Part shown: positions 1 to 39,646 of the stretch, piece by piece | Numbering within the stretch: position 1 is the stretch's first letter | Layout of the letters: each line of letters starts with the position of its first letter | NCBI GenBank assembly: GCA_964649995.1 | Contig: CAZYRU010000001.1 | Location: 1 to 39,646, forward strand | DNA: 39,646 nucleotides | DNA from: an uncultured Gammaproteobacteria bacterium | Lineage (GTDB): Bacteria > Patescibacteriota > Microgenomatia > UBA1406 > GWC2-37-13 | Direction of reading: 5' to 3' | Made by a program: the position numbers and the translations under genes | The notes under the pieces: generated by a model | The model's input: only the letters and a program-made list of their open reading frames with translations | The model's database searches: none | What the model was told of the DNA's origin: nothing

Positions 1-127
1 AAAGAACGAGTTAGATGTATACCTAAATATTTTGATTTTTAAGTAAACTATAAATTTTTGAAGTTGCCAAGGGGTTTAGTTGTTATAATTAAATAACTTA
101 AGAGATTAAAAACAAAAGAGTAAATCC

Positions 128-805
128 ATGATAAAAGAATTAGGTAGATCTCCACTTCCAACCGAATTTGGAGATTGGACATATCTTGTTTTTGGCGATT
201 TTATTTATGGTAGTCACCATGAGATGTTAGTTTTTGGCAATATTGCAGAAGGTTCTTTAGGAGACGGAGCAGATCTATTAGTAAGAATGCATTCCTCTTG
301 CCACACAAATGAAATATTCCATGCGGTGAACTGTGATTGTCGTAAACAACTTCATCAAGCTATGGAGCTTATTCAGCAGGAAAATCGAGGAATTATTCTT
401 TATCTGGATCAAGAAGGTAGAGGAAATGGTATTGCTGGTAAGCTCGCACAACTTAACGGTATGTTTGGGTGGGAAGACGGTAAAATACAGCAAAAAACAG
501 ATTCTCAAACAGGTGAACGGATTGATACTGATCGTGCGTATAAAGAAGCAGGATATTTTTCTGAAGCACGGGATTTTACGGTTGCTGGCGAGATGCTTCA
601 TAGTGTTGGAGTTAAATCTGTCAGACTATTAACTAATAATCCCAATAAAATTGCAGGATTAGAAAATTCAGGAATAAAAGTTACACCTGTAGAAATACAT
701 ATTACACCTGATAATGAAACAATTGCGACAGATTTAAAATCTAAGGCAAAAAATCTAGGACATCATATTAATGAAGAACATTGGCAGGTGAAAAAAAGAG
801 AATAA
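128..805 (+). CDS. ribA: GTP cyclohydrolase II-like protein
   Basis: 225-aa ORF. Motifs VRMHSSCHTNEIF..CDCRKQL, YLDQEGRGNGI and LLTNNPNKI match the RibA family. It has an insertion of about 20 aa (FGWEDGKIQQKTDSQTGERI) relative to typical RibA. Confidence 0.75.
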   Translation: MIKELGRSPLPTEFGDWTYLVFGDFIYGSHHEMLVFGNIAEGSLGDGADLLVRMHSSCHTNEIFHAVNCDCRKQLHQAMELIQQENRGIILYLDQEGRGNGIAGKLAQLNGMFGWEDGKIQQKTDSQTGERIDTDRAYKEAGYFSEARDFTVAGEMLHSVGVKSVRLLTNNPNKIAGLENSGIKVTPVEIHITPDNETIATDLKSKAKNLGHHINEEHWQVKKRE

Positions 806-960
806 AATTTATCAGTAAATTAAAAAACATAAAAATATAATTACTTCTTTGGTGATCAATAAAAGTCATTGAGATTACAGCTTCGTTTTATTTTGGCTTT
901 AAAATTAGATTTTTTTTACTCGTTGATTTTATCTTTTAAGTTTTGAGCTATAATAAGACT

Positions 961-2271
961 ATGTTTTTTGAAATTTGCTTAGCTAAAGTAGTGAGTTTTT
1001 TAAGCTCTGTTTTTAATTTTGGTTCAGGCTCGACTTGGCCAGGTCATCTTATTTTAAGTTTTGATAATAAAATAATTGAAAAAATTCTGCAAAAAAATCC
1101 CCAGTTAAAAATAATTTTGATTGCCGGTACTAATGGTAAAACTACCACTACTTCAATGTTAAAGTATGTTTTAGAAAAGCTAGATAAAAAAGTTTTTTCT
1201 AATCAAGAAGGAGCAAATTTAGTTAATGGTATTGCCTCTATTTTGTTGAAAAAGGCTGATTGGTGGGGCAGATTAGATTATGATTTTGCTTTGTTTGAGA
1301 CGGACGAATTTAGTTTTCCCCTAATTATTAATAAGGTTTCTCCGGATGCTATTTTACTTTTGAATTTATTTCGTGATCAGCTGGATCGATATGGTGAGGT
1401 TAATATCATAGGCAAGCGCTGGTTTTCTGCCTTAAGATTAAAGCAAAAAAACTACTTATTAATTGTTAACGGCGATGATCCTTATCTTTTTTATAATGCT
1501 TCGCTACTGAAGCAAAAAAAAATTTTTTTTGGCGTTAAGAAAGAATTAATGAAAACAAAACAGCTAGCTGATGATGTTGATTTTACTTACTGTCCAAATT
1601 GTCACTCGATTCTGCAATATAGTAATATTGCCTATGCGCATTTAGGAAACTTTTATTGTCCCACTTGTCAGTTTAAAAGGAGCGGAGAGATTGAGGATTT
1701 TAGCCAGGAGAAGATTATATACCCCCTGGAAGGTTTTTATAATCTTTATAACACTCATGCGGTTTTGGCTTTAATCAAAGCCCTTTTTGCGGTGAAAAAA
1801 GATTTTAATTTACTTCTTCAGGGTTTTAAGACGCCTTTTGGCAGACAGGAGGAGATTATTTATCAAGCTAGAAAATTTTTTCTTCTGCTGGCCAAAAATC
1901 CCGCAGGATTTAATCAGGCTTTAAAGACGCTAACTTTACTTTTAAAAGAACAAAAGGCAAATATTTTTATTATTCTTAATAATCGTATTCCTGACGGAAT
2001 GGATGTTTCTTGGATTTGGGATGTTGATTTTCGGTTAATTTTTAAGAATGCAAAAAGATTTTATTTAGCTGGCGATCGCGTTTATGATCTAGCACTGAGA
2101 TTAAAATATGAAGGAGCAGAAGAAATCGCTTGTAAAATATTTCCAGATTTTAAAGTGGCAGTTAAAGAATTAATTAATAATACTCGACCTGAGGAAAAAA
2201 TATTTGTTTTGCCGACTTATTCAGCGATGCTTGAGTTAAGGAAGGTGCTTTTAGGGAGAAAATTTTTATAA
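961..2271 (+). CDS. murT: Mur-ligase family lipid II isoglutaminyl synthase subunit MurT
   Basis: Mur ligase P-loop AGTNGKTTTTS, four-Cys ribbon CPNC...CPTC, and a C-terminal DUF1727-like region. gatD follows after 2 nt. The ORF track opens at TTG 943; the first ATG is at 961. Confidence 0.8.
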   Translation: MFFEICLAKVVSFLSSVFNFGSGSTWPGHLILSFDNKIIEKILQKNPQLKIILIAGTNGKTTTTSMLKYVLEKLDKKVFSNQEGANLVNGIASILLKKADWWGRLDYDFALFETDEFSFPLIINKVSPDAILLLNLFRDQLDRYGEVNIIGKRWFSALRLKQKNYLLIVNGDDPYLFYNASLLKQKKIFFGVKKELMKTKQLADDVDFTYCPNCHSILQYSNIAYAHLGNFYCPTCQFKRSGEIEDFSQEKIIYPLEGFYNLYNTHAVLALIKALFAVKKDFNLLLQGFKTPFGRQEEIIYQARKFFLLLAKNPAGFNQALKTLTLLLKEQKANIFIILNNRIPDGMDVSWIWDVDFRLIFKNAKRFYLAGDRVYDLALRLKYEGAEEIACKIFPDFKVAVKELINNTRPEEKIFVLPTYSAMLELRKVLLGRKFL

Positions 2272-2273
2272 TT

Positions 2274-3023
2274 ATGGAATTAAAAATAGGCTGGCTTTAT
2301 CCCAATTTGATGAATACTTATGGCGATCGAGGCAATATTATTGCTCTTGCCTATCGCATTCAAAAACGCGATATTAAAGTTAAGCTTTTAAAAATCTCGC
2401 TTGCTGATAATCCTAAGTTGATTTTATCTTCAGATCTGCTTTTTATGGGTGGCGCTCAGGATAAACAGCAGGAAATCGTTAATCAAGATTTAATGGTTAA
2501 TAAAAAAGAATATTTAACAGTAAAAATTGAAAAAGGTACACCAGGATTATATATCTGTGGCGCCTATCAATTTTTGGGGAAATATTATAAAACCTTTGCT
2601 GGTAAGATTATTCAAGGTTTGTCTATTTTTGATTTATATACCAAAAGTCCAGATATCAAAGCACCGCGTTTAATTGGTGATCTAGTTGTTAAGTCGGATT
2701 TTTTTGGTGATCAACTGCTGGTTGGTTTTGAAAATCATATGGGCAGAACCTATCTAGGTAAAAAAGTAAAGCCTTTGGCGTGGGTATTGAAGGGGTTTGG
2801 CAATAATGGTCAAGATAAAACTGAAGGGGTAATTTATAAAAATAGTTTGGGAAGTTATCTGCATGGACCAATTTTGCCAAAAAATCCTGAGATAGCTGAT
2901 TGGTTAATTGAGAAAGCCTTAGAGATAAAATACAAGAAAAAAATTGTTTTAAAAAAACTGGATAATAGAATAGAAAATCTTGCCCGTACTAGTTTAATTC
3001 ATTCACTGGCAATAAATTATTGA
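2274..3023 (+). CDS. gatD: CobQ-type glutamine amidotransferase GatD (MurT partner)
   Basis: N-terminus GWLYPNLMNTYGDRGNI, nucleophile context LYICGAYQFLG, and a C-terminal YLHGP histidine. Tightly coupled to murT. Confidence 0.8.
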   Translation: MELKIGWLYPNLMNTYGDRGNIIALAYRIQKRDIKVKLLKISLADNPKLILSSDLLFMGGAQDKQQEIVNQDLMVNKKEYLTVKIEKGTPGLYICGAYQFLGKYYKTFAGKIIQGLSIFDLYTKSPDIKAPRLIGDLVVKSDFFGDQLLVGFENHMGRTYLGKKVKPLAWVLKGFGNNGQDKTEGVIYKNSLGSYLHGPILPKNPEIADWLIEKALEIKYKKKIVLKKLDNRIENLARTSLIHSLAINY

Positions 3024-3027
3024 GTAA

Positions 3028-3264
3028 TTAATCAACCAATAAATCTCTTATTCTTACCTTAAGTGCATTAGCAATTTTTCTTAAGGTGGCCAAACTCGGT
3101 CGTCTTTTTGCTGTCTCTATTAAGCCAATAAAAGTAGTACTGAGTTTAGTTTTAACAGCCAGCTCTTCTTGAGTGATATCGGCCTGTTTACGTAGTCGTT
3201 TTAAGCGTTTGGCAAAACGCAGATCAATTAGATTTGGTTCTTTCATAATCTTAAAAAATACCAA
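3028..3264 (-). CDS. XRE-family helix-turn-helix transcriptional regulator
   Basis: 78 aa. LRKQADITQEELAVKTKLSTTFIGLIETAKRRPSLATLRKIANAL is a classic HTH_3/XRE pattern. Lies downstream of, and on the same strand as, ORF 3334..4116. Confidence 0.75.
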   Translation of the reverse strand: MVFFKIMKEPNLIDLRFAKRLKRLRKQADITQEELAVKTKLSTTFIGLIETAKRRPSLATLRKIANALKVRIRDLLVD

Positions 3265-3333
3265 AAATAATTTCTAAATTTTATTAACTTAAAGTATGGA
3301 TTTTATTTTGTTTTGCTTAATTTTTAACTTTAG

Positions 3334-4116
3334 TTATGGACAAAAAAGTTGTCTGGCGGCGTCAATTTGCTGGAAAATATCCCTTAAAAAGGGATATTCA
3401 GCTATTTTAGTATTAGAACATTTTTTTAAGGAAAAATTACACTCTTCCAACGCTTCTTTAAAATGGGGGCGTAAAACATTTTTCCAGGCATGAAGTTGGT
3501 TTTCAGTAATATTAATCAAACTAAAACAACCCTGATTAATATCAGGTACTACTACATCATTTAAAAAATGGACGAAAGAAAGGTTATATCCAGGGACAAT
3601 AATATCTTTAAGTGGTAGAACTATTACCGGGATGGCTAAAAGCAGTTGAATTCCTGGTCGTCTTCTCTTGTCTTTAATAATCCTTTTTTCCCCTAAGGTA
3701 ACATCAATACCAATTAAAGGTCGATGGTTGAGGATTTTACTAATAATAATATCCGCTCCTTTTTGGTAATTATTATAAGAGATATCAATCGAGGTAGGAG
3801 CTAATAGGCTGTTATAACTGGAGCGATTTAGTTCTTGCGAATAGATGGTTTTAATGAGACTGCAGGTAATAATTTCTGAAAGAATTGTTTGCCCCCAGGG
3901 AATAGTTTTTCCCGTTTCCTCATTAGGATTGGTTAAGTATTTTGTTAAAGCACGTTTGCGGCTTAGAAGGACATTACGGTCTGAATTAAAAACTAATTGT
4001 CCTTTGTGATTTTGAAAGGTTTTGGGGCAACGCATTACTTGTAGATAACTGTCTATAAATTGCAAAGCAGGATAATTAATTTCGCTTAAACTAGTTAAGA
4101 GCTCTTTTTTATTCAT
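3334..4116 (-). CDS. hypothetical protein (260 aa)
   Basis: Long ORF with no recognisable family. A possible D...E-x-K-like stretch (IGIDVTLGEKR) is only a weak hint of a nuclease fold. Probably co-transcribed with the XRE regulator. Confidence 0.5.
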   Translation of the reverse strand: MNKKELLTSLSEINYPALQFIDSYLQVMRCPKTFQNHKGQLVFNSDRNVLLSRKRALTKYLTNPNEETGKTIPWGQTILSEIITCSLIKTIYSQELNRSSYNSLLAPTSIDISYNNYQKGADIIISKILNHRPLIGIDVTLGEKRIIKDKRRRPGIQLLLAIPVIVLPLKDIIVPGYNLSFVHFLNDVVVPDINQGCFSLINITENQLHAWKNVLRPHFKEALEECNFSLKKCSNTKIAEYPFLRDIFQQIDAARQLFCP

Positions 4117-4214
4117 AAATTGATATTTTAGCTTGATTTTTTCCTATTGCAAGCGAAAAAAATAGAATAATGTGTTATCTTTAAGTTAAATATTATTTAA
4201 TTAATTAATTATTC

Positions 4215-4514
4215 ATGCTCAAGAGAAAGAATAATCTGTGGGGAAAAAAATGGCTATGGTTAATTGTGTTAGGAGTAATTATTATTTTCTATTTTGTCTA
4301 TCGCGATGCACAAAGGAAGTATCGTTTGCCATGTATTAAAAATAATATTTGCACTAACAATGCCTCAATTTGTTTGCCGGGTGGGCATTGTAAAATAGTG
4401 GATGCGGTAGATACTAGTTTTCGTCCGATTAAAATTGGACTTTGTGTTTGTGAGGAAAAAGCCACCTTATCCCCACCTCGGCTAGATTTAAATAAGCAAA
4501 AGGCAAAAGAATAA
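4215..4514 (+). CDS. hypothetical small Cys-rich membrane-anchored protein
   Basis: 99 aa with an N-terminal TM segment (WLWLIVLGVIIIFYFVY) followed by 6 Cys. The 3' end overlaps the convergent gene 4429..5529 by 86 nt, so coding status is uncertain. Confidence 0.3.
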   Translation: MLKRKNNLWGKKWLWLIVLGVIIIFYFVYRDAQRKYRLPCIKNNICTNNASICLPGGHCKIVDAVDTSFRPIKIGLCVCEEKATLSPPRLDLNKQKAKE

Positions 4515-5529
4515 GAAAGTAACGCGGAAAAGGTGCTTGTACGCCCAAATAAATTAAATACAAAAAAGGGGTAGCACCGATTAAGTTTGTCAAATTTACT
4601 TTTCCAATTAACTCCAAACTTTTTTTAAAAGAAAAAAATAGAGTTATAGGCCAGAAAAATGACCAGGGTTGCGATTTAATAAATTGTTCTTTTCCCCACC
4701 AGGTTTTAAAATAGCCAGTAGCAAACATTAAAAGCGAAGCTCCAGGAAAGGAGCTTGTATTATGGACAAGGCGATATTTTAAGGTTTTAAGCCAATAAAA
4801 GATAATATTAAATTTACCTTGATGGTTTATAAAAGTGGGTAAATAAAGCAGGGAATAGATCACAAAACCAAGTATAAGATGAAGTAGAAAGTGCTTTAGG
4901 TGTAGTTGTTTTTTGAGCCATAAATATCCAGCAAAGAGCCCAATGAAAAATAGCGGTGTAATCCAAAACTTACAACCGGCAAAAAGCCCCAAAAAAATTC
5001 CAGCTAACCACAAATTACGCCAATAAAAAATTGCTAAAAAGTAAGCTATAAAAAGCAGGGTTTGACCCAAATCTAGTAGTGTTTGACTGGAGATATCTAA
5101 AAATAAACCATCCATTACTAAAAGTAAACCACCCAAAAATGCCACTAAATTATTGTTATAAACTCTGTTGCCAAGATAATAGGTAAGAGCAATTAACAAC
5201 ATTCCCATTATGACTTGAATTATGTAGGGATTATTAAAAAATAAGATTGATATACCAAATAAAGTTTTCAGAAACGGAGGATGTTCAAAATTAAATTGGC
5301 TAGGGTCGTAACCTAAAGCATATAGCAAGCCGGTGGCTTGATAAATATCGGCATCAGAGAGAAAAATGCGTCGATCTTTAATTTCATAAGTAATATCTTG
5401 TGACTGAAAATAACGGTTAATAAGAGTGGGATCAAATCTAAAATAAAAAATTTCTCTTTTAAAAAGAAAAAGGAGTAAAATATAAATTATTACTAAAACA
5501 GTAATCCATTTCCAATCTTTTTTCGACAT
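4429..5529 (-). CDS. polytopic membrane protein, GT39/ArnT/PMT-like glycosyltransferase
   Basis: Roughly ten hydrophobic helices, with overall architecture like the dolichyl/undecaprenyl-phosphate-sugar transferase fold (GT-C). The start is moved to ATG 5529 (MSKKDWKW...) to avoid overlap with the PspC gene start; the ORF track extends to 5625. Confidence 0.5.
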   Translation of the reverse strand: MSKKDWKWITVLVIIYILLLFLFKREIFYFRFDPTLINRYFQSQDITYEIKDRRIFLSDADIYQATGLLYALGYDPSQFNFEHPPFLKTLFGISILFFNNPYIIQVIMGMLLIALTYYLGNRVYNNNLVAFLGGLLLVMDGLFLDISSQTLLDLGQTLLFIAYFLAIFYWRNLWLAGIFLGLFAGCKFWITPLFFIGLFAGYLWLKKQLHLKHFLLHLILGFVIYSLLYLPTFINHQGKFNIIFYWLKTLKYRLVHNTSSFPGASLLMFATGYFKTWWGKEQFIKSQPWSFFWPITLFFSFKKSLELIGKVNLTNLIGATPFLYLIYLGVQAPFPRYFLILLPFAYLNLAEVGIRWLFPHKHKVQF

Positions 5530-5581
5530 CAAATTAATTATATAGTAAATTTTTAGTTTTTTTGTTACACTAAAAAAAGAT

Positions 5582-6049
5582 ATGACAGCGGTAAAAAAAC
5601 ATACCACCAGACAAAATACCGTCAATAAACTTTATCGTTCACAAACCGATCGAGTAATTGCTGGAGTAGCAGGCGGACTAGGGGAATATTTTAAGATTGA
5701 TTCTTCTCTTATCCGGATTTTATTTGTTGTTATAACTTTATTTGGAGGAAGTGGTATTTTGCTTTATTTAATTTTGTGGCTTATTATTCCTGCGCGGGAA
5801 GAAGATGAAGATATTAGAGAAAATATTAAAAATAATTTCCAGGAAATTAAAACCCAAACTCAATCTTTGGCAATGGCATCAAATTTTGATTCCCGTAGAT
5901 GGGCCGGAGTAATTTTAATTGTGATTGGTTTAGTCTTTCTTTTGGAAAATTTAGGGTTTTTTGCCCCTTTTTTAGTAAGGAAATTTTGGCCATTAATTTT
6001 AGTGATTATAGGACTAGCAATTTTTTTAAAAAATGAAAAAAATAACTGA
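5582..6049 (+). CDS. PspC domain-containing membrane protein
   Basis: LYRSQTDRVIAGVAGGLGEYFKIDSSLIRILFVVITLFGGSGILLYLILWLIIP is the canonical PspC domain. The C-terminus carries a DUF5668/LiaF-like TM hairpin. Confidence 0.8.
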   Translation: MTAVKKHTTRQNTVNKLYRSQTDRVIAGVAGGLGEYFKIDSSLIRILFVVITLFGGSGILLYLILWLIIPAREEDEDIRENIKNNFQEIKTQTQSLAMASNFDSRRWAGVILIVIGLVFLLENLGFFAPFLVRKFWPLILVIIGLAIFLKNEKNN

Positions 6050-6320
6050 TTGGGGAAAAACAATTTGTGCCTGTTTTCGTAAAAAAGAATCAACTTCTCA
6101 TCTTAGTGGTGGTTTTTTCCTAATTATGTTAGGGATTATTTTTTTGCTTAATAATTTAGGTTTGCTTCCTTGGGACGTTTGGAATTTTTTATGGAAAATG
6201 TGGCCGTTATTTTTAATTTTATCCGGTTTGGAGATTTTATTTGATGCATGTTTTGCGTGGTTAATTATAATTTTACTGATGGAGGTGGGTTTACTTTTAT
6301 ATCTGATTTTTATTCCTTAA
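6033..6320 (+). CDS. DUF5668/LiaF-N-like small membrane protein
   Basis: LGIIFLLNNLGLLPWDVWNFLWKMWPLFLILSGL repeats the TM-hairpin motif seen at the C-terminus of the preceding PspC protein. 17-nt overlap with that gene. Confidence 0.5.
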   Translation: MKKITDWGKTICACFRKKESTSHLSGGFFLIMLGIIFLLNNLGLLPWDVWNFLWKMWPLFLILSGLEILFDACFAWLIIILLMEVGLLLYLIFIP

Positions 6321-6832
6321 AATTTTAACCTTGTTTTTTTAATAATTTCTTTTACCCAAGGCGCTAAAGGTTCCTGTGGTGCACAAGTTATTTGGTAGGC
6401 AAAATCCGGATTAAAAACCGGGGGGTGTTTTAATTGCAGTTTGTAAACATAATCTATTTCATTTTCCCAATATTGACTTTGTGGATCATACGCTTGATAA
6501 CGAACTTTAGTAATAAATTGAAAATTACTCGTAAGATCTTCTTCGTTAAGCCGCCACTCCCGCTTTAAACTATTGAGGATTGCTTCTTTATCAGTTTGTA
6601 ATTGGTGGTTAATAAAGAGTTGATGAGAGGAAAAACTCATATCAAACACCCTGTTAAAAATAGGATGATTGCGATGTTGAAAGATAATGTTGTCATTATA
6701 ACTCATAATTAATGTAAAGCCGCGATGCAGTAGATTATTTTTATGAGCTAGCCATTTTTCTGCCTGATTAATAATTTGATCTGCTTCATTCACCAAAGCA
6801 ACAAATTGTTGTTCCTGATAATAATTAATCAT
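6317..6832 (-). CDS. Nudix-fold protein resembling type 1 isopentenyl-diphosphate isomerase
   Basis: Aligns by eye to E. coli Idi: AEKWLAHKNNLLHRGFT vs LEKYAAHT..LHLAFS, and YWENEIDYVY vs IVENEVCPVF. The Cys of the NSVCGHP motif is Ser here (MSFSSHQ). Confidence 0.4.
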   Translation of the reverse strand: MINYYQEQQFVALVNEADQIINQAEKWLAHKNNLLHRGFTLIMSYNDNIIFQHRNHPIFNRVFDMSFSSHQLFINHQLQTDKEAILNSLKREWRLNEEDLTSNFQFITKVRYQAYDPQSQYWENEIDYVYKLQLKHPPVFNPDFAYQITCAPQEPLAPWVKEIIKKTRLKF

Positions 6833-6840
6833 GAGTATTT

Positions 6841-9342
6841 TTAAGATGAGGATGATTCTTGTTTTTCTTCCTGCATTGTCATAGTTTTAGTATTTTCTGC
6901 TTTTTTAGCTGTAGTTTTAGCAACAGTAATTAATTCCTCTTCCTGAAGTATCTCTTGTTTGGTTTTGGCAATGACTGCTTGTTCTTTTTCTATTTCTTCC
7001 TTGACGGTTTTGGCTGCTTCTAGTTTGGCTTTAAGATATACAATAATTTCTTCACCTTTTAGATTATTGATTAAAACAACAGGCAATATATAGGCAAGAT
7101 CATCTAACCCCTGCTGTTTAAGGTTGGGATCTGAGGCAACTAGTTTATTAAGAGTATTGGTAATAAAAACAATATCTTTTTCAATCCATTCTAAACGAGA
7201 TTGAATATTTTCCGATACTGGTACTTCGCCTTTTTGATATTGTTCTTTCCACATCTTTTTGACCTGTTCATAATCTTCCAATGAAATAGAAGGAGGAATA
7301 GTGATTATCTCTTCAATATTTTTTTGAGAAGCAAGAATTAATTTAATTTGGTCAGCAATAATCTCCCTGAGTTGTTTTTCGGGTAGATTAATACCGGTAG
7401 CAGTGTGTTCTAGTAGTTGAGTAAGTTTGGGATTAGTTTTTAGGGAATCGTAGACTAACTGTAAAGTTTTTTCTAATGTTTCTTTATTAAGACTAGTTTT
7501 TTTGGCAATATTCTCTATTACTTCAGTCGCGGGCTGGCTGATATTTTCTTTTAATGAGATAAGCAGTGATTGAGTTTGGGCGGAGGAAAGATGAGTAGTT
7601 TGGGCGATTTCACTAACAAGATCTGCATTTTTAAGCAATGAGTCAACAAAGTAATTATTAATAGCATTAACTTTTTCTGGATTAACTTGAGAGCGATAGG
7701 CGACGACATAATTAATAGCTTTAGAGGTGGGAAGTGTGCTAAGAATCTGCTGTTTTTTTAGAATTTGATCAGAGAGTGAGTTAGAAACCGACAATAAAAT
7801 TTGTCTAGCAGAAGTATCGTTTTTAATAGATCGATGATAAAGTTCGTTTTTTAAATTCATAAACATCTCCTTTTCTTTCGGGGTACTGGCTTGAGTGGGA
7901 TTTTGTAGGTAGCTGAGATTTTTATTCACAGTTTCTTTTACTTGTTTATTGGTTTCATAATTGGCCAAATTAGTTAGTTTAGCGGTAGAGGTAGTAGCAG
8001 TGATAGTTTTTTTTATTTCTTCGGTGGTGATTTTTTTTACCTGCTCTACATTAATCAGTTTTGGCTTAATATTGACATCAATTTCTTTATTAGCTTTTAA
8101 GACTGTTTGTGGAGCAGATTGCAAGGGCGAAATAGGACCTAATTTTCCTCGCAGATGATCATAAATTGAGAGCAAGATATTTTTACTAGTATTAATACCA
8201 TCACAGCAATAATCGCGGAAGATTCGCAATAACCACCAAGGAAGAAAAATTGTTACCCACAGCATAATTAACGAGATTACATATTCCATAAAAGTATCAA
8301 TGTAGTTGCCGTTATTAAGCACAGATAATTTTTGCGCTGGTCCGCCAAAAAGAAGATTTATCCCTGAATAATAAACATAGCCCTTGCTGGTGCCAGCCCG
8401 TGAGAAATTAAAGGTAAAAGGGATGCCTGCTTGCCAAATACGAGCGGTTGCCCCCAAAAATAGAGAAAACAATGGTCCATAAAAAAGCCATTGAAAAAAA
8501 ACCCCTATCCAAATCCAGCCAATATTTTTAATAAAATTAAATAAAAATAATATACCTAGAAAAGGTGAGATTATGATCATACTCCAAAGAATAATTTTGC
8601 GCATAATAAGCATTATTCCCATGACATAGTAGGTAATATTAGTGGTTTTTAAAAGAAAGAGTTCGGTTTGAATAGCTTCTTGTACTTGAAAATTTAAATC
8701 TCGACAGCCAATAAAATCATTATAATTTTTTTCACTACTGGGAATATCGCTAAAATAAATATTAAAGAGTTTGCTACCGCCTAACTTTTCGACAAAAAAA
8801 CGCGAAATAATTTCTGATAATTGAATTAAGATAATTACGATTGTAGCTGAGAAGGTAATATATAAAATCGTTAGACCAATTTTTATCAACCACGGCATTA
8901 TCTTAATATTTAAATTAAAGTTACTTGTTTGCCCAATGATAAAACCAATTCCAACAATTGCGATACTAACTAAAAGAAAGTAATAACTAAGCCTTCTTGT
9001 TACCTGCCAGATGTCTTTAAATATCTGATGATCATCAATGGCATTTTTATTAATTACCCACCAAATAAATTGTCGGGCCCGGTCATTTGCTTTGCCTTGG
9101 GCGGTAATCTCAGGATCATCAATCCAATAATGATTGGCACCAGGATTTTTTAGAAATTCTTCATATGAAGAGACACACTTTTCATTTCTTTGTTTATAAA
9201 TATCAAGTAAATCCGATGGACAGGAATCAAGATAACACTTAGTTGGAGGCAAATTAATATTAATTCGATCAGCTGCTTGTGCTGACGGTAAAGTTAATAA
9301 AAAGGCAATAAGTAAGAAAAACCCAAGAATTATTTTTTTCAT
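6841..9342 (-). CDS. large secreted/polytopic membrane protein (833 aa), unknown function
   Basis: Signal peptide (LLTLPSAQA), a Cys-containing ectodomain, and about 8 TM helices. A helical, low-complexity, Lys/Glu/Gln-rich C-terminal region of about 440 aa follows. 6-nt gap to the cohesin-domain gene upstream. Confidence 0.7.
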   Translation of the reverse strand: MKKIILGFFLLIAFLLTLPSAQAADRININLPPTKCYLDSCPSDLLDIYKQRNEKCVSSYEEFLKNPGANHYWIDDPEITAQGKANDRARQFIWWVINKNAIDDHQIFKDIWQVTRRLSYYFLLVSIAIVGIGFIIGQTSNFNLNIKIMPWLIKIGLTILYITFSATIVIILIQLSEIISRFFVEKLGGSKLFNIYFSDIPSSEKNYNDFIGCRDLNFQVQEAIQTELFLLKTTNITYYVMGIMLIMRKIILWSMIIISPFLGILFLFNFIKNIGWIWIGVFFQWLFYGPLFSLFLGATARIWQAGIPFTFNFSRAGTSKGYVYYSGINLLFGGPAQKLSVLNNGNYIDTFMEYVISLIMLWVTIFLPWWLLRIFRDYCCDGINTSKNILLSIYDHLRGKLGPISPLQSAPQTVLKANKEIDVNIKPKLINVEQVKKITTEEIKKTITATTSTAKLTNLANYETNKQVKETVNKNLSYLQNPTQASTPKEKEMFMNLKNELYHRSIKNDTSARQILLSVSNSLSDQILKKQQILSTLPTSKAINYVVAYRSQVNPEKVNAINNYFVDSLLKNADLVSEIAQTTHLSSAQTQSLLISLKENISQPATEVIENIAKKTSLNKETLEKTLQLVYDSLKTNPKLTQLLEHTATGINLPEKQLREIIADQIKLILASQKNIEEIITIPPSISLEDYEQVKKMWKEQYQKGEVPVSENIQSRLEWIEKDIVFITNTLNKLVASDPNLKQQGLDDLAYILPVVLINNLKGEEIIVYLKAKLEAAKTVKEEIEKEQAVIAKTKQEILQEEELITVAKTTAKKAENTKTMTMQEEKQESSSS

Positions 9343-9348
9343 GAATAC

Positions 9349-9915
9349 TTATTTTTTGCCAAAAATTATTTTATTGATAATAAAAATACTTAAAGCTACC
9401 GTAACTAAGCTAATACCAAGAAAACTAATAACACTACCTGAATTAACTCCTGAGGTAATCAAGGGCGCTCGCGTGGCAGTGGGATAGTTTGGTAGTGGTG
9501 TAGGGGTAGGAGTAGTAATTGGAACCAGAGTGCACAGTTCTGTTGAACCTGCTCCGGTAGCAATTATTTTAAATGTAATTAGAGCAAAAGTACCTGAGCC
9601 AGAATAACCACCGGTTTTATTACCACTAATAGTCAAGATACCAGAGGTATTTTCCGCTACCGTAACTGAATCTACTGTATTACCTGGAGTAGCACTAACA
9701 TATTGGAGATAGTTTTTGTCGTAGGTCATACCTACCTGAGCGGTGGTAATTGTTTCGCCGTTAGTGTTTATTTCAATAGTAAATTGGACATTATCGCCGG
9801 TTTTAAATACCGTGTCTGGAGCAATTAATTTATAACTAATAGCTGCTTGAGCTGTTGATGCAAAAAAGATAAAAAAAATAACAATAAACATTCCCCTTAC
9901 GAAGATGTTTCTCAT
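9349..9915 (-). CDS. membrane-anchored cohesin-domain protein
   Basis: Signal peptide (FFASTAQA). Cohesin-like beta-sandwich pattern: FKTGDNVQFTIEINTNGETITTAQVGMTYDKNYLQYVS...GSGTFALITFKIIATGAGSTEL. TPTPTP linker, C-terminal TM segment and a KK tail. Confidence 0.6.
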   Translation of the reverse strand: MRNIFVRGMFIVIFFIFFASTAQAAISYKLIAPDTVFKTGDNVQFTIEINTNGETITTAQVGMTYDKNYLQYVSATPGNTVDSVTVAENTSGILTISGNKTGGYSGSGTFALITFKIIATGAGSTELCTLVPITTPTPTPLPNYPTATRAPLITSGVNSGSVISFLGISLVTVALSIFIINKIIFGKK

Positions 9916-9966
9916 ATTTAGATGATAATATAATTTAATTTACTAAACAATAGCAATATTATTCTT

Positions 9967-10554
9967 TTAAAGAGGACAATTTTTCCATAAGCCTTTATTA
10001 TTTAAACGCGCTTCTTCTTGTTTTTGACGAAAGAGTGAGGCATATTTTACATCAGGAGGAAAAGTGGTGGCATAAGCATAACCTTCTTCTACTAGATATT
10101 GATTGATAAATAAGCCGCTGGTGGAACTGATTTGTTTTTGATCTGGTAAAAAGACATAACGTAGCAAGCGTTGATATTGATCGGTTTCGGACACATCTTT
10201 TTCCAATCGCACAGTCTTGCCTTCAACTAACTGGCGATTGATATTTTTAGCTTCTTCACCAAAACATTGTTTTGTTTTTTGCGGATGATGCAGTTCAGGA
10301 GTATTAATGCCAATATAGCGGACTTTTTGTCCGGAAGTTAATTCAATCGTATCCCCATCAATTACCTTTTTAACGGTTGCAAGCTGCGCTGAAGAGGTTG
10401 ATGCTATCTTAAGACTAATAGTAATTACAGGAGTAGGATTTTGGAGATTAATTTTGTGTTGAGGAGATTTTTTAGGCGGAATAAAGATGAGATTTAAAAT
10501 AATAATTAATAAAGCCGTTAGTGAATAAGTAAGTTTTTTACCCATCGTTAACAC
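9967..10554 (-). CDS. secreted thermonuclease (staphylococcal nuclease homologue)
   Basis: N-terminal TM/signal segment. SNase motifs VKKVIDGDTIELTSGQKVRYIGINTPE, QRLLRYVF, LVEEGYA and EEARLNNKGLW. Confidence 0.8.
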   Translation of the reverse strand: MLTMGKKLTYSLTALLIIILNLIFIPPKKSPQHKINLQNPTPVITISLKIASTSSAQLATVKKVIDGDTIELTSGQKVRYIGINTPELHHPQKTKQCFGEEAKNINRQLVEGKTVRLEKDVSETDQYQRLLRYVFLPDQKQISSTSGLFINQYLVEEGYAYATTFPPDVKYASLFRQKQEEARLNNKGLWKNCPL

Positions 10555-10628
10555 TTATTGTACTTTATTTTTAGTAATTGGAGTTTTAGTAAGAAAGAAT
10601 TTGGTAAAATAGGATAAATAAAAAATTT

Positions 10629-10702
10629 CGGAGTGTAGTTCAGATGGCTAGAACGTACGCTTTGGGAGCGTAAGGTCGCCAGTTCAAGTCTGGCCACTCC
10701 GA
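10629..10702 (+). tRNA. tRNA-Pro (anticodon UGG)
   Basis: Hand-folded 74-nt cloverleaf. Acceptor CGGAGTG/CACTCCG, D stem GTTC/GAAC, anticodon stem TACGC/GCGTA with loop TTTGGGA, T arm GCCAG-TTCAAGT-CTGGC, discriminator A. No encoded CCA. Confidence 0.9.
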
Positions 10703-10732
10703 CATCTTTAATAAAAGATTACCCTAACAATA

Positions 10733-12415
10733 ATGGCCAGGATTATTTTTTTTATCTCCCTATTTTTTCTTTTTACTGTTTTTCCGGTGATAGCGGAAGA
10801 AAATTCTTGGCCCAATAATAAATTTGGTATCCATCTTGCCCAGCCTAATGAAGATGATATTCGGCAAGCGGCAGAGTTGGTTAACAGCAGTGGTGGTGAT
10901 TGGGGTTATCTTACTTTAGTTATTCAGGAAAATGACCGTGATTTGGCCAAATGGCAGAGCGTGATGGATCAGTTAAGAAAACATCATTTAATTCCGATTA
11001 TTCGTTTAGCTACTCAACCTCAGGGAAAAAATTGGCGTCGACCGGCTCAGTCAGAAGCGCGAGAATGGGCTAATTTTCTTGATAGTCTCAATTGGGTGAT
11101 CAAAGATCGTTATGTCATTTTATTTAATGAGCCTAATCATGCTCGAGAGTGGGGAGGCAAGGTAGATAGTGATAGTTATGCTCAGGTAGCTTTAGCTTTT
11201 GCTAAGGAGCTCAAAGCTAAAAGTGCCGATTTTGTAGTAATGCTGGCAGGTTTTGATTCTTCTGCTCCCTCTTACAAAGAGGAATTTGAGGATGAAGCTA
11301 TCTTTTTACGTCAGCTTTTGGCAAAAATTTCTTCCTCTGAATTTGAACAATTATTTTCTGCTTGGGCCTCGCATGCTTATCCTAATCCAGATTTTTCCGG
11401 CAGTCCTTGGGATAACGGCAGGTGGTCTATTAAAAGTTATCAATGGGAATTGGAATGGTTAAAAGAGTTGGGGGTAACTAAACCATTACCAGTTTTTATT
11501 ACTGAAACAGGTTGGAGTTCTAAGAGTCTTACTTATGAGCAAATAGCCAGTTATTTTGAGACAGCTTATCTTAATATTTGGCTACCTGATAGCCGAGTAA
11601 GAGCGGTAACACCATTTGTTTTTAATTATCAACAGGAGCCTTTTCTTCAGTTTTCTTGGAAGAAATATCAAGTCGATGATTTTTATCCGCAGTATGCAAG
11701 AATAAAGAATTTGCCTAAAATAAAAGGCGAGCCAGAGATTAAAGAAAACGGTCAGTTTAATTTTGATTTTCCTCAGGAGTTGGTAGAACAATCATTCTAT
11801 CATTTTAAAATTAATCTGACTAATCTCGGTCAGGGATATTGGGATAAATCAAGCGGTTATCAGCTAAAGCTGAGTAATTATCAAGGAGAATATCTTATTT
11901 CAGATATTTCTAATTTAACACCTCATAGCCAGCAGATCTTAGATCTTTTTTTAAAGACCAACACTTTGGGGGAAAATAAAACTAGCTTAGTATTAACCAA
12001 AAACAATAAGACAATCTTAACAAAAAATTGGCATTATCAGGTGATGCCTTTGCCTAATTTAGAGTTTATAGTGAGTTTTTTGCCAAAGATGAATGCCAAT
12101 GGAGATGATTTGGAAATTCAAATTTTTGATTCCCGAGAGAATCTAGTTTTTTTTAAAAACAAAATTAGTCTCAAACAGAGTAAGGCCGAAGTAAAACACA
12201 TTCAAAATATTCTTTTGGGTCAGAGATACCGAATAGTACTCCTAAGGCCTTATTATTTACCTCGGCAGGCTTATTTAATTTTTCGTCAAACCGGCAATCG
12301 GATAGTTTTTAAAACTATGCTGCCTCTTGATTTTAATCTAGATGGCAAATTTTCTTGGGAGGATGGAGTTAGCCTGTTAAAGCATCCTCAGTATTGGTAT
12401 TATTGGTGGCCGTAA
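10733..12415 (+). CDS. secreted clan GH-A type glycoside hydrolase with C-terminal dockerin-like Ca-binding repeat
   Basis: Signal peptide. ILFNEPNH (acid/base Glu context) and FITETGW (nucleophile Glu context) are typical of (beta/alpha)8 clan GH-A. The C-terminus DFNLDGKFSWEDGVSLL fits the dockerin/EF-hand loop DxNxDGxxxxxD. Confidence 0.6.
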   Translation: MARIIFFISLFFLFTVFPVIAEENSWPNNKFGIHLAQPNEDDIRQAAELVNSSGGDWGYLTLVIQENDRDLAKWQSVMDQLRKHHLIPIIRLATQPQGKNWRRPAQSEAREWANFLDSLNWVIKDRYVILFNEPNHAREWGGKVDSDSYAQVALAFAKELKAKSADFVVMLAGFDSSAPSYKEEFEDEAIFLRQLLAKISSSEFEQLFSAWASHAYPNPDFSGSPWDNGRWSIKSYQWELEWLKELGVTKPLPVFITETGWSSKSLTYEQIASYFETAYLNIWLPDSRVRAVTPFVFNYQQEPFLQFSWKKYQVDDFYPQYARIKNLPKIKGEPEIKENGQFNFDFPQELVEQSFYHFKINLTNLGQGYWDKSSGYQLKLSNYQGEYLISDISNLTPHSQQILDLFLKTNTLGENKTSLVLTKNNKTILTKNWHYQVMPLPNLEFIVSFLPKMNANGDDLEIQIFDSRENLVFFKNKISLKQSKAEVKHIQNILLGQRYRIVLLRPYYLPRQAYLIFRQTGNRIVFKTMLPLDFNLDGKFSWEDGVSLLKHPQYWYYWWP

Positions 12416-13061
12416 TTTGGCGTAGATAATTAACTTTATCCTCTAGTTGATCAAGTTTGGTAAGGTAACTACCAATACATAAAATATCTGGTTTATGTTG
12501 ACGTTCTAAAATTAGTTTTAAACTTTTTTCATTAATCCCGCCATCTAATAGGATTAAATTCCTATAGCCTAAATAACGCAGCTGTTCAATTTTATTGAGC
12601 ATATTAGGAATAAATTCTCCTCCTTGAAAGCCAGGAATAACAGTCATAATTTGGATAGCGGGAATTTGAGCAAGATTATATCTTTCTTTAAGATCGACAA
12701 TCTGATCATTAGGATTCAGTACTAATCCATAGGGAGGTACAGTAATGTTTGGGTTTGTCTCAAGAGAAGCAAGATGAAGCAATAAATATCTTACTGGAAT
12801 GATTTTTTTTAGTTGTTCAATTTTGCGAATTTCTGGCCCTATATCTTTTACCATTAAATGAAAATCAAAGCCAAGCTGGTTTTCTTTTAGAGGATATTGA
12901 TTAAAAAAAATCAGTAGATCTTCGAGCTGAAGGGTACGATTAGCGGCTAGTTCGCCGTCGGCAATATCAATTTGAAAATAATTAAAATAACGGCTCAGTG
13001 TTTTAAGCTGAAGATCAAATTCTGTTATTGATTGGTTAAGTAGAGTGGGAACAATTTGCAT
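12369..13061 (-). CDS. rpe: ribulose-phosphate 3-epimerase-like protein
   Basis: QIVPTLL, FQIDIADG, FDFHLMV and LLDGGIN motifs of the RPE TIM barrel. The 3' end overlaps the convergent hydrolase gene by 47 nt. Confidence 0.7.
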   Translation of the reverse strand: MQIVPTLLNQSITEFDLQLKTLSRYFNYFQIDIADGELAANRTLQLEDLLIFFNQYPLKENQLGFDFHLMVKDIGPEIRKIEQLKKIIPVRYLLLHLASLETNPNITVPPYGLVLNPNDQIVDLKERYNLAQIPAIQIMTVIPGFQGGEFIPNMLNKIEQLRYLGYRNLILLDGGINEKSLKLILERQHKPDILCIGSYLTKLDQLEDKVNYLRQITATNNTNTEDALTG

Positions 13062-13167
13062 AAATTTATTATAACTGTTTTTATTTAGTTTTAAACCGCT
13101 ATTTAATTAGTTTTGTAGATCATAGACAGCAGACAAGAGCATGATTTTTTTATATTTCTAATAATGT

Positions 13168-14256
13168 ATGGAGATTTATTATTATTTAGCATTTTCCTAT
13201 TGTTTGGGAATTGGGCCATGTAAATTTAAAAATTTAAAGCAGAGATTTTCCAATATTAGGGCTGCTTACGAAGCCGATAAGGCTAGTTTGCTGCCAATAT
13301 TAGGAGAAAAATTAACCGCTAATTTTTTGAGGTTTAGAAATTCTTTTAACCCTAAGAAAGAACTACTTAAGCTTAATCAATTAAAAATCAGAGTAATTAC
13401 TCAGGCAGATCCACTTTTTCCTTCTAATTTGCTACAAATTCCTGATCCGCCAATCTGTCTTTATGTTAAAGGAGAAATTGAGGCTTATGATTTTGGTCGC
13501 GATTTATTCATGGCAGTAGTGGGTACTCGTACTCCTACTTTTTATGGACAACAAATTACTCAAACTTTGGTTAAGGATTTAGTGAGTCAACAGATAGTGA
13601 TTGTTTCGGGGTTAGCATTAGGGATTGATGCAATAGCTCATTTAACTGCGTTGGAAAATAATGGTCGCACGATTGCAGTTTTAGGTTGTGGTGTGAATAT
13701 AATTTATCCAGCAGAAAATTTTCATCTTTATGAAAGAATTTGTCAGTTTAAGGGTTTAATTATCTCTGAGTTTCCTGCAGCTATGCCAGTAGCTAAAGGT
13801 TTATTTGTTGCCCGCAATCGTTTAATTTCCGGTTTGGCGCAGGGAGTGTTGGTAATTGAAGGAAGTGAGCGTTCCGGTAGTTTAATTACTGCTGATTATG
13901 CTGGCAGGCAGGGGAAGGATGTCTTTGCTGTACCGGCGCCGATTAATTCAAAAATGGCGCAGGCACCTAATTTGTTGCTTAAACAAGGCGCGAAGTTAGT
14001 AACCTGTATTCAGGATATTTTGGAGGAGTATAATCGATCATTAATACCTCAAACTCCTACAGCCAAGATTTTACCTGATCTTTCGCCTGAGGAGAAGGTA
14101 ATCTACACTTTGTTACAAAATTATCCACTTACTGTCAATGATTTGGCTAATAAAGCCAAATTAGATTTACAATTAATTTTAAAACTTCTCTCATTTTTAG
14201 AGTTAAAAGGAATAATTGCTAAAAATAAAATCGGCAAATATTATCTTTGTGATTAA
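13168..14256 (+). CDS. dprA: DNA-processing protein DprA (Smf)
   Basis: VVGTRTPTFYGQQ, SGLALGIDAIAH, VLGCGVNIIYPAEN and ARNRLISGLA motifs, plus a C-terminal winged-helix region. Confidence 0.85.
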   Translation: MEIYYYLAFSYCLGIGPCKFKNLKQRFSNIRAAYEADKASLLPILGEKLTANFLRFRNSFNPKKELLKLNQLKIRVITQADPLFPSNLLQIPDPPICLYVKGEIEAYDFGRDLFMAVVGTRTPTFYGQQITQTLVKDLVSQQIVIVSGLALGIDAIAHLTALENNGRTIAVLGCGVNIIYPAENFHLYERICQFKGLIISEFPAAMPVAKGLFVARNRLISGLAQGVLVIEGSERSGSLITADYAGRQGKDVFAVPAPINSKMAQAPNLLLKQGAKLVTCIQDILEEYNRSLIPQTPTAKILPDLSPEEKVIYTLLQNYPLTVNDLANKAKLDLQLILKLLSFLELKGIIAKNKIGKYYLCD

Positions 14257-14693
14257 ATTTGATCAAGTTTTGCAAGACGGCGGAGATATTTTTCTTCTGT
14301 TTTGCCTGGAGTGGTAATAAAGGCGTCAACAATTTTTTTAGCTTGGTCAAAATCAAGATGGTCTGCCGGTAAAGCAAGCATATTAATATGGTCATCAGCG
14401 CGTGCCTGTTTAATTTGCTCTTCGCTGAATCCTAAAGCACAATAAATTCCCCGAAAGCGATTGGCTGCTACTGTAACACCAACGCCTGAGCCGCAAATTA
14501 CAATGCCTAATGCCTCATTAGGCGCCTGTTGGATGGCTTGAGCGACTTTTTGGGCAAAATCAGGGTAGTCATCTTGGGGGTCATATTGATAACTGCCAAA
14601 ATCTTGGATGCGGATATTTTTTTCCTGTAGATACTCCACTAATTTATTTTTCAGCTCTAACCCACGGTGGTCAGCGCCGAAAAAGATATTCAT
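14253..14693 (-). CDS. rpiB: ribose-5-phosphate isomerase B
   Basis: IFFGADHRGLELKNKLVEYL and ICGSGVGVTVAANR are RpiB/LacAB signatures. 146 aa. Confidence 0.85.
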   Translation of the reverse strand: MNIFFGADHRGLELKNKLVEYLQEKNIRIQDFGSYQYDPQDDYPDFAQKVAQAIQQAPNEALGIVICGSGVGVTVAANRFRGIYCALGFSEEQIKQARADDHINMLALPADHLDFDQAKKIVDAFITTPGKTEEKYLRRLAKLDQI

Positions 14694-14770
14694 AAATTAA
14701 AGTATAACATAAAAATTTTTTATCGTAAGAGTTTAAGTAGTTAATAATTTTTTTAGGTTAAAATTAAGAT

Positions 14771-15565
14771 ATGGTTGATACTCACTGTCATTTAAATTTT
14801 TCTGTATTTGACAAAAATTTAGAGACAATAGTTAATAAAGCTCGTGTAGTTGGGGTTAATCAAATAGTGGTGCCTTCCACTAATCTTAATGATGCATATC
14901 AAGCAGTAGCTATTGCCCAAAGATATCCTGAAGTTTATGCGGCTGTAGGCATTCACCCGCTGTCTTTACTCTCTGTTGGTACAAAATTTATTTTGCCAAT
15001 AGATGAACTTAAGAGATTATTAACTGAACCTAAAGTGGTGGCAGTGGGTGAGGTGGGTTTGGACCGGAAAGAAAATCCTACTAGCGATATTTTTTGTTGT
15101 CAAAAAATCAGCTTGAAGACTCAGATTAATTTGGCGGCATCATATAATAAAAGTTTAATTCTACACAGCCGTCAGGGGAGTAAAGAGCTCCTTAAGCTAT
15201 TGCGGGCTAATTGGAATAAAAATCTGGCTGGTCGGACAGTTTTTCATTGCTGTGAAAGCGAAACAGTACTATTGACTTTTGCCAAAAAACATCATATTTA
15301 TTTAGGAGTAGATGGTGATATTACCTTTTCACCTGTAAAACAGCACTTTTTTAAACTTGTTCCCTTAGAATTATTGGTGTTAGAGACAGATTCTCCTTTC
15401 CTTTTGCCTGAACCTTTAAGAGCAAAAAAACTTTATCCTAATGAGCCGGCTAATTTAATTTTTATCGCTAAGAAGGTAGCGGAGATATTAAATCTTACTT
15501 TAAATCAAGTTATAAAGGTAACAACGATTAATGCTCGCCGTCTTTTTAATTTACCAAAGGACTAG
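14771..15565 (+). CDS. tatD: TatD-family metal-dependent hydrolase/DNase
   Basis: MVDTHCHLNF start, GIHP, GEVGLD, ILHSR and LVLETDSPFL motifs. Confidence 0.85.
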   Translation: MVDTHCHLNFSVFDKNLETIVNKARVVGVNQIVVPSTNLNDAYQAVAIAQRYPEVYAAVGIHPLSLLSVGTKFILPIDELKRLLTEPKVVAVGEVGLDRKENPTSDIFCCQKISLKTQINLAASYNKSLILHSRQGSKELLKLLRANWNKNLAGRTVFHCCESETVLLTFAKKHHIYLGVDGDITFSPVKQHFFKLVPLELLVLETDSPFLLPEPLRAKKLYPNEPANLIFIAKKVAEILNLTLNQVIKVTTINARRLFNLPKD

Positions 15566-16132
15566 AGAGAGAATAATGGCAATAATTAAGCCTGTTTCAT
15601 AGTTATTTAATTCTTTGCCGATGATGCCTCCGAGGGTAAAAAAACCTATTAACATAAACAATTTAAACTGTCCTTTAATTCCAATTGCAAAGTAAATAAC
15701 TGTTAGATAAATTAAGGAAATAGTAATATAAATAAACAATTGATCAGTTGCTTGGGTTGATAAGGAAGCAGAGATAGAGGCGGTAAGTAGTGATTGAGTG
15801 GGAGAAGGAGTGGATGAACGAGATGCAGTAGGAGTATTAGCTACCGGAATACCGCAGGCATTATTAGGTAAGGTATCCTCACAAAGATTATCTGCTACTC
15901 TCTCCATTACACAATGGCCAGATTTGGCACAAGCACCAGTAAATCTGCCGCATTTATAACTGCAACCGCGGCCATTATTATACATATTTCTAATTTGTCC
16001 AGCGCGGTCAGCACAACCTCGTGGGCCCGGGGTGCAGCCATCTTGCGCCTCAACCATTTTAGGCATGATTAGTACAAGAAAGTTTAATAGCAGCGTGAAA
16101 AAAATTATTTTTTTCATAAATTCTGAAAACAA
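15551..16132 (-). CDS. hypothetical secreted Cys-rich protein with C-terminal TM helices
   Basis: Signal peptide (MPKMVEAQ), a 10-Cys module (CTPGPRGCADRAG...CSYKCGRFTGACAKSGHC...), a Ser/Thr linker and 3 predicted TM helices. 19-nt overlap with the upstream GT4 gene suggests an operon. Confidence 0.5.
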   Translation of the reverse strand: MFSEFMKKIIFFTLLLNFLVLIMPKMVEAQDGCTPGPRGCADRAGQIRNMYNNGRGCSYKCGRFTGACAKSGHCVMERVADNLCEDTLPNNACGIPVANTPTASRSSTPSPTQSLLTASISASLSTQATDQLFIYITISLIYLTVIYFAIGIKGQFKLFMLIGFFTLGGIIGKELNNYETGLIIAIILSLVLW

Positions 16133-17097
16133 TTAAACCATTGTTTTTTGAAATTATTCGGGCTAAAACGGGATAAATCTGTGGTTGAAAGCGATATTAA
16201 AGAATCAGCCTTAAAAATTGCCTGAGCAATCGCCTGAGGATCATTTTGATTGACATAAAGAGCTGTATTTCCAGCTATTTCTCGAAAAAGCGGAATATCT
16301 GCCAAAATTGAAGGACAGTGTTGAGATAAAGCTTCCAGATAAGAGAAACCAAATCCTTCATCATGCGAAAGTAGAAGGTTAATGCTGGCTTGTTGGTAAA
16401 GTTCAATTAATGCTTCATCACTTACAAATCCTTTAAGAACAAAACGGGAATCTGCCTGGATTAGCTGAAAAAAAGTGTGCAATTCTTTTTGCCAAGGATG
16501 ATTTAAGGATTGATGGTGGCTAAAGACTTTACCAACAAGTAAACATTTTTTATTACTTAATTTAATTGCTTTGGCAAGATTGACTAAATTTTTATTCCAG
16601 GTGCCATCACCTACATATAGACAGTAATTAGCAGACTTTTTATGAGAGTTATTTTTCTGCCAAAAAATTTTAGGTAGAGTAGGATAAATAACCTTGATTT
16701 TAGTCGGAGGGATCTGCAGCAATTGTATTAGATCTTGTTTTACTGTGTGTGAATCAGTGATAATCAAATCATAATATTGGTTTAAGGCTAATTTATTAAC
16801 CATCATCTTAATTTTGCCTTTAAATCCGAGAGGGAAATGTTGGGGGAATTTAAGCGGAATAAGATCATGAATAACAGCAATTTGTTTTTTTGCCACCTTC
16901 TTGAGTAAAAAGCGAGAATTAAGAAAATTAAAAAAAGGATGAACCAAGATGGAGTCATAAGCAATATCTTTACCATTAGTAAAAATTACTGCAGAGGCGA
17001 GGTTTTCCTTCATTATTTGCAGATACCGGCCAATACCGCGTACCTGACTTTGGGAGTCAGAAAGAGTGGGATCAAAAACATAAATTTTATTTATCAT
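16114..17097 (-). CDS. GT4-family (GT-B fold) glycosyltransferase
   Basis: C-terminal EGFGFSYLEALSQHCPSILADIPLFREI matches the E-x7-E glycosyltransferase group 1 motif. Confidence 0.75.
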   Translation of the reverse strand: MINKIYVFDPTLSDSQSQVRGIGRYLQIMKENLASAVIFTNGKDIAYDSILVHPFFNFLNSRFLLKKVAKKQIAVIHDLIPLKFPQHFPLGFKGKIKMMVNKLALNQYYDLIITDSHTVKQDLIQLLQIPPTKIKVIYPTLPKIFWQKNNSHKKSANYCLYVGDGTWNKNLVNLAKAIKLSNKKCLLVGKVFSHHQSLNHPWQKELHTFFQLIQADSRFVLKGFVSDEALIELYQQASINLLLSHDEGFGFSYLEALSQHCPSILADIPLFREIAGNTALYVNQNDPQAIAQAIFKADSLISLSTTDLSRFSPNNFKKQWFNCFQNL

Positions 17098-17164
17098 TAC
17101 TATCTTTTATTGTAGCAAAATGTTTTATTGAAAATAAAAAGAGAGTTTACTACAATGAGTCAAT

Positions 17165-17704
17165 ATGATTTTAGGACCAAAAATTCTACTTCAATTAGTC
17201 AGGGAAAAGAAGTTGGTTGAGGGATTGGATAAGAGAGAGTTAACTGCGCCTGAAGGAGCGGGATTTGATCTACGTCTGGGTGAAATTTATCAGATTTCCG
17301 GCAGGGCATTTTTGGGGAGAGAAGAAAGAGAAACACCGCAAATAAAGCTTATTGCCAAATACCAAGTAAGCAAACGTCAGACTATTACTCTTGCTCCGGG
17401 AGATTTTTATTTAGCTACTACCATCGAAACCGTAAATACGCCGTTGAATTTAACGATTAACTTTAAGCCGCGTACCACCACTTTTAGAAGCGGTTTATTT
17501 TTAAGAACAGGGAATGTGGCGCCTGGCTATTGTGGAAAATTAACCTTTGCTCTTAAGAATGAGGGCCCGGTGCCGGTGGAGTTAGAACTAGGCTGTCGGA
17601 TTGTGCATGCTCAGTTTGAGTGGGTTGATGGCGGTGGTAGTCAATACCGAGGACAATGGCAAGGAGGAAGGGTGACAACCCAAACACGTGAAAAGCAGGT
17701 TTAA
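17165..17704 (+). CDS. dcd: dCTP deaminase/dUTPase-superfamily protein
   Basis: GFDLRLGEIY and an overall length of about 180 aa fit the trimeric dUTPase-like Dcd family. Lies directly upstream of thyA-folA. Confidence 0.6.
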   Translation: MILGPKILLQLVREKKLVEGLDKRELTAPEGAGFDLRLGEIYQISGRAFLGREERETPQIKLIAKYQVSKRQTITLAPGDFYLATTIETVNTPLNLTINFKPRTTTFRSGLFLRTGNVAPGYCGKLTFALKNEGPVPVELELGCRIVHAQFEWVDGGGSQYRGQWQGGRVTTQTREKQV

Positions 17705-17736
17705 AATTAATCCCTAATTTTTTCTATATTAAATTT

Positions 17737-18714
17737 ATGGTTATGGCAAAAACCCATCCGGAATATCAATACTTAAATCTGTTGCAGGAAGTATTGGAAA
17801 AAGGAGTGCGTAAGGTGGATCGTGGTACAGGTGATGCCTCTTTTAGTCTTTTTGGGCGTCAACTACGGTTTGATCTTACCCAAGGTTTTCCTTTATTAAC
17901 GACAAAAAAGGTTTATTGGAAAGGGGTATTATATGAACTTTATTGGTTTTTATCCGGTCAATCAAATATTAAATATCTAGTTGATCATGATGTACATATT
18001 TGGGATGACTATCCTTATAAAATTTATAAGCTTAAAGTTGGTAAGAGTCGTCCACAAAAAAAACAGGCTTTTTTAACAAAAGAGGAATTTATTGCTAAAA
18101 TTCGCTCTGATTGTCAATTTGCCAAAAAATGGGGAAATTTGCCTAAAATCTATGGCGAATTATGGCGGAAATGGCCTACTAGAACAAAAAGAACTATCGA
18201 TCAACTCCAATGGGCAATTAACGAAATTAAAGATGACCCCGACTGTCATAATGCCTTAGTAACTGCGTGGAATCCGGAATATCTTTATACGATGGCAAAA
18301 TATCAAGACACTTCGCATTTTCCTATTTGTCATAACTTGTTTCAACTTAATGTCATTGCTGGCAAAATCTCACTTCAACTTTATCAGCGTAGCGCTGATT
18401 TGTTTTTAGGCGTACCATTTAATATTGCTAGTTATTCACTACTTACATTAATTATTGCCAAACTTACTGGTTATGCGCCGGGAGAGTTTATTCATACTTT
18501 TGGCGATGTTCATATTTATGAAAACCATTATCAACAAGCAAAAGAACAACTAACTAGAGAACCAAGATCGCTTCCTCAAGTTAGTTTTAAGGGTAAATTT
18601 AAATCATTGCATGAGTTTAAACCGGAGATGGTAATACTGAAAAATTATTTTCCGCATCCTCCGATTAAAGCGCCATTATCTGTTTCTGGTGGTTATTACC
18701 AAAAACATGATTAA
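17737..18714 (+). CDS. thyA: thymidylate synthase ThyA (long form with insertion)
   Basis: DRGTGDASFSLFGRQLRFDL, PICHNLFQLNV (catalytic Cys) and LYQRSADLFLGVPFNIASYSLLT. An insert of about 50 aa resembles that of long ThyA forms. Confidence 0.9.
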   Translation: MVMAKTHPEYQYLNLLQEVLEKGVRKVDRGTGDASFSLFGRQLRFDLTQGFPLLTTKKVYWKGVLYELYWFLSGQSNIKYLVDHDVHIWDDYPYKIYKLKVGKSRPQKKQAFLTKEEFIAKIRSDCQFAKKWGNLPKIYGELWRKWPTRTKRTIDQLQWAINEIKDDPDCHNALVTAWNPEYLYTMAKYQDTSHFPICHNLFQLNVIAGKISLQLYQRSADLFLGVPFNIASYSLLTLIIAKLTGYAPGEFIHTFGDVHIYENHYQQAKEQLTREPRSLPQVSFKGKFKSLHEFKPEMVILKNYFPHPPIKAPLSVSGGYYQKHD

Positions 18715-19183
18715 TATTATTGCTGCTATTGGTAAACGGCGGGAATTAGGGAAAGATAATCGACTGCTTTGGCATCTGCCTCAGGACTTAGCCAGATTTA
18801 AAAGACTTACTTTAGATCAAGTAGTGATTATGGGGAGAAAGACTTATGAGTCAATTGGTAAACCTTTACCCAATCGATTAAATATTGTTATTACCCATAG
18901 AAAGGATTATTATGCCAACGGTTGTTGGATAGTTGCTAAACTTGATCAGGCGCTAGCCCTAGCTCAAGAGAAGGCGCCTAATAAAGAAATTTTTTTAATT
19001 GGCGGCGGTCAGCTTTATCAGCAAGGTATTGCTTATGCCCAAAAGCTTTATCTCACCTTAGTTGATGGCGAATTTGAAGCCGATACTTTTTTTCCAGATT
19101 ATTCTGCTTTTAAAAAAATAGTAGCTCAGGAAGAAGGAGAAGATAATGGTTATCACTATAAATTTATTGAATTGGAACGATAA
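18707..19183 (+). CDS. folA: dihydrofolate reductase
   Basis: MINIIAAIGKRRELGKDNRLLWHLPQDLARFKRLT, VIMGRKTYESIG and FLIGGGQLY. ATG 18707 overlaps the thyA stop (ATGATTAA). The ORF track opens at GTG 18689. Confidence 0.85.
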   Translation: MINIIAAIGKRRELGKDNRLLWHLPQDLARFKRLTLDQVVIMGRKTYESIGKPLPNRLNIVITHRKDYYANGCWIVAKLDQALALAQEKAPNKEIFLIGGGQLYQQGIAYAQKLYLTLVDGEFEADTFFPDYSAFKKIVAQEEGEDNGYHYKFIELER

Positions 19184-19203
19184 ATTCTTCTTTAAAAACA
19201 CTC

Positions 19204-20259
19204 ATGTTGACTCATAACATTAATCTGGCAGACTATAATTATCATCTTCCTTATCATCTAATTGCCAATCAGCCTGTTTACCCGCGAGATCAGTCTCGAC
19301 TGTTAATTTATAATACACAAAAAAATAAAGTTGAATTGGATAGATTTATTAATCTAGATTATTATCTTCCATCAAAATCATTTTTAGTGTTGAATGATAC
19401 TAAAGTTATTCCTTCACGCATAAGTTTATTTAAAGCTAACCAAGCTAAGGTGGGTGTTTTATTCTTAGTCAATGACATTAAACAAAAAGATGGTTATTTA
19501 TTGGTCAAAATTTTAGTGGACAAGAAAGTAAAAGTAGGAGAAAGTTTGTTTTTTCCTGATAGATCGTCTGTACGATTGATTGGGCAGACAAAAAATGTTT
19601 TTAGCTGTCAAAGTAGTCTTTCCCGGGAAGAACTATTTCTGCTTTTGAAAAAATATGGGAAAATGCCTATCCCACTTTATATTAAAAATACTCCTCTTAA
19701 AGAAAACACTTTGCGTCAAGCGTATCAGACGATTTTTGCTTCTGTTCAAGGTTCGGCTGCGGCGCCTACTGCTTCGCTACATTTCACCAAAAGAGTTTTT
19801 TCCCGGCTTAACAAAAAAAATATTCCTCAGTATTTTTTAACTTTACATATTGGTTTAGGAACTTTTGCTCCGCTTAGTCCTGAAAATTTATTACAAAAGA
19901 AACTCCACCGTGAATATTATTCAGTGGGCAATAACCAGTGGCAACAGATTAGTCGCTTAAAACAAGAAGGTAATTCGCTAATTGCAGTTGGTACTACGGT
20001 GGTGCGAACTTTAGAAACTATTGGTTTGACTAATCAGTTAAATGGTGCTACCTCAATCTTTATTTTACCTCCTTTTACTTTTTTTTATGTTGATTGTTTA
20101 ATTACTAATTTTCATTTACCACAGACTTCATTAATGTTACTGGTTGAGGCATTCTTACAATTTAAGAAAGCAAAAAAAAGTCTTATCGAGCTTTATGAAA
20201 TAGCGATTAAACACTCTTTTCGTTTTTATTCTTTTGGCGATGCGATGTTAATTATCTAA
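19204..20259 (+). CDS. queA: S-adenosylmethionine:tRNA ribosyltransferase-isomerase
   Basis: DYNYHLPYHLIANQPVYPRDQSRLLIY, GTTVVRTLE and NFHLPQTSLMLLVEAF are QueA signatures. Confidence 0.85.
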   Translation: MLTHNINLADYNYHLPYHLIANQPVYPRDQSRLLIYNTQKNKVELDRFINLDYYLPSKSFLVLNDTKVIPSRISLFKANQAKVGVLFLVNDIKQKDGYLLVKILVDKKVKVGESLFFPDRSSVRLIGQTKNVFSCQSSLSREELFLLLKKYGKMPIPLYIKNTPLKENTLRQAYQTIFASVQGSAAAPTASLHFTKRVFSRLNKKNIPQYFLTLHIGLGTFAPLSPENLLQKKLHREYYSVGNNQWQQISRLKQEGNSLIAVGTTVVRTLETIGLTNQLNGATSIFILPPFTFFYVDCLITNFHLPQTSLMLLVEAFLQFKKAKKSLIELYEIAIKHSFRFYSFGDAMLII

Positions 20260-20310
20260 TTTTAATAGCTTTCTTAAAGCGCAAAATTTATTTTTGTCGT
20301 TTCTATTCCA

Positions 20311-20338
20311 TTGACAGTGCTCGGGAAAAATGTAAGTT
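20311..20338 (+). promoter_or_regulatory. candidate sigma70-type promoter for comM
   Basis: TTGACA (20311-20316), 16-nt spacer, TAAGTT (20333-20338), 8 nt before the comM ATG region. Confidence 0.3.
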
Positions 20339-20345
20339 GTAATTA

Positions 20346-21866
20346 ATGTTAACTAAAATTTATTCCGGTACTACCATTGGTCTTAAAGGGGTATTAATTG
20401 AAGTAGAGGTAGATGTGGCTAGAAGTGGTTTTCCTACTTTTACAATTGTAGGTTTGCCTGATAAATCGGTAGCTGAAGCTAAGGATCGGGTACGTACAGC
20501 GATTGTTAATGCTGGTTTTTCTATGCCGGATTCAAAAATTACAGTTAATTTGGCGCCGGCTGATATTCCTAAAGAAGGAGCAGGGTTTGACTTACCAATT
20601 GCGTTGGGAATTTTAGCATCTTGTGGAGTGATTAGAAAAGATTTATTAAGTAACAGTTTATTTATCGGTGAACTTTCGCTGTTGGGTGATTTACGTCGCG
20701 TTCCGGGAATTATTTCTTTAAGTTTAATGTTAAAAAAATATCATTTAGAGAATATTTTTCTTCCTTGGGAAAATGCGCAGGAAGCGGCCATGGCTGATGG
20801 TGGCAATGTTTTTCCGGTTAGGAGTTTAAGCGATCTAATCTTTCATCTTAATTTGGAAAAAGCTATTAATCCCTTTTCTCACTTTGATTTTTCTCAATTA
20901 AAAAAACAGGTGAATTATGAATTTGATTTTGCTGACATTCAAGGCCAACAACTGGCAAAACGGGCTTTGGAGATAGCTGCAGCTGGATTTCACAACCTTT
21001 TTTTAAAAGGACCTCCTGGAGCAGGAAAAACTATGTTAGCTAAAGCGTTTCCTTCAATTTTACCGGAGATGAATAAAGAAGAGATTATTCAAGTATCCCA
21101 AATCTATTCGGTTTCCGGTTTAACAGATCGATCGTTTTACACTGCTAATCGTCCTTTTCGTTCACCGCATCATACCATTTCTAAAAGCGGTTTGATCGGC
21201 GGTGGAAGTAATCCAGCTCCAGGAGAGATCTCATTAGCGCATCGTGGAGTGCTTTTTTTAGATGAGTTTTCCGAATTTCCACGTTCGGTGCTTGAGGCCT
21301 TACGTCAGCCGATGGAAGATGGAAAAGTGATTATTTCCCGCGCCAGTGGTAGTCTAAGTTTTCCTTGCCGTTTTGTTTTGCTGGCTACTGCCAATCCCTG
21401 CCCGTGTGGTTATCTTGGTCATCCTACTAAAACCTGTCGTTGTTTGCCTGGAGCGGTTTTAAAATATCAAAAAAAACTTTCCGGTCCTCTGATGGATAGA
21501 ATTGATTTACATCTTGAAGTACAGCCAGTGCCGGAGAAGCAGTTAACTCAGGTAGGATCGCTGGAGACAAGTGCGACAATTAGAGCACGGGTATTGAAGG
21601 CGAGATTAAAACAAATTAACCGGCTTCGCAATACTCCTTTGCACAGTAATGGTGAGATGAGCTCAGTTGAGGTAAAAAAATATTGTCGGCTGCATCCTCA
21701 GGCTCAAGATTTGTTAAAAAAGGCGGTTGGTCAGCTTAATCTTTCTGCCCGTACATATTTTAAAATTATTAAAATTGCTCAAACAATTACTGATTTAAAT
21801 GAGGAAGAGGAGATTACAGCTTCGGCCGTAGCCGAAGCACTTCAGTATCGGATTAAAGAAGGGTGA
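20346..21866 (+). CDS. comM: YifB/ComM family Mg-chelatase-like ATPase
   Basis: N-terminal Lon-protease-like domain (GLPDKSVAEAKDRVRTAI), Walker A GPPGAGKTMLA, Walker B VLFLDEF, and Cys cluster CPCGYLGHPTKTCRC. Confidence 0.9.
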   Translation: MLTKIYSGTTIGLKGVLIEVEVDVARSGFPTFTIVGLPDKSVAEAKDRVRTAIVNAGFSMPDSKITVNLAPADIPKEGAGFDLPIALGILASCGVIRKDLLSNSLFIGELSLLGDLRRVPGIISLSLMLKKYHLENIFLPWENAQEAAMADGGNVFPVRSLSDLIFHLNLEKAINPFSHFDFSQLKKQVNYEFDFADIQGQQLAKRALEIAAAGFHNLFLKGPPGAGKTMLAKAFPSILPEMNKEEIIQVSQIYSVSGLTDRSFYTANRPFRSPHHTISKSGLIGGGSNPAPGEISLAHRGVLFLDEFSEFPRSVLEALRQPMEDGKVIISRASGSLSFPCRFVLLATANPCPCGYLGHPTKTCRCLPGAVLKYQKKLSGPLMDRIDLHLEVQPVPEKQLTQVGSLETSATIRARVLKARLKQINRLRNTPLHSNGEMSSVEVKKYCRLHPQAQDLLKKAVGQLNLSARTYFKIIKIAQTITDLNEEEEITASAVAEALQYRIKEG

Positions 21867-22104
21867 TAAAGCCAATTATTTAATTAATTCTTCTATTTCC
21901 AGTCAAAAGACATCTTTTTAATTGTTTCTTGGCTTGTGTCGCTCTTGCTTTACTTCTATTATTCTTCTGCCTTATTTTGTTTGGTTGTTTTTAATGCTTT
22001 CTGTGGTTTTTGACCTGATCGGGGATTTATATCAACTCAGAATGATACAAGCTACAGAGAATGATTAAAAAAATTATCTTTTTAATCACAAAACTGTATC
22101 TCAC

Positions 22105-22134
22105 TTGACAAATGATAAATTATCAAACTATAAT
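22105..22134 (+). promoter_or_regulatory. near-consensus sigma70 promoter for the pilin-like gene pair
   Basis: TTGACA (22105-22110), 18-nt spacer, TATAAT (22129-22134), 8 nt upstream of ATG 22143. Confidence 0.45.
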
Positions 22135-22142
22135 GAGGCTAT

Positions 22143-22517
22143 ATGAAAATTATTACTTATTTAAATAATATTTTAGCTAAACCAGTTTTTGCTCAAACAG
22201 TTCAATCTCAGCTTCCATGGAAAATTCCTACTTTGCCCGGTATTATTACTTTTTTAATCCGGATTTTTTTCTCAATTGCGGCGTTAGCAGCTTTGTTATA
22301 TTTACTATTAGGGGCTTTTGCTTGGGTTACCTCATCAGGAAATAAAGAGAATGTGCAAAAAGCTCAGGATAAAATTCAAGCTGCGGTAGTAGGGTTAATT
22401 TTAATTGCGGCGGTGTTGGCAATTGGAGTAACATTGGAACAGTTTGTTTTTAAACAAAATGTTTGTTTAGGTTTAACTTGCGAAATTAAAATTCCCGCCT
22501 TGCTTGAACCAAATTAA
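22143..22517 (+). CDS. T4SS-type (TrbC/VirB2-like) pilin family protein
   Basis: Signal peptide ending PVFAQ. Two TM helices flank the loop GAFAWVTSSGNKENVQKAQDKIQAAVVGLILIAAV, a pattern typical of the CPR pilin / VirB2-like family. Confidence 0.6.
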   Translation: MKIITYLNNILAKPVFAQTVQSQLPWKIPTLPGIITFLIRIFFSIAALAALLYLLLGAFAWVTSSGNKENVQKAQDKIQAAVVGLILIAAVLAIGVTLEQFVFKQNVCLGLTCEIKIPALLEPN

Positions 22518-22531
22518 AATTATTAAGATCA

Positions 22532-22885
22532 GTGATGATTATGCTTCATTTTGTGGTGTTTGCTCAGGAAGCATCCGATTGGGCCAGTTGTAGTGTTGAT
22601 GGTGTACCTACCTTAAAGTGTTTCGAACTAATTTTTAGTAACATTCTTACTCTTTCCACCAGTCTTATGTTTTTAGCTTTATTTATTATGCTTTTAGTAG
22701 GAGGGTTTCAGTATTTAACTTCCCTAGGTAATCCGGAAAAAATCAAAAAAGCGCAAGGTACCTTAAAGTTTGCGGTTATTGGTCTTATTGTTTTTATAAG
22801 CTCTTTTTTAATTCTTAAGACTATTGATTTTCTATTTTTAGGCGGTCAAGGAAAAATCTTTCTTTTTGAAATTCCCGGTGGTTAA
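22532..22885 (+). CDS. T4SS-type (TrbC/VirB2-like) pilin family protein, paralog
   Basis: Same architecture: VFAQEA signal end, then LLVGGFQYLTSLGNPEKIKKAQGTLKFAVIGLIVFISS. 14-nt gap after the first paralog. The start may be ATG 22535. Confidence 0.6.
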   Translation: MMIMLHFVVFAQEASDWASCSVDGVPTLKCFELIFSNILTLSTSLMFLALFIMLLVGGFQYLTSLGNPEKIKKAQGTLKFAVIGLIVFISSFLILKTIDFLFLGGQGKIFLFEIPGG

Positions 22886-22888
22886 ATT

Positions 22889-23038
22889 TTAAGGTGAAGG
22901 AGTAATTAAAATTACCTTAACCCCGTCTTTTTCCGGAAGCGGTGAGACTAAACGACTGTTTTCTTTTATTAAATTAATAATTACCACTAAAAGCAAGGCT
23001 AACCCAAGTGCTATTAATAGATAGCCTAGTTTTTTCAT
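22889..23038 (-). CDS. unlisted 49-aa single-TM ORF translationally coupled to the GT2 gene
   Basis: Hand translation gives MKKLGYLLIALGLALLLVVIINLIKENSRLVSPLPEKDGVKVILITPSP. Its ATG overlaps the TGA stop of gene 23035..23976 (ATGA). Below the ORF-track size cut-off. Confidence 0.3.
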   Translation of the reverse strand: MKKLGYLLIALGLALLLVVIINLIKENSRLVSPLPEKDGVKVILITPSP

Positions 23039-23976
23039 AAATTAATTTTTTCTTTAATTAAATAGTGGGGTCGATGTTGAATTTCCTGATAAATCCTCCC
23101 AATATATTCGCCAATAATGCCAATAGTAAGTAATTGAATACCTCCTAAAAACATAATCCCTACAAACAAAGCAGTCCAGCCAGTGACCCAATAGCGTGGT
23201 AAAAAAATTCTGCCTAAGATAGCATAAACAATTCCCAAAAAACCTAATCCCGCCGAAGCAAATCCAAAATAACTAGCAATTTTTAACGGTTTAACCGAGA
23301 AGGAAATAATGCCATCAAGAGCAAAATTAATCATTTTAGAAAGTGTGTAGTTAGTTTTGCCAGCAAATCGTTTTTCCCGCTTAAAATAAACATATTCAGA
23401 AGGATAATTGCCCCAAGCTACTAGTCCTCTTAAAAAGCGTGCCTGTTCCGGTAAAATATTAATAAAGTTAACCACTTCCCGATCAAGCAGGCGATAATCT
23501 CCGACATTATTGGGAATTGGAGTATCAGAAAGAAAGTTAATAAATCGATAAAATAGATTGGCAGTTTGTTGTTTAAAAAAACTATCAACTTCCCGGGTAC
23601 TTCTTTTAGCATAAACCACCTTCGCGCCTTTTTGCCATCGATCAATCATTGAAGGAATAATTTCCGGTGGATCCTGAAGATCAGCATCCATACTAATCAC
23701 GCAATCACCTTTAGCAAATTGATAACCACAACTGAGCGCTTTTTGGTGGCCGAAATTACGGTAAAAACTAATTACCTTTAGTTGGTGATTCGTTGCCGCT
23801 TCTTGTTTCAGTAACGATATACTGGTGTCACTTGAGCCATCGTCTACAAAGATAATTTCAGATTGGTATTGATTTAAAATTGGCTTTAGCCGTTTAAGAA
23901 ATGGGAGAATATTTTTTTCTTCGTTATAAACAGGCACTATGAGTGAAACCAAGAAATCGTTTTTCTTTAATTTCAT
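23035..23976 (-). CDS. GT2-family polyprenyl-phosphate glycosyltransferase (GtrB/ArnC-like)
   Basis: VSLIVPVYNEEKNI, FVDDGSSD and MDADLQDPPE motifs, plus two C-terminal TM helices. Confidence 0.8.
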   Translation of the reverse strand: MKLKKNDFLVSLIVPVYNEEKNILPFLKRLKPILNQYQSEIIFVDDGSSDTSISLLKQEAATNHQLKVISFYRNFGHQKALSCGYQFAKGDCVISMDADLQDPPEIIPSMIDRWQKGAKVVYAKRSTREVDSFFKQQTANLFYRFINFLSDTPIPNNVGDYRLLDREVVNFINILPEQARFLRGLVAWGNYPSEYVYFKREKRFAGKTNYTLSKMINFALDGIISFSVKPLKIASYFGFASAGLGFLGIVYAILGRIFLPRYWVTGWTALFVGIMFLGGIQLLTIGIIGEYIGRIYQEIQHRPHYLIKEKINL

Positions 23977-24053
23977 AAACCTATTTTATAATATTTGTTT
24001 TTAAAAATTAAATTAGTTTTTGACTAGTTAATGTTTAAAAAAGTAGTTTATTC

Positions 24054-24443
24054 TTATTTTATTTTTTTTAAAGACATATCAAACGGAGTACTAAGCTGGT
24101 TAAGCTGGTTGTCTAGTGGGATAAGAATATCATTTTGCAGGCGGTAATATTTTTTACCACCTTTGTTATAAGGAATTAATTCAAAATAAATATTTTGTGT
24201 GTCTTTGGGTGAGTTGGGAATTTTCTGCCATTGACCAATTTCCTCAAATGAGCGATTTTTCCCTTGATAGATATATTTTTCTTTATAAGTATGATTAAGA
24301 TAAAGAGTAAGAGTTGCCTTAATACCTTGACAATCGGCGCAAGGAAATTGAGCTTGATAAGTAGTACCGATTGAACCATAAATAAAGACAGCAATTAGAA
24401 ACAAGCTAATTATTATAACACCTAGTCGTAAAAATTTTTTCAT
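24054..24443 (-). CDS. NlpE-N-terminal-domain-like lipoprotein/membrane-anchored protein
   Basis: FPCADCQGIKATLTLYLNHTY matches the CxDCxGI motif of the NlpE/CutF N-terminal domain. The start is moved to MKKFLRL (ATG 24443); the ORF track extends to 24479. Confidence 0.55.
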   Translation of the reverse strand: MKKFLRLGVIIISLFLIAVFIYGSIGTTYQAQFPCADCQGIKATLTLYLNHTYKEKYIYQGKNRSFEEIGQWQKIPNSPKDTQNIYFELIPYNKGGKKYYRLQNDILIPLDNQLNQLSTPFDMSLKKIK

Positions 24444-24500
24444 AGAAAAATGATAGTAGATCCTAATTTTATTTGTCAATCTTAATTAATTGTTTTTATT

Positions 24501-24947
24501 TCACGCCTTCTTTAATATAAGAGAAAGAAGTTTAATAATCCTTTGTGGTTCCGCTTTACTTTTAAGTTGTTTTATGCAGAGGCCAATTAGCGCTTTGGAA
24601 TTTTGTTGGGCAAGTGGTTGATTGGCGGCAATTATTTTTTTGATTTCTGCTATTAATTCTTCATCACTAGCTTGAGGGGGAAGATAGCTGTGAATTATTG
24701 CTAATTGTCGTTTATTTTCCGCTGCCAGATCAAAGCGCTTACCTTTTTCGAAAGCGCTGATTGCTTCTTTCAGTTCCTTAGCAAATTTTTGTAATATTAT
24801 AATAATTTCTTCATCTGTTAATTCGGCTTTTTTTTCGATTTGGGCATTTTTAATCCGGGCAAGCAACATACGCAACAGTCCTAGTTTTTCTTTTTGGCCG
24901 GTTTTTAAAGCGATGATTTGTTCCGCTTGCATTTTTTGCTGGATCAT
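24501..24947 (-). CDS. GatB/YqeY domain-containing protein
   Basis: 148 aa. ALKTGQKEKLGLLRMLLARIKNAQIEK and SYLPPQASDEELIAEIKKII are typical of YqeY. Confidence 0.8.
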   Translation of the reverse strand: MIQQKMQAEQIIALKTGQKEKLGLLRMLLARIKNAQIEKKAELTDEEIIIILQKFAKELKEAISAFEKGKRFDLAAENKRQLAIIHSYLPPQASDEELIAEIKKIIAANQPLAQQNSKALIGLCIKQLKSKAEPQRIIKLLSLILKKA

Positions 24948-24963
24948 TTCATAATTATAACCT

Positions 24964-25365
24964 ATGACAAATAAAAATCGTATTGATATTATTGATTCTT
25001 TAAATCAAATAAAAAAAATATTATTTGCTCAACCCGATTACCAAAAAATGCGTGATGAGATAAGAATGATGGGTTTTAAAGTTAAACCTTTAGTAGGGAA
25101 TGTTGCCGAGGTTAATCTTCAGGATTTAAGATTAATGGAAATTATATGGCGCTTGGGAAAGTTGGAGGAGTTCTTTATACGAGATTTTGACAAAATTCCC
25201 GTGAAACAGCAACAATCTTTTTTAAGAATTTTTGAAATGGTAAAAAAGCATTTACAGGATAGTCTAACTCGGCTTGATATTCGCCAAAACAATCCTCAAA
25301 ACTTCTCACCTTGGGTTGAGATGGAGATTATTAAAGAAATTCCTCATCAGGACAAGATCAATTAA
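24964..25365 (+). CDS. hypothetical protein (133 aa)
   Basis: ORF with no recognisable motif. Its stop abuts the start of the next gene. Confidence 0.45.
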   Translation: MTNKNRIDIIDSLNQIKKILFAQPDYQKMRDEIRMMGFKVKPLVGNVAEVNLQDLRLMEIIWRLGKLEEFFIRDFDKIPVKQQQSFLRIFEMVKKHLQDSLTRLDIRQNNPQNFSPWVEMEIIKEIPHQDKIN

Positions 25366-25366
25366 T

Positions 25367-25948
25367 ATGAAAAAATTTCCGATAATTATTGATGTGGAGA
25401 CAAAACATAGTTTTCGTGATTTTAGCGATCCGGCAAAATTGGGGGTAACTGTTGTTGCACTCTTTGATTATAAAGACAATCGGGGAATGGTTTTTTTAGA
25501 AAAAGAGATTAATCAGCTGTTTCCTCTTTTGGAAAATAGTTCTTATGTTGTGGGTTTTAATAATAAAAGTTTTGATTTACCAGTGCTTCAGGCTTATTAT
25601 CCCGGCCGGATTGAAAGCTTTACGGTTTTTGATATCATGGATGATGTGCGAGAAAAAATTGGCCGGCGTTTGGCATTGAATGATTTAATTACCGCTACTT
25701 TAGGTAAAAAAAAGACCGGTCATGGGTTAATGGCAATTAATTATTATAAAGAGGGAGAGTGGGAAAAGCTTAAACAATATTGTTTGGATGATGTAATGTT
25801 GACAAAAGAATTATTTGATTTTGGGATAAAATACGGTGAGATTTATTATCTAAATGGCATTAATAAGGAAAAAATTAAGGTGGATTGGAAAAAATATTTA
25901 GAAGAAGAAGGTAAATCCAGTGATTTTCATCTTACTTTACCTTTTTAA
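25367..25948 (+). CDS. DEDD-type 3'-5' exonuclease / RNase H-like fold protein
   Basis: IIDVETKHSF (Exo I), VVGFNNKSFDLPVL (Exo II) and YCLDDVMLTKELF (Exo III). The start is set at ATG 25367 (MKKFPII). The ORF-track extension to 25274 overlaps the preceding gene. Confidence 0.6.
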   Translation: MKKFPIIIDVETKHSFRDFSDPAKLGVTVVALFDYKDNRGMVFLEKEINQLFPLLENSSYVVGFNNKSFDLPVLQAYYPGRIESFTVFDIMDDVREKIGRRLALNDLITATLGKKKTGHGLMAINYYKEGEWEKLKQYCLDDVMLTKELFDFGIKYGEIYYLNGINKEKIKVDWKKYLEEEGKSSDFHLTLPF

Positions 25949-26114
25949 AATCAGACGGATCTTTTTTTATTATTTCTATGATATCTATCAACCGCATATC
26001 AAGCGGGAATCTTTTTATCAAATACTCTAAGGCGGCTTCGGTTCCCATAATGCCTTCTGTTATAGTGGTTTTTGATTTAGGTTGATCTAAATTTATTTTT
26101 CTTTCTTTTTCCAT
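25932..26114 (-). CDS. hypothetical small protein (60 aa)
   Basis: Only an ORF. It overlaps the convergent exonuclease gene by 17 nt. Coding status uncertain. Confidence 0.25.
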   Translation of the reverse strand: MEKERKINLDQPKSKTTITEGIMGTEAALEYLIKRFPLDMRLIDIIEIIKKDPSDFKKVK

Positions 26115-26188
26115 AGTATTATTATCTTAATTATAATATGAAGGCGGGAAGAAGTAGAGAGTATTTTTTATTTAAAAACTTGATTTTA

Positions 26189-26218
26189 TTGATATAATAA
26201 GTTTATTATTTGTAAAAT
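26189..26218 (+). promoter_or_regulatory. candidate promoter for tRNA-Asn
   Basis: TTGATA (26189-26194), 18-nt spacer, TAAAAT (26213-26218). This puts the start about 7 nt downstream, at the tRNA 5' end. Confidence 0.35.
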
Positions 26219-26224
26219 TAAATA

Positions 26225-26297
26225 TCCCCTGTAGCTCAATCGGTAGAGCAGGAAGCTGTTAACTTCAAGGTTCCTGGTTCGAGTCCAGGCGGGGGAG
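26225..26297 (+). tRNA. tRNA-Asn (anticodon GUU)
   Basis: Hand-folded 73-nt cloverleaf. Acceptor TCCCCTG/CGGGGGA (one G-U), D stem GCTC/GAGC, anticodon loop CTGTTAA, T arm CCTGG-TTCGAGT-CCAGG, discriminator G. Confidence 0.9.
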
Positions 26298-27764
26298 CTG
26301 AACTTGTCTTAATCTGACCATGTTGGCGGTCTTTAAGGCATTAAGAATTGGTGTAGGCTTGGCTTCAATAATTACTTTATCTTCCACTACAAATCTTTCA
26401 TAAAAGAACCGCAGGTAATGACGTTTAAGCGGGTCTGGTGCGTTCTTGTAAGGTCTTGTAGATGTCTTTAGTGAGAAACAGCGTTTCTTCGATTAAGGGC
26501 ATGTCTAATTTGCCTTCTTCTTCGACTTCTTCAATCTGGGTTTGCAGATTATTAATCTGTTGGGTAATTTCAGCGTGCTTTCTCTTGTAAGTATCCCTAT
26601 CAATTGATTCATCTATGAGCAAATCCTCAAGTTTGTTTCTTTTGCTTTCCAGTCCTGCTCTTTGATTAATCGCATGCCTTGAGTATTCTTTCTGCCTGTA
26701 TTTAGGAAATCTTTTGCCTGTTGTTTTACCTGATTAATGAAATCATCTGTAAACTCAATTTCCTTGATATAGCCTTCGACCTGTTACTCTAAATCTTTAG
26801 CCTGAACATATTTCTGCTTGCAGTCGGGTGAATAACGCTTCTGGCAGTGATAATAATAAACTTTTCGCTTATTGCTTCTGATTGTTGAGACATCACCAAC
26901 TAACCTCATTCCGCAGGTGCAGAAGACAAAACCGCGAAGCAGAAAATCGTACTTTCTTTCTCTTAAAAGAAAATGTCGATGCTTTTCGAGTATGTATTGA
27001 CAGGTGTCAAATAATTGCTTATTTATTAGCGGTGTATGCTTGCCCATTTTCTCTTGTCCGTGCCATCTAATGAGTCCGTAGTAGAACGGATTATTGAGAA
27101 TATTATTGATTCTACTGAAGCTGATAATAGTACCGTTCTTGGAAATAATATTCTTGTCTTTTAACCACTCTTGTAGTGACTGCATTGAGTATTGGCCTGT
27201 TGAATAAAGTTCAAACATCTGCTTAACAATTGGTGCTGTATACGGGTCAGGTTCACAATACTTTCTTTCACCTTCACCGCCTACACTTCGATAACCGATT
27301 GGCGGCGGTGTCGGCTGCCAGCCTGATTTAAACTTTTCCATTAAAGCATCTCTAGTGCGCTGTCCATTAACTTCGCTTTCCCATTGAGCTACTGAAGCAA
27401 AGATATTAGGCACCAAACTTGAACCATTGGATAAGTCGCCTTCTAAGACAGAAATTAAATTAATGCCCTTTTCTTTAAACTCGTTCCAAATTCTTGAGAA
27501 GTCAGTTACGTTTCTTGCAAAGCGGTCAATTTTATAAATCACCACGCAATCAATACCCTTCTTTTTTATCTCTTTGAGCATCTGCTGGAATTCGGGACGA
27601 TTGACTGTTCGGCCTGACTTACCTTCATCAACAAAGACATTTACGAGATGAAGTCCTCTTGTTTTACAGTAGTCAACGATTGAGGCTTTCTGATGGTCAA
27701 GAGAGAAGCCTTCTTCAGCTTGACCTACTGTGCTGACCCTGATATATCCAAATGCTCTTTTCAT
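26265..27764 (-). pseudogene. large serine recombinase (integrase), disrupted
   Basis: Resolvase catalytic domain (AFGYIRVSTVGQ, VVIYKIDRFARN), recombinase domain and a Cys-rich zinc ribbon are intact to 26787. There is an in-frame TAA at 26784-26786 (..AKDLE*QVEGYIKEIEF..). One frameshift lies near 26698-26706 and a second near 26445-26460. The last frame (..KRHYLRFFYERFVVEDKVIIEAKPTPILNALKTANMVRLRQVQLPRLDSNQEP*) ends at 26265, inside tRNA-Asn. Confidence 0.8.
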
Positions 27765-27801
27765 AATTGTCGAAATTGTCTTTTATTTAATTTTCAATCA
27801 G

Positions 27802-28170
27802 TTAAACGCAAATGGCACCGGGAACAGTGCTTATCTCATTGTTCAACTCGGCATTACGCCTTTTGATATCCACTAACAGAATCTGAAATAACTGCTTGGC
27901 GGCAAATTCAACTGTTGCCTGCAGACGGGGGGTATTGTTGTTAGATTTAGTTGACTTTACTAATGGTTGAGAAGATTCTTTGGGTGCCGCACTTTCTGTC
28001 CATATCTCACTTTGTGATATTTCAGATTGCGGCATATTTCCATTTGTCTTTGCCTTGACCATAAGGGCGGTAGTGGTCTCACTGCTATTTCCATTACAAA
28101 TTTGCCTAGACTCTTCAAACTCAAGGCTAAATGGGTCTTTAAAACTCTTTATTTGCTTATTCGTGTTCAT
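27802..28170 (-). CDS. hypothetical protein (about 122 aa, low complexity)
   Basis: ORF directly upstream of the recombinase on the same strand. The likely start is ATG 28170 (MNTNKQ); the ORF track opens at TTG 28185. Confidence 0.4.
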   Translation of the reverse strand: MNTNKQIKSFKDPFSLEFEESRQICNGNSSETTTALMVKAKTNGNMPQSEISQSEIWTESAAPKESSQPLVKSTKSNNNTPRLQATVEFAAKQLFQILLVDIKRRNAELNNEISTVPGAICV

Positions 28171-28195
28171 GGTTAAAATGGTCAAATTTCAATAG

Positions 28196-28951
28196 TTATC
28201 TTTTAATTTCATAACTAATTAGTAAATTCTTTTGATATTCATCCCAATTGCCATCGAAATAAATCCGCACTATTTCTTTTTCCTGTTCGTCGCTTTCAAT
28301 TTCAATTCTTTCGACGACGTTCTGGTCAATCCATTTCATATCGTCAATAGATAAGTTCAAATCGCTTGCTTCATACATTCTTTGATATTCAGCGTCGTTT
28401 CTAACTGCTTGCCTAATAACCACTACCTTCCTAGAACCAATAGAAGAAGAAACTATAGACTTACCCTTAGAAGAACTTAGAGAGTTTTCGTTAAAATTTG
28501 AGGATTTCAAGGCTAAAGCATCAGAATTTGGGAGAATATTTTCGCTTTTAAGGGGAGAAAACCTGACATTTTCAAGAATAAATTCCTGTGTTTGGTTTGT
28601 TTCTTCGCCGGCAAACTTACTAGCTTCACCGCCCCATTGATTAAGTCCAACTACATACCGAAGTGGAGACTTAACCGTGTATAAATTCCTTTTCTCGTCG
28701 ACTACTTTTATAAATCCCTTAGAAAGAAGTCCATTATGCCAATTTCTAACTGTATCTTCATGTTTATTGAAAACAAGGGCAATTTCGTCAGGAAAGGCCT
28801 CGAAGGAAGCAAACTTATATCCATGAGATTTATCAAAGTCCATCAAATCCAAGTAGTATTCAAATAAGAGGAATTCTTGAGGAGTAAGAATCCTGTTCGT
28901 GATTAGCAACCATCTATTCCTATGACTAGCTCGGTATCCGTTTAACTTCAT
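28196..28951 (-). CDS. hypothetical protein with N-terminal winged-helix (HTH_36-like) domain
   Basis: LTPQEFLLFEYYL...FPDEIALVFNKHEDTVRNWHNGLLSKGFIKVV resembles the wHTH of plasmid/phage replication or regulatory proteins. The C-terminus is acidic. Confidence 0.45.
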   Translation of the reverse strand: MKLNGYRASHRNRWLLITNRILTPQEFLLFEYYLDLMDFDKSHGYKFASFEAFPDEIALVFNKHEDTVRNWHNGLLSKGFIKVVDEKRNLYTVKSPLRYVVGLNQWGGEASKFAGEETNQTQEFILENVRFSPLKSENILPNSDALALKSSNFNENSLSSSKGKSIVSSSIGSRKVVVIRQAVRNDAEYQRMYEASDLNLSIDDMKWIDQNVVERIEIESDEQEKEIVRIYFDGNWDEYQKNLLISYEIKR

Positions 28952-29043
28952 GAGTACATTTTCTCTAGAAGTAAACGGATAAAATATACCGATTGAAAGG
29001 CCTGTTTATGGAATATGCAACTTAGAAGCCGGTAAGTTGCAGG

Positions 29044-29829
29044 TTAAGAAGCAAGCAGTTTCTCGTAGGTTTTAACAGCTTTTAAAACGTCAAGATAGGT
29101 GGTATTTTCTGTTTCGTGCTCTTTTACCCACTCGTTAGCTATCGTGTCATAAGTTTTTCCTTTTATTCTTTCCCAATACCAATGACGATATTTTCTAATG
29201 TTGGGGGCTAAATCAATTCTGGGCTGATAGTAGGACAATCGTTTATCAGTTTTCATTAATTCTTTTGCTTTCCTAAATTCTTCTTTTACGTCTTCGTAGG
29301 TTGAAGTGGGAGAAACAAAAATAGCTACTGGTGGCAAGGTAACGCCGAACCACAGAGAATTAGGTTCAATTACTTCTGCCTTTGTTGGATTAAAATCATC
29401 GCCTGAAACTATACCGCAATATATGGCTTGTCCGATTACATTATAAAAATATGGTGGTCGGTTAAACTCAAAGCATATAAGATAACATTCGTTTTCAAAT
29501 ACAATGGGGTAATCATTTTCTCCTTGAATTTCTTCATAGAAGTCGGGTAAGGATTCTTTTAAACTTTTAACTCTAGCATATTTGGATAAATTCATCTTTG
29601 TAAATCCTTTATCAGATAGTTCCATTAAAATATCAAAGTTTTTATCATTGCACTCGTCGAAAGGAATAAGGTTAACGAAACCATACTCTCTTCTTAGGAG
29701 GGGAAGTAAATTAAGAAATGCGGGTTTGTCAAACAGTAATGCGAGTTCTTGATAATTAATATCCTTATTACAACGAATATCAATCTTTAAATCCTGAAGA
29801 TAGGTTTTATCATTTTTTTTAATTTTCAT
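29044..29829 (-). CDS. hypothetical protein (261 aa)
   Basis: Long ORF with a good SD (AGGAGAAT before the ATG). No family recognised. Confidence 0.5.
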   Translation of the reverse strand: MKIKKNDKTYLQDLKIDIRCNKDINYQELALLFDKPAFLNLLPLLRREYGFVNLIPFDECNDKNFDILMELSDKGFTKMNLSKYARVKSLKESLPDFYEEIQGENDYPIVFENECYLICFEFNRPPYFYNVIGQAIYCGIVSGDDFNPTKAEVIEPNSLWFGVTLPPVAIFVSPTSTYEDVKEEFRKAKELMKTDKRLSYYQPRIDLAPNIRKYRHWYWERIKGKTYDTIANEWVKEHETENTTYLDVLKAVKTYEKLLAS

Positions 29830-29852
29830 AATTCTCCTGTTACTATTTTACT

Positions 29853-29877
29853 AAAAAAAGCCATCAGTTACGATGGC
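29853..29877 (-). terminator. rho-independent terminator candidate
   Basis: On the minus strand, GCCATC-GTAACT-GATGGC is followed by TTTTTTT, about 40 nt downstream of the stop of gene 29917..30351. Confidence 0.45.
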
Positions 29878-29916
29878 CCACATAGATAAAAAGGCCGCAG
29901 TGAAATTAATTATTGA

Positions 29917-30351
29917 TTAGTTGTTTGGTTGTAGCTGCAGTTCTGTTTGACAGTTGGGCGTACTGCAATTTAAGTCTAATTTTATTTTCTCATCAACTGT
30001 TTGGCTACCGATATTCAAATTTCCCTGACTCTCTGTGTAAAATGTTGTATTGCTTGTTCCGCTTTCAATTGACAACTGACCATTGCTTAGAGATTGGTTT
30101 AACAGACGGCCTTCTAACTGTTTTATCCTTTCTTCCAGTTCAGCGACTTTCTTTTCAAGTTCAGCAATTCTTGAGTCGTGGTTTTCAACTCTGCCTGTTA
30201 ATACTGCTAAAGCACTCTGAAATGGTTTGATTGCCTGGGAAAACCAGACAGGTATTGGCAGTTCAAATAGTTTCTGTTTGGCCTGAACCGAAGGAGTGAA
30301 AGTAAAGAGTAGTGTGCCGATTAAAACAGTAGAAATGATTATCTTTCTCAT
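29917..30351 (-). CDS. secreted coiled-coil protein (144 aa)
   Basis: Signal peptide MRKIIISTVLIGTLLFTFTPSVQA, a heptad-like segment RIAELEKKVAELEERIKQLEGRL, and C-terminal Cys residues. Confidence 0.55.
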   Translation of the reverse strand: MRKIIISTVLIGTLLFTFTPSVQAKQKLFELPIPVWFSQAIKPFQSALAVLTGRVENHDSRIAELEKKVAELEERIKQLEGRLLNQSLSNGQLSIESGTSNTTFYTESQGNLNIGSQTVDEKIKLDLNCSTPNCQTELQLQPNN

Positions 30352-30470
30352 AATTCTCCTTTAAATAAATCTTAGTATTTCTAAGAGTTGAAATCAACCC
30401 CATTTTCAAGGCTATTTGCTTAGTTCTGCTTTGTGGAGTAAAGGCATATCTCAATCCACAATTTAACTAT

Positions 30471-30692
30471 ATGTCTAAAACCACTAGGGAGACTTTGAGA
30501 AGTCTTGGAAAGAAGGTGCAGAAATTAAGGAAGCAGAAAGGATTCACTCAAGAAGACTTAGCTCATGAGTTGGGAATTTCTAGAGTTTACATGGGTTACA
30601 TCGAACAAGGCAGAGAAAGTCCATCTCTAAAACTTTTGATGAAGATAGCTAGGAAATTCGGTGTTAGCGTTGAGGATTTATTCCACAGATAG
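30471..30692 (+). CDS. XRE-family HTH regulator (possible R-M controller protein)
   Basis: 73 aa. LRKQKGFTQEDLAHELGISRVYMGYIEQGRESPSLKLLMKIARKFGVSVEDLF. Size and pattern resemble C proteins, and it sits next to the R-M locus. Confidence 0.7.
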   Translation: MSKTTRETLRSLGKKVQKLRKQKGFTQEDLAHELGISRVYMGYIEQGRESPSLKLLMKIARKFGVSVEDLFHR

Positions 30693-30729
30693 AAATATAA
30701 AATCCAGAGAAGAAATGTATTTACCCAAC

Positions 30730-31656
30730 CTAGATATGTTTAACCTTGAAATCTTGCATTTCTAACTGTTCGCTCGCTTCAAGGCGTTTAATCATTAATT
30801 TATAGTATTCTTTTTCTTTCTCTATAGCAATATATCTTCTCTTATATCTATGGACAACTAACGGTAGTGTTCCACTTCCGGCAAACGGGTCAATGATAAT
30901 ATCATTTTCTTTAGTTGCACCAAGAACAAACCTTTTAATTATTTCTAAAGGCTTTTGCGTTGGGTGTTTACCGTGTTTTCTCTCAATTGTGGGTGTTCCC
31001 GGTATATCCCACATATTTCGCATTTGTAGGTTCAGTGTTTTTAAATCAGGATTGCCACAAAAGGGACAATATGAGAAGTCTGATTCAAGTGTTTTTTTAC
31101 ACTTGTCGCATTTCTTAACTCCATTTAATTTCTTGAGCGTTTCATAGTTAAACACCCAATTCTTTGCATCCTTTTGAGAATTATTGACCGCCCAAATCAC
31201 AAATTCAGTGCTATCGCAGAGCATGCGGTGAGTTATATTAGGGAAAGCATTTCTCTTATACCAAGTAATAAAATTAAGTATTTTCTTTTCTTCTTGTTCC
31301 AAGACTGAAGCGATTTTAAAGATATTGTGATGACTACCAAATATAATGATGTTTCCGTTGGGCTTAACAATTCTAAATATTTCTTTTAACCAAGCTCGAG
31401 TGAAATCTTCATATGTCTTGTTTGAGAAACTATCCCATTTCTCATCAATCTTTGTAAAATTCTTCTTTTTAGTCCAATAATTATTAGATTTCAACCATCC
31501 GATTTTCTTCTTACCATCATATCCAGAGATATTATAAGGTGGGTCTGTTATACAGTGGTCTACAGAATGATTAGAAATTGAAGAAAATATTAATAGGCAA
31601 TCATTGAGGATAAGGTTATTATCTAGCTTGGGATTATAATTTACTGAAGTTTTCAT
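30730..31656 (-). CDS. beta-class N6-adenine/N4-cytosine DNA methyltransferase with Cys4 ribbon insertion
   Basis: Motif IV CITDPPYNISG lies N-terminal. HPTQKPLEII and motif I IIIDPFAGSGTLPLV lie C-terminal (PF01555-type order). Insert CDKCKK...YCPFCG. Confidence 0.85.
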   Translation of the reverse strand: MKTSVNYNPKLDNNLILNDCLLIFSSISNHSVDHCITDPPYNISGYDGKKKIGWLKSNNYWTKKKNFTKIDEKWDSFSNKTYEDFTRAWLKEIFRIVKPNGNIIIFGSHHNIFKIASVLEQEEKKILNFITWYKRNAFPNITHRMLCDSTEFVIWAVNNSQKDAKNWVFNYETLKKLNGVKKCDKCKKTLESDFSYCPFCGNPDLKTLNLQMRNMWDIPGTPTIERKHGKHPTQKPLEIIKRFVLGATKENDIIIDPFAGSGTLPLVVHRYKRRYIAIEKEKEYYKLMIKRLEASEQLEMQDFKVKHI

Positions 31657-31738
31657 AAATTTTTACTCCGACTCTTTAAGACAGCACTATGTTAAAATAT
31701 CTACAACCATTTTATCAAATTTGGTATCTTGTTTAACT

Positions 31739-32713
31739 ATGGATAAAGATTTAGGCCATCTTATCAAAAGACTTGCTGAAATACAGAATGAATTATTCAG
31801 AAGATATGGAATTGAAGATATCTATTCAAGTAGTAAAATCTTTGAGATATTAATCTCGGATAGACTCAATCATATTTTACTTCCTTGTCATGCTGGTTCA
31901 AGGGATGGAAAAGATGCTTGCGGAGATTACGAATATAAACACTATAAAGAGTCGAGCTCAAACCATACATGGACGTTTAACGATTTCAGTGATACGACTA
32001 TTGAGAAACTCAAACATTGCTATGCAGTAATATTTGCCCATATTGAAGACCAAAGAGAGTTTCCAGAATTTGATTGGTTTTATCAAGTTCCGGGGACAAC
32101 TATCAGTAACTATCTTAAACAAGCAACCATTAAAATACAGAATACGAGGAAGATGATAAATGTGAGTCCTTCTCAAATTGAAAATGTAATGGGGATAAAG
32201 AGATGCTATACGAAGGATGTTTCCTGCAAACATTTATATACCGATTACTTAAAAGAAATATTTTCTATAGCCAGACAGATAGAGAAGATAGTCGGAACTA
32301 AGGATATTTTAACCAGTAACAAATTGTGGGAAATACTAGTTTCGTTAGAGACGGGACATAAAATACTATCTGAGCAAAAGGAGCACGACGCAGTTGATGG
32401 GAATGGTGAATTTTACGAGTATAAAGTAGCCAGGAATTATTCTTGGAACTTTGAGGATATTTCACCAAATGTCCTATCGAAATTTAAGAAAGAAAGGGCT
32501 ATAATTTTAGCAACTATTAACAAGAAGGAAATGAAGGTAGTGAAGATATATTCTGCTGAACCACATAAAGTGATTAAAAGGCTAGAAGAAAAACTAGAAG
32601 AAAGAAGACTCCGTTTTCTGAATCAGGGTAAAACAGTAAGAAGACTGCAGGTATCATTAAGTTTAAACGACCTTGCAAGAGTTGGAGCTACGCAGACGTA
32701 CCCGCAAAGTTAA
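31739..32713 (+). CDS. tandem-duplicated PvuII-like PD-(D/E)xK restriction endonuclease (two subunit-size halves in one chain)
   Basis: Two homologous halves of about 160 aa: KIFEILIS...RDGKDACGDYEYKH...WTFNDFSDTTIEKLK and KLWEILVS...HDAVDGNGEFYEYKV...WNFEDISPNVLSKFK. The second matches my recollection of the PvuII catalytic segment NDAVDNAGQEYELKS (D-x9-E-x-K). Flanked by two methyltransferases. First ATG is 31739; the ORF track opens at TTG 31721. Confidence 0.6.
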   Translation: MDKDLGHLIKRLAEIQNELFRRYGIEDIYSSSKIFEILISDRLNHILLPCHAGSRDGKDACGDYEYKHYKESSSNHTWTFNDFSDTTIEKLKHCYAVIFAHIEDQREFPEFDWFYQVPGTTISNYLKQATIKIQNTRKMINVSPSQIENVMGIKRCYTKDVSCKHLYTDYLKEIFSIARQIEKIVGTKDILTSNKLWEILVSLETGHKILSEQKEHDAVDGNGEFYEYKVARNYSWNFEDISPNVLSKFKKERAIILATINKKEMKVVKIYSAEPHKVIKRLEEKLEERRLRFLNQGKTVRRLQVSLSLNDLARVGATQTYPQS

Positions 32714-33414
32714 AATAACGTAGTAGGTGTCATTTCTATGCGTTTAGTCGCAAGTTTGCAGTATTCTTTATCTATTTCAAATCCTATAAAGTTTCTTTTT
32801 AAGAGTTTACACGCAACAGCAGTTGTTCCGCTACCCATAAAAGGGTCAATAACTAAATCTCCCTTATCTGTTGTTAATTCAATTAATTTCTTCATTAATT
32901 CTAAAGGCTTTTGCGTTGGGTGTATTCTATCTTTTCCTTTGGGAGCTTGGAATTTAAAGATATTATGTTCATAGTTGCTATTCCAGGTCGCCCCAGGCAT
33001 TTTACCTACTACTGCAACCTCCCAAGCGTTTAGAAATCTGCTTTTAGCATTTAAGGGTAGGGGGTCTGGTTTCTGCCAAACAATTGCATCAACGGCAATA
33101 AATCCATCGTGTTCTAATGCATTCCAGTAAACTCCTAAATCTTTCTTTGCACAGAAAGAAATAAACCACCCTTTTATCTTTGGAATTGCTATTTCTAACC
33201 ATTTCTTATTAAATTTATCCCATTCCCCAAATTCGAAATCCAACTTTGCTGTTGTTCCAAGTCGTTTTCCTTTACAGTTAAGCTTCTTGCTAATTCCGTA
33301 GGGAGGGTCTGCAATCAATAAGTCTATTGAATTATCAGGAAGTTTTTTTAATCCCTCTATACAATCAACACATTGAATCGTATTCAACCAGGTTTTAATA
33401 ATATCGTCTTTCAT
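32710..33414 (-). CDS. beta-class N6-adenine/N4-cytosine DNA methyltransferase
   Basis: LIADPPYGISK (motif IV), HPTQKPLELM, and VIDPFMGSGTTAVA (motif I). 2-nt gap after lexA. 4-nt convergent overlap with the nuclease gene. Confidence 0.85.
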   Translation of the reverse strand: MKDDIIKTWLNTIQCVDCIEGLKKLPDNSIDLLIADPPYGISKKLNCKGKRLGTTAKLDFEFGEWDKFNKKWLEIAIPKIKGWFISFCAKKDLGVYWNALEHDGFIAVDAIVWQKPDPLPLNAKSRFLNAWEVAVVGKMPGATWNSNYEHNIFKFQAPKGKDRIHPTQKPLELMKKLIELTTDKGDLVIDPFMGSGTTAVACKLLKRNFIGFEIDKEYCKLATKRIEMTPTTLF

Positions 33415-33416
33415 TA

Positions 33417-34028
33417 TTAAATTGGATTATTTCTAATTAATCCCTTAAAGACACCTCTAATTTCTAATCTGTCTGGAAATATTGGTTTGTACTTTGGATT
33501 CTTTGGCTGTAAATATGGTTTTCCATCTTTATATTTTAACTGTTTAAGCGTTGCCCCATCTTCTGTCACTGCAACAACTGTATCATTGACATCAGCTGTA
33601 AATTGATGCTTAACTACGATTATATCCTTATCCCAGATGCCGTCTTCTATCATACTGTTGCCTTTAACTTTAAGGGCATAGTAATTTCCTCTATTGGTAA
33701 TCATGGTTCTTGGGACCTTAATTGGTTCAGGATTTTCTATCGGTTCAATCGGAATGCCGGCGGCTATAAATCCCAGCATGGGGATTTCTACTGTTTCGGG
33801 TGACTCTTCAAATAATGATACGCCTCTTGGTTGGTATTCCTCTTTCTTTAAGTACCCCTTAGTTTTAAGGGCATTGACGTGCTGATGGACCGTTGAGACT
33901 GCCAAACTAAATTTGCCACCAATTTCTTCTAAGGAGGGAGCATAACCTTTCTTACCGGTAAATGAGGTTATAAAATCAAGTATTTCCTTCTGCTTAGGAG
34001 TGAGAGTCCTCTTGATTATTTTATTCAT
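33417..34028 (-). CDS. lexA: LexA-type repressor (S24 self-cleaving)
   Basis: LexA DNA-binding wHTH (LTPKQKEILDFI..GYAPSLEEIGGKFSL.STVHQHVNALKTKGYLKK), Ala-Gly cleavage site (FIAAGIPIE), catalytic Ser (VKGNSMIEDGI) and Lys (GATLKQLKY). Confidence 0.85.
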   Translation of the reverse strand: MNKIIKRTLTPKQKEILDFITSFTGKKGYAPSLEEIGGKFSLAVSTVHQHVNALKTKGYLKKEEYQPRGVSLFEESPETVEIPMLGFIAAGIPIEPIENPEPIKVPRTMITNRGNYYALKVKGNSMIEDGIWDKDIIVVKHQFTADVNDTVVAVTEDGATLKQLKYKDGKPYLQPKNPKYKPIFPDRLEIRGVFKGLIRNNPI

Positions 34029-34048
34029 CTATATTATTATAATACCGA

Positions 34049-34071
34049 AACTGTTACGAAAGTCAACAGTT
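34049..34071. promoter_or_regulatory. palindromic operator candidate in the lexA / four-gene-operon divergent promoter region
   Basis: Perfect inverted repeat AACTGTT-N9-AACAGTT (34049-34055 / 34065-34071). It lies just downstream of a plus-strand TATAAT (34038-34043) and overlaps a TAAAAT (34071-34076). Confidence 0.45.
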
Positions 34072-34096
34072 AAAATATTAGTTTTTAAGATGGGGG

Positions 34097-34417
34097 GTGA
34101 GCATGATGGCAGAAACAGCGGCACATCAACGAGCGAAAGCTAAAGCGGCCGGAAAAGGCGGTGCTAAAGAAGTTAAAATCGGTCGAAAAAGAGTTGACGC
34201 GCTCACTGCTTCCAAGAAAAGAGTTACGGAAGTAGAACGAAGCGGCGACACGAGGTCTTTAAGGGCCGCCGCCAGGAGACTGAAAGCGGCCAAAGCTCCA
34301 CAGAAGGTCTTGCAAGTTCCCAATCAAGACATGCTCAAGGCGAAGGAGGCCATGAAGTTCGAAAAGGTCAAAGGTACGGTTAAAAACATGGCCGGCACTA
34401 AACGCATTTCTGTTTAA
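34097..34417 (+). CDS. small basic Ala/Lys/Arg-rich protein (about 104-106 aa), unknown function
   Basis: First gene of the operon divergent from lexA. A G-rich SD (GGGGGG) precedes ATG 34103. Noticeably GC-rich. The stretch GRKRVDALTASKKRVTEVERSG weakly recalls minimal D...E-x-K nuclease cores (speculative). Confidence 0.5.
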   Translation: MSMMAETAAHQRAKAKAAGKGGAKEVKIGRKRVDALTASKKRVTEVERSGDTRSLRAAARRLKAAKAPQKVLQVPNQDMLKAKEAMKFEKVKGTVKNMAGTKRISV

Positions 34418-34440
34418 ATTTAAGAGGAGCGTAAAACACC

Positions 34441-34674
34441 ATGAAATTAAACGATTTTCTTTCTGTTAACAGGTATTACAGGATGGATAATCATCAACTC
34501 GAACTCGAGGCGGCCAAATATAAAATTGGTGGTTATGGAATAGATGATAGAGTGGTGAGGGAAAGGATAATCGAACAATTATTAGAGAAAGACAAGGCTA
34601 ACAACTCCAGATATGCGATATTTATTTCACTTGTGGCACTAAGCGTTAGTATTCTCGTATTAATAATTAAATAG
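34441..34674 (+). CDS. small tail-anchored membrane protein (77 aa)
   Basis: Soluble N-terminal part and a single C-terminal TM helix (YAIFISLVALSVSILVLIIK). GAGGAG SD upstream. 23-nt gap after the preceding gene. Confidence 0.45.
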   Translation: MKLNDFLSVNRYYRMDNHQLELEAAKYKIGGYGIDDRVVRERIIEQLLEKDKANNSRYAIFISLVALSVSILVLIIK

Positions 34675-34710
34675 GAAATAAGCCGAGACTAAGAAGAAAA
34701 TAAATATAAA

Positions 34711-35919
34711 GTGATAACTAAAGACGAAATTGACCAGAAGGCAAAGGAATATCAGATAAATCCCCCCGATGTTGAGAAGGATTACATCTTCAGCTGGCTG
34801 TTAAACGCCATATATAGTCAATCATCTTTAAACAATCTTCTTATCTTAAAAGGCGGCAACGGGTTAAGGAAGGTTTATCTCCCCAATACTCGCTTTTCTA
34901 AAGATTTAGATTTCTCGGTAGAACAACAAATAGACATGGTTTTTCTGCGTGATGAGCTAAATAAAATTTGTTCTGCTGTAAGCGAGCAGACGAGTGTTAA
35001 ATTTGAACTTGACAGAACTCTCGTTAGGCCTAAGGATATTCCTGTTGCCAGCAATGACATTCTGGAGGCCCGTTTGTATTTCAAGGGATTTTACGGCGAA
35101 GAAACTATTTCTCTTAAAACCCAGCTCGATATTACTCAGTTTGATAAATTATATCTGCCGGTTCAGTCTAAACAGTTGATTCACCCATATTCGGATAAGG
35201 ATAAATGCGTATCCAGTGTAAAATGTCAGAAGGCAGAAGAAATACTTGCCTCAAAGCTAAACTGTTTACTGCATCGAAGGAAAGTTGCCGACCTGTTTGA
35301 CTTGCTGTACTCAATATTATTCTCAAAGGATTTTCCGGTAAACAGGCTTGAAGTTGTCACTACTTTCTTAAAGAAATCGGTATATGAAGCGATGCCGGGC
35401 TCGGCTAAACAGCAATTACTGGGAGTCCAGCTTGAAGAATATCGACCATTCTGGGATACATTAATTGCCCCAGTTACCAGTATTTTCAAATTTGATGTTG
35501 TGATAAACAACTTTAATCAATTGATAGAAAATTTATTCAGCCTTATTTCTCCTCCTCCGCCTCGTCCTGCCTTTGTGACCCATTATAGTTCTCCCCGAAG
35601 TTATATTGGTGGTTTTAGCAGTTATCATCCTTCACCTGTCTACTTTTCTTCAGATATTAGGGGCACAATTATTAATGCCGGCAGGTCAAGAACTATGGTG
35701 GAATTGTTATATGATGGCTACGAAAGATTGGTTGAGCCGTATTCTATGGAATACTATGTTCGAAAAAAAGACGGGGTGGGTATGGAATATTTCTGGGGAT
35801 ACGATACATCAGGCGGTAAATCAGGAGAACGCTCTATCAAAAGATTTATTTGCGATAAGATTCAATCTGTCCGGTCAACAAATTATGGTTTTAGTCCTCG
35901 TTATGAGGTTGAGTTTTAA
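34711..35919 (+). CDS. AbiEii/DUF1814-family nucleotidyltransferase fused to a C-terminal WYL-like domain
   Basis: N-terminus VEKDYIFSWLL...LILKGGNGLRKVYLPNTRFSKDLDFSV is the AbiEii (PF08843) signature, including the GG...DxD NTase motif. The C-terminus LLYDGYERLVEPYSMEYYV...MEYFWGYD...IKRFICDKIQSVRST..FSPRYEVE follows the WYL-domain pattern. GTG start. Confidence 0.7.
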   Translation: MITKDEIDQKAKEYQINPPDVEKDYIFSWLLNAIYSQSSLNNLLILKGGNGLRKVYLPNTRFSKDLDFSVEQQIDMVFLRDELNKICSAVSEQTSVKFELDRTLVRPKDIPVASNDILEARLYFKGFYGEETISLKTQLDITQFDKLYLPVQSKQLIHPYSDKDKCVSSVKCQKAEEILASKLNCLLHRRKVADLFDLLYSILFSKDFPVNRLEVVTTFLKKSVYEAMPGSAKQQLLGVQLEEYRPFWDTLIAPVTSIFKFDVVINNFNQLIENLFSLISPPPPRPAFVTHYSSPRSYIGGFSSYHPSPVYFSSDIRGTIINAGRSRTMVELLYDGYERLVEPYSMEYYVRKKDGVGMEYFWGYDTSGGKSGERSIKRFICDKIQSVRSTNYGFSPRYEVEF

Positions 35920-35921
35920 AT

Positions 35922-36794
35922 ATGCGACCAAAGGTTAATATCATTCAAGCTAAATCAATCTTTACTAAATCAGGATTGCCTGGTTCTGATTGGGTGATTA
36001 ACCCCTATAATGGCTGTTTATTCGGTTGTATGTATTGTTATGCGGCACAAATTGCTCGCTGGAAACATCCAGATGAAGAATGGGGAACATATTTAGATGT
36101 TAAAATAAATGCCCCTGAATTGTTAAAAAATGAACTTGAGAGATTAGAAAAGAGATTAAAGACAAAAGACTTTGGTTCTGTTTTCTTCAGTTCGGTGACT
36201 GACCCTTATGTTGGAATGGAGGCTAAATATCAACTTACTAGGAAATGCTTAGAAGTTTTAGCCAATTTCGGTTATGAAGGAAACGTTTCTATTCAAACAA
36301 AGTCGCCATTAGTAACAAAAGACATTGACGTTTTACAGAGATTAAAAGACGTAGCGGTAGGCTTTACCGTAACAACTCTTGATGATAAAGTTTCAAGGTT
36401 TCTGGAAGTTAAAGCTCCGCCAGTAAGTTCAAGAATGCAAGCACTGAAAGAACTGCATGAATCAGGAATACCAACTTATACGTTTATCGGTCCAATTCTG
36501 CCCCATTTTACCAGTGATGAAAAGAAAATTAACGAGCTTCTAGATAAACTTCAGGAAGTTGGTATTAAGGAAGTTTGGTTTGAACATATTAATTTGAGTC
36601 CAAAGATAAAAGCAAGATTATTTGATTTCCTTAGGAAAGAGTCACCTGAATTATTGCCAGAATTTGAAAAAGCAGACACGGAAGAATATCGAAGTAGATT
36701 GGAAGACGTTATTCATGAAGCCATGAAGGGGAGAAATTTAAAGATGGGATTGGGTAAGGTAATCCACCATAGAAAATTGCCCAAGAAGAATTGA
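35922..36794 (+). CDS. radical SAM protein, SplB/COG1533 (spore-photoproduct-lyase-like) family
   Basis: INPYNGCLFGCMYCYAAQ is a CX3CX2C cluster in the context typical of COG1533. TIM-barrel-like length of 290 aa. 2-nt gap after the AbiEii-like gene. Confidence 0.7.
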   Translation: MRPKVNIIQAKSIFTKSGLPGSDWVINPYNGCLFGCMYCYAAQIARWKHPDEEWGTYLDVKINAPELLKNELERLEKRLKTKDFGSVFFSSVTDPYVGMEAKYQLTRKCLEVLANFGYEGNVSIQTKSPLVTKDIDVLQRLKDVAVGFTVTTLDDKVSRFLEVKAPPVSSRMQALKELHESGIPTYTFIGPILPHFTSDEKKINELLDKLQEVGIKEVWFEHINLSPKIKARLFDFLRKESPELLPEFEKADTEEYRSRLEDVIHEAMKGRNLKMGLGKVIHHRKLPKKN

Positions 36795-36804
36795 GATAAA
36801 AAAA

Positions 36805-36832
36805 GAAAGCTGAATATTTCTATCCAGCTTTC
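36805..36832. terminator. hairpin between convergent genes (bidirectional terminator candidate)
   Basis: GAAAGCTG (36805-36812) / CAGCTTTC (36825-36832), an 8-bp stem with a 12-nt loop, flanked by A-rich and T-containing sequence. Confidence 0.45.
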
Positions 36833-36850
36833 AATCGAAAGGAATCATCC

Positions 36851-37084
36851 TCAGGATTTCTTATCCGTTGGATTACTTTTAATTTTAACCGATTTCTCTT
36901 TCTTTTCCACGGGTTTTACTTCTTCCACTTGCTTCTGTTTTAACTCGGCTAGTCTTGCTTTTCTTCTTTCAAGATAGGCACGCCTAGTTGCTTTGCCCTT
37001 TTCACTTTGTTGGTATTTCTTCCTGGCAAGCTTGCCTTTTTCGCTTTGAGCATATCGGCGTTGTGCCTGACTCCATTTACCCAT
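36851..37084 (-). CDS. small highly basic repeat protein (77 aa)
   Basis: Tandem motif RRYAQSEKGKLARKKY / QQSEKGKATRRAY followed by a Lys/Glu-rich tail. GGAGGTGA SD before the ATG. Confidence 0.5.
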   Translation of the reverse strand: MGKWSQAQRRYAQSEKGKLARKKYQQSEKGKATRRAYLERRKARLAELKQKQVEEVKPVEKKEKSVKIKSNPTDKKS

Positions 37085-37335
37085 ATATTCTCACCTCCAA
37101 TCTTGCTTGGTTTTAACTATTAATTTAATTATCACGACTAACTTTGAATCAGGCACGATGGCTTAAGGGTGGCTAACCGGGTAAGACGGTGGCAGTTTTA
37201 CGATATGGTCTTTAGAATTTCTGATAAATCTAGTAAAATAATGATGCCCCTATTTCATAGGCGGCTCTGAAAATAAAAGGACAATTAGGAGAATGAGGAA
37301 AATGATTGTCTTTTATTATTTAAAGGAGTGCGTCT

Positions 37336-38250
37336 ATGAAAACACACAACATCACAGTTTTATTTCCCAAATCAGAGTTCACCCAAGAACAGCTGGCAAA
37401 GTTGCAGTTTGCAGGAACAGTAACCTTCGTGGATAGCAAGAGGCAAAGTTCCCTTAAAGATTTAATTAAGATTTCCAAGAGTGCGGATATTATTGCTTTT
37501 AGCCCTGATGAGTTTGGCAAATATGCCTCAAGGTATTTATCTGAAATCCTAAAGGCTTCGCCTAACGTCAAAGGCTTAGCTTTAAGTACCAATCACGCCG
37601 ACTATGTTGATATGGAGTATTGCCGGAAAAGAGGCATTAAAGTGGTTCACATTCTTGACTATACGGCTGAGGCAGTTGCCGAGCATGTCATTTTACTTTT
37701 GTTAGGCTGTGCTAAAAGACTGTTTATCAATGATAGAAGAACGTACAGGAGAAGGTATCAGCCCGAGTTGGGATTTGAGATTAGAGGCAGAACACTGGGT
37801 GTTATCGGCACCAATCAAGAAGCTCAAAGAGTAATAGGACTGGCAAAGGCAATAGGAATGATAGTTTATTCCACCAAAAGGTTTGAAGGAGCTGTCAGGC
37901 AGCCATTCGTGCTTCACAACGACATGATTACCATCCATTTGCCCAATACGGAAGAGAATAAGAAGTTTCTCTCTAAAGAAAAAATTGCCCGGTTGAAAGA
38001 AGGAACAATCGTTATCAATCTTTCAGACCGAGAATTGGTTGATGAGAAATCGATGGCCGAAGCCTTAAAGACCGGCAAAGTCGCTCAATATGCCTTTGAG
38101 GCAGAATCCCTGCATAAATCACCGCTTGAGGGGATAGAAACTGCCTTGATGTTTAAGCCATTCAGCCGGCTTACCAGGGAATCTGTTGCCAGAAATAGGT
38201 ATGAGTGGGTGAAGAATATTGCCAATCTAGCAGGACACCATACTTCCTAA
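37336..38250 (+). CDS. D-isomer-specific 2-hydroxyacid dehydrogenase-fold protein, apparently degenerate
   Basis: Family pattern GRTLGVIGTNQEAQRV..., ITIHLPNTEENKKFL and VINLSDRELVDEKSMAEALKTGKV. The GxGxxG motif is reduced to G-T-N-Q-E-A, and the expected catalytic His context (TPH) reads KPF. AGGAG SD. Confidence 0.6.
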   Translation: MKTHNITVLFPKSEFTQEQLAKLQFAGTVTFVDSKRQSSLKDLIKISKSADIIAFSPDEFGKYASRYLSEILKASPNVKGLALSTNHADYVDMEYCRKRGIKVVHILDYTAEAVAEHVILLLLGCAKRLFINDRRTYRRRYQPELGFEIRGRTLGVIGTNQEAQRVIGLAKAIGMIVYSTKRFEGAVRQPFVLHNDMITIHLPNTEENKKFLSKEKIARLKEGTIVINLSDRELVDEKSMAEALKTGKVAQYAFEAESLHKSPLEGIETALMFKPFSRLTRESVARNRYEWVKNIANLAGHHTS

Positions 38251-38426
38251 CTGAGTTTATGAGCAAGAAATCAATTCTGATGAGTTCCTGATTGTTTAGA
38301 ATCAATCGCATGGTTTGAAGCTATATCTTTTATTAGGTTTGCAAATATCGCTTGTTAAATCGCGTTCTAGAGCTTTATACGAGAGTAAAACAGTTAAATC
38401 GAATCTAGTACAATAGGAATTAAGAT

Positions 38427-39236
38427 ATGAGAAAATTGCCGATAATTACTCGGAAATCACTGCTTTATAAAAGCGGGGTGGAATACACTGATTACTGCAT
38501 AAACCATGTCGAAGGCTGTTCGCATGGTTGTAGATTCCCTTGTTACGCGATGATGATGGCGATGAGAAGCGGACGGATTAAAGGTTATCAGGATTGGATT
38601 AAACCGAAGTTAGTAGGAAATGCTTTAGAACTGCTTGAGAAAGAAATCCCCCGACACAAGCACAAGATAAAGTTCGTCCATCTCTGTTTCAGCACCGACC
38701 CCTTTATGTACCAACAACCGGAAGTAACAGCAATGACCCTAAAGATTCTCGCCAGATTGCATAAAGATAATATCCGTTGTACGTTGTTGACTAAAGGAAT
38801 TTATCCTGAAGAATTATTGGATAAAACTACTTATGGTAAAGATAACGAATATGGAATCACCCTTATTTCCTTAGATGATGAGTTTAAAAGGAGATTTGAA
38901 CCTTACAGTGCTTCCTATCCACAAAGGATTGCCGGATTAAGAAAACTCCATGAGGCAGGCTTTAAAACTTGGGTTAGCATTGAACCATATCCCACTCCCA
39001 ATATTGTTGTTCAAGATTTAAACAAGATTCTATCGGCTGTCTCGTTTGTTGCCAAAATTATCTTTGGCAAATGGAATTACAGCCGGCTTTCCTCTGAATA
39101 TAAAGGGAGAGAACAATATTATGATAATTGTGCAGAAATAGTGACCTCCTTTTGCAAAAGAGAAAATATTGACTGCCATATCAAGTTTGGAACCAGAACC
39201 AGCAAGAAATATTTTGGGCTGTACCCCGTATACTAA
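38427..39236 (+). CDS. SplB/COG1533-like radical SAM-related protein with atypical Cys spacing
   Basis: Aligns by eye with gene 35922..36794: KSGV..D.CIN..EGC vs KSGLPGSDWVINPYNGC, FSTDPF vs SSVTDPY, and LRKLHEAGF vs LKELHESGI. The cluster motif is CSHGCRFPCYA (CX3CX3C). Confidence 0.55.
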   Translation: MRKLPIITRKSLLYKSGVEYTDYCINHVEGCSHGCRFPCYAMMMAMRSGRIKGYQDWIKPKLVGNALELLEKEIPRHKHKIKFVHLCFSTDPFMYQQPEVTAMTLKILARLHKDNIRCTLLTKGIYPEELLDKTTYGKDNEYGITLISLDDEFKRRFEPYSASYPQRIAGLRKLHEAGFKTWVSIEPYPTPNIVVQDLNKILSAVSFVAKIIFGKWNYSRLSSEYKGREQYYDNCAEIVTSFCKRENIDCHIKFGTRTSKKYFGLYPVY

Positions 39237-39276
39237 GACCATATTCTGAGAAAATTATTAGTTAAAATATCAGAAT

Positions 39277-39522
39277 ATGTTTAAACGAGTACCGACTGAA
39301 ACCAAACGGGAGGTTTTGGAGAAAATTAAAAATGGAATGAGTGTTTCTCAGGCCGCTCAAACCTACGCAATCTCTACTAAAACCATATATACCTGGCTTT
39401 CTAATCAAACCAGACCTGAGATATCAGTTTTAGAATACAATCGCTTGAAGCGTGAAAACGAAGAGTTAAAAAGAATCATTGGTTTAATTACGCTTGAACT
39501 TGAAAGAGGAAAAAAAAAATAG
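39277..39522 (+). CDS. IS3-family OrfA-like HTH protein
   Basis: SVSQAAQTYAISTKTIYTWL is an HTH, followed by the leucine-zipper-like segment LEYNRLKRENEELKRIIGLITLELE. The gene ends in an A10 run (39510-39519) immediately before TAG. Confidence 0.55.
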   Translation: MFKRVPTETKREVLEKIKNGMSVSQAAQTYAISTKTIYTWLSNQTRPEISVLEYNRLKRENEELKRIIGLITLELERGKKK

Positions 39523-39556
39523 AAATCATTAATAAGTCAGATAATAAAAAGTTAGG

Positions 39557-39603
39557 TAATTGCACCTGAAATTTAAAAAAATATAAAATAAAAGGTGCAA
39601 TTA
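39557..39603. repeat. 11-bp perfect inverted repeat
   Basis: TAATTGCACCT (39557-39567) and AGGTGCAATTA (39593-39603) separated by 25 A/T-rich nt, 35 nt downstream of the OrfA-like gene. Confidence 0.4.
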
Positions 39604-39646
39604 TGTTTAAGTATATCAAACTAAAAAGAAGTCAGATAAATAAATT

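Follow-up and report, generated by a model that had tools for sequence, protein, structure and literature searches.

A natural tandem-duplicated, PvuII-like single-chain nuclease encoded between two DPPY DNA methyltransferases

Type IIT restriction enzymes harbor two different catalytic sites, can consist of a single chain, recognize asymmetric sites and have two methyltransferases as partners, either separate or joined (PMC4081073). Single-chain representatives are Mva1269I, BsmI, BsrI and BtsCI, and also BsrBI, BssSI, AciI and BmgBI (PMC4081073). Mva1269I combines one canonical PD-(D/E)XK site with a non-canonical one. In the heterodimeric Type IIT enzymes BbvCI and Bpu10I each subunit reads part of the asymmetric site and cuts one strand (PMC4081073). 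Natural fusions that contain a PvuII-type nuclease have also been described: CR.NsoJS138I and other C-REase fusions consist of a regulator and a single PvuII unit, dimerize and cut CAGCTG (PMC3850674). The concept underlying the nuclease analyzed here, termed R, is therefore known, as single-chain Type IIT enzymes and an engineered single-chain PvuII (scPvuII) exist, and the architecture of one chain, two sites and two methyltransferases is an already recognized class. However, no publication describing a natural tandem of the PvuII fold was found, and a search of the literature on BmgBI, BsrBI, AjiI and BtrI and on natural tandem or pseudo-dimeric restriction enzymes yielded only unreferenced remarks in PMC4081073.

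R is encoded in the window, i.e. the whole analyzed stretch of 39,646 nucleotides, and is flanked by the genes of two methyltransferases, M1 and M2 (Table 1). The positions that the preliminary description had assigned to all described features of this locus (30730-33414) were correct. R corresponds to scPvuII (3KSK) in being a single chain of ~324 residues with two tandem PvuII-fold units and a D...ExK motif in both. However, scPvuII is man-made, consists of two identical halves with a short linker between them and cuts the palindrome CAGCTG, whereas R is natural and its halves have diverged. As a diverged tandem of 324 aa, R also departs from the PvuII plan, in which single-domain subunits of ~157 aa form a homodimer that acts on a palindrome. 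PvuII is accompanied by one N4-cytosine methyltransferase (1BOO), which is only a distant match to M1 and M2, whereas R is accompanied by two DPPY methyltransferases. The C-REase fusions resemble R as natural fusions with a PvuII-type nuclease, but R consists of two fused nuclease units, and the helix-turn-helix (HTH) protein of its locus is the product of a separate gene.

R shares with the single-chain Type IIT enzymes the single chain, the two catalytic sites and the two methyltransferases, separate or fused. The published members join unrelated domains, whereas R consists of paralogous copies of one PvuII-like unit. By analogy with these enzymes, an asymmetric target and conversion into nickases would both be expected for R. 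The latter had been suggested in the preliminary description, but is a standard Type IIT property and not new (PMC4081073). BmgBI was compared with R by description only; it is said to consist of two similarly sized domains, each contributing to recognition and catalysis (PMC4081073). BbvCI and Bpu10I resemble R in their two related, but different, units of similar size and in their two methyltransferases; however, these units are separate polypeptides, whereas they are fused in R. Both enzymes are accompanied by C5-cytosine methyltransferases and are not known to have a PvuII-like fold. The monomeric LAGLIDADG enzymes I-SceI and I-AniI provide a further parallel, as a pseudo-symmetric monomer arose from the subunit of a homodimer by duplication and fusion, and its halves then diverged and came to read asymmetric targets. 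They differ from R in their unrelated fold and chemistry, their long degenerate targets and the lack of a modification partner.

Table 1. Positions of R, its methyltransferases and neighboring features in the window.
Feature	Position	Strand	Evidence
Xre/HTH_3 protein, possible controller (C) protein, 73 aa	30471..30692	+	Pfam, PADLOC, PDB
M1, beta-class DPPY DNA methyltransferase, CcrM/HinfI-like, 308 aa	30730..31656	-	Pfam, PDB, motifs
M1 Cys4 zinc-ribbon insert CDKC-x10-CPFC, aa 183-200	31057-31110	-	
M1-R divergent intergenic region, 82 bp, presumed promoters	31657..31738	.	
R, predicted tandem PvuII-like single-chain PD-(D/E)XK restriction endonuclease, 324 aa	31739..32713	+	ORF, AF2, Foldseek, homologs
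R half 1, aa 1-162	31739..32224	+	profile aligned to PvuII residues 21-70
R half 1 catalytic codons	D56 31904-31906, E65 31931-31933, K67 31937-31939	+	
R half 2, aa 163-324	32225..32710	+	aligned to PvuII D58/E68/K70 region
R half 2 catalytic codons	D217 32387-32389, E227 32417-32419, K229 32423-32425	+	
M2, beta-class DPPY DNA methyltransferase, M1.HpyAVI-like, 234 aa	32710..33414	-	Pfam, PDB, motifs
LexA-type repressor, HTH + S24 peptidase	33417..34028	-	NCBIfam TIGR00498
Promoter-like site upstream of lexA, TTGACT-16-TATTAT	34039..34066	-	10/12 positions in promoter scan
Conserved 16-nt box TTCGTAACAGTTTCGG inside the lexA promoter-like site	34045-34060		

R is an internal tandem duplication and a natural PvuII-like single-chain protein. 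An ATG start codon at position 31739 is favored by the alignment of homologs; an alternative TTG upstream at 31721 would yield a protein of 330 aa. The two homologous halves of about 160 aa, as which R had been described preliminarily, were recovered as a significant internal repeat. Residues 1-162 and 163-324 matched in BLASTP with E=1e-12 and 33% identity over 95 aa. The profiles of the two halves aligned over 153 columns in HHalign (probability 99%, E=4.1e-17), and the identity between the halves amounted to 24-33% (BLASTP / HHalign). The profiles, like the conservation figures, are based on an alignment of 38 homologs with 50-77% identity. Each half harbors a PD-(D/E)xK motif of its own, as the preliminary description had stated, so that two distinct D...ExK triads, predicted to form catalytic sites, are located in non-identical halves of one chain. 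The triad of half 1 is SRD56-x8-E65-Y-K67, in which E65 and K67 do not vary and D56 reaches a conservation of at least 90%. That of half 2 is HD217AVDGNGEFYE227YK229 (D-x9-E-x-K), in which all three residues are invariant.

The similarity of R to PvuII is weak but specific by sequence, and strong by predicted fold. 3KSK was the best PDB match of R in sequence searches, with E=0.0044 for the single sequence and 3e-4 for the profile. In these alignments the half 2 motif corresponds to D58/E68/K70 of PvuII (NDAVD...EYELK segment) and the half 1 profile to residues 21-70. The AlphaFold2 (AF2) model of R (pLDDT 91.4, pTM 0.85) shows a predicted fold that can be superimposed on PvuII, with ~19-21% sequence identity in Foldseek. 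The best whole-chain PDB match of this model was again engineered scPvuII (3KSK; E=1e-14, 336 columns, TM 0.64-0.66), followed by PvuII monomers (E=5e-7 to 6.5e-5, probability 1.00, target-normalized TM 0.62-0.71). The resemblance to PvuII stated in the preliminary description, which had also proposed to fold the protein and look for an intramolecular PvuII-like dimer, is real.

No Pfam or NCBIfam match apart from weak PvuII-type ones was obtained for R. The protein of the window lacks a match to PF09225 (Endonuc-PvuII) at E<=0.1, and the homolog P0033 reached 21.5 bits, which is under the gathering cut-off of 25. Only P0186, a distant tandem relative, passes with 27.9 bits; precomputed PF09225 hits on R homologs are lenient. 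Half 2 of R matched the PADLOC model REase_II (PDLC03536) with E=1.6e-7. The 237 positions of this model match both the HTH protein of the window (11-70) and half 2 of R (104-197), and the model was presumably built from C-REase-type fusions.

M1 and M2 were identified as two different methyltransferases of the beta class, in agreement with the preliminary description. Both match Pfam N6_N4_Mtase (PF01555, cut-off 26.7) with 158.3 bits (E=3.6e-46) and 144.5 bits (E=6.1e-42), respectively. In both proteins the DPPY motif (aa 38-41 in M1, 36-39 in M2) precedes the FxGSG motif (FAGSG, aa 258-262, and FMGSG, aa 192-196), which is the order of the beta class. The best PDB match of M1 is CcrM (6PBD, 2.9e-38) and that of M2 is 5HEK (3e-38). 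DPPY, as opposed to SPPY/F, is typical of adenine methyltransferases. Because of this motif, and because the closest solved relatives, CcrM and M1.HpyAVI, are adenine enzymes, M1 and M2 most likely produce N6-methyladenine (m6A), as judged from sequence. They belong to distinct orthologous groups, with cross-scores of ~60 bits vs 310-480 bits within each group. The Cys4 insert reported earlier for one of the methyltransferases is present in M1, but is confined to one sub-clade of M1 proteins. The M2 gene converges with R, and the two overlap by 4 bp.

The search for homologs of R yielded 548 proteins, each of ~325 aa, and the family exceeds 500 members at 90% clustering, most of them annotated as hypothetical proteins. 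The genomic context was analyzed in a sample of 66 loci from Patescibacteria, DPANN archaea, Nitrosopumilus, Clostridia, Cytophagales, cyanobacteria and Pelagibacter. In most of the loci with enough flanking sequence R is accompanied by two methyltransferase modules, and M1 orthologs adjoin R in most loci. The modules are separate or fused, either into a single protein of 780-905 aa with two DPPY motifs or into a protein of ~970 aa with D12-class and N6_N4 modules; DPPY was present in all modules examined, whether M1-like, M2-like or fused. A few loci contain only one recognizable methyltransferase within the retrieved flank. The contigs of P0186 and P0182 (tandem) and of P0183 (single-domain) are too short for comparing one vs two methyltransferases. 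A search for R homologs on plasmids gave no match, and one unannotated phage-like record matched R. No NCBIfam model matched R of the window or five homologs from other lineages. The locus of the window is probably part of an integrated island, which also carries a serine recombinase and an AbiEii-like gene.

R is probably a natural Type IIT/IIA single-chain pseudo-heterodimer, which would cut an asymmetric site whose strands are each served by an adenine methyltransferase of their own. A PvuII-like subunit would have been duplicated and fused to give one polypeptide, which would fold into a pseudo-dimer within the chain, arranged like the PvuII homodimer. The D56/E65/K67 site would cut one strand and the D217/E227/K229 site the other. 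Divergence of the halves supports this model. Of the 153 aligned positions, 12 hold the same residue in both halves at a conservation of at least 90%, and both triads are among them. At another 11 both halves reach this level with different residues (e.g. S32/N194, H68/V230, M139/Q304 and N141/S306), and at 17 conservation is restricted to one half (e.g. N75, H76, N135 and R301). Many of these positions fall in segments aligned with D34, S81-H85 and N140/N141 of PvuII, the putative DNA-contact positions being assigned via weak HMM alignments to PvuII and not from a DNA complex. As each half has fixed residues of its own in these presumed DNA-reading segments, the diverged halves are proposed to read two non-identical half-sites. 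The target would thus be asymmetric, probably pseudo-palindromic, and cut at or near its centre. Since the two strands of an asymmetric site differ, protection needs two methyltransferases, and M1 and M2 would each modify one strand. The duplication, the predicted fold, the conservation of both triads and the linkage to two methyltransferases in different phyla are results of the analysis; we infer the asymmetry of the target as well as the catalytic activity of R, the m6A chemistry and the cut position. The asymmetric target had been suggested in the preliminary description; it is not proven, but is strengthened by the linkage to two methyltransferases and by the separately conserved residues of the halves.

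Avoidance of k-mers was analyzed for 4-, 5- and 6-mers with Markov models from order 1 to maximal. The data comprised the window, 250 kb from loci in which M1 and M2 are separate, and 340 kb from other loci. No robust candidate for an asymmetric R site emerged from the window and these 590 kb of related loci. CACGTC, the BmgBI site, occurred 28 times vs ~29 expected in the pooled set, and GCAGC was depleted under high-order models only, and in the window and group A only.

Alternatively, R might have kept a palindromic site despite being a single chain, with halves that drifted neutrally while making equivalent contacts and methyltransferases that are redundant or specialized for dsDNA vs ssDNA, as in DpnII. 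Systems with two m6A methyltransferases for a palindrome exist, namely DpnII and MboI with the site GATC, so that the presence of two methyltransferases is no strict proof of asymmetry. The best PDB match of M2 was deposited as 'DpnA', and the pairing of D12-class and N6_N4 modules in some lineages corresponds to DpnM/DpnA. GATC is also the most depleted 4-mer of the window (observed/expected 0.61); however, its depletion ranges from 0 to 1.3 across the loci of the family and does not track the system. Moreover, R lacks similarity to the DpnII family, and its predicted fold is PvuII-like. The halves have fixed different putative recognition residues across phyla, which neutral drift under symmetry would not produce. 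A homodimer suffices for a palindrome, so that there would be no selection to keep a fusion of 324 aa in hundreds of lineages. A palindromic target is considered improbable.

Retention of a single competent half, with the other serving as a DNA-binding or effector pseudo-nuclease, is less probable still. Such a protein would nick DNA or need two molecules for cleavage. Sau3AI is a pseudo-dimeric enzyme of this type with one inactive domain, and the spacing from D to E is one residue shorter in half 1 of R than in half 2 (x8 vs x9). However, hardly any variation is seen in either triad throughout the family, both halves align with the catalytic region of PvuII, and the model adopts the geometry of the PvuII dimer with both predicted sites facing the DNA. 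A modification-dependent or repair nuclease of PvuII-like fold, placed by chance among methyltransferases on a mobile island, is hardly credible: the methyl-directed NhoI and Eco15I do occur among the fold matches (E ~1e-3 to 5e-4), the locus does lie on a probable island and P0186 has no methyltransferase on its contig of 4.4 kb, but the linkage of R to two methyltransferase modules is tight in many phyla and includes overlapping genes. A methyl-directed nuclease encoded next to its own methyltransferases would also be toxic to its host. C-like HTH genes that overlap the R start, which is the classical control layout of restriction-modification (R-M) systems, are present in loci L025-27 and L031-33, and R pseudogenes beside an intact methyltransferase (L059, L061) reflect the usual decay of such systems.

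The regulatory genes around R were analyzed as well. The 73-aa HTH protein matches Pfam HTH_3 (5.5e-16) and PADLOC Control_protein (1e-12), and in the PDB C.AhdI (1.6e-7) and C.BclI (5e-7). Its gene is convergent with M1, is not located upstream of R and is conserved in loci L001 and L002. Convincing C-box-like repeats were found neither upstream of this gene nor in the spacer between R and M1. The spacer contains weak promoter-like matches only, and their count in the scanned region was no higher than in shuffled sequences. The LexA-type repressor matches TIGR00498 (lexA) with 156.6 bits (cut-off 110.95). Its gene lies on the strand of M2 and ends 2 bp ahead of it, and co-transcription of the two is probable. 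The 16-nt box upstream of lexA is identical in L001 and L002, and no second copy was found elsewhere in the window, including the surroundings of R and M1. A LexA-type repressor adjoining M2, or fused to it in frame, recurs in other R loci.

Taken as a whole, the following picture is tentative and may well not hold in every part. R would represent the first recognized natural family of single-chain, duplicated PvuII-fold nucleases, with a new asymmetric specificity, widespread in Patescibacteria, DPANN archaea and marine microbes and missed by annotation and defence-finder models. In some lineages M2 would be coupled transcriptionally or physically to an SOS-cleavable LexA-type repressor, so that damage caused by under-methylation could increase expression of the methyltransferase. 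Such a coupling, if true, would constitute a feedback loop of self-protection via DNA damage, and if the repeated association with LexA is functional, it would represent a new mode of R-M control. Surveys of R-M systems undercount the family, because NCBIfam misses the tested members and matches to Pfam and PADLOC are weak or sub-threshold; this annotation gap concerns candidate-phyla bacteria, DPANN archaea and marine plankton as hosts. As a compact scaffold of 324 aa with two predicted active sites that can be separated and two recognition halves that evolve independently, R may serve for strand-specific nickases and for studying changes in half-site specificity. An architecture that engineers built artificially as scPvuII is here found in nature, and the family would parallel the LAGLIDADG route, in which duplication and fusion were followed by divergence, thereby escaping the constraint of the palindrome.

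The internal tandem repeat that the preliminary description had claimed for R, the 324-aa nuclease, was recovered at high significance. BLASTP of half 1 (residues 1-162) against half 2 (residues 163-324) gave 33% identity over 95 residues (E=1e-12), and profiles of the halves from 38 homologs, which share 50-77% identity with the window protein, were aligned by HHalign over 153 columns with a probability of 99% (E=4.1e-17). Each half also harbors the separate PD-(D/E)xK motif ascribed to it, D56-x8-E65-Y-K67 in half 1 and D217-x9-E227-Y-K229 in half 2. Residues E65, K67, D217, E227 and K229 are invariant in the 38-homolog alignment, and D56 is conserved in at least 90% of it.

The proposed likeness to PvuII was likewise borne out. 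The top phmmer match among PDB sequences was 3KSK, an engineered single-chain PvuII (scPvuII; E=0.0044), with the half 2 motif aligned to NDAVDNAGQEYELK of PvuII, corresponding to D58/E68/K70. The R-family profile matched 3KSK with E=3e-4 and aligned half 1 to PvuII residues 21-70, and the PADLOC REase_II model PDLC03536 matched half 2 (E=1.6e-7); the Pfam PvuII model remained below threshold with R and the homolog tested. These matches suggest, weakly but specifically, that R is related to PvuII. The predicted fold argues strongly for a PvuII-like protein. A Foldseek search of the PDB with the AlphaFold2 model of R (38-sequence alignment; mean pLDDT 91.4, pTM 0.85) placed 3KSK first (E=1e-14, 336 columns, TM 0.64-0.66), followed by PvuII monomers (target-normalized TM 0.62-0.71). 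Since 3KSK consists of two PvuII subunits in the native dimer arrangement, this full-length match leads to the prediction that the halves of R pack like the PvuII dimer, the intramolecular arrangement suggested earlier.

R is flanked, as described before, by two different beta-class DPPY methyltransferases, M1 and M2. Both match Pfam N6_N4_Mtase (M1, E=3.6e-46; M2, E=6.1e-42), both show the beta-class motif order of DPPY before FxGSG, and they belong to separate orthologous groups, scoring about 60 bits across groups versus 300-580 bits within a group. M1 is closest to CcrM (6PBD, 2.9e-38) and M2 to M1.HpyAVI (5HEK, 3e-38), both adenine enzymes, whereas M.PvuII is only a distant match to either. 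The Cys4 insert mentioned for one methyltransferase is present in M1. Because it occurs in only eight of 41 M1-like proteins of other loci, all eight from Patescibacteria and about 296-308 aa long, it is a lineage-specific feature of a sub-clade. A ninth match to the Cys4 pattern, in the fused 779-aa protein of locus L029, stands in a different context.

Features of the R locus and its surroundings in the window, and of distant relatives of R in loci of other genomes (L067-L072)
Feature	Position	Strand	Remarks
tRNA-Asn	26225-26298
Large serine recombinase	26784-27764	-
Xre-type HTH gene	30471-30692	+	directly past M1
M1, 308 aa	30730-31656	-	intact ORF
Cys4 zinc-ribbon insert of M1, CDKC-x10-CPFC	31057-31110		aa 183-200, variable middle region
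R, 324 aa	ATG at 31739, to 32713	+	intact ORF
M2, 234 aa	32710-33414	-	intact ORF
LexA-type gene	33417-34028	-	DNA-binding domain and S24 peptidase; ends 2 bp ahead of M2 start
Promoter-like site TTGACT-16-TATTAT	34039-34066	-	upstream of lexA; best such site in the region
16-nt box TTCGTAACAGTTTCGG	34045-34060	-	inside the promoter-like site; exact copies precede lexA in L001 and L002
ORF	34097-34417		upstream of AbiEii-like gene; no family match
Small ORF	34441-34674		second ORF upstream of AbiEii-like gene
AbiEii-like nucleotidyltransferase toxin gene	34711-35919	+	PADLOC AbiEii 3.6e-49, Pfam 3.3e-19
Radical SAM protein	35922-36794	+	spore-photoproduct-lyase-like match (PF20903, 5.7e-7)
Radical SAM protein	38427-39236	+
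P0186, 323 aa	L067 1039-2010		D...EYK in both halves
P0182, 303 aa	L070-L072		EYK in one half, EYL in the other
P0183, 145 aa	L068, L069		single-domain; short contig of L068 also has a DUF3310 gene

R and M1 are transcribed divergently from a spacer of 82 bp, and R and M2 converge with an overlap of 4 bp. A TTG at 31721 would extend R by six residues; the ATG is favored by the N-termini in the 38-homolog alignment. The R-M locus is probably part of an integrated island. Two Microgenomates genomes (L001, L002) share with the window the stretch between about 28.2 kb and the lexA gene, but no sequence past lexA. Several ORFs in 28196-30351 have no significant family match, and some of them are common to L001 and L002. 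The AbiEii-like gene, a second defense or TA gene just past lexA, has no shared counterpart in L001 or L002, and no AbiEi antitoxin domain was recognized near it in a scan that covered the first of the two small upstream ORFs (34097-34417). Of the two radical SAM proteins in the window, the one near the lexA region may be a DNA repair lyase.

The halves of R have diverged, as had been stated. At a conservation cut-off of 90%, 12 of the 153 aligned positions are identical and conserved in both halves, including both triads of catalytic D/E/K residues, K33/K195, E36/E198, W78/W236, F80/F238, D82/D240 and R137/R302. Another 11 reach the cut-off in each half yet differ between them (e.g. S32/N194, H68/V230, M139/Q304, N141/S306), and 17 are conserved in a single half only (e.g. 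the half 1 residues N75, H76 and N135 and the half 2 residue R301). Several half-specific positions fall in three segments aligning to PvuII DNA-reading elements: xNSK (half 1) versus TSNK (half 2) at the D34 region, SSSNHTWTFND versus xxSWNFQD at S81-H85, and IxNxRKMINVS versus GKxxRRLQVSLS at N140/N141. These PvuII elements contain its DNA-contact residues, in agreement with the title of PDB entry 3PVI. The fixed differences suggest, rather than prove, two different half-site readers, of which they are the expected pattern.

In the proposed mechanism, a single R polypeptide would form a PvuII-like clamp, and each half would use its own D/E/K site to cleave one DNA strand. Having diverged, the halves would read different half-sites, and the target would therefore be asymmetric, with M1 and M2 each methylating adenine on one strand. 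A review of Type II restriction enzymes covers the class that works in this way; its members recognize asymmetric sites, and mutation of one catalytic site can turn them into nickases (PMC4081073; classes in PMC3017599). Analysis of k-mer avoidance in the window and related loci gave no robust recognition-site candidate.

It is unlikely that the target is palindromic and the methyltransferases redundant, on the model of DpnII: the asymmetry of the R halves is fixed, R has no similarity to DpnII, and GATC depletion does not follow the R family. Among 4-mers, GATC shows the strongest depletion in the window (observed/expected 0.61); in the loci compared (L003, L033, L059, L053, L034, L061), it is absent or nearly so across about 10 kb in several and occurs at the expected frequency in others. 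This pattern points to some hosts being under a separate restriction pressure directed at GATC that has nothing to do with the R family. Catalytic incompetence of one R half is more improbable still, as both triads are conserved; the loss of catalytic residues that the preliminary description had named as contrary evidence does not appear in the 38-homolog alignment. The tight and ancient linkage of R to methyltransferases leaves hardly any room for a methyl-directed or otherwise non-R-M nuclease.

The R family comprises 548 members at 90% clustering (E<=1e-3) and 69 representatives at 50% clustering, the full-length ones being 314-338 aa. Among the best 120 of the 548, nearly all are 313-341 aa and every source-given name is 'hypothetical protein'; no NCBIfam model matched the window nuclease or five homologs from other lineages. 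A scan of species-representative genomes yielded 66 loci in Patescibacteria, DPANN archaea, Nitrosopumilus (complete chromosomes with the family include OZ241981, OZ250170 and OZ242220), Clostridia, Lachnospiraceae (Clostridia/Lachnospiraceae including the cultured hosts Bovifimicola, Petralouisia and Flintibacter), Cytophagales, Prochlorococcus/Synechococcus, Pelagibacter and others. R is either flanked by M1-like and M2-like genes, located beside both in tandem, or adjacent to a single protein of 780-905 aa that has two DPPY motifs or a protein of about 970 aa that joins D12-class and N6_N4 modules. A C-like HTH gene overlaps the R start in several lineages (L025-27, L031-33). In two Cytophagales genomes R is split into two ORFs (L059, 4965-5997; L061, 4974-6237) and is probably a pseudogene; next to it lies an intact fused methyltransferase that has two DPPY motifs. 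A split nuclease with an intact methyltransferase is the usual pattern of R-M decay. Large serine recombinases adjoin M2 in L007 and L013, which together with the patchy phyletic spread is consistent with a mobile R-M module. The sole match in the phage collection was an unannotated 8.2-kb 'Bacteriophage sp.' record from human feces (GenBank MT836948.1), whose R homolog (7380-8201) matches 87% of the query at 41.5% identity and is cut by the contig end; the plasmid collection yielded no homolog. Two additional tandem PvuII-like architectures, P0186 and P0182, are among the more remote relatives. On the short contigs of these and of P0183 no methyltransferase is visible.

A LexA-type repressor lies beside M2 in six loci, co-oriented with it in the window, L001 (6686-7378), L002 (6686-7297), L015 (6746-7390) and L020 (6745-7392), and divergent from the adjoining M2 in L004 (2737-3333). 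In three Parcubacteria/Liptonbacteria genomes an in-frame fusion places LexA at the N-terminus of M2 (L022, 5963-7297; L039, 5960-7294; L056, 5963-7297). The 444-aa fusion consists of a LexA DNA-binding domain (~2-63), an S24 peptidase (~75-192) and a methyltransferase (240-432). The box within the lexA promoter-like site, which may be an autoregulatory LexA box, is unique in the window, with no second copy found near R or M1. It may be speculated from the recurrent LexA-M2 link that M2 is under SOS-linked control.

Single-chain Type IIT enzymes, which have two different catalytic sites and are accompanied by two methyltransferases, are a known class. For BmgBI, a review remarks without reference that two similar-sized domains both act in recognition and catalysis (PMC4081073). 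C-REase fusions were described in a survey of the relatives of PvuII published in 2013, and the sole tandem form cited there was the synthetic single-chain PvuII (PMC3850674). A characterized member of the R family may already be in REBASE, e.g. BmgBI, BsrBI or another Type IIT enzyme. What is new is a natural internal duplication of the PvuII-fold unit, a counterpart of the engineered scPvuII, in a large family that is annotated as hypothetical proteins only and has weak or sub-threshold Pfam and PADLOC matches.
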